Source: the human T2T-CHM13v2.0 reference genome, Homo sapiens. Taken from it: 64,000 nt of DNA. The stretch lies in assembly GCF_009914755.1 (NCBI RefSeq), contig NC_060925.1; one strand, given 5' to 3'. The notes under the pieces were generated by a model, which searched no databases, was not told the origin of the DNA, and worked only from the letters and a program-made list of their open reading frames with translations. This document shows positions 1 to 64,000 of this stretch, one piece after another (the first letter of the stretch is position 1; every line of letters begins with the position of its first letter). The translations under genes and the position numbers were made by a program.

Positions 1-250
<250 letters not shown>

Positions 251-342
251 GCATTTCTGCAGATTTTTTTATCCTGCCCCCAACCCAAAACTTAAGCAGA
301 GCCAAGTGTGGGATGCAGGTGCAGGAGAAGGCACGGGGAGGA

Positions 343-545
343 GCCTTCTGAGATGCCCAGACATTTACAAGGCTCGTACCAGGAAAAGAGGTGGGGACTT
401 CTGCAACACAGACGCACACCACATTCACAGAAAATGAAGATGCAGGAAAGAACCACGGGGAGACAGTGCTCACCCAGAGAACATGTGCAAGGAAAAGCAT
501 TCTCCTAGGCCCAGACAGAGCAACAGAGCCTGCCAAAAAGACCTG
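343..545. repeat. Dispersed direct repeat, copy 1 (paralogue of ~2845-3035)
   Basis: cttctgagatgcccagacatttacaaggctcgtaccagg...ggggacttctgcaacacagacgcacac aligns with 2845-2948 at roughly 85% by eye. Minus-strand ORFs share [11 protein letters not shown] / NVVCICAAEVP. Confidence 0.85.
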
Positions 546-2249
546 CGCAGTAGAGGAAAAGGATTGAGGGAGGTAAGTTCTAACTCAGAGAGCACACTCT
601 AAGGGCTGAAAAGAGTTGAGATAAGGCCTTAAAAATTCTCCCATAGGTAAAAGAAAAAGCCAAAGTTTCTTCAAGCTAATCAAGTATGTAATTAGGAGAC
701 AGTCTATGCAAACACTGCATACCCAACACACACACCCGACAGTAAATATTTGATCAAAATATCAGCTCCCATTATTTCTGTTTGGGGATTCTCTTGAACA
801 ATTTCCCCCCACTGCCATCCTGCTTTCAATTCTCTAAATTACTGGGGGATTGAAGTGACCAAATAATGCAGACCCACAGGGAATCCAAACTTCTGGTTTC
901 TGCTATTTCAAATACCCTCTCCCAAGTTTCTCCACTAGACCCCTCTCTTACAAAATAGTCCACAGATTGATATATTAGAATCTCCTCCTATACCTGCCTC
1001 CCCTTTCATGCCTCTGGGCACCAGGGAAGCCACTGAGAACCAGCAGAAGTACGCAAACGAAGCCAGAGAAGACAATAATATAAACTAAAAATCTAGATTA
1101 TCCCAACATATGTTACAGACACTGGAGAATGCAAAGTTAAAAACCAAAACTTTTACCATTGCTTCCCAGACGGGTGTGCTCTTCTTCCTCCATCATACCT
1201 CTTTCTGCGCCTTTCAGGTCTCATCTATTCATCCATCCATCCATCCATTTATCCATCATCCACCATGCATCAATGCACCCCTATTAAGCACCCTCTCTTG
1301 TTTGCTCATAATGTGGTGGACACTATGAAGATACACAGGGTTCTGGGTCTCACCCAAGATTATAAAGAACAATTAGACAAGGAAGCATCTAATGAAGGGA
1401 TGATGGATGGTACAATACCTCACTTATGCCCTCAGAATTCAGAGGAGACAGACAGAATGAGAACAGTAAGAGCTGTTGAGGGTAGGAAGGAGAACTTGGT
1501 CCTCTCTGTAGTCATAGCACCTACCACAGGGCTCCCAGGGACTTGCCTGTTCAGTGATGAATACCTAGAGAAGGTGCAGTTTCTAGTGGAAGGACAGTAG
1601 GATTTGGCTAGGACAGAGAGCATCCCAGAACTGGATACAGCAGGAGCCAATGCTGTGGGATCCAGGTGTGCCCAGGAGGGCCAGCCCTCCGGTATATATC
1701 GAAGCCCCAGGACCAAGTGGTTGGAAAGTACGGCTGCTCACATCTGCTGTATACCACAGAAATTTGGGGGATGGCTCCACTTTTGTGACCCTACTTCTCC
1801 TAACTCTTTTCCCAAGATATTGCATTCATCAGAAACTCAAGTCTTAGATACAGAAAACCAGTGAAAAGTTAAGTAAATCTTAACTGAACTCCCAGGAAGT
1901 GATGTAAAGTTTTAAACATTTTCCCCTATTCAGATATATCATTGAGCAGTCTCCAAATGTCTCTTTGCTCTAGTTCCATATGTTATCTTTCCCAGATTTC
2001 TCTCATATAGGTTCTTACCCTACTTGATTCAGCAACTTAACACGAGGTTCCGTTTTTCCTCTCTAGGCTTCATTTAATTTTCTCCTCTACTAATTATCAT
2101 AATCTCCAGGTGTGCACATGTGCATGGATACATCCGTGTGTGCACACATGCTACGAGAGTGAGCAAGCCATAATCTAGAAATGTCCTTAGACGAGAAAAA
2201 GACTGCAAGTATGTGACCTTGCTGATTCTTCTTTGAATCCTGTCACACT

Positions 2250-2450
2250 AAGTTTGGATTCCAGAGCCACCCTTCTTTTGCATGTGACCTGGAACGAATC
2301 ACATAACTTTTCTATGTCTCACTTTTCTCATCTGTATAGTGGGAAAACAACTGCCTCTTTGGGTTGATGGGGGTGGGGAGTGTTCAATGAGACAATGGAA
2401 ATGAAGAAGAAAACATAGCATGACCCTAGGAGGTGTTGGATAGATTTCAG
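2250..2450 (+). mobile_element. MIR SINE remnant
   Basis: Core motif tgtgacctggaacgaatcacataactttt...ttttctcatctgtatagtggg. Confidence 0.6.
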
Positions 2451-2844
2451 CTATCGTTTTGATGACCGTTCTCCAGGTCCTGATCAAGCAGCAAGCCTGC
2501 AGACGGCACGCTCCCCTTATCCCACCAGCCTCAGGACATGGGCTCCAGATCTTCAGTGACACAAAGTGTGAGGGAGCAGAGCACATATTGAGGGAAGGGA
2601 CAAGGATCTGTTAAGTGGAGCAAAGGGTCTGAGCAGGTATTCATGGGGAAACAAGATTTAGTCTACAGTATAAGTACCCCATTTGGTGGTTGCCCTTCTC
2701 TTCCAGAATCTTCACCTTTGTGACACGTGCCCACAATGAATCATGTCCTCAAGGCAGTCCTGGGTGGTTATGGCTCATGGTGACTTTTACCTGTTGTTTT
2801 GTAAAGTGAGCTGCGTCTTTTTGAGGCAGGCTATGTTCCCTGGA

Positions 2845-3035
2845 GGCTTCTGAGATAACCAGACATTTACAAGGCTCCTACCAGGGTAAGATGTGGGGGA
2901 CTTCTGCAGCACAGATGCACACAACATTCAAAGGAAAATAAGGATGCAACACATCACCAGGAGGAGATGATGCCCACCAGGAGAACACATGAAAGGAAGG
3001 GCATGCTGAGGCTGACAAGCCAAGGAAGCACCTAC
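2845..3035. repeat. Dispersed direct repeat, copy 2 (paralogue of ~343-545)
   Basis: cttctgagataaccagacatttacaaggctcctaccagg...ggggacttctgcagcacagatgcacac, about 2.5 kb from copy 1. Confidence 0.85.
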
Positions 3036-3104
3036 AGGAGCAGGGATTTGACCGACAGGGAAGTTGCCCAGCATTTATGCACATTAGCCTATTGCATGGT
3101 GGTT

Positions 3105-3260
3105 CCACCCTATTGAGGCAGGTGTCATTATTGCCATGACAGATGGAAGACTGAGGATCAGCAAAATCACTTATTTGCTCATAGTGGTAATGGCCTGTAG
3201 GTGGTAGGACTGAGGTTCAAACTCAGTGTGTTCTGGCTCTCTGGTCTTATTCTTTGAAAC
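3105..3260 (-). mobile_element. MIR SINE remnant
   Basis: acagatggaagactgagg...ggactgaggttcaaactcag is the antisense MIR core. Confidence 0.6.
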
Positions 3261-5639
3261 ACAGCAAGTGGTCTTACATTGCTAGTGGCTAGGAGAAGCA
3301 TAATGCCCGGACCCTGTCCTTTGAGAGTTTACCATCCACTGTTTCACTAGAAAGGCAGAGCTAGGCACGTTCGCAGTCACACACTTACACTTGTATGTAC
3401 ACAAATATACTCATGCATGTTTTTACATCATTTGATGTAGACATCAAAATAATATCTACGCCTCTCAGACTGACATTGAGCGTTGAGAGTGGAAGCTGGG
3501 GTCAAGTCCTAGAGGCCCCCTGCTGTGGATGCATCAGCCTCCTTATATCCTTATGGTGTGGGGGGCTGCGTAAGCAACCAGGGTGGTGCCAGGGCATGAC
3601 AGGAAGGGAAGTTGGTGTGGCAGCCATTGGCCACCTATTACAAAATATTTTTAATATTTTTAAAACCATGGATTCAGTAACATCTGTGCAGACCGGCATG
3701 TAACTTCTGAATATCAGCCCTGTGCACACTCACTCTTGCACATTCACACGTTTGTCCACATACACTCATATTCCCACAAATATACAGCTCATTAACCCTC
3801 ACATGAGAGCTCACCACACACCAACACACACTCACATGCGGTCAATCACACTCAAGTATGATTACACCCACTGACACACACTCACAGACACCCAGATGCA
3901 CACACACACTCACACTGTCATTCCCACTGTTGAGCATGGCCCCAGAACATCAAATCCAGCTCTACTCCTGTGACCTAGTGACTTGTCCTCTCCCCTTTCT
4001 CCAGGCCTCTGCCACATTCCAGCAAGGATGTCTCACCATCTGGCTTGAGTGAAATTTCCACAGAACAGAGGTCTCAGGATGAAGAGTGTGATGCTGAGGG
4101 CTTCGAAGGGGGTATGCCTTCATCAGAGAAGTGCTTGTATACATATTCTCTTTATTCTGCTCCAAACAAAGAAATTCCATGGAAGATGGCATGGTAGGGT
4201 GCAGGAAAGAGAGTACCTACACATCTTGGAGTGTGACAGACCTGGGCTCAAATCTCCTCTTCCTTACTTTTGTATTAATCTTGGCCAACTTAACCTTTCT
4301 AAGCTAAAAAATGAGAATAACTTGAACTTCAAGTCCTAAATTTGAAGCTCAGAGTTTCTGACAGCAGTGGTGTTCTATCTTTCCCTCATGCCCTCCTCCA
4401 CAAGCCCCAGGGAAAGGGAACCCCACTGCTAGATGCACATCCTGCTGTGTATGCCCAGGTTGTGGGGAGCAGGGGGACCCTAGCTGGTAATGGATTTCTG
4501 CAATGAAGCTTCAGCACTCGGCAGTCAGTCATCCTTTGAAGGAAGCCCTGCCTGTGGGTGCGGCCAGCTTCAGTGTGCTCCACCATCTCCTGCAGGTTTG
4601 TACGTGTGCCCTGGCAATCTGACATTCCTGGGAGAATCACAGATGCCTGGCACTGAAGACGCCCTGGGCGTGGCTTATACCCACCTATGCTGAAACTCCT
4701 CCCAGTCACTTTGGGGCTATCAGTTCGGCATGCCATGTTTAAGTGTGTTATTGTTGTCTGGGGGTCTTGTTCATACGCAGAGAACAGTCATTGTTTTACC
4801 CCAGACTCCTGACCCTTGATATTTGGTCCTCTGTCTTCTGGAATTTTTATGTCAACTCTCAGGAATTAGACTATGCAGCTTCCATCTCACTCTTAAATAA
4901 AATAAAAAGGGAACCATTTTCCCTGTCCTGGGCTCTCCAGGCAGCCCTTTGGCTCAAGTCTCCTCTGCCACCAAGGGCCGATGATGTGTGTGACATGAAT
5001 GCTCATCTTCGGTGGACTTAGGAGACACTGGAGCTCTGAATTAGGAGCACTGGACAGAGTATATGAGAGCTGAGTATTGTCTTAGTTATTCTGCTGTTCT
5101 TCTGCGGGACCCAGGACAAGTCATTCCCTTTTCCCAGTGTCCTCACCTGTACATGACAATGTTGGACTTCCTGAACTATTTCTAAGCTTCTTTCAGTTCT
5201 GACTCTGTATGAGGTGACTCACGCTAATCTTTGTGTTTAATCTCTTCGCCTAATGATTCATCATCATGGAAAACCCTAAAAGAGGTAAGTCTGGGGTTGA
5301 AGGCCACCAGATGCTTCTGCATGGAGGCGTAGAGAAAGCTTAGCTAAAACATGCATCTGTATTTGAAGAGCACTCGGGCTTAGGACTAACTTTCCTCCCT
5401 CCAGGGAACCAACACATCCACCTTCCGGGGCCAGGTGTGTGTGTGTGTGTGTATGTGTGTTTAAGCAGCAATTTACTACTATAAGCAAGACACTATACTG
5501 GGATCTTAATACTTATCTTATATAATATACATTACTACCATATAAGTAAAAAATTTAATTTTGCAAATGAGGAAAGCAAGAACCAAAGAGGTTATAAACT
5601 TTGCCAGCTGAAAGAGCTGAGAGTCAAATATAGATCATT

Positions 5640-6050
5640 CTTGGCACAGAAAGACAAATACCACATGATCTACTTATGTGTGGGATCTAGAAAGTCAAAC
5701 TCATGGAAGCAGAAAGTAGAAGGGTGGTTACCAGAGGCTGGGCATTGGGGAAGGACTGGGGAGATATTGGTCAAAGCAATATAAAATTTCAGTTTGATAG
5801 GAGGAATAAGTTCAAGAGATCTATCCTACAAGTGATGACTACAGTTAATAATGTATTATACACTTGAAAGTCACTAAGAGTAGATTGTGTGTTCTCCCCA
5901 CAAAAAAAAAAATCGTATGTGAAGGTACACATATATTAATTAGCTCAATTTAGCCATTCCACAATTTATGCATATTTCAAAACATTCTGTTGTACACAAT
6001 AAAGATATACCACATTTGTCAATTAAAAATAAATTAAATAAAATTCCTTT
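5640..6050 (+). mobile_element. L1MA-type LINE-1 3' end
   Basis: ggcacagaaagacaaataccacatgatc...gtggttaccagaggctggg...ataggaggaataagttcaagagatcta followed by an A-rich tail. Confidence 0.8.
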
Positions 6051-6220
6051 AAAAATTTAAAAAGAAGAAAAAAGTCAACATTAGAGAAACTGGAAGGATA
6101 TATAAAACCGCTTTGTACTATTTTGCAATTTTTCTGTAAACCTAAAATTATTCCAAAATAAAAATTTGTTAAAAATAACAAACAAATATAGATCTGTCTT
6201 TCATATAGGCCCACCCTTTT

Positions 6221-8289
<2,069 letters not shown>

Positions 8290-9095
8290 AGGCCCACCCT
8301 TTTGACTATGGTTCCCATGGCTAAGCTGAATATTTTCCAAGGCAGGCAGGGCTGAGGTTTTTCTCATCTACATTTCATTGCACTAGTTGAAAGGGAACTC
8401 TGGGTATGTCTAATGCAACGCCTAGATGCAGGTTATGGCCTCCGTGGAGCTGGCCATATCTTGCTCCTCATATGGCCTTTATCTTGCTCCTCATAGCCTG
8501 GAGGAAATAAAATATAAATGGTGAAACAAGTGTGCATGCTAGGGCTTCTCTGATGGGAAAGGGTGAGAGGTCAGTGATTTTTAAGAGTGATAGGAAGCAG
8601 TAAGCCATATTCCTTTTGTCTTCATTGAATTCCCTATTCCATTCTTAGCATAAGACTAGATTTAGGTGGTGTCCTCTGCCTTGGCACCCTGAGAGCAAAG
8701 TGTGTGTGTATGCATATGTGTGTGTGCATGCATGTCTTCATGCCTGTACATGTGTTCATCTGCATGTACATATGCATATGTGCATGCTATTGTCTTTGTG
8801 AACAATCAGGAAAGTGTCACCAGCAACCATAATCTTAATAGTTTCCCAATGGTCTTCCATCGTGCCCTGTTATCACTGCGGCCCCCTGTGAGGAGAGTTG
8901 TTAAATTAGAATCTTGGGGGTTTTTTGTTTGTTTTTTAAGGTGCTCATTTTGATTCTCCTTAGTACAGACTGGGAGCAGTCAATAGAATAGTGCTGGCTT
9001 TGCCATCCCAGGGGGCAGGTGCCCCTTGGTTGTAAGGCAGGTAGCAGAGAACAGTGGGTAAAGTAGGAGAGACCAAATAAAACAGCAGGCACCAG

Positions 9096-9638
9096 TGTCA
9101 GATGCATATGAACCAGAGCAACTCCATCTTGAATAGGAGCTGGGTAAAATGAGGCTGAAACCTACTGGGCTACATTCCCAGACAGTTAAGGCATTCTAAG
9201 CCACAGGATGAGCTAGGAGGTGACCACAAGATACAGGTCATTAAGACCTTGCTGATAAAATACCTTGCAGTAAACATGCCGGCTAAAACCCACCAAAACC
9301 AAGATGGCCACAAGAGTGACCTCTGGTCGTCCTCACTGCTACACTCTCACCAGTGCCATGACAGTTATAAATGAATGGCAATGTTAAGAAGTTACCCTAC
9401 ATGGTCTAAAAGGGGGCAGCATGAATAATCCACACCTTGTTTAGCATATAATCAAGAAATAACCATAAAAATTGGCAACCAGGAGCCCTCGGGGCTGCTC
9501 TGTCTATGCAGTAGCCATTCTTTTATTCCACTACTTTCTTAATAAACTTGCTTTCACTTTACTCACCCTGAATTCTTTCTTGCACAGGATCAAAGAACCC
9601 TTTCTTGGGGTCTGGATCGGGGCCCCTTTCCTGTAACA
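9096..9638 (+). mobile_element. MER41A solo LTR (ERV1)
   Basis: TG...CA ends, 4-bp TSD ccag (9092-9095, 9639-9642), typical start tgtcaga...gaaccagagcaactccatcttgaatagg and AATAAA at 9541. Lacks the GAS-bearing segment of MER41B. Confidence 0.85.
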
Positions 9639-11919
9639 CCAGCACCTTGTAAAAAGATGTACCAAGGCCAGGTAGAGCCTCATGACTCACCTGCAGATGC
9701 CGATAGAAGGACACCTGCAGCTCACAAGGGCTGATAACAAGCTCCTTCTATCTCCAGATTGGGCCAAGAAGGGCTCTCTGGCCCAGGGCTAGAAGCCAAA
9801 GGAGTCTTTGCAAGAAGACGACTAGGGTCTGAGTGGTAATTACAGCAGTCTGTGTGAGAACTCTCCACTACCTTAAATAATTTAAAGATAATCCTCTGAG
9901 GTTGGCAATGGAAATCACCCCTGAGACAGGATCTGTGGGAGTTCAGCACAATTCATGCTTCTCAAGAAATCTCCACTTGGAGATTTCTTGCTAACTGTGG
10001 CTTCTTTTTTTAAAAGTCCTTGCTTCAGAACTAAAATGAAGCCAGAGTAGCCTTCAAACAAAAAACATACCAAAGGCTCAGTCACAACCAAAGGTCAATG
10101 GGCATAGAGGTGATATGTGGCCAGATTATCTGGTCAATAAGCATGGTTTACTCATTTTCAGCACAGGCTTCACTGCAAGGGTGTCTTCCTGGCAAGCCCC
10201 TGTCCTGCCTTGACGAGGCCAAAGCCACCATATCCTCACAACCCAGGAGCACACGCAAGCATCTCCCGGCCTTCCAAAGCTAGAACAGCACTTCATACTT
10301 CTCCCTGCTCCTTCAACAACAGTGGTTAGTGATGGTGGTGGTTCTTAAAGGGAAAAGATGGCAGAGATCTTTGCTCAGGTATCACCTTGTCCAGAAGCCC
10401 AGGGGAGATTTAAGTGTCCTACAGCCTTCCCTGGGTGATGTCTAGTGGTAAGTTGCACTTAGCTGGCCAGGAATTGTCACACTCTGTCTAAATCACTTGG
10501 TCACTTGTCTCCTTGTCCCAGTCTCACCACCTGCTTGTTCCCCAAACACAGGGAGTGACACTTAGAGGTCCTTACAGGTGTACTGATGGAGAACCTGCAT
10601 GTTCAAACTACTGCTGGGTTTCGGAGGAAGTGGCCTCACCCTAGCTTGGGGGTGGCCGCTTTCCCCAACACAGCCTCCGGCCAAGGCCTGCTCTCTGTAC
10701 ACACCATTTGTCTGTGCAGCAACCCCCTCCTTCTGCACTCTACCATCTCTGCGGCTCACTCACTCCCCGAAAGAACCGCATGGCATCGGGCGGCCTATGC
10801 CTCCTGAGCCCTGCCTGTCCACAAGCCCTGTGCTGGAAGGTGCAGTCAACAGGCATGGAGAGCTTATGGTTCCCGAGAGAAACAGTGTGACTCAGTCTAA
10901 GTTATTTGAGCCAAACTAACTCAGGCTTGATTCATTTACCAGCTACACAACTTGGGGCAAGTTACCCTCTCTGGGCTTCAGTTTTCTTATTTACTAAACA
11001 GAGGTGGTGCTTCTCCTCCTACAGAGACCGGGGCTACAATGTAGCTGCTGTTTAGTAAATGGAATCCATTGCAGGGAGAGCTCCTGCTCTCTTCCCAGGT
11101 TGACTTGCCTGAACTCCACGGAACCCTTCCTAATTTCCCACCCCTTGCAATGACTGAAGCCAGCCCGTCTGCATCGAGCCCCAATGACGCCTGTACCTGG
11201 CAAAGGGACCAAGGCACTGGTTCCAATGGGGAGGTTACTGGCACCTCCTCCGACAGGAGTGTAGTCCAGCTTGAATGGCTGTGGGAATAGGAGGAGTGCC
11301 AGCTGAGGGCTCTATGGCCCTGTTTCTCTGCCTGTACAGTGAGGTACAGAGATCACTAAGGTCTCAGCTGGGTCCAAGGGTCCCAGGTCCTGTGGGTCCT
11401 GTGGGTCCTGTGGGTCAGCCAACAGCCTCCTGCGGCAAGAACTCCGCTGAAATTAGAAGCAGGTGCACCGGCTTAGCCCTGCCCAGCAGGTAGCGCTCTG
11501 CCCTAACCGCCTGGAGGGCTGACTTACGTGGTTTGACGCAAGGTTTCCTGGGTCAGAGTGAGGAAGGAGATGGTTTATTTAGCTTCCCCACCACAGACAA
11601 AAAGTTATTAGTAGAAAAATGTCAGCTGCCCACAAATAGTTTTTGTCATGTACTGTGTATGCCCAGGCTGGCTTCTCCATATTCCCTTCCCCTCTCTCTC
11701 CTCTTGTATCCCCCACCTGTACACACGCAGTCACATAGACGTATGTGCACACACACAAACACACACACACACACACGTGGGCCCATACACACACCTAAGT
11801 CGCTGTCTTAACTGCCGGTAGCATACACTGGAATTAAGCACTTACCTTCCCTTTGGCCAGTGTCAAGCAAAACTAGGAGGGAAATCTCCCTGGGAGAAAA
11901 AAGTCAGTGCTTGTATGTG

Positions 11920-12295
11920 CCAGTACATCAGTCAGGATAGGCTAAGTTACGCCTCGGTAACCAATGAACCACAAATCCCAGGGGCTTAAAACATAGGCTT
12001 ATTTATAACCTTTGTTTTTATCCTGCATGTCCACTGAGGATCAGCTGCAGCCCTGCTGCACATTAATTGGATTTCAGGATCCAGACTGACAGAGCAGCCT
12101 GGGTCTGGAACATGGTCAGTCCTCCGAGGAGAGAGGAAAGAGGGCATAGTGAACCATGGCTCTTAAGGTTTACATCTTATGGACAAAGCAAGTCACATGG
12201 CCAGGGCTGCCATCAGCAATGCGGCAGGGAAATGTGCTCCCTGGGGAAGAGGGGAACAGGCAGCAAACTGTTTATGAACAATACGACAGTTTACC
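11920..12295 (-). mobile_element. MLT1-family (MaLR) LTR remnant
   Basis: cagtcaggataggctaagttacgc...ggcttaaaac...caggatccagactgacagagcagcc...aaagcaagtcacatggcc. Confidence 0.6.
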
Positions 12296-12699
12296 TCACC
12301 CACCGCAGAGATTGCTGTATTATCTGCCCCTTGGAATTACCGATCCCAGCATTGCCTTTTTTTGAACTGTAGACGTCATCTTAGGCAACCCAAGCAAGCT
12401 TTGTCAACTTCTCCTGTGTGCCAGCAGCTCTAAGGCACTGAGTGGAGGGAGGGAACCAAGAGTGAGAAAGATAGGCCCCTGCCTTTAACAGGCTCATAAC
12501 TGAGCAAGGAAGAAAAGCTCAGAAACATATTAGAGGCATGAAATGAAACATATTAGAGGTAAGTTTGCCATGAGCCACAGAGACAGAAGGGCCTCAGGAG
12601 TGTCTAGCAAACTGCACTGTTCCACATCAGGCAAGCAGGTGTAAGTTCTCCTTTACAACCACATTGTGGGAGAGTCTACACTTATATGTACTCTCTGGA

Positions 12700-13369
<670 letters not shown>

Positions 13370-14064
13370 TATTCTTCTTTATTTTAATTTAAATTGTGAG
13401 TCTTCTCAGAGTGGGGCCATGTGTGAAGGGCCTTTTATACCATGTAAAAAACTGTGGACTTTTTTCTGAGGCCTGAAGGAGTCACTGACGGGTTTAGGCT
13501 TGGAGTGGCTTGTTTACCATGGATACAAGGTATAGTCCTGCCTCTTCCCTTCTCATCCAGCTCAGGAGGGATGAATATGCCACATGGTCTATTTGTATTT
13601 CAGCCTACTGACTACATACAAGGCCAGTCTCAATGCCCAGTAGCAGCTGCGCAGATCTCTGGGTCCTGGTCGTGAACTCAGTGTCTCAGTGCTCACATGG
13701 CACTGTCTGAAACTGATTCTGGCAGACTTTGCTTGATGCAGCTGATTCCCCAGAAGGTTTCCTGGCCAGAGGTCAGGGCACTGACTTGACAGACTGGCCC
13801 AGCTTGTGGTATCAACTAATTTGTCTGTTTGATTTGGTTTCTTATCTCAGCCACCATCACTGACCTGAGGGACAATCAGAGCCCCAGCTCTTCATTCCCA
13901 GGGCCCAAAGCCTGGGGAATAATCAGGCTCCCCACTGGTTAGTGTCATCAGCAGAAATGTCCTGTTGCCCAACCATCTTCTTCCAGGAAGAGAGCTACTC
14001 TCCCTCCATGGCTACTGTGGCTGGTCTTTAGTTGACATTACATCCACTGAGCTTGGTTGACCAG

Positions 14065-14545
14065 TGACAAAGATTCTTTGCTTGACCAAACTTTAGTCAG
14101 GCTCCTGAAACTTCTTCTAGGCTTACCTGTGTACTTGCTTGTAAATTCAGTTTTAGCCAAGAACCAACCTTACTAAGTTTACCAAGAACCACCCACCCTC
14201 AATGTCTGATTACCCTTGATATATAATCAGGTTCCTTGACCTCCTCCATCCCCCATGTGAAGTCTGATCACCCTGGCTTATCTTCAGCAAGAATCCTGTT
14301 GGGTTTTTTTAGCCACAATTCTTCTTAGCTCTACTGTTTCCTCTTAGTCACTTTTCATCCACTGACTCCCACCCTGCTCCTTGGCTATAGATTCTCATTT
14401 GCCCATGCTGTATTTGGAGTTGAGCTCAACCTCCCCTCTGCTGAAAATCCCATTGCAATGGTTCCTATATCTATCACAATGGTCCTGAATAGAGTCTTTC
14501 CTCAACACATGCAACAAGTGTCATTGAAATGTTTTTTCTTTGACA
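14065..14545 (+). mobile_element. MER31-type solo LTR (ERV1)
   Basis: Starts tgacaaagattctttgcttgaccaaactttagtcaggctcctgaa and ends ttctttgaca; flanks ccag / ctag form an imperfect 4-bp TSD. Confidence 0.7.
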
Positions 14546-14574
14546 CTAGAAATGAAAATCACAGGGAACTCCTA

Positions 14575-14628
14575 AGAGAAAGCAAGAAAGCAAGAAAGAA
14601 AACAAGAAAGCGAGAAAGCGAGAAAGCG

Positions 14629-14679
<51 letters not shown>

Positions 14680-14709
14680 AACGAAAGAAAGAAAGAAAGA
14701 AAGAAACGA

Positions 14710-14773
<64 letters not shown>

Positions 14774-14780
14774 AGGAAAA
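14575..14780 (+). repeat. (GAAA)n microsatellite, ~200 bp
   Basis: Long GAAA array with a few interruptions. Confidence 0.97.
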
Positions 14781-14800
14781 AATTAAGAAATAATTGTCCA

Positions 14801-15100
14801 GGCCAGGTGCAGTGGCTCATGCCTGTAATCCCAGCATTTGGGGAGGCTGAGGTGGGTGGATCACTTGAGGTCAGGAGTTTGAGACCAGCCTGGGCAACAT
14901 GGTGAAACCCCATTCTACTAAAACTACAAAAATTAACTGGGTGTGGGGGTGCATACCTGTGGTCCCAGCTACTCAGGAAGCTGAGGCAGGAGAATCGCTT
15001 GAATCTGGGAGGTAGAGGTTGCAGTGAGCCAAGATCATGACACTATACTCCAACCTGGGCTACAGCTTGAGACTCCACCTCAAAAAAAAAAAAAAAAGAA
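14801..15100 (+). mobile_element. AluS SINE
   Basis: Full dimer with poly-A. TSD aagaaataattgtcca (14785-14800) / aagaaataactgttca (15101-15116). Confidence 0.92.
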
Positions 15101-17261
15101 AAGAAATAACTGTTCAGCTTACATGATACAGTTCTTAGGGCATCCTTTGCAAAGCATTTTTTTGTTTTGTTTTCTACCCTTAGCCCCTCACCCTCTACAG
15201 GGCTTTCTTTCTTCTACTATACCAGGACTTGCTTTTCTAAATTAGTTGCCAGCCAGCCAGCCAAACAGTCGATGTATCAGTTGATCAAACACTCAACCAG
15301 CCAGCTAGTCAGTTGTTCAGTGAACTGGCCAGTTAGGCAGCTAGTCTATCAGCTCATTTCTTATTTATGCACCCACCTCCTCCCTCCCTCCATCTTTCAC
15401 TTGCTCACTCACAGACTGACTCACTCAGCAGCATCCTTTAGTCATTGGACACCTGCTCACCAACTAGCTAGTCTATTATCTGGCCAAGCACCCATTTTTA
15501 CTAGGGTGTAAGTTCTGTCTTGAGCATCCTTCCTACCCTTAAGGAGCTTGCACTCTGGGTGGATATAAAGAGCCACTCCACAGACACCACACGTACATCA
15601 GTGTATTAACATCCAGGCACGAGGCCTCTTACAGGTGACAGTTGATTGCAGCATAGATCTTCAAGGTAGAAGAAGAGAAGGGAAGGGCTATGTATATGGT
15701 TCGGATAAACAGGGATTGCTACTTAAGCATTGGCCTGAACCTGAAAAGATAAATTAGTCCAAAACACATGCTAGGACTTCATGGGTTCTGCCTGTAAGGC
15801 CAAACTCTCAGCTGATTCATTTATATATCATCTACCCATTTATTCATGTGTCCATTTGCTGGTTCACATGTATGAAGTGGATATAATATGCGCTTGGTTA
15901 GTGTGAGGGATAGATGAGAAACACTCAAATAGCATAAATTAAAAGCTGTGGATATTGAGCAAAGGAGGGAAGCACATCTTTTGGGAAAGATTGGGGAAAG
16001 GGGCCATGGGGAAAGTGGTGTTTAAGATGGTTCCTGAAGACTGAATTTCACTGGGAAATCTGGGAGTAGGGCACCATGACAGATTGAATAGTTCGAGGCA
16101 GGAAAGTATGGGCAAGTTCTGGAAATGAATAGTTTTGTCTGGAACTGTCTTAAGGAAGCTAAAACAGGAATTATAGGTGGTGGTAGCTTATGCAAGATCT
16201 TTAAACGGTTTATATTCCCTCCCCTTCTTCAAGTGCATGAAGGACTGTTATGTATACGCTCTAGCACACTGCTCCCTGCTTTAGGCTGAATCGGGAATGG
16301 TGGCTACCTGCATGCATGTGACCACTCACCTCTCTCATAGCGGACACCATTTACCAAGGAAGGCACTCTTACCCACTGATCCTGAAATCAACCTCAACAC
16401 CCTCAATTCACTGTCAATTCCACCAGGATGAAACAAGGCTGCCTTCCCTGACCTAATCATACATTTACAGACTCTTAGCCCTCAATGGAACCTTAGCAAT
16501 AATGTTGGCCAATCTTTTCATATTGGAAACCAGGAAAATTGAGGCCCAGGAAAGTTAGGGGATGTACCCAAGATTTCACAGCCAGTGAGGGGCGAGTATT
16601 CCTAGAGCTATCTCCCTCCTCCCTCAGCTCCCTCCCTGTGTCTCTAACTGCAACCATGTCACATCACAGGAAAGGGGGACTAGTGCTTCAGCTCCATTTG
16701 TCTTCCATGAGGCAGATCCTAGCATGCTTCCCAGATGGGCGACTTGGCTACTCACCCCCACCCTTCCACTACCAGTGCTCAGCTTCCACAGTGCATGGTC
16801 TATGGATGTTCCATGGAGACCAGTGTATCACACAAGGTCCAGGGCTCGTTTCCCCCTAAACTCCTAGTACTGCCTAGGGTCTTCTAGAAATGTATCATAG
16901 TGGGATGAGGGGTGGAGCGAGGAGATAAATTAACCACACATTTCTGGAGATTCATCTTCTCACTGTTCTCCCTCCAAGGAAGTCCTTCTGTGAAAGGAAC
17001 TTCCTTTAGTATTATCATACAGAATATCTAACATTGGTATCAAAACATCTTCTATGCAGACAGCCTAAATTAGAGGGTGAAATGACTTATATTGCAAATG
17101 GACTTCCTACATTTAAAAAAAAAAGTTGCAAGGTCTCCTTAAGTAGCATCTTCCAAAGTGTCTATTGACAGATTGTTAAGTAATTAGTGAAGGGAGAAAC
17201 ACGAAACTAAAATTTTCTAAGCCATGACTGCTGGTTAACTATCAACCCAAAATTAAGATAA

Positions 17262-17592
<331 letters not shown>

Positions 17593-18639
17593 TAAATCTA
17601 ATTTTTAAAATAAGATGCTACTTGCTCGGTTTTGAATTTTCACCTTACAAGGACAAGCAGCTAAAATTCAGGAACCCTGGCCCCAAACCTCCACTGTCTT
17701 CTCTACTAAGCTTGGTCCTCCTCCCCTAAAACTCTCTGATGATTCACCCAGGATGCTCCTTTTTGCCTTTTCTTCTTTCATTCCTGGAAATGGCATAATA
17801 AATATGTTCCATTTGTCTCCAGATGAAGTCATTAACAACCTTTCTTTTCTCCAAAATCCAGAGACAAATAGGAAGATGTGTCTGGATTAAGAGTTAAATT
17901 ATTAACACTGTCTCTGATAGGTCCCCTCCCAGTGCTCAGGCCTCTGCCAGTTACCCCATTGTTTGCCTGCAGGGTGGAGCTGGGTTTCTCAAGCTTTGAC
18001 TCAGCTTCAGAAATGAGTCTTAACTGCGCCCTCCCTTCCCTGATGGAGTCACAGGCACGCACCTGCTCTCAGGTGCCTGCTCCCCTGAGCGGGAAGATGC
18101 AGAGCCCGGCTTTCTGGTTTTTAATACAGCGTGGTCCTTTGAAGATAAGAAAGCAGATGCAGAACTCCAGATTGGCCAGGACACAGTCCCGTGGCTCGGC
18201 TGGGGCAGTGGGGCTGGGAGGGGTGACTGCAGAGTCACCATTCCACACAGCTTCCCAGGGCCCACCTTATCTGGAGGGGTTGATTTGAGGGGTGGCAGGA
18301 AGTCTCCCCTCTCCTTTGAAAGCATAATCCACTGCCCTAGCCAGCCAGGGTGTTTGGAAATCAGCTATTACCCATTTAAGAGACTTGGGTGAACCCTCCC
18401 TCCTGGATTCTGGATCCAGCGACCATCAGAGCTAGTTTTCTCGCCTATAAAATGTATAATACAATTAGCTTTCTTCATAGTGTGTTGTGAAAACCGCATA
18501 TGGAAGTGTTTGATAAGGTTTAGTAACTAATAAAAAAGCAGCTGTGTCTGGCAGTGTGAGACAGGGATCAGTGAAGATCTCTTAGAAGGGGTAGGGAGGA
18601 CACGCTAGCGCTAGCGGGGAAAAGAGTACCTGGCTTCCA

Positions 18640-18882
18640 CCGCATGTTCTCACTCATAGGTGGGAATTGAACAATGAGAATACATGGACACAGGAAGGGG
18701 AACATCACACACAGGGGACTGTTGTGGTGGGGGGGAGGGGGGAGGGATAGCATTAGGAGACATACCTAATGCTAAATGATGAGTTAATGGGTGCAGCACA
18801 CCATCATGGCACATGTATACATATGTAACAAACCTGCACGTTGTGCACATGTACCCTAAAACTTAAAGTATAATTAAAAAAA
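18640..18882 (+). mobile_element. Very short L1PA (PA4/5-like) 3'UTR insertion
   Basis: cgcatgttctcactcataggtgggaattgaac...cctaaaacttaaagtataat plus poly-A. 20-bp TSD aaaagagtacctggcttcca at 18620-18639 and 18883-18902. Confidence 0.92.
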
Positions 18883-20322
18883 AAAAGAGTACCTGGCTTC
18901 CAAGGAGGGAATCGGGAGGAAGACTGGGGCAAGAAGAGGTGGAGACCACCTCAAGCAGCTTCGTAATTTGTCATCAGTGCAGCCTCTGCTAAGAAGCTGC
19001 CCAGTATTTCACTCCTATCAGCTGACTGAGAGGGACTGTGGTGTCAGGAGACCTGCAATTCAACCCTGGCTTTGACATTAGCCCTCATGTGACCTTGGGG
19101 TAGATATGGCCTCATTCAAAGTTTCAGTTTCCCTCTCTGTAGACTGGCAATAATGTAGCTGACAGGGAAGTCGAGTGTGGAGGTTTTGAAAGGTGTAACA
19201 TGTTGAATGCACATGAGGTTGACTGGGTCTTGAATGTTTATGATCTATGACACATGGTCCCTTTAAGGCCAGCCATATTTAGGTCTCTATCTGGGTCACC
19301 CCTGGGGTATCCTCTGAGATGATAGCTGTTTTATAAGCCGAGTTTTATCACATGACAGAATGCTTCAAAACTAAGCAGGAGTCCTTTATTAATAAAATAA
19401 AAGGGCAATGATGAAATTGGGAAAAATAGGAGTAAAATTCATTGCAGTAAACCCACATGGGTGACTGGGACATGAGGGATGGAGCTGCCCATCTGTTCAC
19501 AGGCAATACACACATACCAGTGCCTTCAAGGCACCAGGCATATGAAAAGCCTTGGTCTATGTCCATGCAAATCTGTCTTGCTGCGTAGTTTCCTTGTGGA
19601 GAGTTCATATCAGCAAGAGCACAGAGGACTGGGGGTATGTGGAAGTGAGGGCTGCAGGTGGAGATGGTGTTCTTCTTGGAGGTGGAATGCAGAACCAGAA
19701 TCTGGAACCCAGAATATTACATTCTTAGTGTTGCTAGGCTTGGGAAGAGGAAGTGGGGGAGGTCTGGCCTGGAGGGGAAAATTAAGGGGCTGATTAAAGT
19801 GAGGCTGACCCTGAAAAATGAACAGTATTCCATCCACATAAGACAGAAAGCTCAGGAGACGTTATTAGTCATGGTCCCCACCCAATGACAGTGACTTGTC
19901 CACCATGGAGATGCTGACTGCGGTGATGGAGTGGAAATGAGCCCCAGGCCAGGCACCCACCCAGCTCCACCCTGAGCAGCTGCATGTGGTTGAGCAGGTC
20001 CTTTAACTTCTTTGGGCCAGCCTCTTTAAATTGTCAGTAAAATTGTCATGAGGATTAAATGAGGTGAGGGATTTGAAAAATGCTTTGGAAAGTACATTAA
20101 GGTATTCCTATCATTTCTCAGGCCATCCTACCCCTTCCTCTGGTGATGGCAGTGGTGAGCCCTTGCATGGCCTCTTGTTGGGCAGCATCCTGAGGTCGAT
20201 CTTTGGGGTAGAGGGCTAGAGGTGGACCAGCTTCCCAGAGGCCCTGCCTTTCTCCATCCCAGGGCCTAGGAGGCTAAATGGAGGACCAGGGCTCCTTCCT
20301 GCCACCTAGATAAGGCCCTGAG

Positions 20323-20506
20323 TAGGATTGCTGTATTTAGCAAATAAAAATAGAGCCTGCCCAGTGAAATCTGAATTTCATATAAGCTACAAGTAATTTT
20401 TGAGTATGTTTCCTGCAATATTTGGAATATACTTATACTTTTAAAATATTCTGTTATCTGAGATTCAAATTTAACTGAATGTCCTGTATTTTATGTGGCA
20501 AGTCTA
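20323..20506. mobile_element. MER53 non-autonomous hAT-type MITE
   Basis: taggattgctgtatttagcaaataaaaatag...aaatttaactgaatgtcctgtattttatgtggcaagtcta; near-palindromic overall structure. Confidence 0.8.
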
Positions 20507-20719
20507 CCACAGGGGCCAATTCTATCCCATGTTCTGTAACCACCACGAATACTCCTCAGCACCCCAACTCCCAATGGGCAGATGGGGACAGCACCGCCGT
20601 GTGCTGGGGCACCATTCACATCATCTTCTACCTGTGCCCCAGAGAAGCCTCACAGAACACTTCGTGAACTGTCCCCCTGGAATAGGAAGGACACTTGCAC
20701 TGTGTATTGAGGAAGGGGG

Positions 20720-20935
20720 ATGAGTGGTACCTGGGGCTAGGCATTGAATCATCCAGATCTGAATTCAAATCCCATCTCTGCTGTTTAATCTTTCTCAGCC
20801 TCACTTTTTTCATCTGCAAAATGGTAACAACGACACTTTCCCTAGAGGGGCCATGAAGATGAAATGAAATAATAAGCATGACGGATGGTCCTGGTGCTAG
20901 CCTCACAGTGAGTGCTCAAGAAATGGCAGCAATTT
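20720..20935 (+). mobile_element. MIR SINE
   Basis: gaattcaaatccc...cctcactttttt catctgcaaaatgg...cacagtgagtgctcaagaaatgg. Confidence 0.7.
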
Positions 20936-21194
20936 GCAGAAAAAGGGATGTTCACATTTTTGTCAGAATTGCCCCAAACCCCATCCTCTCCCTCTTCCTC
21001 TTTTTTCTTCAATATTTCTTATAACTGTCTGTCTGCAAACAGCTCCTTCAATTTGTACTATATTTAAAAGATCTTGAATCCCTGAGTTTGAGCAAACACC
21101 TTTGGTGGGTTAAATCAGCTCAGGTGCAGAGACTTGGAATGCTGAAAATATATGGTGGGTGGCTTTCATCAAAACAGGTCAGCAAAGCAAGTCC

Positions 21195-21364
21195 CTGAAG
21201 GAAGTGCAGGTGGGAGAAGTGGGTGAGGAATTCCCTGGGAGGTGGTAATCAGGACCACACCAAGTGCCCAGGGCAGGTTGGGGGCCCTATAAAGGCTCCT
21301 GGAGTGGCTCTGCCTGTGGACAAGGGCTCAGCCTCCTCTCCTGGGGTCCAGCTTGTCGCCTCTG
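21195..21364 (+). promoter_or_regulatory. SPRR4: SPRR4 core promoter and non-coding exon 1
   Basis: GGAAGT Ets-like site at ~21200, TATAAA at 21288-21293, donor ctctg|GTAAGT at 21364/21365. Same geometry as SPRR1A and SPRR3. Confidence 0.85.
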
Positions 21365-22246
21365 GTAAGTGAGAACTCATCTGTTCTCCTGGGATTTGTG
21401 GGGCGCTTTCCTTCTCCTTTAACTCCTTTGAGCCGCTAGGCCAAGATCCTCTTCCATCCTTGGGTAATCAGGGAAGTGACACAAGTCTTCTGACAATTGC
21501 GGAAATGGCACACTAATCGGTACTTAGAAAGTTTAATCTCCATTCCGCACCATTGCTCAGTATGACTTATTTTCTGATCATGGGTTTGACTCCCCAGAAA
21601 GAAGATTTTTATTGTTGAAGAAGGAGATATTTAGAGCTACAGGATTTTGTAGCAATTCCGAGCCCTGTTTAAAGGTTTCTCACACCCTATTCTGCATTTT
21701 GCTTACCAGTAAGCTTTAAACTTTTCTTCCAGGTGTATGCAAACAGGTATATTGAACATTTTATTCAATCCTATGCAGCTCTCATGCTTCCCTATTCTGA
21801 TTGCCACCTCTTTACTTCCTGAGGCCTGCACTTCCCATCTATAATCATTAACTTAGACCATAAGGAACACTGCCTACAAAGATAGCCAGAGACCCTCATC
21901 AGAGCTGGGAAGGCTTCAGGGAACTTCCTGACCAGCATCCTTCTAATAAGGGTGCTGAGACCCACAGAAGGAAGGTTGCCCATGAAGTTAATGGCAGGAT
22001 GGACCTAGAACCAATGTCTGAGCCTTCTTGGCTAGCGCTCTTTCCTTTGAACATCCTCCTGACATCCTTTGGCTCCAGTGATCTATTTGGCTGGCCCTCA
22101 AGCTTCCCAGTTCTTTGTAGAGGGCTGGAACCACTATCCTGTAGCCACATAGGACTTGCCTTAGTCTCCCATGGTGAGTCAGGGGTGGAGCAGGGATTAG
22201 AGATCAGGCCTCTGCATTCTTATACACCCCTTCTCCAGCCCGATCT

Positions 22247-22247
<1 letters not shown>

Positions 22248-22285
<38 letters not shown>

Positions 22286-22292
22286 ACACACC
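22248..22292. repeat. (CA)n microsatellite in SPRR4 intron
   Basis: Direct reading of the sequence. Confidence 0.95.
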
Positions 22293-22556
22293 ATGATGCT
22301 TACCTGTAAGACAGAGACTGTTTTTGTCCTCTCCTCATGCCCCTATATCCTTGCCCATTCTCATTGTCTGCATTATCAAAGGGAGCCAGTTGACATTGTC
22401 CAGATCTGTCAGCTAAGATGGCATGCTTTGACCTTGTAAAATGTCTGGGCTACTTTTTAACCATCTTTTTAAAAAGGGTGTTAAAAGGCTACTTTTTAAC
22501 ACCCTTCTCATGGTGTCCCTGCCCGGTTTCCTTTAGGCTCACCTGTTCCTAGAGCA

Positions 22557-22796
22557 ATGTCTTCCCAGCAGCAGCAGCGGCAGCAGCAGCAGTGCCCACC
22601 CCAGAGGGCCCAGCAGCAGCAAGTGAAGCAGCCTTGTCAGCCACCCCCTGTTAAATGTCAAGAGACATGTGCACCCAAAACCAAGGATCCATGTGCTCCC
22701 CAGGTCAAGAAGCAATGCCCACCGAAAGGCACCATCATTCCAGCCCAGCAGAAGTGTCCCTCAGCCCAGCAAGCCTCCAAGAGTAAACAGAAGTAA
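22557..22796 (+). CDS. SPRR4: Small proline-rich protein 4 (cornified envelope precursor), 79 aa
   Basis: MSSQQQQRQQQQCPPQRAQQQQVKQPCQPPPVKCQETCAPK...SKSKQK. Acceptor tttcctttAG at 22535-22536; single coding exon. Confidence 0.98.
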   Translation: MSSQQQQRQQQQCPPQRAQQQQVKQPCQPPPVKCQETCAPKTKDPCAPQVKKQCPPKGTIIPAQQKCPSAQQASKSKQK

Positions 22797-23214
22797 GGAT
22801 GGACTGGATATTACCATCATCCACCATCCTGGCTACCAGATGGAACCTTCTCTTCTTCCTTCTCCTCTTCCCTCCAGCTCTTGAGCCTACCCTCCTCTCA
22901 CATCTCCTCCTGCCCAAGATGTAAGGAAGCATTGTAAGGATTTCTTCCCATCGTACCCTTCCCCACACATACCACCTTGGCTTCTTCTATATCCCACCCC
23001 GATGCTCTCCCAGGTGGGTGTGAGAGAGACCTCATTCTCTGCAGGCTCCAGCGTGGCCACAGCTAAGGCCCATCCATTTCCCAAAGTGAGGAAAGTGTCT
23101 GGGCTTCTTCTGGGGTTCCACCCTGACAAGTAGGGTCACAGAGGCTGGTGCACAGTTTCTGCCTCATTCCTCTCCATGATGCCCCCTGCTCTGGGCTTCT
23201 CTCCTGTTTTCCCC

Positions 23215-23240
23215 AATAAATATGTGCCTCATGTAATAAA
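23215..23240 (+). terminator. SPRR4: SPRR4 polyadenylation signals (tandem AATAAA)
   Basis: AATAAA at 23215-23220 and 23235-23240, followed by GT-rich sequence. Confidence 0.8.
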
Positions 23241-25659
23241 TGTGTCTGCTTCCTGGGCTAATTGTCCACTCCCAGTCCCATTCTGTGATTCATTCATTCA
23301 TTCAGAGGGAACATTTTAGGGAAGTGAAGGTGCAAGTACACACATGCCCGGGAGTTCAGGAAGTCACTCTTATGGACACAGTTACTCTCTGGTAACCAAC
23401 AATGGGGAAACATATCCAGATGTATCTCAGGTAAAGGAGGACAGAAAACAAGCCCAGCAACTAATTGGCAAAAGTCTAATAGAGTCTTGCATAACTAATA
23501 CCATCTAGGGAAGATCAAAAGGGAGGAAAATTTAGCTCCTACCATTAGAAGCCCAGCCCACCTGATGAATGCAGTTTTTTCCTCTTGGAAGTTGTCATTC
23601 TGAAAAAGCACACAAAGCATACATAAATGACCTGAGTCCTGCAAAACATTTCTACAAACATGTGCAACTGACTTTTTCATGTATTTGCTTATGTTTTTGT
23701 TCATTCATTAACTCACACTCATTCACTTACATATTCATACTCAACTCATCTGATATTTGGCAAGTTCTAGAATGACCTTAGTTTTCCACTCTGCCATGCT
23801 GGATTTCCAGAGCTATCCAGAGTCAATTTATCCTGTGTCTCAGTGTACTGTTTGGAAGGCAGTCATTTTCTTACACAGGGAAATATTGTTCCGGGGATGG
23901 CCACATACAGAGAGTTTGTACAAAGTATACAGGGCCTGGTTTTGTCAGTTAGTCTGACTTTACACAGCTTATAAAAGAAACCTGTTTTTACAACTGGCTT
24001 CCTGACCCTCCTAACCCACGTGTGAGACCAGCTGCCTATATTGGAAAGAAGCGGCAAACCTCTCAGATATAAAGAAAGATAAGTATTCGAAGAAGAGACC
24101 CTGAGTAGGAAGAAGCAGCTGAATGGAGTTCGATTTTCTCCCCTTGAGCTTTATTCTTTTCCTGGGATTTAGTCACTCAATTTCAGTTGCCACCATCAAG
24201 CATAAATTGCTTTCTCACTTAACACACTAGCCTAAAAGGGAACAAATAACCACCTTCTCTACTTCCCCTTAAAGTAGCGATCCATGGCTGATATTTCCAA
24301 GTCATAGTTACTTAAAACTTAGTGGGTACCGACATTAACCAGGAAAGCCAAAGTATTGCAAACACAATTAAGATTCATTCTAGCCCTAAGAATTCATTGA
24401 CAGCCTTTCTGTGCCCCAATCCCTGCATCCTAAAATAACTCCCCTCTGTCAAGTAGAAAAGCCAGTCTGTCTTATTCCCCTTCCTGGCTTCCTTCCATCT
24501 AAGCCCTATCCAGTTTCTTGGACACACTGTTTTTCAGAGTTTTCATGTCATTTTCATGTCTCCCAAGAAGGCCTTGGCAAGTCTTCCCACAGACTTTTGA
24601 GTACCAGGCTGATAGATTTGCATAGTCTTCAGCTAATTGGACAGATAGGGGTGATTGAAACAATGAATGCTTCTGCTGTGATATGTGTCTCAGGTTATTA
24701 ACTCAGTGAGGAAGGGGAGACACCCATGTTTTCCACACCAGTGGCCAAGGACAAAGTCCCATCTCTGCATGAGTAGGTGGGCATCCATTCCCCCTTATGA
24801 AGAAATTCTTTTATGTAATTCTACCCTTCAGAAGTTCACAAAGCAACATTGGCTTATGTCAAAATCCCAGCCATAATTAAACTCATAAAAGTTAAAATAT
24901 GAGCCCTTAAAGAACAGGAGTCTTGTTTACCTCACTATCCCCAAATGTGCAATGACTAGCTTTTCAAAAGTACAGAAGAAAGAACTGCTTCTGAGTGGAA
25001 AAGGACAGCCTGTGGCAAGCCAGCAGCCTAGTGTACATCTAGAGCAAATTACAAACTAGCTGCACCCACCTGGGGACCCTAAAACTCCAGAGATAGGAGA
25101 GCCTCAGAGAGGTGAGCCAACAAATGTTTACCTGGGATAATCTGTGGATTCTGGGCAAGAGCAGAAGAATAAAAACCAAAGCTTTCTACTGTGGAGGATC
25201 ATTGCTAGGGACAGAGAGACCAGAGAATTTATGGGTGCTCTAGGGGGCGGTCTTTAAGCAAGTGGTTGATATTCCACTTGGAACATGTAATGAATTCTAG
25301 GAATGGTCAGGTCAGGATATTAAATACCTAAGCAGAAAGTCTTTGAAATGTAGAGTGGAGTTTTTAGTAGGTTTATGAAACAATGAATGGAGTTTGCAAC
25401 CTGCCAGGTGGAGGGCCTCTGGCAAACACACCAGATAGAGAGTTAAAAACTGAAAGGCCAGGGATAATTCTACTCTGTTGGATAGAAGTCAAAATCATGG
25501 CCATCGCTGGGGAGAGTACCAACTGGAAGGGGATATGATGAAGCTGTCTGAGATTCTGGAAAAGTTCTCAGCCTAGTGGGTGCCAGCTACCTGGGTTCAT
25601 ATATATATCAAAACATACACTCAACTGATTTGTGCATTTTTTTTGTTAGTTTAACCTCA

Positions 25660-26500
25660 ATAAAATAGAAATATCATTAAAATAGTATCAATTATCCTAA
25701 ATAAGTTTAATGAAAGATATGATGTTTATACTAAAAATATAAAACATTATTGAGAGAAACTAAGAGAGAACTCACAAATTTGGAGATGTTTCATGTTCAT
25801 GTATTAGAAGATTATTTTGTAGAGATGTCAATTATCCTTAATTTCATCTAAGATATGCAAATTAGAATGAAAGTGTGATACTCCTACACAAAGCAACATA
25901 TTGGCTAAAACTAAAAAGACAATACCAGGTGTTGGTAAGAATATGGATAAACAGGAGCTCTTATAAACTGCTGATGGTAGTGTAAATTGGACAACCATTT
26001 CAGAGAACTATTGGGCAGTATTTCTAAAGTTGATCATATGTATCCCCATCCCAGCAATTTCACTCTTTATTGTATACACAACAGAAATGTGTACATAGAA
26101 TTGCTAAAACACATATATGAAAACAGTTATAGTAGCAGTATTTGTAATAACCCCAATTAAAAATATTCCAAATATCCATTAAAAGTAGGATGGATAAATT
26201 AATTGTGAATTTTCATACAATGGCATACCAAAACACAATGAGATTAGTTAGACAAGCTCTACCCCATAACACGAATGAATCTTTCAAACACAGTCTTGAG
26301 AGAAAGAAAGCAGATATTAAAAGCACATATTGTATAATTCCATTTATTTTTATAAAGTCAGAATGACTGGACGGTAAGCTTTACAGGGATCTGGCAAAGT
26401 TTTGTGTCTTTATCTGGGAACTGATTAGACAGATGTGGTCACGCAAATTCATTGAGCTGTGTACATTTTCCTGTATAATAATATCATATTTCCTTTTCTT
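25660..26500 (+). mobile_element. Old L1M (L1ME-like) fragments
   Basis: Degenerate ORF2 3' and 3'UTR motifs (aataccaggtgttggtaagaat..., cccagcaatttcact..., tgtataattccattt). Confidence 0.6.
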
Positions 26501-27806
26501 AAAAAAGCATTATATAAAGTTATATAGAGAGTTATAAAAAAGTTATATAAATTTAAAAAGTACTTAGGCAATATTTAAGCCTGATTGGCTTAAACAATTA
26601 TTTTTCTCACTATTTGTGTGCATACTTTAACCTTTTTCTACCCCATTGTATCTTCAAAGCCCATCTGCAACATATCAACAAAATTAAAACATATCTGTTC
26701 TTCTGAGGAAAGGAGAATATATTTACAAAACCTCCAAACACTGCCAGGGGAGAAAGGATCTCTCAATACACCATCCTCCCAGTATTCCTCCTTCTCACCA
26801 TTTTATTACCTAGAAAATTCTCTCTACCCCAGAAACAGAACAATGCCCCACCAAATCTATCTGTCACAAACACCCAGCAGGCTCAAATTCCCTGCCACCT
26901 CCTGTTCTGGCCAGGAGGCCCTCAGAGACAAAGTGAGCAGGCCTGGGCATCTGCATTGGAGCTGTTCTGACATTCCATTTCCTTTTGCAAAAGGGGCAAG
27001 GGCTCTCAGACTGAACAGAGTTGAATCCCAGCTTCTCCATTTCCTGGTTGTGTGATTGCATTCTGTCACTTAGATCCAAAGTCTGTTTTCTCATATGCGA
27101 AAAGCTGTCAGGTTCTAACAATTATTTGCAGCATTTTGGGGAGGATTGGTGATAATATCTGGAAAGTGGCTGCATATAGCATATGTTCATTAAGTAATTG
27201 ATTTTATTTTCATCTACAACTGGGGAAGATGGCTATCAAAGCATGAGCTAACGATACTCCTCTGCCTAGAAGTAGAAGGTGGCCATATGGAAGTCTTTTT
27301 ACTCTAGCTCAGGAGTCTATGCTAATAAGTAAGTGTTATCTGTTTCCCAGCCTGGGAAGGCTCCAGGCTAGAAAAGAGGAGACTTAGATTCTAGTTTTGG
27401 ATCTGCTATTGAATAAATCTGTGACCTAGAACAAGTTCCTTAACCTCAGTCCTTTATCCATAAAATGAGAGGTTGGGTTGGATGCCTTAAAATTAGGTCG
27501 ATCTGTGAATTCTTTCAAGTTTTTGCATATGTATGGGTCCTGTTCCCTACCCCACCCTCTCTAACCCCATCAGGGTGAATCTTGTGGTTTCCTAATAAGC
27601 AGAGTACATACATGTGTTTGGGGCATCAGCAGAGCTCAAAAAACAAGAGAGTAAGTAAATGAATGAATGCAGATCAGATTCCATGAACCATTTCAGGCTA
27701 TGGTAACTAGAACATTTAAAAACAAATGACAACTAATGAGTTTAAGGTAATTTTGAAAAATAAAGATTTATCTTATATAGATTGGCAGAGGAGGATGGAA
27801 GGGCAG

Positions 27807-28336
27807 TGACGGGGATCAGGATATGCCACCCTAAAATGTCCCACTTGGCACAAGGATTATTTTGAGCTGAAGGCAGTTGAGGGTCAACAGGGACATCAAG
27901 AGTTTTCTGCCTTCAGCTTATCTGCCTAAAGGCAGAGCACAAATTTATCCCCTGTCTTGTGCAGGATGAGAGGACCAATTCTTATTACTAGAGATGGAGA
28001 ACCATCATTGAGATGAGTCTGCATGAACCAACCTTACTAAAGTAGCCCTTATATTCCAGAAGTTCCCCCATATAATCCCTAGTCATCTTCCACAATTTAT
28101 TCTCTCTTGAAGCCCAAACCCTTTTTCTTTCATAGGAAGAATATACAGGCTCTCAAGCCTAACCACTTCTTTGGGTTTTCATTTCTTTTCTGTGAAGCAC
28201 CTATGCATGTAAAAATATTGACATCAACATAAATCATATGCCTTTTCTCCTATTAATCTGTCTTCTGTCAGTCAAATTTGCAGGCCCCCATTACTGAACC
28301 TAAGAGGATAGACAAAAAGTTTTTTTCTCCTCATCA
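27807..28336 (+). mobile_element. MER34-type solo LTR (ERV1)
   Basis: TG...CA ends with 4-bp TSD gcag (27803-27806, 28337-28340); aggatatgccaccctaaaat...aaggattattttgagctgaaggca. Confidence 0.75.
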
Positions 28337-30483
28337 GCAGTATACTTTCTTGGTACTCTGTGCCTCCAAAGGTCATAATTTGGCCCTGCCAGGAGGTTCT
28401 GGAAGTAGGAAGCATGAGCCTTTAACCCACCAAAAGGTCTCCATACCATGTGCATGATGATGTCCAGGAAGGTGACAGGGGATCATCTCCTGGCCCCAGG
28501 ACCAGCCTACCATGCCAGCTTGAGTTAGTGCTTTGATGATTCCCTGCTTGGAAGGGTGACATTCAAGGGTGTGTGTACTTTGCCTTCCTCAGATGGGACT
28601 TAATTATTTCCCAAGGCTCCCAATATCCTCAGGCCAAACACCCACATTCATCAGCATCTAGTTGCATCAACATCAATATCTGCCCAGGTATCTTAGCACC
28701 CACCTGCACCTCCTTCCACCTATTCATAGGACTGGGACTCTCCAGTTGGATTCAGGTCCTACAAGTTGAGATATTCTGGCAGAGTAGTGATTTTTCAATC
28801 CTGGTTTTATCTGATAATTAAAAAACAATCAACTGATTAAATGAAACTTTGGAATGGTGCCTAGACATGAATATTTTTTTAAAGATACCAGATGATGTCA
28901 ATCGCAATCAATGTAGAAAAGCCCTTGTGTTTAGAGTCTACTGTTGGCCAACTTGTTTGATTTTAAAAACCACTTGATGCACTTTAGAAATACAGATCCC
29001 CACGTCCTTCCCTTAGCTATTTCTATTTCACTGGAAGGAGCATCCTAAGTGATTCTTATGCTTAGGTCAGTTGGGGAAACCCTCCTCACTGATGGGGTTT
29101 GGATCCCAGAAACTCAAAGAATATTGTCTACTTCCCTACTAGACTTCATAAAGCTGGGACTTCATGCTTGACATTTGAGGGTCATTCAGCAAATATGTGT
29201 TAAACGAATGACTGACTGGCTACTTCAAAAATGAAGGAAATGATTAGGTTTTTCTAAGTCATGGAAGATTAATTTCTAATAACAGGTGTAGTTCAGACCC
29301 TAAGGAGAAGAAATGCACTTGACATCTATGATCCATCTACTATGTTCTAGCCACTACAGTAGTTGTTTTGCATAAGTAATCTCATTTAATAATAGGTCTA
29401 AAAACAAATTTTACAGGTAAGATACGCTGAGATTCATAAAGCCTTCAGAGTTACTGGATTTGCATCTTGGCTCTGCCACATTATTTGCCATGTAAACTTG
29501 AACAAGTGATTTATTCTTTGTGCTACAGCTTCCACATCTATAGACTACGTTTAATGACCTGGTCCTTGCACTGCTATTGTAAGAACTAGTGTCAAGTACC
29601 TAGAACATGGTCTGACACTCTGCAGAAGCTAATAAAATGGTAGCTATTTTTATTATTAGAAAACGTTCCTGATATCACACACATAGCTAGTAAGTAGTAG
29701 AGTCAGGATTTGAATCCAGGACTTCATGTTTCCAAACCTGTAATCTGTGGAGATCACTCTGCACTCTGGAGAAGGTGCTTTCAGAGGTGGACCAGGGACA
29801 AAGCAGGCATAGCTGAGCAAACAGAAGGGACCGGCAACTACACAGGGTTTAGATTCTCTGCAGAAAATTTTTAGCCATGAACTTGTTCCTTTGCCCCCCT
29901 CTACAGCCCAGGAGGCAATGATTGATAGGAGGGATAGCACATCCGTCTGAATCATCCCAGATTCCAATACTTTTCATTTTAAAATACGTCTGTGTCTTTT
30001 GATCATCCATACCCAGAGAAGCTCTACTTCTGGTGGAAGATAGGCAGTCGATCAGCTCAGATGTGTGAGACTATAGGGATCCAGTCAGTGTCTCTTCTAA
30101 GAGTCACCCTCTGATTTATAGAGTGTTCCACTAGTCTTGAGAAGCAATACAACAAAGTTCTCAAGGGACTGTACCCTGGCACATCAGACCTTCATGACAT
30201 GTTGGGAGAGTCACTCAAAGTTTTTCTGCCTCAATTTCCTTATCTAAGGTGTGTCCAGGTTTTTGTATAATCACCAATAATTTTAGCCTCCTCCCATGCC
30301 CCAACTCCTATAAAACATGAACTGTGCAGTCATTGTCACTGTTCAATAGCTCAAGATATAATTTGGTAAATATGTAAACCTGAAATCGAGTGTAAAAAAA
30401 TGAGGGGAGATAAAGCAATCACAAAGGCCAAGAATGTTGCTCCATTGAAGAAGTATGCCCTGTCCTTGGGCGCTCTCTCCCTG

Positions 30484-30484
<1 letters not shown>

Positions 30485-30557
<73 letters not shown>
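30485..30557. repeat. Compound (TC)n(AC)n microsatellite
   Basis: Direct reading of the sequence. Confidence 0.95.
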
Positions 30558-30561
<4 letters not shown>

Positions 30562-33500
30562 GAGAAGGAAAAAAGGAAACTCACAGTCAAAAGGAAAAAG
30601 TTTCAACTGATTTCAAGTGGAAGGAGAGGAAAGAATGAGACAAGCTAGCAAGAATTATTACGCTAGACGTATTTAGCTCATTCATCTTAAAGTGTTAGAA
30701 GCATCATTGCGTTTAATCTTTATAGCAACTTTGTGAAGTAGAATTTAAAGTTCTCCTTTTAAAGATAAGGACAGTAGCATGCAGAAAGGTTAGGCAACTT
30801 GCTCAAGGTCATCCAACTAATAAGGGCATAGCAAGGCTTTGAAACAACTGGGCAAGACATTAAGCCTGGGTGCTTTTATTTCTATATACCTCAAGCAAGA
30901 GAAGCCAGGTTTAATTTTTTATCCATCCCTTCAAGGACCAGAAATAAAAAGAGTGAGGGTGAGGGGCATGCTCTGTTCTTAAAGAGATGGTAGAAAGGAA
31001 AGGGAATTGAGCATCCCAGGTTTGGGTCTGATTCTGTCACTAAAGAGGCTGTGAAGCCTGGAGCGAGTTCCTTCCCCCACCACAGCAGTTCATTCCCTCT
31101 CTATTGGATGAGGGGCTGAGTAGAGTTTCTCTGGTGCTATGATTTCATGTCCTCCCTCCACCTCTGCACCCACATTTGCAAACTTAACTTTTCCTCCCTG
31201 CTGGGCCAAAGTGTTCAGGAGGCTCCTAACACCTGGGATCTGGTGTTTCTCCTTTTCCTGCCCTTTCTCAGATGAAGAGCTTGTGTGTTATAGAGACTTT
31301 TTAAAAATTATCATGGCCTGAATTGAGCAGCTGACACTCTGGGGGTCTCCCTAGCTTCTCAAGGTGATCAGAGAAAGGGAGGGGGTAAACCTGTTAATAC
31401 TGCATGTTTCTAAATGTTACCATGCTTTAAATATGCAATCCCCACAGGAAAAGGCCTGGAGTTCAAATTCTGCATGACCTTCTTTGCAGGGTCTGGGCTT
31501 TAGGGAAGTGTGGGGGAGAGAGTAATCTATGCTGGGAAAAGCCTGATCACTGATTAGACTTAGGGCCATCAATCTTCCTTGCTCTGGAAATGACTGATGA
31601 ACCTGAGGCACTGCTCAGAGTCAATGGAAGTTCCAGGGACAAATGAGAGCCAGTTTTCGATGTCAGAAGAGCAGCAGCTCCTGTGTCCTAGGTGGGGCTT
31701 TTCTGCAAGGCTGAGAAATCTGGGGTGCTGTTCTTACTGTCAGAAGCCACCCAGTTTCCCCTTGTCTTTATGTGGGAGTTTGTGGGGCCTGATTCAATAG
31801 CTAACCCAACCCCAGTGGCAGAGAAACAAAGTTTCTTCTGAGGGAAGATTAACGATTAACACAAGTCACTGTGGAAGCTTCAAATACACAGAGAGAAGAA
31901 TGTCAGAGACCAAGAGAAAGTTCCAGAGTCTGGAGCCCAAGCAGGCTTGGGTGGGGTGAAGGAAGCACATGTTGAGGCACGCAGGACTGTCCAGTAAGGA
32001 GCTGATAACCAGGGAGAAGGAAATTCCTTTGCATCCAGGGCTAAGGTCCAGGGAGGGCATGAGAACACACCAGCTTCAGAGGTGGCTTCAGATCATCCAG
32101 GGCCTGAGACAAGCTGGGTGACACCAGAGGACAGACAACTAGGCAGCAGGTTCCTGCAGGGCTGAGAATCCTACCAGACATAGCAACAGGTTCCAGCAGC
32201 CCCTGCTGTCAGGGCTCCTGGGTGGGGACTTCGTGAAGAAGGGGACCTGGGCACAAACCTAGAGGAGAGCTAAGTGAGGCAAGAGTCTTGGAGCTCAGGT
32301 GTCCTGGTGGGGCTGGCACCAGCCCGGAGCAAGGTGGGGCATTAAACTGTTTGACAGTGAGGCAGGTGGGTGGGGAGGGCAGCAGGTACACTGTGTACCG
32401 GAGCTTCTAGGCAGGTTTCAAAGTAGACTCTCAGCCTGTCTTTACAAATAACGCCATTCAGTCATTCATTCATTCAGTCAGCCAGCCAGCCAGCCAGCCA
32501 GGCAGTCGGTCTATAAATGCCAGTCACCAAGCAGCTTCTGCACGCCAGGCACTGTGTGAGGATGGAGATGGATAGGGACCAATGGCTGCATGGACACAGT
32601 GGGAGGCTGACCTTGGCCTCAGGTTCACTGGCTGTGGAGCCAGCAGGTGCTCCACAAACATTTAGGTGTGTGTTTGGGTAAAGGAGGGGTTAGATGAGGA
32701 GGAGGAACCATCTGAACACCTGAGTTTTAAGGATGATTTGGATTTTCCAAAGGCCACACCTAGTAACAGTTTGTGTTTTGAGTGCAGCTCTGAATCAGAG
32801 ACCTCAGTTTTATGGCAATTGCCTATGGAAAGATTGAGGGAACCCCTGTTCTTGTGTCCCCAGGAAAGAGAAGTTCCTTGGCAGGGCAGAATCTGACCAT
32901 CGTGGAGTGAAGGCAAGCATGTGCAGGTGCTCAGGGGCTTATCACCTACTGCCTCCCCCAGTGCCTTCACCTCAGCTGTGTCACGATGTCACTCTGAGAG
33001 CTCCCCTAGAGCGAAAGCAACTCAGGATCGAAGCAGACATTTTAGTTTTGGCTTTTCCCTTCCTCTCTCCGACCCTGGTGCCCTGAGTAATGATAAACTG
33101 AACCTTATTTTCACCTATTCTAATTCATGCCCTTCTTACTTTAGCAGAGCTAGAAACACCCACTGTTTAGAGCCACTCAAATATTAAGCATCTTTATTTC
33201 TACTTAAAGGGATTTATCTTAGCACCGATTAAGGCTTACCCACAAGGCAAGGCTCTTTCTGTGTCCTCACGCTGCCACTCCTAAAACTTTCCAGAACTAC
33301 AAGTGACCCAGCTCTCAGTCAGGAAGGGCTCCCCTTTCCACCTCTAATCAATTTTCTGCCTGGGCTTAATTTCCTCCATAGACATTAGGGAGTCACAAGG
33401 AATTAAAACAAAAGAGAACACAGGATTTCTGTGTAAAATTCTTTTCTTCCTAGGGTTTGTTTTTTTGACCTTGGTGAGTTATTTCACCTCTGGTGGCCTC

Positions 33501-34544
33501 AGATTCCCCAATCATCCCTTGAGGAGTGTGAACTAAAGGCTCTCTGAGATCCATAATCTCAGTGGCTCTCAACTGTGCTCTGTCTCTTACCCTGGGGAGT
33601 TCATGATCTGTAGAGGAAAAGTGGGCTTCCTCATCAGAGAGCTCCTAGAATGACAGGCATGATGGGCATATGTTAGGCTCCCCACTGAGATTTGTTGAAT
33701 AAATGAGGAAACAAACACTGTGGTGGGGACACCGTTGCTTTAAGCAGGAACAGCTCTGACCCTCGGAAAGCCCCCAGGAGATACAGACCCAGAAGGAGGA
33801 GGAAAACCTTGCAGCCAGCAGGATCTCTAGGTATTGGGGCTGGAGCTGGCAGTGGGCAAAAGTGGAGAAGGATTCAGCATTGAGGACCCCATGGATGGGC
33901 TGCAGGGAGGCAGGTAGAAAAGGCTTTTGGGTTTTCAGGTGGGGGGCAGTCTAGCCTGATCAGAAAGGAGGAAAAGGCCAGGGCCAGATGTCTGGGTGGA
34001 GTGAAGGGAAAAAGTGATCCCAGAAGAAGGATTAGCCCCTGAAAGTCCCTGAAGTAGGAGAAGGGTAAAGGTGTGGTTGGTGAAGGAAAGCAGGTTTTCC
34101 CAGATTAGCAACCAGTCAGGGGGAGGAAGGTGAGAGTGGGAGAGTCATAAGTAAATTATTCTGAATGTGTGTAGTTTAATGGAATTGGGAAAAAGATGGG
34201 GGAAATGGATGGAAGGGTCTTGGACTCTGAGACAAGGGGTCTATAATCAGTCCATTTCATTATTTCTAGCTTCCACCTTCACCAAGGCAGACAAGGAGGG
34301 CCCACCTCAGCTCCTCTGCTCCCCCTCCCTTTCCCACCTATTCATGTGTGCAAGAGTGCCCTGTCCCACAGAACACGGGGAACAACCATCTCAATGACAA
34401 GGACAGCAGGTGGCAAGGCCTCAACAGGACTCAGATGTCCCCCCAGGGTTAACTCATGAAACCCTCCATGAAGCCTGCTGCTCACCCCTCCCTCAAGGCA
34501 AGCCCTGCACCTGGGTCTGAGGATGAGGGTGGCAGTGAAAATTA

Positions 34545-34791
34545 GGCCAGTGACATCATTTTCAGCCAGCTAGTGCCAAAAAATATCAGGTGGTGTTCAT
34601 CAAATAAGCCGAGCCAACCGGTGATGAGGATGGTAGTGTGAGTCATGTGTGACAGGTGAGGAATGAAAACAGAGTGCCCGAGAGCTTCTATTTCCTTGAG
34701 GCAGGGCTCATTCATCTTATAAAAGCCAGCTGGCCATTGCCTTCACACCAAACCCAAGGGACCACACAGCCCATTCTGCTCCGTATACCAG
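34545..34791 (+). promoter_or_regulatory. SPRR1A: SPRR1A promoter and non-coding exon 1
   Basis: TGACATCA at 34551-34558, AACCGGTG at 34616-34623, AP-1 TGAGTCA at 34639-34645, Ets-type ATTTCCT at ~34690-34696, TATAAAA at 34718-34724, donor ccag|GTAAGT at 34791/34792. Confidence 0.9.
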
Positions 34792-35896
34792 GTAAGTCTC
34801 TGATTGCAACAAACTGGCAATTCTAGTGTACTTTTTCATTATTAGAAATTAGCTAAAGGCAAATATGTGTAAGCAGGTTAATCCAGGGTTTCAATGGGAG
34901 ATAGAGAATAGTGGAATATCTTTATTTTAAGTTAAATTACAGTCTGGATTTGAAAGGACCTTAGAGATGGTTAGGGCTCCCACCTCAGTAGATAGTCATT
35001 GAACTGGGAGTCCTGGAGAAGATTGTTCAAATGCCCATGGGAAGTTCATAGCAGAACTAGAACTCAGGCCCAGAGCACTCTCAGTAACACTGCAATTTCC
35101 CCCTGACAAGATATTTATAGAAATTTTAATTTATTAGATGGATCTCTACTGAGCATTTATTCCATTTAAGGCAGTATGCTAGGCACTTTGGACAAATCAA
35201 TGCCTAACGTACTTACTTAACAAACATAAAACCTAGCAGGAAGGTAATACATATATATAAATAAATGAAATGCAAAGTAGATAGTAATTGGCATGACGGA
35301 GATGGGCAGAGAAGGGCTGTGCACTTTTGGGAGACCTTGCTCAAGGAGACCCTCCTAGGGGTGTCAAGTGATGTGAGCTATGATGGAGGGGTATTTGGAC
35401 AAGCAGAGATGGGAAGAAAAGCATTTGGAAGGGACTGTGTAAGCACAGACCAGAAGCAAAACCATAGAGGCTTAGATGAATATAAAGCCATCCTATAAGT
35501 CACAGGCTTTCTACATGGTACTAGGAGAGGAAAGTGGTCTGATGCCATTTTCCAAAAGACCTAATATGCGGACCTCATGTCCCTCAGAAGCCAGCTTTAG
35601 TAGGGCATTTTTCCAGAACAGATATAAGGTGCCTTGGGTAGGAAGGGAGCCAAGAAGAGAACTCCAATAAAATGGAGCAGAAGAAATTGCCTTTTAGCTC
35701 CTCCTCTTCAAAGGGCCTGAAAATTATCCAAGCTTATTTCATTTTTAAATGTAATGGGGGAGCTAAGGGAGATGAAAGGCTTTCTCTTCTAAAGGGTCCT
35801 GAAATAAAATCTGTTTGGCATTGAATTTGTATCCATCTTTCTTTAATTGAATCACTGTGTCAGCTTTCTGTCTCTAGAAAAAAACACATTTGAAGC

Positions 35897-36166
35897 ATGA
35901 ATTCTCAGCAGCAGAAGCAGCCTTGCACCCCACCCCCTCAGCCTCAGCAGCAGCAGGTGAAACAACCTTGCCAGCCTCCACCCCAGGAACCATGCATCCC
36001 CAAAACCAAGGAGCCCTGCCAACCCAAGGTGCCTGAGCCCTGCCACCCCAAAGTGCCTGAGCCCTGCCAGCCCAAGATTCCAGAGCCCTGCCAGCCCAAG
36101 GTGCCTGAGCCCTGCCCTTCAACGGTCACTCCAGCACCAGCCCAGCAGAAGACCAAGCAGAAGTAA
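35897..36166 (+). CDS. SPRR1A: Cornifin-A / small proline-rich protein 1A, 89 aa
   Basis: MNSQQQKQPCTPPPQPQQQQVKQPCQPPP, octamer PKVPEPCx repeats, QQKTKQK tail. The MNS...PQPQQ start distinguishes it from SPRR1B. Acceptor tctctAG at 35876-35877. Confidence 0.97.
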   Translation: MNSQQQKQPCTPPPQPQQQQVKQPCQPPPQEPCIPKTKEPCQPKVPEPCHPKVPEPCQPKIPEPCQPKVPEPCPSTVTPAPAQQKTKQK

Positions 36167-36459
36167 TGTGGTCCACAGCCATGCCCTTGAGGAGCTGGCC
36201 ACTGGATACTGAACACCCTACTCCATTCTGCTTATGAATCCCATTTGCCTATTGACCCTGCAGTTAGCATGCTGTCACCCTGAATCATAATCGCTCCTTT
36301 GCACCTCTAAAAAGATGTCCCTTACCCTCATTCTGGAGGGCTCCTGAGCCTCTGCGTAAGGCTGAACGTCTCACTGACTGAGCTAGTCTTCTTGTTGCTC
36401 GGGTGCATTTGAGGATGGATTTGGGGAGGGATCAAGTGAACCATCCCTAGTCTTCCCTC

Positions 36460-36465
36460 AATAAA
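36460..36465 (+). terminator. SPRR1A: SPRR1A polyadenylation signal
   Basis: AATAAA about 295 nt after the stop codon, followed by a GT-rich element. Confidence 0.8.
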
Positions 36466-37394
36466 TAACTTTTAACTCCACATCTGGCTGTGCGTCACTG
36501 GTTGATTCAACCTCTGTTGCCTTCTCAGCGTGAAGTAGGAACTAACACTGTGAAGGCTGGTTGTGAGGTCTGTAGTCAGAAGGTGGCCGATCCTGACACT
36601 GAGAATGTGTGTGAATGTGTATGGCTGCTGTACACACAGGACACTCCTGGGCTGGAAGTGGGAGTATGTTCAGGGCCACCAACCCAATCTGTTACTTTGG
36701 GTAGGCAGAGCTAGAGCAAGGCTTTTTTCTTTTACCTTAATGTTTATATCTTAATGACTTGCAGTGAGTCACACGTGAGTGTAGATGGTGCCCGCTTCAA
36801 GCCATCATCATCTTTGTTTAGTTGATTCCTTTTTAAAAATTATTCCAAAGAAACAGTGCTTGTGCATAGTCCAGCCTAGTGATCTGTTCTGCACTCATCT
36901 TCCTTTTCTGATGCCCCCAACACATGGAGCCAAGCACTTGAACACTCACACCATACCCACAAACACATATTCACTCCCACACTCCCACACAGGGATATAC
37001 TCGCATGCACAGACATTCAAACACACACATACATACGTAGATCTCCAAAATCCCAACACTCACACACACACACTCCTTCACACACTTGGATCTCCCAAAC
37101 CACCCAACACTGACATACACACACACATGCACTTTCTCTCTCTCTCTCTGTCTCTCTCTCCCTCTCTCTAACTTAATCACCTTAGTCCTATGTTTTTTCA
37201 TCGAGTGCCTGCTGTGAAGATACCTGATGCTGCAGCAGGAAGAAGGAGAGTTGAATCCATACCACCTGCCCTAGAAGAACCCTAAGAGAGGTGATCTTCA
37301 GTCTCCTTCCCATACAAACATAAGCTCTCAAAAAAGTACACACATGCTCCTCTCTCCACACACACATGCATGAGCACGCACACACTGTACTTTT

Positions 37395-40300
37395 GTAAGA
37401 CATAAAAGTTGAATATTTTATCCAATAACTGCCGAATAGACACATTTGTCATATCAGCACATAAAATATTACAGACCACATGTTATACCACAAACAAATC
37501 TCAACAAATTTTAAAAATCAAAACCATATCAAGGATATTTTCTTACAACAATAAAATAAAACTAGAAATCAATAAATAATAAGAAAAACTTTAGAATTTT
37601 TGCAAATATATGGAAATTAAACAATATGCTCCTGAATGATCAATGGGTCAATGAAGAAATGAAAAAAAAATTTTAATTTAAAAATTAAAAATTTTTTGAA
37701 ACAAATAAAAATAGAAATACAAGATACCAAAACCTGTAAAACATAGCAAAAGCAATAGTAAGAGGAAAGGGGTTTTTTTTTTTAGCAATAAATGCCTACA
37801 TCAAAAAAAGAAAAAAAAAAGCTTTAAATGAAGAACTTAATATGCATACCAAAGAACTAGTAAGCAAGAACAAACCAAACCCCAAAAAAAAATAAAGATA
37901 GAGCAGAAATAAATAAAATAAAAACTAAAAAGCTTTACAAAAGATTAATGAAACAAAAAGTGGATTTTTTTGAGAGAAGACTCAAATAAATAAAATCACA
38001 ATTGATAAAAGAGACATTACAACTGATATCACAGAAATGCAAAACATCCTAAGAGACTATTATAAATAGCAATACACAAACAAATGGAAAACCTAGAGGA
38101 AATGAATAAATTCCTGGGCACATACAGCATACCAAGATTGAACCAAGATCAAACAGAAACCTTGAATAGACCAATAATGAGTAATGAGATTGAAGTAGCT
38201 CTAAAAAGTTTCCCAACTAAGAAAAGCCCAATGCTAAATGGAATTACTGATGAATTCTACCAAATACTTAAAGAAGAACTAATACTAATTCTTCTCAAAC
38301 TATTTCAGAAAATTGGAGAGAGAATTCTTCTAAAATCATTCTGTAAGGCTAGCATTATACTAATATGAAAATAAGACTAGAACATGAAAAAAACAGAAAA
38401 CTGCAGGCCAAAATCCCTAATGAACATAGATGCAAGTCCTTAAAAATGCTAGCAAACCAAATTCAACAGCACACTAAAAAGATCATCTACTATGATCAAG
38501 TGAGATTCATTCCAGGGATGCAAGGATGGTTCAACATATGCAAAACAATAAATGTAATACATCATATTAACAGAAAGAAAGACAAAAAACTTATGATCAT
38601 TTCAATAGACACAGAAAAAAAAATTTCACAAAATTCAACATATTTTAATAGTGAAAATTCTCTACAAATTAGGTATAGAAGGTACATACCTCAATGCAAT
38701 AAAGTCCATATGTGACAAACCCACAGCTAACATCATACAGAATGGGGAAAAGCTGAAAGCTTTTTCTCTAAGATCTGGAACAAGACAAGGATGCCCACCC
38801 TCACCACTTCTATTAAACATAATACTGGAAGTCCTAGCTAGAGCACTGAGGTAAGAGAAAGAAATAAAAGCCATCCAAAATGGAAAGAAGGAAGTCAGGT
38901 TATCCCTGTTTGCAGATGACATGATCATATATAGTGAAAAACCTAAAGATTCCACCAAAACACTCTATGAACTGATAAATGAACAGTAAAGTCACAGGAT
39001 ACAAAATAAACATGCAAAAATCAGTAGCATTTCTATACATCAATACTGAGCTACCTGGAAAAGAAATCAAGAAAACAATCCCATTTAAAATAGCCATAAC
39101 AGTGCCTAGGAATAAATTTAACAAAGGAAGAGAAAGGTCTATAAAATGAAAATTGTATTGCTCTGATGAAAGAAATGAGAGGAGGATACAGTAAAATGGA
39201 AAGATATCTTATGTTCATGGACTAGAAGAATTAATATTGTTAAAATGACCATACCACCCAGAGCAATCGATAGATTCAATACAATCCTTCTCGAAAGTCC
39301 ATGATATTTTCAAAGAAATAGAAAAAACAATCCTTAAATTCACATGGAATCACAGAAGACCCAAAATTGTCAAAGCAATATTGAACAAAAAGAACAAACC
39401 TTGAAGCATCACACTACCTTACTTCAAAATATGCTACAAAGCTATAGTAACAAAAAAAGGCATGGTATTGGCAGAAAAAAACAAACACTAAAACCAATGT
39501 AACAGATAAAGCACTCATAAATAAATCCACGTATTCACATCCAACTGGCTCTCAAAAATGGCCCCAAGAACATAAACTGGGGAAAAGACAATCTCTTCAA
39601 TAAATTATCTGGGAAAACATGGCATCCATACGCAGAGGAATGAAAATAGATTCCTGTCTTTCACCACATACAAAAATCAACTCAAGATGGATTAAAAACT
39701 TAAATATAATATGAAACTACAAGAAGAAAACATTGGGGAAATGCTGCAGGACATTGGTGTGGACAAAGATTTTTGGAGAAGAACTCAAAAGCATAGGCAA
39801 CAAAAGCAAAAATAGACAAATGGAATTATATCAAGCTAAAAAGCTTTTGAGCAGCAAAGAAAGCAATTAACAAAATGAAGAGTCAGCCTACAGAATGGGA
39901 GGAAATATTTGCAGACTATCCATCCAACAAGAGATTAATAACCAGAATACATAAGAAGCTCAAACTATTTGATAGCAAAAAAAATTGATTTGAGCAAAAG
40001 ACATGAGCAGACATTTCACAAAGGAAGACATACAAATGGCCCAAAAGATATATTTAAAAATGCTCAGTGCCACTAATCATCAGGAAAATGCAAATCAAAA
40101 CCACAATGATATATTATTTCAAACCAGTTAGAATGGCTATTATCAAAAAGACAAAAAAAATGCTTCCGACGATGAAAATAAAGACAAGCACTAGTACACT
40201 GTTAGTGGAATGTAAATTAGTACAGCCACTACGGAAAACAGTATGGCAGGTCCTCAAAACACTAAAAATAAAACTACCAGACCCACTTCTTGGTATATAT

Positions 40301-40945
40301 CCAAAAGAAAGGAAATCAGTATATTGAAGAGGTCTCTGCACTCCCTTGTTTATAGCAACACTACCCACAATAGCCAAGATATGGAATCAACCTGTGTCCA
40401 TCAACAGATGAATATATAAGGAAAATATTGCATATATACACAATGGAACATTATTCAACCACAAAATAATACTTAAATCCTATCATTTGAAACAAAATAG
40501 TTGAGCCTGGAGGACATTACCTTTAGTGAATAAGCCAGGCACAGAAAGATGTATTTCACATGTTCTCACTCATAGGTGAAAGCTAAATAAGTTTATCTCA
40601 TAGAAGTAGAGACTAGAATAGTGGTAACTAGAGGCTGGGAAGGGTGGGGGAGAGGGAGGATAGGGAGATGTTGGCTAATAGATTCAAAAATATAGCTAAA
40701 TTGATGGAATAAATTCGATTGTTCTATAGCACTGTAGGGTAACCATAGTTAACAATTATTTATTCTATATTTTCAAATAGCTGGAAGAGAGGATTTTGAA
40801 TGTTCACACAAAGAAATGATGTTTGAGGTGATACATGTACTAATTATTCTGATTTTATCATTATATATTGCATACATGTATCACAATATCACACTGTATC
40901 TAATAAATATGTACATTTATATCAATTAAAAATAATTTTTTAAAA
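37395..40945 (+). mobile_element. 5'-truncated L1MA-type LINE-1 (~3.5 kb, degenerate ORF2 plus 3'UTR)
   Basis: Frameshifted ORF2 fragments (38084-38368, 38651-38854, 40067-40327), an L1MA-type 3'UTR and an A-rich tail. Confidence 0.88.
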
Positions 40946-42806
40946 GGCAAACTATCTCTACCCCTATCTCCAATGCAACATGCCATAGTGAAACAGGGCT
41001 GAAAAGCTTCAATAAAAACTTCCATGTGAAGGATGAAGAATGGGAATCACGATCTGCAGTGAATGTGAAATCCTACCTAACAAGGATATCAAGCCCCTCC
41101 TCGCCTTGAGTTTGCTGTCTGGAAGGCACTCCCTGGTCTACTGTTCTCTGTGCCATATCAGTATCTTCTGTGCTCATTAACATCGATGGCCATGCTTGCA
41201 AATGCTTAGATATCTTAAGAGAACCCTTGGACAGAATTTACTTTACAGAATTTGAAAAAATTTGAAAGTTTTTACTGAGTTTTTCCTGACCTTCTCTATT
41301 CTTGCATGTTGGGTAGGGGCTGTGGGTGAAGATAACTGGTCTTTTAATATCATAATTTTCTGGAACAGGAAGAGTTACATAGGACCTGATTGAGAAGATT
41401 GTATATCTTGAACGGGTGAAAATGAAGCTCTTTTGTGGGTGCTATAAAGCATATTAGCAGAGTACTGTTTCCCAAACTTTAACATCTGTAGTTGTGCATT
41501 GTCGCAATGCACATATGCCTCATAATTAGTTTGTATTTTGCTTTATCAAAACTGATAAGAACTGATGAAAAAATTAGACTGGCCTTAGGTTAAAAATGAC
41601 CATGAAATAAGAGCATCGATATGCAAGTTATAAATTATTTTAATATAGATTAAAATATGTATCATAACAGCAATTAAACATGTTATTATTTATCAACTAA
41701 GAATAGTCTTAGTTGTTTATAGCAACACTACCAACAGTAGCCAAGATATGGAATCAAATAAAGACTCAGACTACTCTTAGTTGATAAATAATAACATGTT
41801 AATTGCTATAGTCTACATAAGAACTGATGCCTGCTAATGGACAATATTCTGGACAAATACTATTCCTATTCTCGAAAGACATTTATACACGACTTTAACC
41901 GTTATGTGGTAACTCTTCCTCTGTAGGGCAGAAGCTCTCAAAAATAGAAATATCTGAAGATTGTAGGAACATTTGGGCACTTGAAGAGACATTCTGTAGT
42001 GTACTTTACTTTGAGCTAATTGCTTCTGCAGACTACGGAGCTCAAAGTAGAATCCATAGGAGAGATATCATTGAATATTCCCTGTGCTAGGCAGATACCG
42101 CAGAACCCTCAGCCTCTAGACTAAAACCCCATAATTCTTCCCTATCCCTTTTACTCCTTCACTCATTCCTGCCTCTCCACTCTGGCCTCTGTACACGCTG
42201 GGCATGCTTCTGACTTCAGGTTGTTTTATTAGAAATTCTCTTTACCTAAATATTTATTTTTCCAGACATCCATATGTCTCAACTCCCTCACCTCTTTCTT
42301 TCTCTGCCAAAATGTCAGCTTCTCAATGAGGCCTAACTTGGCAGTACATTCAAGTCATAACAACCCAGTCCACCCATTCTCATTCTTGCAATTACTCACA
42401 CTACTTTATTTTCCATAGCAGTAATATATATTTTTTGCTTTATAATTCTATGTATTATTTATTGCCGTTCAACCTCCAATCATTGCCACTAACATGTAAG
42501 CTCCAGGAGGAAAGGGAATGTCATTTTCCTTCACTCATGTGTTCCAATTAGTGGGACACTGTGGGTATACAGAAAATTTTATGAATGAACACATTAAAGA
42601 GAGAGCTTCATTGACCTAAAATTAAAGAATTCTCTAATTGTCCAGTTGCTACAATCATTCAAACTGCCAGGTGAAGTGGGACCTCCAGTCCTGAGCCTTT
42701 GCCCCAGTGTAGCAACACGGCCGCCTGATCCTTTTAGGAATTCCAGAGGGTTTTTTTGTCAGGTGGGAAATCACCGCCCAGCCTAGTATAGGCTATTCCA
42801 CTTCTT

Positions 42807-43975
42807 TATAACTGGGGCTGCCTGACCGTATAACTGGATATTCTTCATAGCTACCACTCTTAAAATCAGATTCCAGATCCGCATTAGAGAAGCAAGTAAG
42901 TCAGAACTCTTGGTATTCATGTCTTTTTAAATTTTATTTTTATTATTTTTGTTTGTTTGTTTGTTTGCTTTTTGAGACCAAGTTTTGCTCTGTCACTCAG
43001 ACTGGAGTGCAGTGGCACAATCTCTGCTCACTGCAACCTCCAACTCCAGGGCTCCCACCTCAGCCTGCCATGTAGCTGAGATTACAAGCATGTGCCACCG
43101 CACAAAATACAAAAATTAAAAAAAAAATTATATTTTTAGTAAAGATGCAGTTTCACCATGTTGCCCAGGCTGGTCTCGAACTCCCGGCCTCAAATGATTC
43201 ACCCGCCTTGGCCACTGAAGTGCTGGGATTATAGGTGTGAGCCACCACACCCAGCCCATGTCTTTCTTTTTTCTCAAGAAAATATACAAAAAATGTCAGA
43301 ATATGAGATAAGAAAGTTCTCCTATGGCAGCATCTGGATCATTTTCTAGACCACTTTAGTTTCATGGTACGTAATGATGATAATTCTTCTGAACACAATT
43401 CAGAATTTGAACCAACATTTATTGTTTCAGGAAAGCAGAATTTCCTTTGAATGATGGATAAGAATGGTGAAAAAAATGAAAATGGTGAAAAAAAAAAACG
43501 CCAAATAAGAAGTCAGAAGCCATTTATTGTCATAATTGTAGATTTAGATGATTAGAGACTATCCTCTTAGATTAGAGAATTTCCCAGCATTATACGAGCA
43601 TTGATTTATCTTACTTCTACTAACGCCTTCACCTATTTCCTTTAGACTCACCTGAGTTTGAGTAAAAGCAAGGGCAGCGCAGCCTTTTCCACTGCCACCT
43701 GTAATTCTACCTGCAAGGTCCCCTCCAATGCTTAGAGACATGGACCCGAAGTGCCCAGTACCTTACACACCTCCATGGAGCTCACCTTGCCAGTGTCAGG
43801 ACTTGTTCATTCAGCATCCACCTATGGAGTGCCCGACTCTGAAAAGCCCACCTCCCCAAACTGTCTGCCGCACAGTATTCACCCAGCAGTACCCACCACC
43901 CACCGCCACAGTGCCAGCCAGTGGGAAGGCGCTTCTGTCTGCCTAGCAGCCCTCCAAAACGCAAGAAAAGCCTCA
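42807..43975 (+). pseudogene. Putative decayed SPRR4-like gene (exon 1 ending 42895; exon 2 from 43646)
   Basis: Donor GTAAGTcAGAACTC (42896) vs SPRR4 GTAAGTgAGAACTC. Acceptor tttcctttAGactcacctg (43644-43645) vs SPRR4 tttcctttAGgctcacctg. Pro/Cys-rich ORF 43728-43946 whose read-through ...QYPP...VPASGK..SA*QPSKTQEK resembles SPRR4 QCPP...IPAQQK..SAQQASKSKQK. Confidence 0.65.
42930..43256 (-). mobile_element. AluS SINE with an internal deletion and rearranged linker, inside the intron of the putative SPRR relic
   Basis: Antisense Alu with (GTTT)n tail; catgtcttt on both flanks. Confidence 0.88.
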
Positions 43976-44354
43976 AAACTTGCAGGACCAAAACACAACA
44001 CACAGAAATGGTGCTTTCCTTTGGGCGAGTTCCAAATGAACACATTTTCTTCAAAGCCTGTTATGGCTTGAGGTGACATCATCCTTAGGTTACGATAGTT
44101 GGATTTTTATATCTTCCTCTGCATCCAATCTGTTGCATTATGTTATTTTGGCTGAAGTATACAAAGAAAATCTGGTCTCATAAAGATGTAGTTTGCAAAA
44201 TGGATTAATAACTTTTTACATAATTATGGATATTCTTTGACACCATGCCAAATTCAGCAAGTAGTACATACTTTCTTAAAGATTAGTTGCAACATGGAAT
44301 CTCAAACCACATTAACTAATTGTTCATATTCTGTTACATTAAAATCCATTTGTC

Positions 44355-46650
44355 AGAAAATAAAAAATAAAATAATCTCTACAGAAAATGTGATTTTCTA
44401 TGTAGACAATGCCAAGAGATTGTCTAACATCTTAGAACTAAGAAGTAAGTTCAGCATGTCACAGTATACAAGATTAACACACAAAAAAATTGCATTTCTA
44501 CATGCATACGATGAAGTAAAAACTGAAAAAAATGCTTATTTAAAATTTCTCTATAGAAAGTTAAACACTATACATTTTAAAATACGTACAAGAGTTATAT
44601 GGTGAATATAAACTCAATGGGTAAAAGAAAGTGAAGAACACCTAATTGGAGAGACCACTGTGCTTATCTGTTAGATGATTCAACATGGTAAAGATGTCAA
44701 TGCTTTTAAAATTGATCTATAGCTTTAATACAATTCTTATGAAAAATTAAAATGGCCTAGAATAGCCAAAACATTAAAAGCAAGAATAGAATAGATTCAT
44801 TCTTTCCAATATTAAGGATTACTCTATACCTCCATTAATCAAGGTGGCACAGCACTAGGGAAAGGACAGACACACAGATCAATGGAGCAGAAAATATACA
44901 CTCTGAAATCCACACAAATGTTCCAATTATTTTTTTAATACAAGGTTAAAGCAATACAATGAAGGAGAGGCCACTTTTTCAATAAATAAATGGTGTTAGA
45001 ACAATTGGACTGCCATAGGTAAAATATTTAACTTCAATCTAAACATTACTCCTTACACAAAAATTAACTCAAAATGGACAATGGGCTTAATTAAAAACAT
45101 GAAACTATATTTTTTACAAACAGGAAAAATCTTTGAGACTTAGGACTAAGTAAAGACTTTTTAGACTTGGCACCAAAAGCACAATTCCAAAAAGAAAAAA
45201 AAAATGATAAGTTGGAATCCATCAAAATTAAATAATTTCTGCTTTGTAAAAGACCCTGTTAAGACAATAGAAAGACAAATTATAGACAGGTAGAAAATAT
45301 TTCCAGATCACTTATTCAACAAAGGACTTATATACAGAATACATAAAATGCCCTCAAAACTTAACAATAAAAAATCCCATTAGAAAATGTACGAATGTCA
45401 TGAGCAGACATTTCATGGAAGACATACAGATGGCATATAAACACACAGAAAGACATTCAACATCCTCAGCCATTAAAAATCATACATTACAACCACAACG
45501 ATGCATCATTATGGTGAGGACATGAAAAACTGAATCTTTCAGACATTGCTTGTGGGATGTAAAATAGTACAACCTCTCTGGAAAATAATTTTGTAGTTTC
45601 TTTTAAAATTATGGTGGACTTAGTATGGGACCCATTAATTATACTCTTGGGCATATATCTCAAAGAAATAAAATTTATTTATTTCCAGATACAAGATTGC
45701 ACATGAATGTCTAAAGCAGCTTTATTAGAAATAACCCAAAACCAGGCCAGGCATAATGGTTCATGCCTATAAATCCAACACTTTAGGAGGCGTAGGTGGG
45801 AGGATCATTTGAGCCCAGGAGTTTGAGACCAGCCTGGGCAACATAATGAGATCTCATCTCTATGAAAAATAAAAAAATTAGCCGGGCTTAGTGGTACACA
45901 CATGTGGTCCCAGCTACTCAGGAGTCTGTGACAAGAAGCTCATTTGAGCCCAGAAGGTCTGCAGTAAGCTATGATCACACCATGGCACCTCCAGCCTGGG
46001 TGACAGAGTGAGACCCTGCCAAAAAGAAAAGAAAAAGAAAGAAATAATTGGAAACTGGAATCTTGCCAAATGTTCTTCAAAGGAGAAATGGTTAAACAAA
46101 CTGTGGTACATCCATACCATGGAATACTATTTAACAACAAAAAAGAACAAACTATTGATAGAAATGATTGCCTGAATAAACCTTAAGAAAATTATACTGA
46201 GTGGAGAAAAACACCAATTTCAAAAAGATACAAACTGCAAGATTCCATGTATGTAATATTCATGAAATAACATAATTGTAGAAATGACAAACAGATTATT
46301 AGTTACTAGTGGTTCGAGATACAGGGGGAGAAGGGAGAGTGTGGCTGTAAAAGGGTAAATGAGGGAGTCTAGAGGTGATGATAAGGTCTTGTCTCTTGAT
46401 GAAGGTGGTGGTTACACAAAGCTACATATGTGATAAAATTTCACAGAGCCATACACACACACACACAAATGAGTGCATATATAACCGGTGAAATCTGAGT
46501 TAGCTCAATGGATTGTACCAGTATTAATTTTCTGGGTTTGATGTTGTTCTACACTTATGCAAGATGTTAACACTGGAGTAGGCTGGGTGAAGGTGTACAT
46601 TTCTTGTATGTTCTTGTGAATCTACAATTACTTCAAAATTAAAAGTAAAT
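44355..46650 (+). mobile_element. L1MD-like old LINE-1 (interrupted by AluJ)
   Basis: Degenerate ORF2 3' half and L1MD-type 3'UTR (gtggttacacaaagctacatatgtgataaaattt...gaatctacaattacttcaaaattaaaag). Confidence 0.7.
45745..46045 (+). mobile_element. AluJ SINE
   Basis: ggaggatcatttgagcccaggagtttgagaccagcctgggcaacata, J-type. Confidence 0.88.
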
Positions 46651-47122
46651 ACTTATAGCAACAGATTGAATGCAGAAACTAACATGAGAATCTAGCAAAA
46701 TATTGATGAGATATGCAAAAATGGAAAACAATTGAATAAATTGATTACAAAGTATTAGAGGAAGTATTACATGTGGAAATGATATAAAACTTCAAAATAA
46801 AATTTTTACATTTTAAATTAATTGCTCATATTGCACTCTTACCTATCATCTGTACCTAATTTGGTAGCATCACAAATTGGTCATTTTGAAAATATTGGTT
46901 CACTGAGTTATATAGATCTTACAAATGTTGACACATTTCTTTATACAATAGGAAAAGATCGCATTCATTAATCCACCACCAATCTCATGAGAAAATTAAT
47001 TCCATATTGGGAAGCTGTGAAACTGGTAATGAACTAATTGATACATTGCAATGAACTAATTGAGTTTTTCAATATTATAACTTTTGTGTAAAAGTTCACA
47101 TTACCTCACTGGCAATAAATAC

Positions 47123-47848
<726 letters not shown>

Positions 47849-48601
47849 ACAAATACTGTCTGTTGTTTTCCTTGAAGTGAAAGGCTCATTCAGTTCGTTT
47901 TCAAGGAAATGTCTGCCAAATACCCAAGTCTGAGTAAACACAGTTTGCCTGGCAGTTGTTCTTTCAAGTAAAATTTTGTTTGATAAAAAACAGCTAGTTC
48001 AGATCAAAATTCAGTCTCACAAATGCTTTTTCTAGAGACAGCCATTGTACTTTGAAATGCAGCAAAATAACTTTATGTGTGTTTCCCATTTGATAACAAA
48101 TAATTTCTAAAGGGTGAAGATTTTTTTAATGACTTTTATTCAAACAGGAAGATTGAACAGGGCAAGTGATCTGCACAGTGAGGGTCTCTATGGTTCTCAG
48201 ATTCAATATTTTTTTGAAGCTGCCATGCCTATTTGAGGATATGAGCTTTTTTGTAAATATCAGATTTCTGCATTCAAAAATGACAGACAAATAACCGGTT
48301 CTTAATATCTGTGAGGACAGGGCATGCAAGTAGATAATAAGATGAACTTTTTTCTCTTTGTAATTTGGTCTTATTTCTCAAATCCTCAGTAGTCATTTTA
48401 GTCCTCCTTCGAACTAATCCTTCTATAGAGTAATACAGCCTGGCAGGATACTTTATTGAGACAGTAATTGTATAGTTTCTAGGTGTTCCCCATCTCAAGA
48501 TTTTGTATGTTACCTTGCCTCAGGGTCCAGTGTGGCTGGGCCAACAATGGGAATTGGCTTCATTCTACAAATCTAGACACACTGATACTGTTATGCTAGA
48601 T

Positions 48602-48830
48602 CAGTGTTTCTCAAAGTGTGGTCTGCAGGCTTTCAGGGATGCTTGAGATCCTATCAGGGAGGCTGTGATGTCAAGACTGATAACAAGATAACAATAAGAC
48701 CGTCTGTCTTTTTACTTCGCTCATATAGCACAGATGGCTCCATAAAAACGTGGGAAAGGAGTCAAATATCTGGCACTTTAGCAAGAACCAAGACAGTAAC
48801 ATGAAACTGTACTAGTAAACAATGCAGGGC
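48602..48830 (+). mobile_element. Charlie1-type terminal fragment
   Basis: Terminus cagtgtttctcaaagtgtggtc, then gcactttagcaagaaccaagacagt...aaactgtactagt. Confidence 0.6.
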
Positions 48831-48903
48831 GTTATTTTATCTACATCTGATTTACAAGTCCTACGGAGCAAGCAGTGCAGGAAGCATTCAAGTTATTGGT
48901 ACA

Positions 48904-49180
48904 GGCCGGGTGCAGTGGCTCACACCTGTAATCCCAGCAGTTTGGGAGCCTGAGGCAGGTAGATCAGTTGAGGTCAGGAGTTCAAGACCAGCCTGGCAAA
49001 CATGGCAAAACCCCATCTCTACTAAAAATACAAAAATTAGCTGGACATGGTGGCAGACGCATGTAATCCCAGCTACTCGAGAGGCTGAGGCATGAGAATC
49101 ACTAGAACCCAGGAGGCAGAGGCTGCAGTGAGCAAAGATCATGCCACTGTACTCCAGTGAGACTCTGCCTCAAAAAAAAA
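48904..49180 (+). mobile_element. AluS SINE
   Basis: Full dimer with a small 3' deletion; TSD-like aagttattggtaca / aagttatttgtata. Confidence 0.9.
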
Positions 49181-49924
49181 AGTTATTTGTATAATCCACT
49201 TTGTTATCAGATGTTGTTCAATTTCCACTGACATCTGAAACATGGAATCCTGGTGGACACATCACCTTGTGACAGCTGTGCATCCATCATTGCGGGGCAG
49301 CCATGCGCTGGTGATCAGAATCCTGCTGGGTGGTGGGAGCCGTTTTCACTAAGAACAGTAGGAAGATTCTGATGGTAACAGAGATAGTGATATTAGACCG
49401 CAGAGCATGCTTCAGAGACAGAGAACCAAGGCCTAGCTCCCTGAGCCAGCCTCATGCCTGGGGCATCTGCACATAACCCAGACCTAAAGTTGCCAGTGCA
49501 CTTACCTCCTTTAAATCATGATGTTAACTTGCACTACTTTTACCAGGCCGGTTCCAGGGTTTTAAACTCCACAAAAATAAATCAGGATCAGAAAATCCTG
49601 TTCAGAGGAATATACATAAATGTCTGATAACAGGATCTACACCAGAGTTCCAGTTGCTCAGAGTGGCCACACTGTTCTTCCACAATCCAGATTCCAAATA
49701 TCTATTAATACATTTACACTTAAATATTTACATATGACTAGTGCCTACTTTATTGGACGGCTCAGTTCCACAGTCTCCAAAGACAGGCCTTACATCAGTT
49801 CCAAATTTCCTATATTAACCCACCAGATGATTCCTCTGACCTTGGCCTAGGCACCGATTTCCATCACTGGGCAATGTTTTTCTCTTTCTGTATCTTAAAT
49901 GGAGCATGTATTTCATTATATACC

Positions 49925-50438
49925 CTAGCTTGTGTTCCCCCAAAACTGAGCCTAAGACAATATCTTATGTGAAGCTAGTTTCTTTGAGAATGTAATCATA
50001 GAAAAGAGGAATGTGAAATAAACAGGGGTGAAGCTAGGCAAAAGGAAAAATCAATATATACAAAGAATATGTTACTAAGTAGGCAACCAGGAAGGGTGAC
50101 TGGAACTTGATCCCCAGGATCTCAGCTGACAGAGAACTATGTCACAGAAGGGTTTCCCCTAGAAATGAAAGAGGAAAGCATTATCTACCAGTTCATGTCC
50201 TCCATTGGTGGAGTGTGGCCACTGGATGCTAACACTGAACTTCAAGCTTGCATATCCACAAGTGCATTACAGATTCCTACAGACAGCTCACGCTGGGGCA
50301 TCAGAGGCCCTCAGGTGAGGAAAGAAGAGGCAGAACTCTAGGCAATGTGTGTGAGTGGTCCACATAGCCATGGTAGAAAACAAGAGCAAGATCCAGAAGA
50401 TTTGGAGAGTGCCTAAGAGGCACCCAGTACCATCCACA
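49925..50438 (-). mobile_element. LTR16-family (ERVL) LTR remnant
   Basis: gttcccccaaaactgagcctaagacaa...gggtgactggaacttgatccc...cagaggccctcagg...catccacaca; degenerate match from recall. Confidence 0.45.
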
Positions 50439-51239
50439 CACAAGTCCCAAGAAAGTCCCAGGACAGTGCAGTTGGATGACTCACAGCCTCCTGCCACCAG
50501 AGAAGGGAGCCAGTGGGAAAGACTAAGGTACCTGGGGAAGTGGGACTCGCCTTCAGAAGCCACTCAATGTATCCTCTCTAAAACTGAGGCCAGACTTACC
50601 AGCACACCCAACACTGCTCATGAGAAAACAAAGCTTCTCTGAAAGAGGCTTAACGTTCAGGCGCTGAGTGTGTTTGACTAAACAGGAATAACAGGGTTGG
50701 GGTAAAACGAGAACTTCAATAAGCTGATGGCAGAGAAGCTTTTGTTGGGGTGAATGAGGCAAGAGTTAGAGAAGGGCAGGAGAGAGCCCGCCCAGGGAAG
50801 GGACACAGGAAATCAGAAAGGAATTTCCTCTAGAACCAAGGTGCAGAATCGAGGAAGAAAATGAGGGAGACCAGGATTCATAGAGAAGCTGCCTTCCTCT
50901 GGGGAGGAAAATCCCAGGTGGAGCAGCAGGGTCTAGCCGAAGCCCCCAGGGTCTGTGGCTCCTGAGAGGTGGATTTGCTGAGGAGAGAAACCTGGACCCA
51001 ACCCTGAAAAAGAGCTAATGTGATGACAGAGCCCAGAGTTTAGGCATGGCAGTGGCCCTGGCCCATCCCAGAGGGAAGTGGCCGGTCAAACAAATGCTAG
51101 CAGAGAGGGAAGGACATGGGTGTGGAAGGGAGGGTAAGCCTCTTCTCCTTCATGAATTATCAGCTCACACCTCTTCTCAGCTCACACCAGGAGGCCTGGC
51201 ACAGGACAGTGAATCATGCCCAAGAAACTGCCTTGTGGC

Positions 51240-51440
51240 TTCCTGCCTTCCTCCCTCCCTCCCTATCTTTCCTCTTTTCTTTTCTCTTTTCTTTTCTTTT
51301 CCTTTCCTTCCCCTCCCCTTCCTTTCTTCCTTTCTTTCTTTCTTTTTCTTTCTTTCTTTCCTTCTCTCTCTCTCTTTCTTTCTTTCTTTCCTTTCTTCTT
51401 TATCTATCTCTGTTTCTTTCTCACTTCCTTTCTCCCTTCC
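51240..51440. repeat. Polypyrimidine (CT/CTTT-rich) low-complexity tract about 1 kb upstream of SPRR3
   Basis: Direct reading of the sequence. Confidence 0.93.
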
Positions 51441-52249
51441 ATGAACCTACAGCTCTATTCAGGAGAACAATGACTGTCCATTGACTTAACACCCATGATA
51501 ACCAGGCACTGTGTGACGCTGAAGTAGAACAAGGGGCTTTCAGAACCTGGTGGAAGGAGCTGGGCATCAGGTTCAAGGGAGTAACACAGTCGTGGAACAT
51601 TGGGAAAGGAGGAGCTATTCACATGCCTGAGATGTAAGGATGTCTGGATTTTCCAAGGGCCGCATCTAGTAAGAGAGTGTGTATTGAGGGCAACTCTGAG
51701 TTAGTGACTTGAGGTTCATCCTGTAGTGATCAGAGGAAATGGCTGGTGTATGAACCTAGGGAATCAGCACTCTCCTCTTCCTATGTCACTCCTGGAGAAG
51801 AAAGATACCACAAGAGGCAGGGTCTTCAGGGCTGAGCCACAATGTCACACAGATCCAGTCAATCCTGCCTGTCCATCTCAATGACATCTGCTATCCCTGA
51901 TCAACACGGCACCTTAAGGCGCCCTTCACAGTGAAAGCAACTTATTTCCAAAGCAGGCATTTTGCCTTCCATTGCCCCTCCCAGGTCCAAATCCAGTAAG
52001 AGACTGAAAATCAGATGATTCACTTATTCTGCACCATCCCCATGGCCTCGCAGAACCAGAAATGCCTATTGTTATTTCCATGTCCACTTCAACCATGAGG
52101 AAGCCCAATAGGACTAATCTGGCTAAAGATTAGGGCCCAGGCCAAGAGGCCTGGCTCGTTCTAGTCCTAGGAGCATGGTACTTCCTCCTAATTTAATCCA
52201 TTGCCATTCAAGAAGACCTTTGCCCACAGCAACCACACCACAAAGGGTG

Positions 52250-52469
52250 GACAGTGAGTCAGACCCAGGTGACATCACTGTCAGAGCTTAAGTGACAAAA
52301 AATGTTAAGCCAGAGATATTTATCACAAAAGCTGGAATGAAGTTAGAGCAGTCTTTTAAAAAATCCAATTTTCTTAAGGCAGGGCTCATTTTCTATATAA
52401 ATACCAGCTAACAAGAGACTCTTCACCAGATCCCAGAGGCTGAACAGCTCGACTTTCTCTGCACAGCAG
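52250..52469 (+). promoter_or_regulatory. SPRR3: SPRR3 promoter and non-coding exon 1
   Basis: AP-1 TGAGTCA at 52255-52261, TGACATCA at 52270-52277, aggcagggctcatt block shared with SPRR1A, TATATAAA at 52394-52401, donor cag|GTGAGT at 52469/52470. Confidence 0.9.
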
Positions 52470-53278
52470 GTGAGTCTCCGCATTGGGAACACCTTAATAT
52501 TCTCCAATAGTTTCTTTATTTTGATTGAGATCTCTTTGCTATGCAATGAATATATTTATTTTAAATGCAATAACGACTTTTGTTTAAGGTGACCTTATAC
52601 ATATTTTGACTTTCCACTCAGATTACAGGTGTGGAACTTAGGATCAGAAAAGGCGAGTGATTTCTGTAAAGGCTTGCTAAGTTAGCAAGACAATATACCC
52701 ACTTCAAGAGCACTCTCCTGTCAACATGTATTGAAAATTTTTAATATAGAAGGCACTACATTGGCAATTTTGATGATCAAAAGATAAGTTTTTCTTTATT
52801 GCATGAATGTATAATCCATTAGAAAACATATACTTGACTAAAATTTGCAAACATACAGCATGGGGAGTGATTAGCAGAGAGGGAAAGCAAGTATCATGCT
52901 GTGGCAAAACGAGGAAGGTGAGAGCATCAGGGAGGACAGCCATGAGAGGTGGGCATGTGTGGGGAGGCAGCGATGATGTGGAGAGCCTGCCAGAGAGCAT
53001 GTGCAGCAGGCACAGTGTGAACAGAGGCTCCCAGGTGGATTGTGGGAGCCTTAGGGGGAAGTTTAGATAAGAGTTCTCCTGGGAGAACTATCGCACTCTA
53101 TAAGGAGGACATGAGTGAGTAGATTCTAGACTGCTGACCTTAAAATCTTTCCAACTTATGGAAAAACTGAGGTGTCACATCAATCTTCAGCCAATGACAC
53201 ACAGCCAAGAGTGGTATTAAAAGTGATTTAATCAGGGCAGAGCAAGAAACATGCATTTCTTTTCACTCAATTCCTCAG

Positions 53279-53362
53279 ATGAACCCTGAGCAGCTGAAGA
53301 CCAGAAAAGCCACTATGACTTTCTGCTTAATTCAGGAGCTTACAGGATTCTTCAAAGAGTGT
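53279..53362 (+). other. SPRR3: SPRR3 optional middle 5'UTR exon (84 bp)
   Basis: Polypyrimidine acceptor tttcttttcactcaattcctcAG at 53277-53278 and donor tgt|GTAAGC at 53362/53363. Agrees with the three-exon SPRR3 transcript as recalled. Confidence 0.75.
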
Positions 53363-53696
53363 GTAAGCGAAAGCTTCAGAGTATATATTTGCATATTTGT
53401 ATGTGTTTTCATGTTGTACGTAGGTTTTTAGATGTACCAGAAAGAAAAGAAGCATAAAGAAAGGCTCCATTTACACAATGTGGAAGAAATCAACTTTACC
53501 TTATTCTCTGGAAGATAAGTGGGGATCACCAAAGCATCCCATGATCTCAAATTCAGGGAAAAAGAAAGAAAAGAGAGGCTCTCAGTTCTGAAGGAGAATG
53601 AAATGACAGATATTTGTCATTAAACTGGGCTTCATTCCTACTTAATCAAAGCACTGAATTAGCTGTTTTGTCTCTAGGTCCAGCATCCTTTGAAAC

Positions 53697-54182
53697 ATGA
53701 GTTCTTACCAGCAGAAGCAGACCTTTACCCCACCACCTCAGCTTCAACAGCAGCAGGTGAAACAACCCAGCCAGCCTCCACCTCAGGAAATATTTGTTCC
53801 CACAACCAAGGAGCCATGCCACTCAAAGGTTCCACAACCTGGAAACACAAAGATTCCAGAGCCAGGCTGTACCAAGGTCCCTGAGCCAGGCTGTACCAAG
53901 GTCCCTGAGCCAGGTTGTACCAAGGTCCCTGAGCCAGGATGTACCAAGGTCCCTGAGCCAGGTTGTACCAAGGTCCCTGAGCCAGGCTACACCAAGGTCC
54001 CTGAGCCAGGCAGCATCAAGGTCCCTGACCAAGGCTTCATCAAGTTTCCTGAGCCAGGTGCCATCAAAGTTCCTGAGCAAGGATACACCAAAGTTCCTGT
54101 GCCAGGCTACACAAAGGTACCAGAGCCATGTCCTTCAACGGTCACTCCAGGCCCAGCTCAGCAGAAGACCAAGCAGAAGTAA
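53697..54182 (+). CDS. SPRR3: Small proline-rich protein 3 (esophagin), 161-aa allele
   Basis: MSSYQQKQTFTPPPQLQQQQVKQPSQPPP, tandem 24-bp PEPGxTKV repeats, QQKTKQK tail. Acceptor tctctAG at 53676-53677. Confidence 0.98.
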   Translation: MSSYQQKQTFTPPPQLQQQQVKQPSQPPPQEIFVPTTKEPCHSKVPQPGNTKIPEPGCTKVPEPGCTKVPEPGCTKVPEPGCTKVPEPGCTKVPEPGYTKVPEPGSIKVPDQGFIKFPEPGAIKVPEQGYTKVPVPGYTKVPEPCPSTVTPGPAQQKTKQK

Positions 54183-54487
54183 TTTGGTGCACAGACAAGC
54201 CCTTGAGAAGCCAACCACCAGATGCTGGACACCCTCTTCCCATCTGTTTCTGTGTCTTAATTGTCTGTAGACCTTGTAATCAGTACATTCTCACCCCAAG
54301 CCATAGTCTCTCTCTTATTTGTATCCTAAAAATACGTACTATAAAGCTTTTGTTCACACACACTCTGAAGAATCCTGTAAGCCCCTGAATTAAGCAGAAA
54401 GTCTTCATGGCTTTTCTGGTCTTCGGCTGCTCAGGGTTCATCTGAAGATTCGAATGAAAAGAAATGCATGTTTCCTGCTCTGCCCTC

Positions 54488-54493
54488 ATTAAA
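54488..54493 (+). terminator. SPRR3: SPRR3 polyadenylation signal (ATTAAA)
   Basis: ATTAAA at the position homologous to the SPRR1A AATAAA, followed by ttttaattcca...tggctgtgtgtgtca. Confidence 0.75.
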
Positions 54494-54907
54494 TTGCTTT
54501 TAATTCCAGTCTTGGCTGTGTGTGTCATTGGCAGAATCTTCCTCCTTCCTTGTTTCCCCATTGTGAGTCAGGACCTATAGACAGAGAGGAGTTGATGTAG
54601 AAGTCATCTATTTAACCCCAGTACTGTTTGTTTCTATGGGTGTATGGGGGTACAGTTGAGGTGTTCCTGGAATGGCAATGGGCCTGGTGTGATGTTGAAT
54701 AGAAGTTGTCACTTTGGGCAGCCACAGGCTCTCCTCTTGCACTGGACTGAGTCATGCCTGACTCCAAGCCACCTGTTCCAAGACACCTCTGATCCTCAGT
54801 ATCCTGACAACAAATCTCCTGTTTGTTCCAAGAAAACTTTACTCCTACATATTTTGACTGGACAGTCTATTTTTCTTCATTTGTTTTACCTTCTAGATAC
54901 CCCACCA

Positions 54908-54947
<40 letters not shown>

Positions 54948-55265
54948 CATTCACAAAGAGAAACATTCATTTTAAATAGCCACACAGTCACATAATCATT
55001 CACACAAGCTCTAACCTCTCTATCTCAGACAATGTTATTTTTTCTAAGTAACTCTTATGTGCAGAGATCCCTAAAGATGGACCAGCAAGAGAGAGAGAGG
55101 AGGATACGCAGCACCTCCCTTGTAGAATTTGCAGTCTTGTTTACGAGTTAGGATATTCATGCCCTTCTAATACAAATGAGTACACAACCATACACACAAA
55201 CACACACACACACACTCCCAGTGGTGTTCCAAAATAACCCTCAGAAATCTATTAAGTGATTTTTA

Positions 55266-59228
<3,963 letters not shown>

Positions 59229-60844
59229 TATTAAGTGATTTTTAAAACAGATCAGTTTAAAAGGGATTGCAAGGAGAAGGAGTGCTTGATCCAATTTAGG
59301 TGAATTATTAGCAACAAATTTGTTAGAAAGCAGGTCATTAAGCTACAGAATGTCAGGCAGGAGTAAAAAGGGAGTTAAACAGTACATAATAGAGTTCCTG
59401 CATTTCAAGATAAAAAACTGATTTCCGGAAAGGCAGAGAAAAGTAATTAAGATCAATCAAAAATTATTTCAGAATCACACCTGGAGTCCAGTTCCCTAGG
59501 TTCCCAGCCAGCCCTCTACTCTTTCTCCTGCAGCCTAGTCTTGTTTTCAGGAGTGACTGAGAAAGTTTGTGGTCTCTGTTGGGCTGGTCTGGAATACTAG
59601 GGAGCTGTTTCCAGAAGCAGTGAAGCCAACATAAAATTTCAGAAGGGTCATTGCAGTCACTGAGGGGTGAACCCTATTTTTCGAGAAGGTGGGTGGGCCA
59701 TAATATCAAACAGGTGTGAGGTAGGCGGTAGGTAGCACCTGCACAGTATAGCATTGGCAAGAACTCAGAGACACCTAGAAACAGTAGACTGTAGAAATTG
59801 TCCAACAAGGTAATGAGTAGTTGCCAAACTGGCAGGAGAGAGTAAAGTCACTCAGGTCTGCTAGATATGTATGTGTTAAAATGGCTTCATATTATTGCTG
59901 ATTTCAGTGATGGAAAAGTCTAGAGACAACTCCAGGACTAACTACAATTAAATAGGCTGATCCAGAATGGAGAAATGTGTTCTATAGTATGCAGCTATTA
60001 TGCATATAAAGTAGCTCAAACATTTTAAAGGGGAGTTTGGACAGGAAGCACAAAAAGATTTAAAGATCTGCCTGACCGTTGAGCCATGAATTCTATTCTA
60101 GAAATTCATTAAGAATTATTCATGCATGTACACAAAGATTTATACATCAAGATATTCATTTCAGCATTGTATCTAATAGTAAAAAGCTGGTAAGAACCTA
60201 AATGCATACTAGTGAATAACGGCATCCATAATTGATGGAGTGTCCATGTATTAAAATTACACAGCAGCTATTAAAGGAAATATTACAGAAGAATTATTAA
60301 TCATATTGAAAAATGATCAGGTTATATTTAAAAAGCAAGCCCCAAACAATATAAGCAAAAAAGAATCTTGTGAATAATACATGCATGAAAGTCGATTTAT
60401 ATAAAAAAAATCCTGATACAAAATTCAGCAAAATATAACTGGTTATTTCTTCCTGTTCACATAATATTGTTCATTTGCTTTTTTGAATGGCTCTGTTTTT
60501 TCTTATTATATAATATGTAAAGTTATTTCATTTTTAAAACATTTTATCACGATATTAAAAATACAGAAGTCAGTGAAGATGCTGCTGAGCTAAGGAAAAA
60601 TGTGTGTCCTGCTTATCCAGAACATTCCTCAGGCTCTACACAGATCCCAGATGAACAGTAAAATGGTGGGGGCCTCCCTTCCATGTTGAAGTAGGGTCCA
60701 TGGAGATAAATGCTTCAACGTGCCTGGTAGAAGGCTGATGCCAAGGAACCCTAAACCTTTAGAGTAAATGGAGAGGACAGAACTACTCTCCTATCTTCTC
60801 GCCCTTCCTTCCTTTAGTCATTCTTGCCTCTCTACAAAGGTTAG

Positions 60845-63110
60845 TTGGAATGCTTTACCGAAAAGTGCTTTGTAAGCACAGACTCCATAAAATCAACCTT
60901 AGCTTCTTAAAAACTGTCTGGTCACAACTGGGTCTATGTGTCATTTTCAAATATGACATTTCAGTCAAAGCCTTGGTTATAGAACCAAGATTTTCAGTTA
61001 TATCCAGTTACAAGAAGGATAAATTCCTATTGGACATATGCAAATAATTATGTCTTCATGAAAATAAGAATCCTCAACGAGTGCCAAATTCTAGAGGGAT
61101 TAGGCAAGGAGAAAACGATAAATGTTCTATTTCTGTTTATAAAAGTATAATCTAATTATTGTTGCAAGTTATGGAAACTGTAAAAGAGAAAGAAGTGTCT
61201 TATAATCCATTCAGAAAATAGAACATAAAAGAATCAACAATGTTTCAAGTAAAAATCCATAAATATTATAATTGCACTTCATCAGTTCATCTGGTACCTG
61301 TAATTAATTTTTGTTCTGGTTGATCTTGGGTTAGCAGTTTTATCAACCAATCAGTTTCTCCAATATAGTTCTGGAAATCCTTACTCAGTCTAGTGGGATG
61401 GTCTTAAAGTCATTTAAGCAATGCAATCAGAAGCCTGCACTCTAGTGTATCTGTTATAGATTTTTTTCCATGTGTCCCTGAGACTTTTCCTTTTTATTTA
61501 AGATTAAGCATTTTGGCTTGTAACTTATTAAAAACGGTTTCATACGGGAATCAGAGTAAAACAAAAACTATCTGTGCATGACAAGACTTAAAACGGCTAT
61601 GGTTAAAGATATGATAATGTGTCCAGAATTTAGTCCTTCCGGTGGGTTCTTGGACTTGCTGACTTCAAGAATGAAGCCGCGGACCCTCACGGTGAGTGTT
61701 ACAGTTCTTAAAGATAGTGTGTCTGGAGTTTGTTCCTTCAGATGTTCAGATGTGTCCAGAGTTTCTTCCTTCTGGTGGGTTCGTGGTCTCACTGACTTCA
61801 GGAGTGAAGCTGCAGGCCTTCACGGTGAGTGTTACAGCTGTTAAAGGTGGCGTGTCCAGAGTTGTTTGTTCCTCCCAGTAGGTTTGTGGTCTCGCTGACT
61901 TCAGGAATGAAGCTGCAGACCCCCGCAGTGTTACAGCTCATAAAGGTAGTGCAGACCCAAACAGTGAGCAGGAGCTAAATTTATTGTGAAGAGCAAAAAG
62001 ACAAAGCCTCCACAGCAAAAGCCTCCACAGCATGGAAGGGGACCCGAGCTGGTTGCCTCTGCTGCCTCGGGTGGCCAGCTTTTATTCCCTTATTTTTCCC
62101 CGCCCACATTCTGCTGATTGGTCCATTTTACAGAGCACTGATTGGTCCATTTTACAGAGTGCTGATTGGTCCGTCTTTGCAGAGTGCTGATTGGTGCGTT
62201 TACAAACTTTAGCTAGACACAGAGTGCTGACTGGTGCGTTTTTACAGAGTGCTGATTGGTGCACTTACAAACCTTTAGCTAGATGCAGAGAGCTGATTGG
62301 TGCGTTTTTACAGAGTGCTGATTGGTGCATTTACAATCCTCTAGCTAGACAGAAAAGTTCTCCAAGTACCCACTCTACCCAGGAAGTCCAGCTGGCTTCA
62401 CCTGTCAATAAGAGTTTATTATTAAGTAATTGACAAGGAAATTTGGTTGTCTCTGTCATAGATATTTAAAACAACAACCAGATTTATGACTAAAATTATC
62501 CCAAGGCATATCCTGAGCAGTGGAGGTATTGACAAATTCCTATGAATGTCAAACAATTTCTGAAATAGTCGTGTTAATAATATTTATCCATGCAAATATC
62601 ACATAGAGAAGGTTAACCATCTCTTCTCATTTGACAACACATTTAATGCAATTTAACTATCAAAAACCATTACTTTGTTTAAAATTTCTCTTTTTACAAG
62701 GTGAAAGAAAAAAATCTTTCATGATTTCCAGGGGCCCTCTGGGAAATATTAAGGTCAATTTGAGATCAAGATTTCATTTCAGGTTTTATTTTGGGAAGGC
62801 AAAACTGCCAAAAATGTTAAAAGGTTTGAACACTTGACTAAATAAGATTATTGATCACTATGAAACCATACTTGCCTACCTAGTTAACCAAAGTGACTAT
62901 AAAAAACTACAAAAGTAACTATAGGAAGGTACCTTATTGTAAAATACCTTAGTTTTTTTTTCAAAGAGAGAAGACTTGGTTGTTTTAAATAGTCAGGACA
63001 TGGAAAAGGTCAACATAAAGCATAGGACATCATTCTGATAAGACACAGAACCTTTGTTTCCCAGGCAGTTACATAGAAAGTAAACTAAACAAAACCTTTT
63101 ATAGTCTCTT
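60845..63110 (-). mobile_element. Decayed ERV1 (MER4-group-like) internal sequence interrupted by LTR12
   Basis: AT-rich motifs such as tcaaatatgacatttcagtcaaagccttgg and gttctggaaatccttactcagtctag on both sides of the LTR12. Family called from recall only. Confidence 0.45.
61618..62407 (-). mobile_element. LTR12-family (ERV9) solo LTR
   Basis: TG...CA ends, TSD ataa (61614-61617, 62408-62411), repeated ctgacttcaggagtgaagctgcag units and tandem gctgattggt (CCAAT) units. Confidence 0.92.
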
Positions 63111-63814
63111 ATTTTTTTTTCTTTTTTTCCCTCTGCATTCCTCTAGTCAATCTTGGCTGCCACAATCACAGACAAAAAGCATGAGGACATTTTTCTTCTT
63201 GCATCTGTGGTGGAAACTTTAGCAGCAGACAATACCTGCTCCAGGCATGTCAGATAGATGCATTTCAATCTTGTAAGGAGCAGGACATCCAACCATGGGG
63301 TTACAACTCCTGGCTGACTGACCACTGTGCGACTATAAACATTGATAATCAAATGAAGGAAGGTCCTTGGTTATAATAGACACAATATGGCAGCAGGGTG
63401 CTTAAGATGCCACCGTGTGCTGTGGACAAATGTATATCACCCTTTTTGTTGTAGATGGAAAGTTATTGAACAGAATCTAAAATTACAACCAGTTCCTGTT
63501 GGGGTTAAAGAAGTAGGCATTCCATGGTGGATACAAATTATCCTGGAGAATGCCCCACCCAAAAACAAGGGAGACTCTGAGAGGCCTTATGGAATACTTA
63601 GACTAAATCACATCTGGATGTGACCACCACTCCTTTAACCCCAATGTAGGCGTCCAACATTTTGGGTACAAAACGTGGCTAACTGCTCTCAGGCCATTAG
63701 TACACAATGGCAACAATAAGCATGCTGGATTAAACAATATTGGCCCACCTGACAGAAAAGGGCTTTAGGGAACATAGGTGCTGATATAAGCATTGTGGGA
63801 CGATCTAAATTCCT

Positions 63815-64000
63815 CACCCTTTCTTAAACAGTTTTATGAAGCTATAATTCACATACCGTACAATTCACCAATTTGAAGTATACAATTAAATTAACTTTAG
63901 TATATTCACAAATATGTGTAACCATCACAACAGTGAATTTCAGCACAATTTCATCACTGAAAAAAGAAAATGCCACCTTCAGCTATCATCCTCCTATTTT
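63815..64000 (-). mobile_element. L1MB-type 3' end
   Basis: ataattcacataccgtacaattcacc...tagtatattcacaaatatgtgtaaccatcac. Confidence 0.7.

What the first reader, a model, noticed from the sequence alone, without database searches (positions are those of the whole stretch)
42730..43980. Hidden fourth SPRR-family gene (SPRR4-like relic) between SPRR1A and SPRR3, with its two-exon skeleton preserved
Seen in sequence: (a) donor GTAAGTCAGAACTC at 42896 matches the SPRR4 donor GTAAGTGAGAACTC at 13/14. (b) The acceptor and exon start tttcctttAGactcacctg at 43636-43654 matches SPRR4's at 18/19. (c) TATAACTGG occurs twice (42807, 42829), 89 and 67 nt before the donor, versus 74-77 nt in the three real genes; aggaattcc lies upstream as in SPRR4. 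(d) Exon 2 reads VK..AQPFPLPPV (cf. VKQPCQPPPV), then QCLETW in a shifted frame (cf. KCQETC), then a 72-codon Pro/Cys-rich ORF (43728-43946). Reading through its TAG gives SA*QPSKTQEK (cf. SAQQASKSKQK), so one CAG>TAG change would have removed the Q/K-rich tail used for transglutaminase cross-linking. The Q-rich head and ancestral ATG are missing. Inference: a lost SPRR4-like paralogue, possibly still transcribed. The ATG at 43740 has a good Kozak context (gacATGg) and would give a 68-aa microprotein. I do not recall an annotated gene here.
Basis: partly seen in the sequence, partly recalled or inferred. Interest (0 to 1): 0.82.

Follow-up and report, generated by a model that had tools for sequence, protein, structure and literature searches.

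The report
Decayed SPRR2-type pseudogene between SPRR1A and SPRR3
This stretch is the worn-down remains of an extra skin-barrier (SPRR) gene that RefSeq does not annotate, but it is related to the SPRR2 genes rather than SPRR4 and looks like an ordinary dead gene copy.

Summary
It spans about window 42586-44085 on the + strand, possibly reaching 44371. The subfamily assignment is wrong. Whole-locus nhmmer queries from 7 of 7 human SPRR2 loci hit the relic colinearly (E 3e-21 to 2e-8). The matches cover 5' flank, TATA, exon 1, donor, 3' intron, acceptor, coding region and the start of the 3'UTR. SPRR4, SPRR1A, SPRR3 and SPRR1B (0 of 4) gave no hit. A promoter/exon-1 model built only from SPRR2 genes outside the window has the relic as its sole significant hit in the window (E 7.8e-12). 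Likeness to SPRR4 is confined to two short blocks at the intron ends. The relic keeps its intron, so it is an unprocessed duplicate. It lacks the start codon, has a weakened TATA, lacks the upstream AP-1-like and octamer motifs, carries indels and an in-frame TAG, and matches no Pfam SPRR model. Its non-coding divergence from SPRR2A-F is similar to that of SPRR2G, so the lineage is old. I could not test transcription or a 68-72-aa microprotein. This is a new member of a known kind, of modest interest.

The parts
42586..42828 (+). 5' flank homologous to SPRR2 upstream regions. The AP-1-like and octamer positions are decayed.
   Evidence: The whole-gene SPRR2 HMM hits 42590-42912 at E 8.9e-15. 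Single-locus hits start at 42568-42592. TGA(G/C)TCA is present in 5 of 7 SPRR2 loci and ATTTGCAT in 6 of 7; both are absent at the aligned places in the relic.
42829..42835 (+). TATA-box remnant TATAACT, aligned with SPRR2 TATAAAG/TATAAAA.
   Evidence: Alignments. Six of 7 SPRR2 loci have TATAAA there; SPRR2C has TGTGAA.
42861..42895 (+). Exon 1 relic (non-coding). The start is inferred from alignment to SPRR2 transcription starts. It is 8 nt shorter than SPRR2 exon 1.
   Evidence: The GATC.GC.TT.GAGAA block is shared with SPRR2A-F.
42896..43645 (+). Intron relic (GT...AG, 750 nt). Donor AAG|GTAAGT lies at 42896. TACTAAC lies at 43618-43624, 22 nt before the AG.
   Evidence: Sequence. The 3' part, 43409-43645, is homologous to SPRR2 introns (E 4e-10 for 43409-43885). 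The presence of an intron shows an unprocessed duplicate.
42916..43297 (-). Alu-type repeat inserted in the intron. It is not part of the ancestral gene.
   Evidence: It is a masked repeat in RefSeq and matches other repeats of the window on both strands. The name Alu and the antisense orientation are my reading of the sequence.
43646..44085 (+). Exon 2 relic: 5'UTR remnant, decayed coding region and the start of the 3'UTR.
   Evidence: The SPRR2 exon-2 HMM hits 43637-43886 at E 5e-7 and 43818-44087 at E 9e-5. Single-locus second hits cover 43815-44072.
43662..43663 (+). Site where the family start codon is missing: a 14-nt alignment gap where 7 of 7 SPRR2 loci have ATG.
   Evidence: last block. 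There is no ATG between 43646 and 43727.
43680..43703 (+). Remnant of the conserved head (QPFPLPPV versus the family's QPCQPPPV).
43743..43775 (+). Best-kept repeat unit (DPKCPVPYTPP versus SPRR2 PPKCPEPCPPP), in the frame of the 72-codon ORF.
   Evidence: posterior probabilities are highest here.
43728..43946 (+). 72-codon Pro/Cys-rich ORF ending in TAG at 43944-43946. The second ATG at 43740 has G at -3 and G at +4.
   Evidence: There is no Pfam match and no protein in named sources shares three 5-residue words with it.
43966..43968 (+). AAA at the place aligned with the SPRR2 stop codon TAA.
   Evidence: The SPRR2A/E alignment continues about 100 nt into the 3'UTR.
44359..44371 (+). Two AATAAA motifs about 390-400 nt after the ancestral stop position, where SPRR2 genes have their poly(A) signal. 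The homology is not shown.
   Evidence: Sequence. SPRR2 3'UTR lengths are 394-398 nt for SPRR2A-F. No significant alignment extends beyond 44087.

Best explanation
This is an old, unprocessed (DNA-duplicated) pseudogene of the SPRR2 subfamily of small proline-rich cornified-envelope genes. It lies on the + strand between SPRR1A and SPRR3, apart from the SPRR2 cluster, which is on the - strand.

Shown here:
- The whole gene unit was copied: about 270 nt of 5' flank, TATA, non-coding exon 1, intron and coding exon 2 with the start of the 3'UTR.
- It has since lost its start codon.
- It has weakened its TATA and lost the upstream AP-1-like and octamer motifs.
- It has acquired indels, an in-frame TAG and an Alu in the intron.

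Inferred:
- It no longer makes an SPRR protein and is most likely inert DNA.
- The lineage split from the other SPRR2 genes about when SPRR2G did.
- The short SPRR4-like blocks at the intron ends are retained ancestral states rather than signs of SPRR4 kinship.
For: -: whole-locus single-sequence nhmmer queries from 7 of 7 SPRR2 loci hit 42568/42592 to 43799-43898 (SPRR2G from 43462) at E 3.4e-21 to 2.3e-8. SPRR4, SPRR1A, SPRR3 and SPRR1B (0 of 4) gave nothing at E<=1.
- the SPRR2-only promoter/exon-1 HMM gives E 7.8e-12 and is the sole significant hit in the window. The SPRR2 exon-2 HMM gives E 5e-7.
- in 194 kb (the window plus 13 pieces of 10 kb), the promoter HMM hits only the 5 SPRR2 promoters contained there and this relic.
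- homology extends into the 5' flank (E 8.9e-15) and the 3' intron (E 4e-10).
- 54-59% identity to six SPRR2 promoters against 38-42% to SPRR1A, 1B, 3, 4 and 5.
- shuffle controls.
- non-coding K2P distance to SPRR2A-F and 2C is 0.49-0.67, compared with 0.62-0.79 for SPRR2G against the same genes.
- the ATG is missing where 7 of 7 SPRR2 loci have it, and promoter motifs are lost.
- 0 Pfam hits for three frames.
- there is no other copy in the genome, so it is not a transposon.
- there is no RefSeq gene or functional element there.
Against: - The tree on 175 promoter/exon-1 columns is weak. SPRR2 plus the relic has support 36/44, and the relic plus SPRR2G has 57/48. The AU test does not reject the relic grouping with SPRR4 (p 0.37).
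- The acceptor block is significantly SPRR4-like and not SPRR2-like (z 5.8 against 0.3-0.4).
- The all-SPRR exon-2 HMM reaches only E 0.058 on the relic.
- Coding-region alignments lie in low-complexity sequence and differ between methods, so the count and places of frameshifts are uncertain.
- The splice donor, polypyrimidine tract and branch-point-like motif look intact, which is not what long neutral decay predicts.
- No sequence from another species and no expression data could be examined, so neither inertness nor age is measured directly.
Confidence: 0.85

Rival explanations
1. One reading: a relic of an SPRR4-like paralogue that lost its Q/K tail through one CAG>TAG change.
For: - The donor matches SPRR4 at 13 of 14 and the acceptor with the exon start at 18 of 19.
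- The acceptor block scores z 5.8, with 0 of 200 shuffles reaching it.
- The tail aligns ungapped and in frame with the last 33 nt of the SPRR4 coding region at 23 of 33.
- The AU test does not reject relic plus SPRR4.
Against: - SPRR4-only HMMs of promoter and exon 2 give no hit at E<=0.1. The exon-2 model does find SPRR1A, SPRR3, PRR9 and four SPRR2 genes.
- The whole SPRR4 locus gives no hit at E<=1.
- Promoter identity to SPRR4 is 38.6%, at background level.
- The 3'UTR scores z -1.4.
- Flank and intron homology is found with SPRR2 only.
Confidence: 0.04
2. The relic is still a working transcription unit. It would be a spliced keratinocyte lncRNA like the transcribed pseudogene SPRR2C, possibly translated from the ATG at 43728 or 43740 into a 72- or 68-aa Pro/Cys-rich peptide.
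For: - The splice donor is consensus, with a pyrimidine tract, an AG and TACTAAC 22 nt upstream.
- The first ATG of a spliced transcript would open the 72-codon ORF.
- AATAAA lies at a family-typical distance.
- SPRR2C is reported as transcribed (PMC8386546, passages) although its TATA reads TGTGAA.
Against: - RefSeq has no transcript model or functional element there.
- The promoter motifs shared by most SPRR2 genes are lost.
- No named-source protein resembles the ORF.
- Open frames are common here: another frame has 1 stop in 140 codons, so the open ORF is not evidence of coding.
- The ORF lacks the Gln-rich head and Lys-rich tail.
Confidence: 0.08
3. The old promoter has been kept as a cis-regulatory element (enhancer) for neighbouring SPRR genes, while the coding part decays.
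For: The promoter/exon-1 block is the best-preserved part (40 bits). The relic's branch in non-coding parts is no longer than those of working SPRR2 genes (my three-point calculation from the distances).
Against: No RefSeq enhancer is listed at 42500-44400, whereas two are listed upstream of SPRR4. The AP-1-like and octamer motifs are lost. No conservation data could be examined.
Confidence: 0.06
4. Chance resemblance in Pro/Cys-codon-rich, low-complexity DNA, or a transposon fragment.
For: There is no Pfam hit. Plain blastn against the window finds only the 19-nt acceptor match at E 1.
Against: The homology is strongest in the non-coding, non-repetitive parts, with E down to 3e-21, and it is colinear over 1.3-1.5 kb. 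Shuffles never reach the observed scores for 5 of 6 SPRR2 promoters. The region is single-copy in the genome, and only the Alu is masked.
Confidence: 0.01

Closest known systems
SPRR2C (human transcribed SPRR2 pseudogene, in the SPRR2 cluster)
   Same: Both are SPRR2-type, unprocessed, have the two-exon unit, lie in the epidermal differentiation complex and have an altered TATA.
   Different: SPRR2C is nearly intact. It scores 139 bits against the SPRR2 promoter HMM, compared with 40 for the relic. It is reported as disabled by one recent nonsense change and as expressed (PMC8386546, passages). The relic is far more diverged, lacks the ATG, lies outside the cluster on the other strand and has no known transcript.
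SPRR2G (most divergent working human SPRR2 gene)
   Same: Its non-coding distance from SPRR2A-F is comparable. It shares states around the TATA, GGGCTGCCTG.CC with an extra 1-2 nt before TATAA, and it lacks the octamer. It is the weakly supported sister of the relic in the tree (57/48).
   Different: SPRR2G keeps an intact ORF and 81-86% coding identity to the other SPRR2 genes, compared with 69-73% over 176 of 221 columns for the relic.
SPRR4
   Same: It shares near-identical short blocks at the donor (13 of 14) and at the acceptor with the exon-2 start (18 of 19), and a possible in-frame tail alignment.
   Different: There is no detectable homology of promoter, flank, intron or 3'UTR.
SPRR3-like pseudogene under the last exon of lncRNA LOC105371446 (found in passing, outside the window)
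   Same: It is another SPRR copy in the same cluster that RefSeq does not annotate as an SPRR, and it is also unprocessed with promoter and exon 2.
   Different: It is much younger: its exon 2 is 89% identical to SPRR3 (569 of 639 aligned bases). It is SPRR1/3-type, and it is covered by an annotated lncRNA.

Membership tests
SPRR / simple EDC gene family | Location inside the epidermal differentiation complex among SPRR genes | tested here: met
   It lies between SPRR1A (34747-36480) and SPRR3 (52366-54508) (annotation given).
SPRR / simple EDC gene family | Two exons: a short non-coding exon 1 about 30 nt after a TATA box, a GT-AG intron, and the whole coding region in exon 2 | tested here: met
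   The skeleton aligns position by position with SPRR2 genes. The TATA is weakened to TATAAC.
SPRR / simple EDC gene family | An intact ORF starting about 18-21 nt into exon 2 with an MS.QQ head and ending in a Lys-rich tail | tested here: not met
   The ATG is absent (14-nt gap where 7 of 7 SPRR2 loci have it). There are stops at 43653 and 43659 in that frame and a TAG at 43944. It is therefore filed as a pseudogene, not a gene.
SPRR / simple EDC gene family | Protein match to Pfam Cornifin (PF02389) or SPRR2 (PF14820) | tested here: not met
   There are 0 families at E<=10 for three stop-free frame pieces. The control SPRR4 gave Cornifin at 3.1e-5 and SPRR2 at 0.016, both below the curated cut-offs.
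SPRR2 subfamily | DNA homology to SPRR2 loci in parts that differ between subfamilies (5' flank, exon 1, intron, 3'UTR) | tested here: met
   Seven of 7 SPRR2 loci hit it and 0 of 4 others do. HMM E-values are 7.8e-12, 8.9e-15 and 4e-10.
SPRR2 subfamily | Monophyly with SPRR2 genes in a tree | tested here: inconclusive
   The best tree places it with SPRR2G inside SPRR2, but support is 36/44 and 57/48. The AU test does not reject SPRR4 as sister (p 0.37) (175 columns).
SPRR2 subfamily | Tandem nonapeptide repeats (PKCPEPCPP type) | tested here: inconclusive
   One unit is recognisable at 43743-43775. Tandem Repeats Finder finds no array in 43600-44100.
SPRR4 | Homology to the SPRR4 locus beyond the splice-site flanks | tested here: not met
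   There is no hit at E<=0.1 or at E<=1. Promoter identity is 38.6%.
Processed (retrotransposed) pseudogene | No intron, no parental promoter, poly(A) tail | tested here: not met
   The intron and upstream flank are homologous to the parent family.
Transposable element | Many dispersed copies; masked as a repeat | tested here: not met
   Only self matches were found in the whole genome for 42640-42915 and 43600-44110. Only 42916-43297 is masked.

The most novel reading that the evidence does not exclude
The relic is not dead. It would be transcribed from its weakened promoter in differentiating keratinocytes and spliced at 42895^43646. It would then act as an SPRR2C-like regulatory RNA, or be translated from 43728 or 43740 into a 68-72-aa Pro/Cys-rich peptide that lacks the transglutaminase head and tail. 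A milder version is that it is a human or primate unitary pseudogene of an SPRR2-type gene that is still intact at this position in other mammals.
Probability: 0.08. Interest if true: 0.5.

Novelty: new member of a known kind. Interest (0 to 1): 0.3.

Why it matters
Recent comparative papers count 12 human SPRR genes (PMC8192740 and PMC11039687, passages). This relic is a further SPRR2-type locus that RefSeq does not annotate, and it is not mentioned in any paper that my four searches returned. It places an SPRR2-type gene between SPRR1A and SPRR3, on the opposite strand to the present SPRR2 cluster. That is a marker for reconstructing how the cluster was built by duplication and inversion. 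Together with the SPRR3-like copy found under LOC105371446, it shows that the human SPRR cluster holds more dead copies than the annotation suggests. This matters for read mapping, for gene counts in comparative work and for interpreting variants in the interval. It does not by itself change what is known about barrier function.

Tried and rejected
- Plain blastn of 42400-44400 against the window (word size 7) found only Alu matches and the 19-nt SPRR4 acceptor match at E 1. Pairwise BLAST is too weak here; profile and probabilistic searches were needed.
- Whole-genome BLAST of both exon regions found only the region itself.
- The protein word search with the 72-aa ORF found no candidate. It sees only named-source proteins of 40-126 aa, so a blank means little.
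- Pfam found nothing for three frames.
- The tree and AU test on 175 columns could not settle the subfamily. I rely on the locus-wide homology instead.
- The all-SPRR exon-2 HMMs performed worse than the SPRR2-only ones (E 0.058 or no hit), probably because the mixed alignment is poor.
- Tandem Repeats Finder found no repeat array.
- A scan of the whole SPRR cluster was only half done.
- Literature searches returned no paper that mentions a human SPRR relic between SPRR1A and SPRR3. One search did not find the SPRR2A promoter study. Names for the SPRR2A promoter elements (octamer, ISRE/Ets, GT box, AP-1) are recalled from Fischer et al. 1996 and Cabral et al. 2001, which I did not see. The motifs themselves are read.
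- Supplementary tables of PMC8192740, which list human EDC genes, were closed and might list pseudogenes.
- The age estimate is rough. K2P 0.5-0.65 is of the order of the human-mouse neutral distance (a recalled value), so the split is probably as old as or older than the placental radiation. No orthologous sequence was available to date the gene's death.
Full report
**What is there**

The region was read. RefSeq lists no gene or functional element between SPRR1A and SPRR3. The only masked repeat near the finding is 42916-43297, which I read as an antisense Alu. It matches other repeats of the window.

- the donor at 42896-42909 (13 of 14 with SPRR4);
- the acceptor and exon start at 43636-43654 (18 of 19 with SPRR4; blastn row);
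- TATAACTGG at 42807 and 42829;
- AGGAATTCC at 42737;
- the readings VKARAAQPFPLPPV, LQCLETW and SA*QPSKTQEK;
- the 72-codon ORF at 43728-43946;
- the ATG at 43740 in gacATGg.

**Is it more than chance?**

Plain BLAST says little. Within the window only the 19-nt acceptor match appears (E 1), and in the whole genome only the region itself is found. Profile searches are decisive.

I extracted promoter, exon 1, donor, acceptor and exon 2 of the annotated simple EDC genes and built nhmmer models.
- A promoter/exon-1/donor model made only from SPRR2A, B, D, E, F and G, none of which lies in the window, hits 42763-42911 at E 7.8e-12 (40 bits). The next hit in 64 kb has E 0.69.
- In 194 kb (the window plus 13 pieces of 10 kb of the SPRR cluster), the same model finds only the five SPRR2 promoters contained there and this site. 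Those five include SPRR2C, which was not used for training.
- The SPRR2 exon-2 model hits 43637-43886 at E 5e-7, and with the 3'UTR it hits 43818-44087 at E 9e-5.
- Smith-Waterman scores against 200 dinucleotide shuffles give z 3.6-12.9 for the six SPRR2 promoters. Between 0 and 4 of 200 shuffles reach the observed score.

**Which subfamily?**

A model of whole SPRR2 loci (seven genes, with flanks and intron) hits 42590-42912 at E 8.9e-15 and 43409-43885 at E 4e-10. Homology therefore includes about 270 nt of 5' flank and about 240 nt of the 3' intron.

To avoid favouring the larger family, I repeated the search with single loci.
- Seven of 7 SPRR2 loci hit the relic colinearly (E 3.4e-21 to 2.3e-8).
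- SPRR4, SPRR1A, SPRR3 and SPRR1B give nothing at E<=1.
- SPRR5 gives only two stray matches at E 0.1-0.3.

SPRR4-only, SPRR1/3-only and SPRR5-only models of promoter and exon 2 give no hit on the relic at E<=0.1. The SPRR4 exon-2 model does find SPRR1A, SPRR3, PRR9 and four SPRR2 genes.

In a MAFFT alignment the promoter/exon-1 block is 54.4-58.8% identical to the six SPRR2 genes (85-94 of 150-160 columns). It is 38.2-42.3% identical to SPRR1A, 1B, 3, 4 and 5.

Evidence that points the other way:
- The tree on 175 columns is weakly supported. The relic plus SPRR2G has 57/48, and SPRR2 plus the relic has 36/44. The AU test does not reject a relic-SPRR4 pair (p 0.37).
- The acceptor block is significantly SPRR4-like (z 5.8) and not SPRR2-like.
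- The last 33 nt before the SPRR4 stop align ungapped at 23 of 33. They compete with a longer gapped SPRR2 alignment (116-132 nt, into the 3'UTR) that reads the tail in another frame, PPKRKK against SPRR2 PPKSK-stop.

I take the SPRR4-like intron ends as shared ancestral states. LORICRIN and PRR9 also start exon 2 with GCTC, and the relic's ACTCACCTGAG lies between SPRR4's GCTCACCTG and SPRR2's AT(T)C(T)CTGAG. This is an inference, and it remains the least explained feature.

**State of the gene**

- Alignment columns where 7 of 7 SPRR2 loci have ATG are a 14-nt gap in the relic. There is no ATG from 43646 to 43727.
- TATAAAG/TATAAAA (6 of 7 loci) is TATAACT in the relic.
- TGA(G/C)TCA (5 of 7) and ATTTGCAT (6 of 7) are gone.
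- TTCCACTTCC reads TTCCACTTCT, and GGGTGGGG reads AACTGGGG.
- Exon 1 is 8 nt shorter than in SPRR2 genes.
- The coding part shows a 2-nt and a 4-nt gap around 43727-43742, several insertions, and a TAG at 43944. AAA stands where SPRR2 genes have TAA. Exact indel placement is uncertain in this low-complexity sequence.
- The three frames give no Pfam match, and the ORF has no look-alike among named-source proteins.
- Open frames are common here: one other frame has a single stop in 140 codons. The 72-codon ORF is therefore not evidence of coding.
- The splice signals look intact: AAG|GTAAGT, TACTAAC at 43618-43624, and a pyrimidine tract followed by AG.

**Age**

On HMM match columns, non-coding K2P distances of the relic to SPRR2A-F and 2C are 0.49-0.67, and to SPRR2G 0.55-0.79. 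SPRR2G to the same genes gives 0.62-0.79. Coding identity is 69-73% over 176 of 221 columns, against 81-86% for SPRR2G. The relic's lineage is thus about as old as the SPRR2G split. By comparison with the recalled human-mouse neutral distance, it is probably as old as or older than the placental radiation. When it died cannot be said without other species.

**Mechanism**

This is a duplicated, not retrotransposed, SPRR2-type gene that decayed in place. It is most likely inert (confidence about 0.85 for an SPRR2-type unprocessed pseudogene, lower for inert).

The rivals are:
- an SPRR4-like origin (largely refuted);
- a surviving transcript or microprotein (untested; the SPRR2C precedent is in PMC8386546, passages);
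- an exapted regulatory element (untested);
- chance or a transposon (refuted).

**Literature**

- PMC8192740 (passages and section 5) and PMC11039687 (passages) count 12 human SPRR genes. PMC11039687 mentions pseudogenised SPRRs in the dugong.
- PMC10791643 (passages) places the SPRR family in stem mammals.
- PMC5222828 (passages) does not mention pseudogenes.
- None of the papers returned by searches mentions this relic.
- Supplements were closed.

**In passing**

- An SPRR3-like pseudogene lies outside the window. Its promoter/exon 1 is at chr1:152158451-152158582 (E 1.8e-20). Its exon 2 is at 152160672-152161342 (E 8.9e-165), is 89% identical to SPRR3 and contains stops. It coincides with the last exon of lncRNA LOC105371446.
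- An SPRR2 exon-2 head fragment lies at chr1:152331553-152331645.
- An inverted copy of the SPRR1/3 3'UTR end lies inside the SPRR3 intron at window 53212-53393.

Noticed in passing
outside the window: L023:8451-8582 and L036:672-1342 (chr1:152158451-152158582 and 152160672-152161342, + strand): An SPRR3-like unprocessed pseudogene lies between SPRR3 and SPRR1B. Its promoter/exon 1 scores E 1.8e-20 against the SPRR1/3 model. Its full exon 2 scores E 8.9e-165 and is 89% identical to SPRR3 exon 2 (569 of 639 aligned bases), with stops in the SPRR frame. Its end coincides with the end of lncRNA LOC105371446, whose first exon lies in the window at 59521-61824.
   Followed up: partly
window 53212-53393 (- strand): An inverted copy of the last ~175 positions of the SPRR1/3-type exon 2 (3'UTR end) lies inside the SPRR3 intron (E 3.2e-31; also seen). 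It overlaps the alternative SPRR3 exon annotated at 53279-53362.
   Followed up: no
L032:1553-1645 (chr1:152331553-152331645, + strand), outside the window: A short fragment matches the acceptor and head of SPRR2 exon 2 (E 1e-8). It lies between SPRR2G and LELP1, and no promoter match was found nearby in that 10-kb piece.
   Followed up: partly
window 42896-42909 and 43636-43654: Both ends of the relic's intron carry short blocks nearly identical to SPRR4 (13 of 14 and 18 of 19), although the rest of the locus is SPRR2-type. Retained ancestral states or a small conversion tract could explain this; the question is not resolved.
   Followed up: partly
window 30939-31072 (- strand): A weak match (E 0.0023) to the 3'UTR part of the all-SPRR exon-2 model lies between SPRR4 and SPRR1A. 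It may be another fragment or chance.
   Followed up: no
L010 (SPRR2C promoter, chr1:152278225-152278384, - strand): The annotated transcribed pseudogene SPRR2C has TGTGAAG where the other SPRR2 genes have TATAAAG. A damaged TATA box therefore does not by itself exclude transcription in this family.
   Followed up: no
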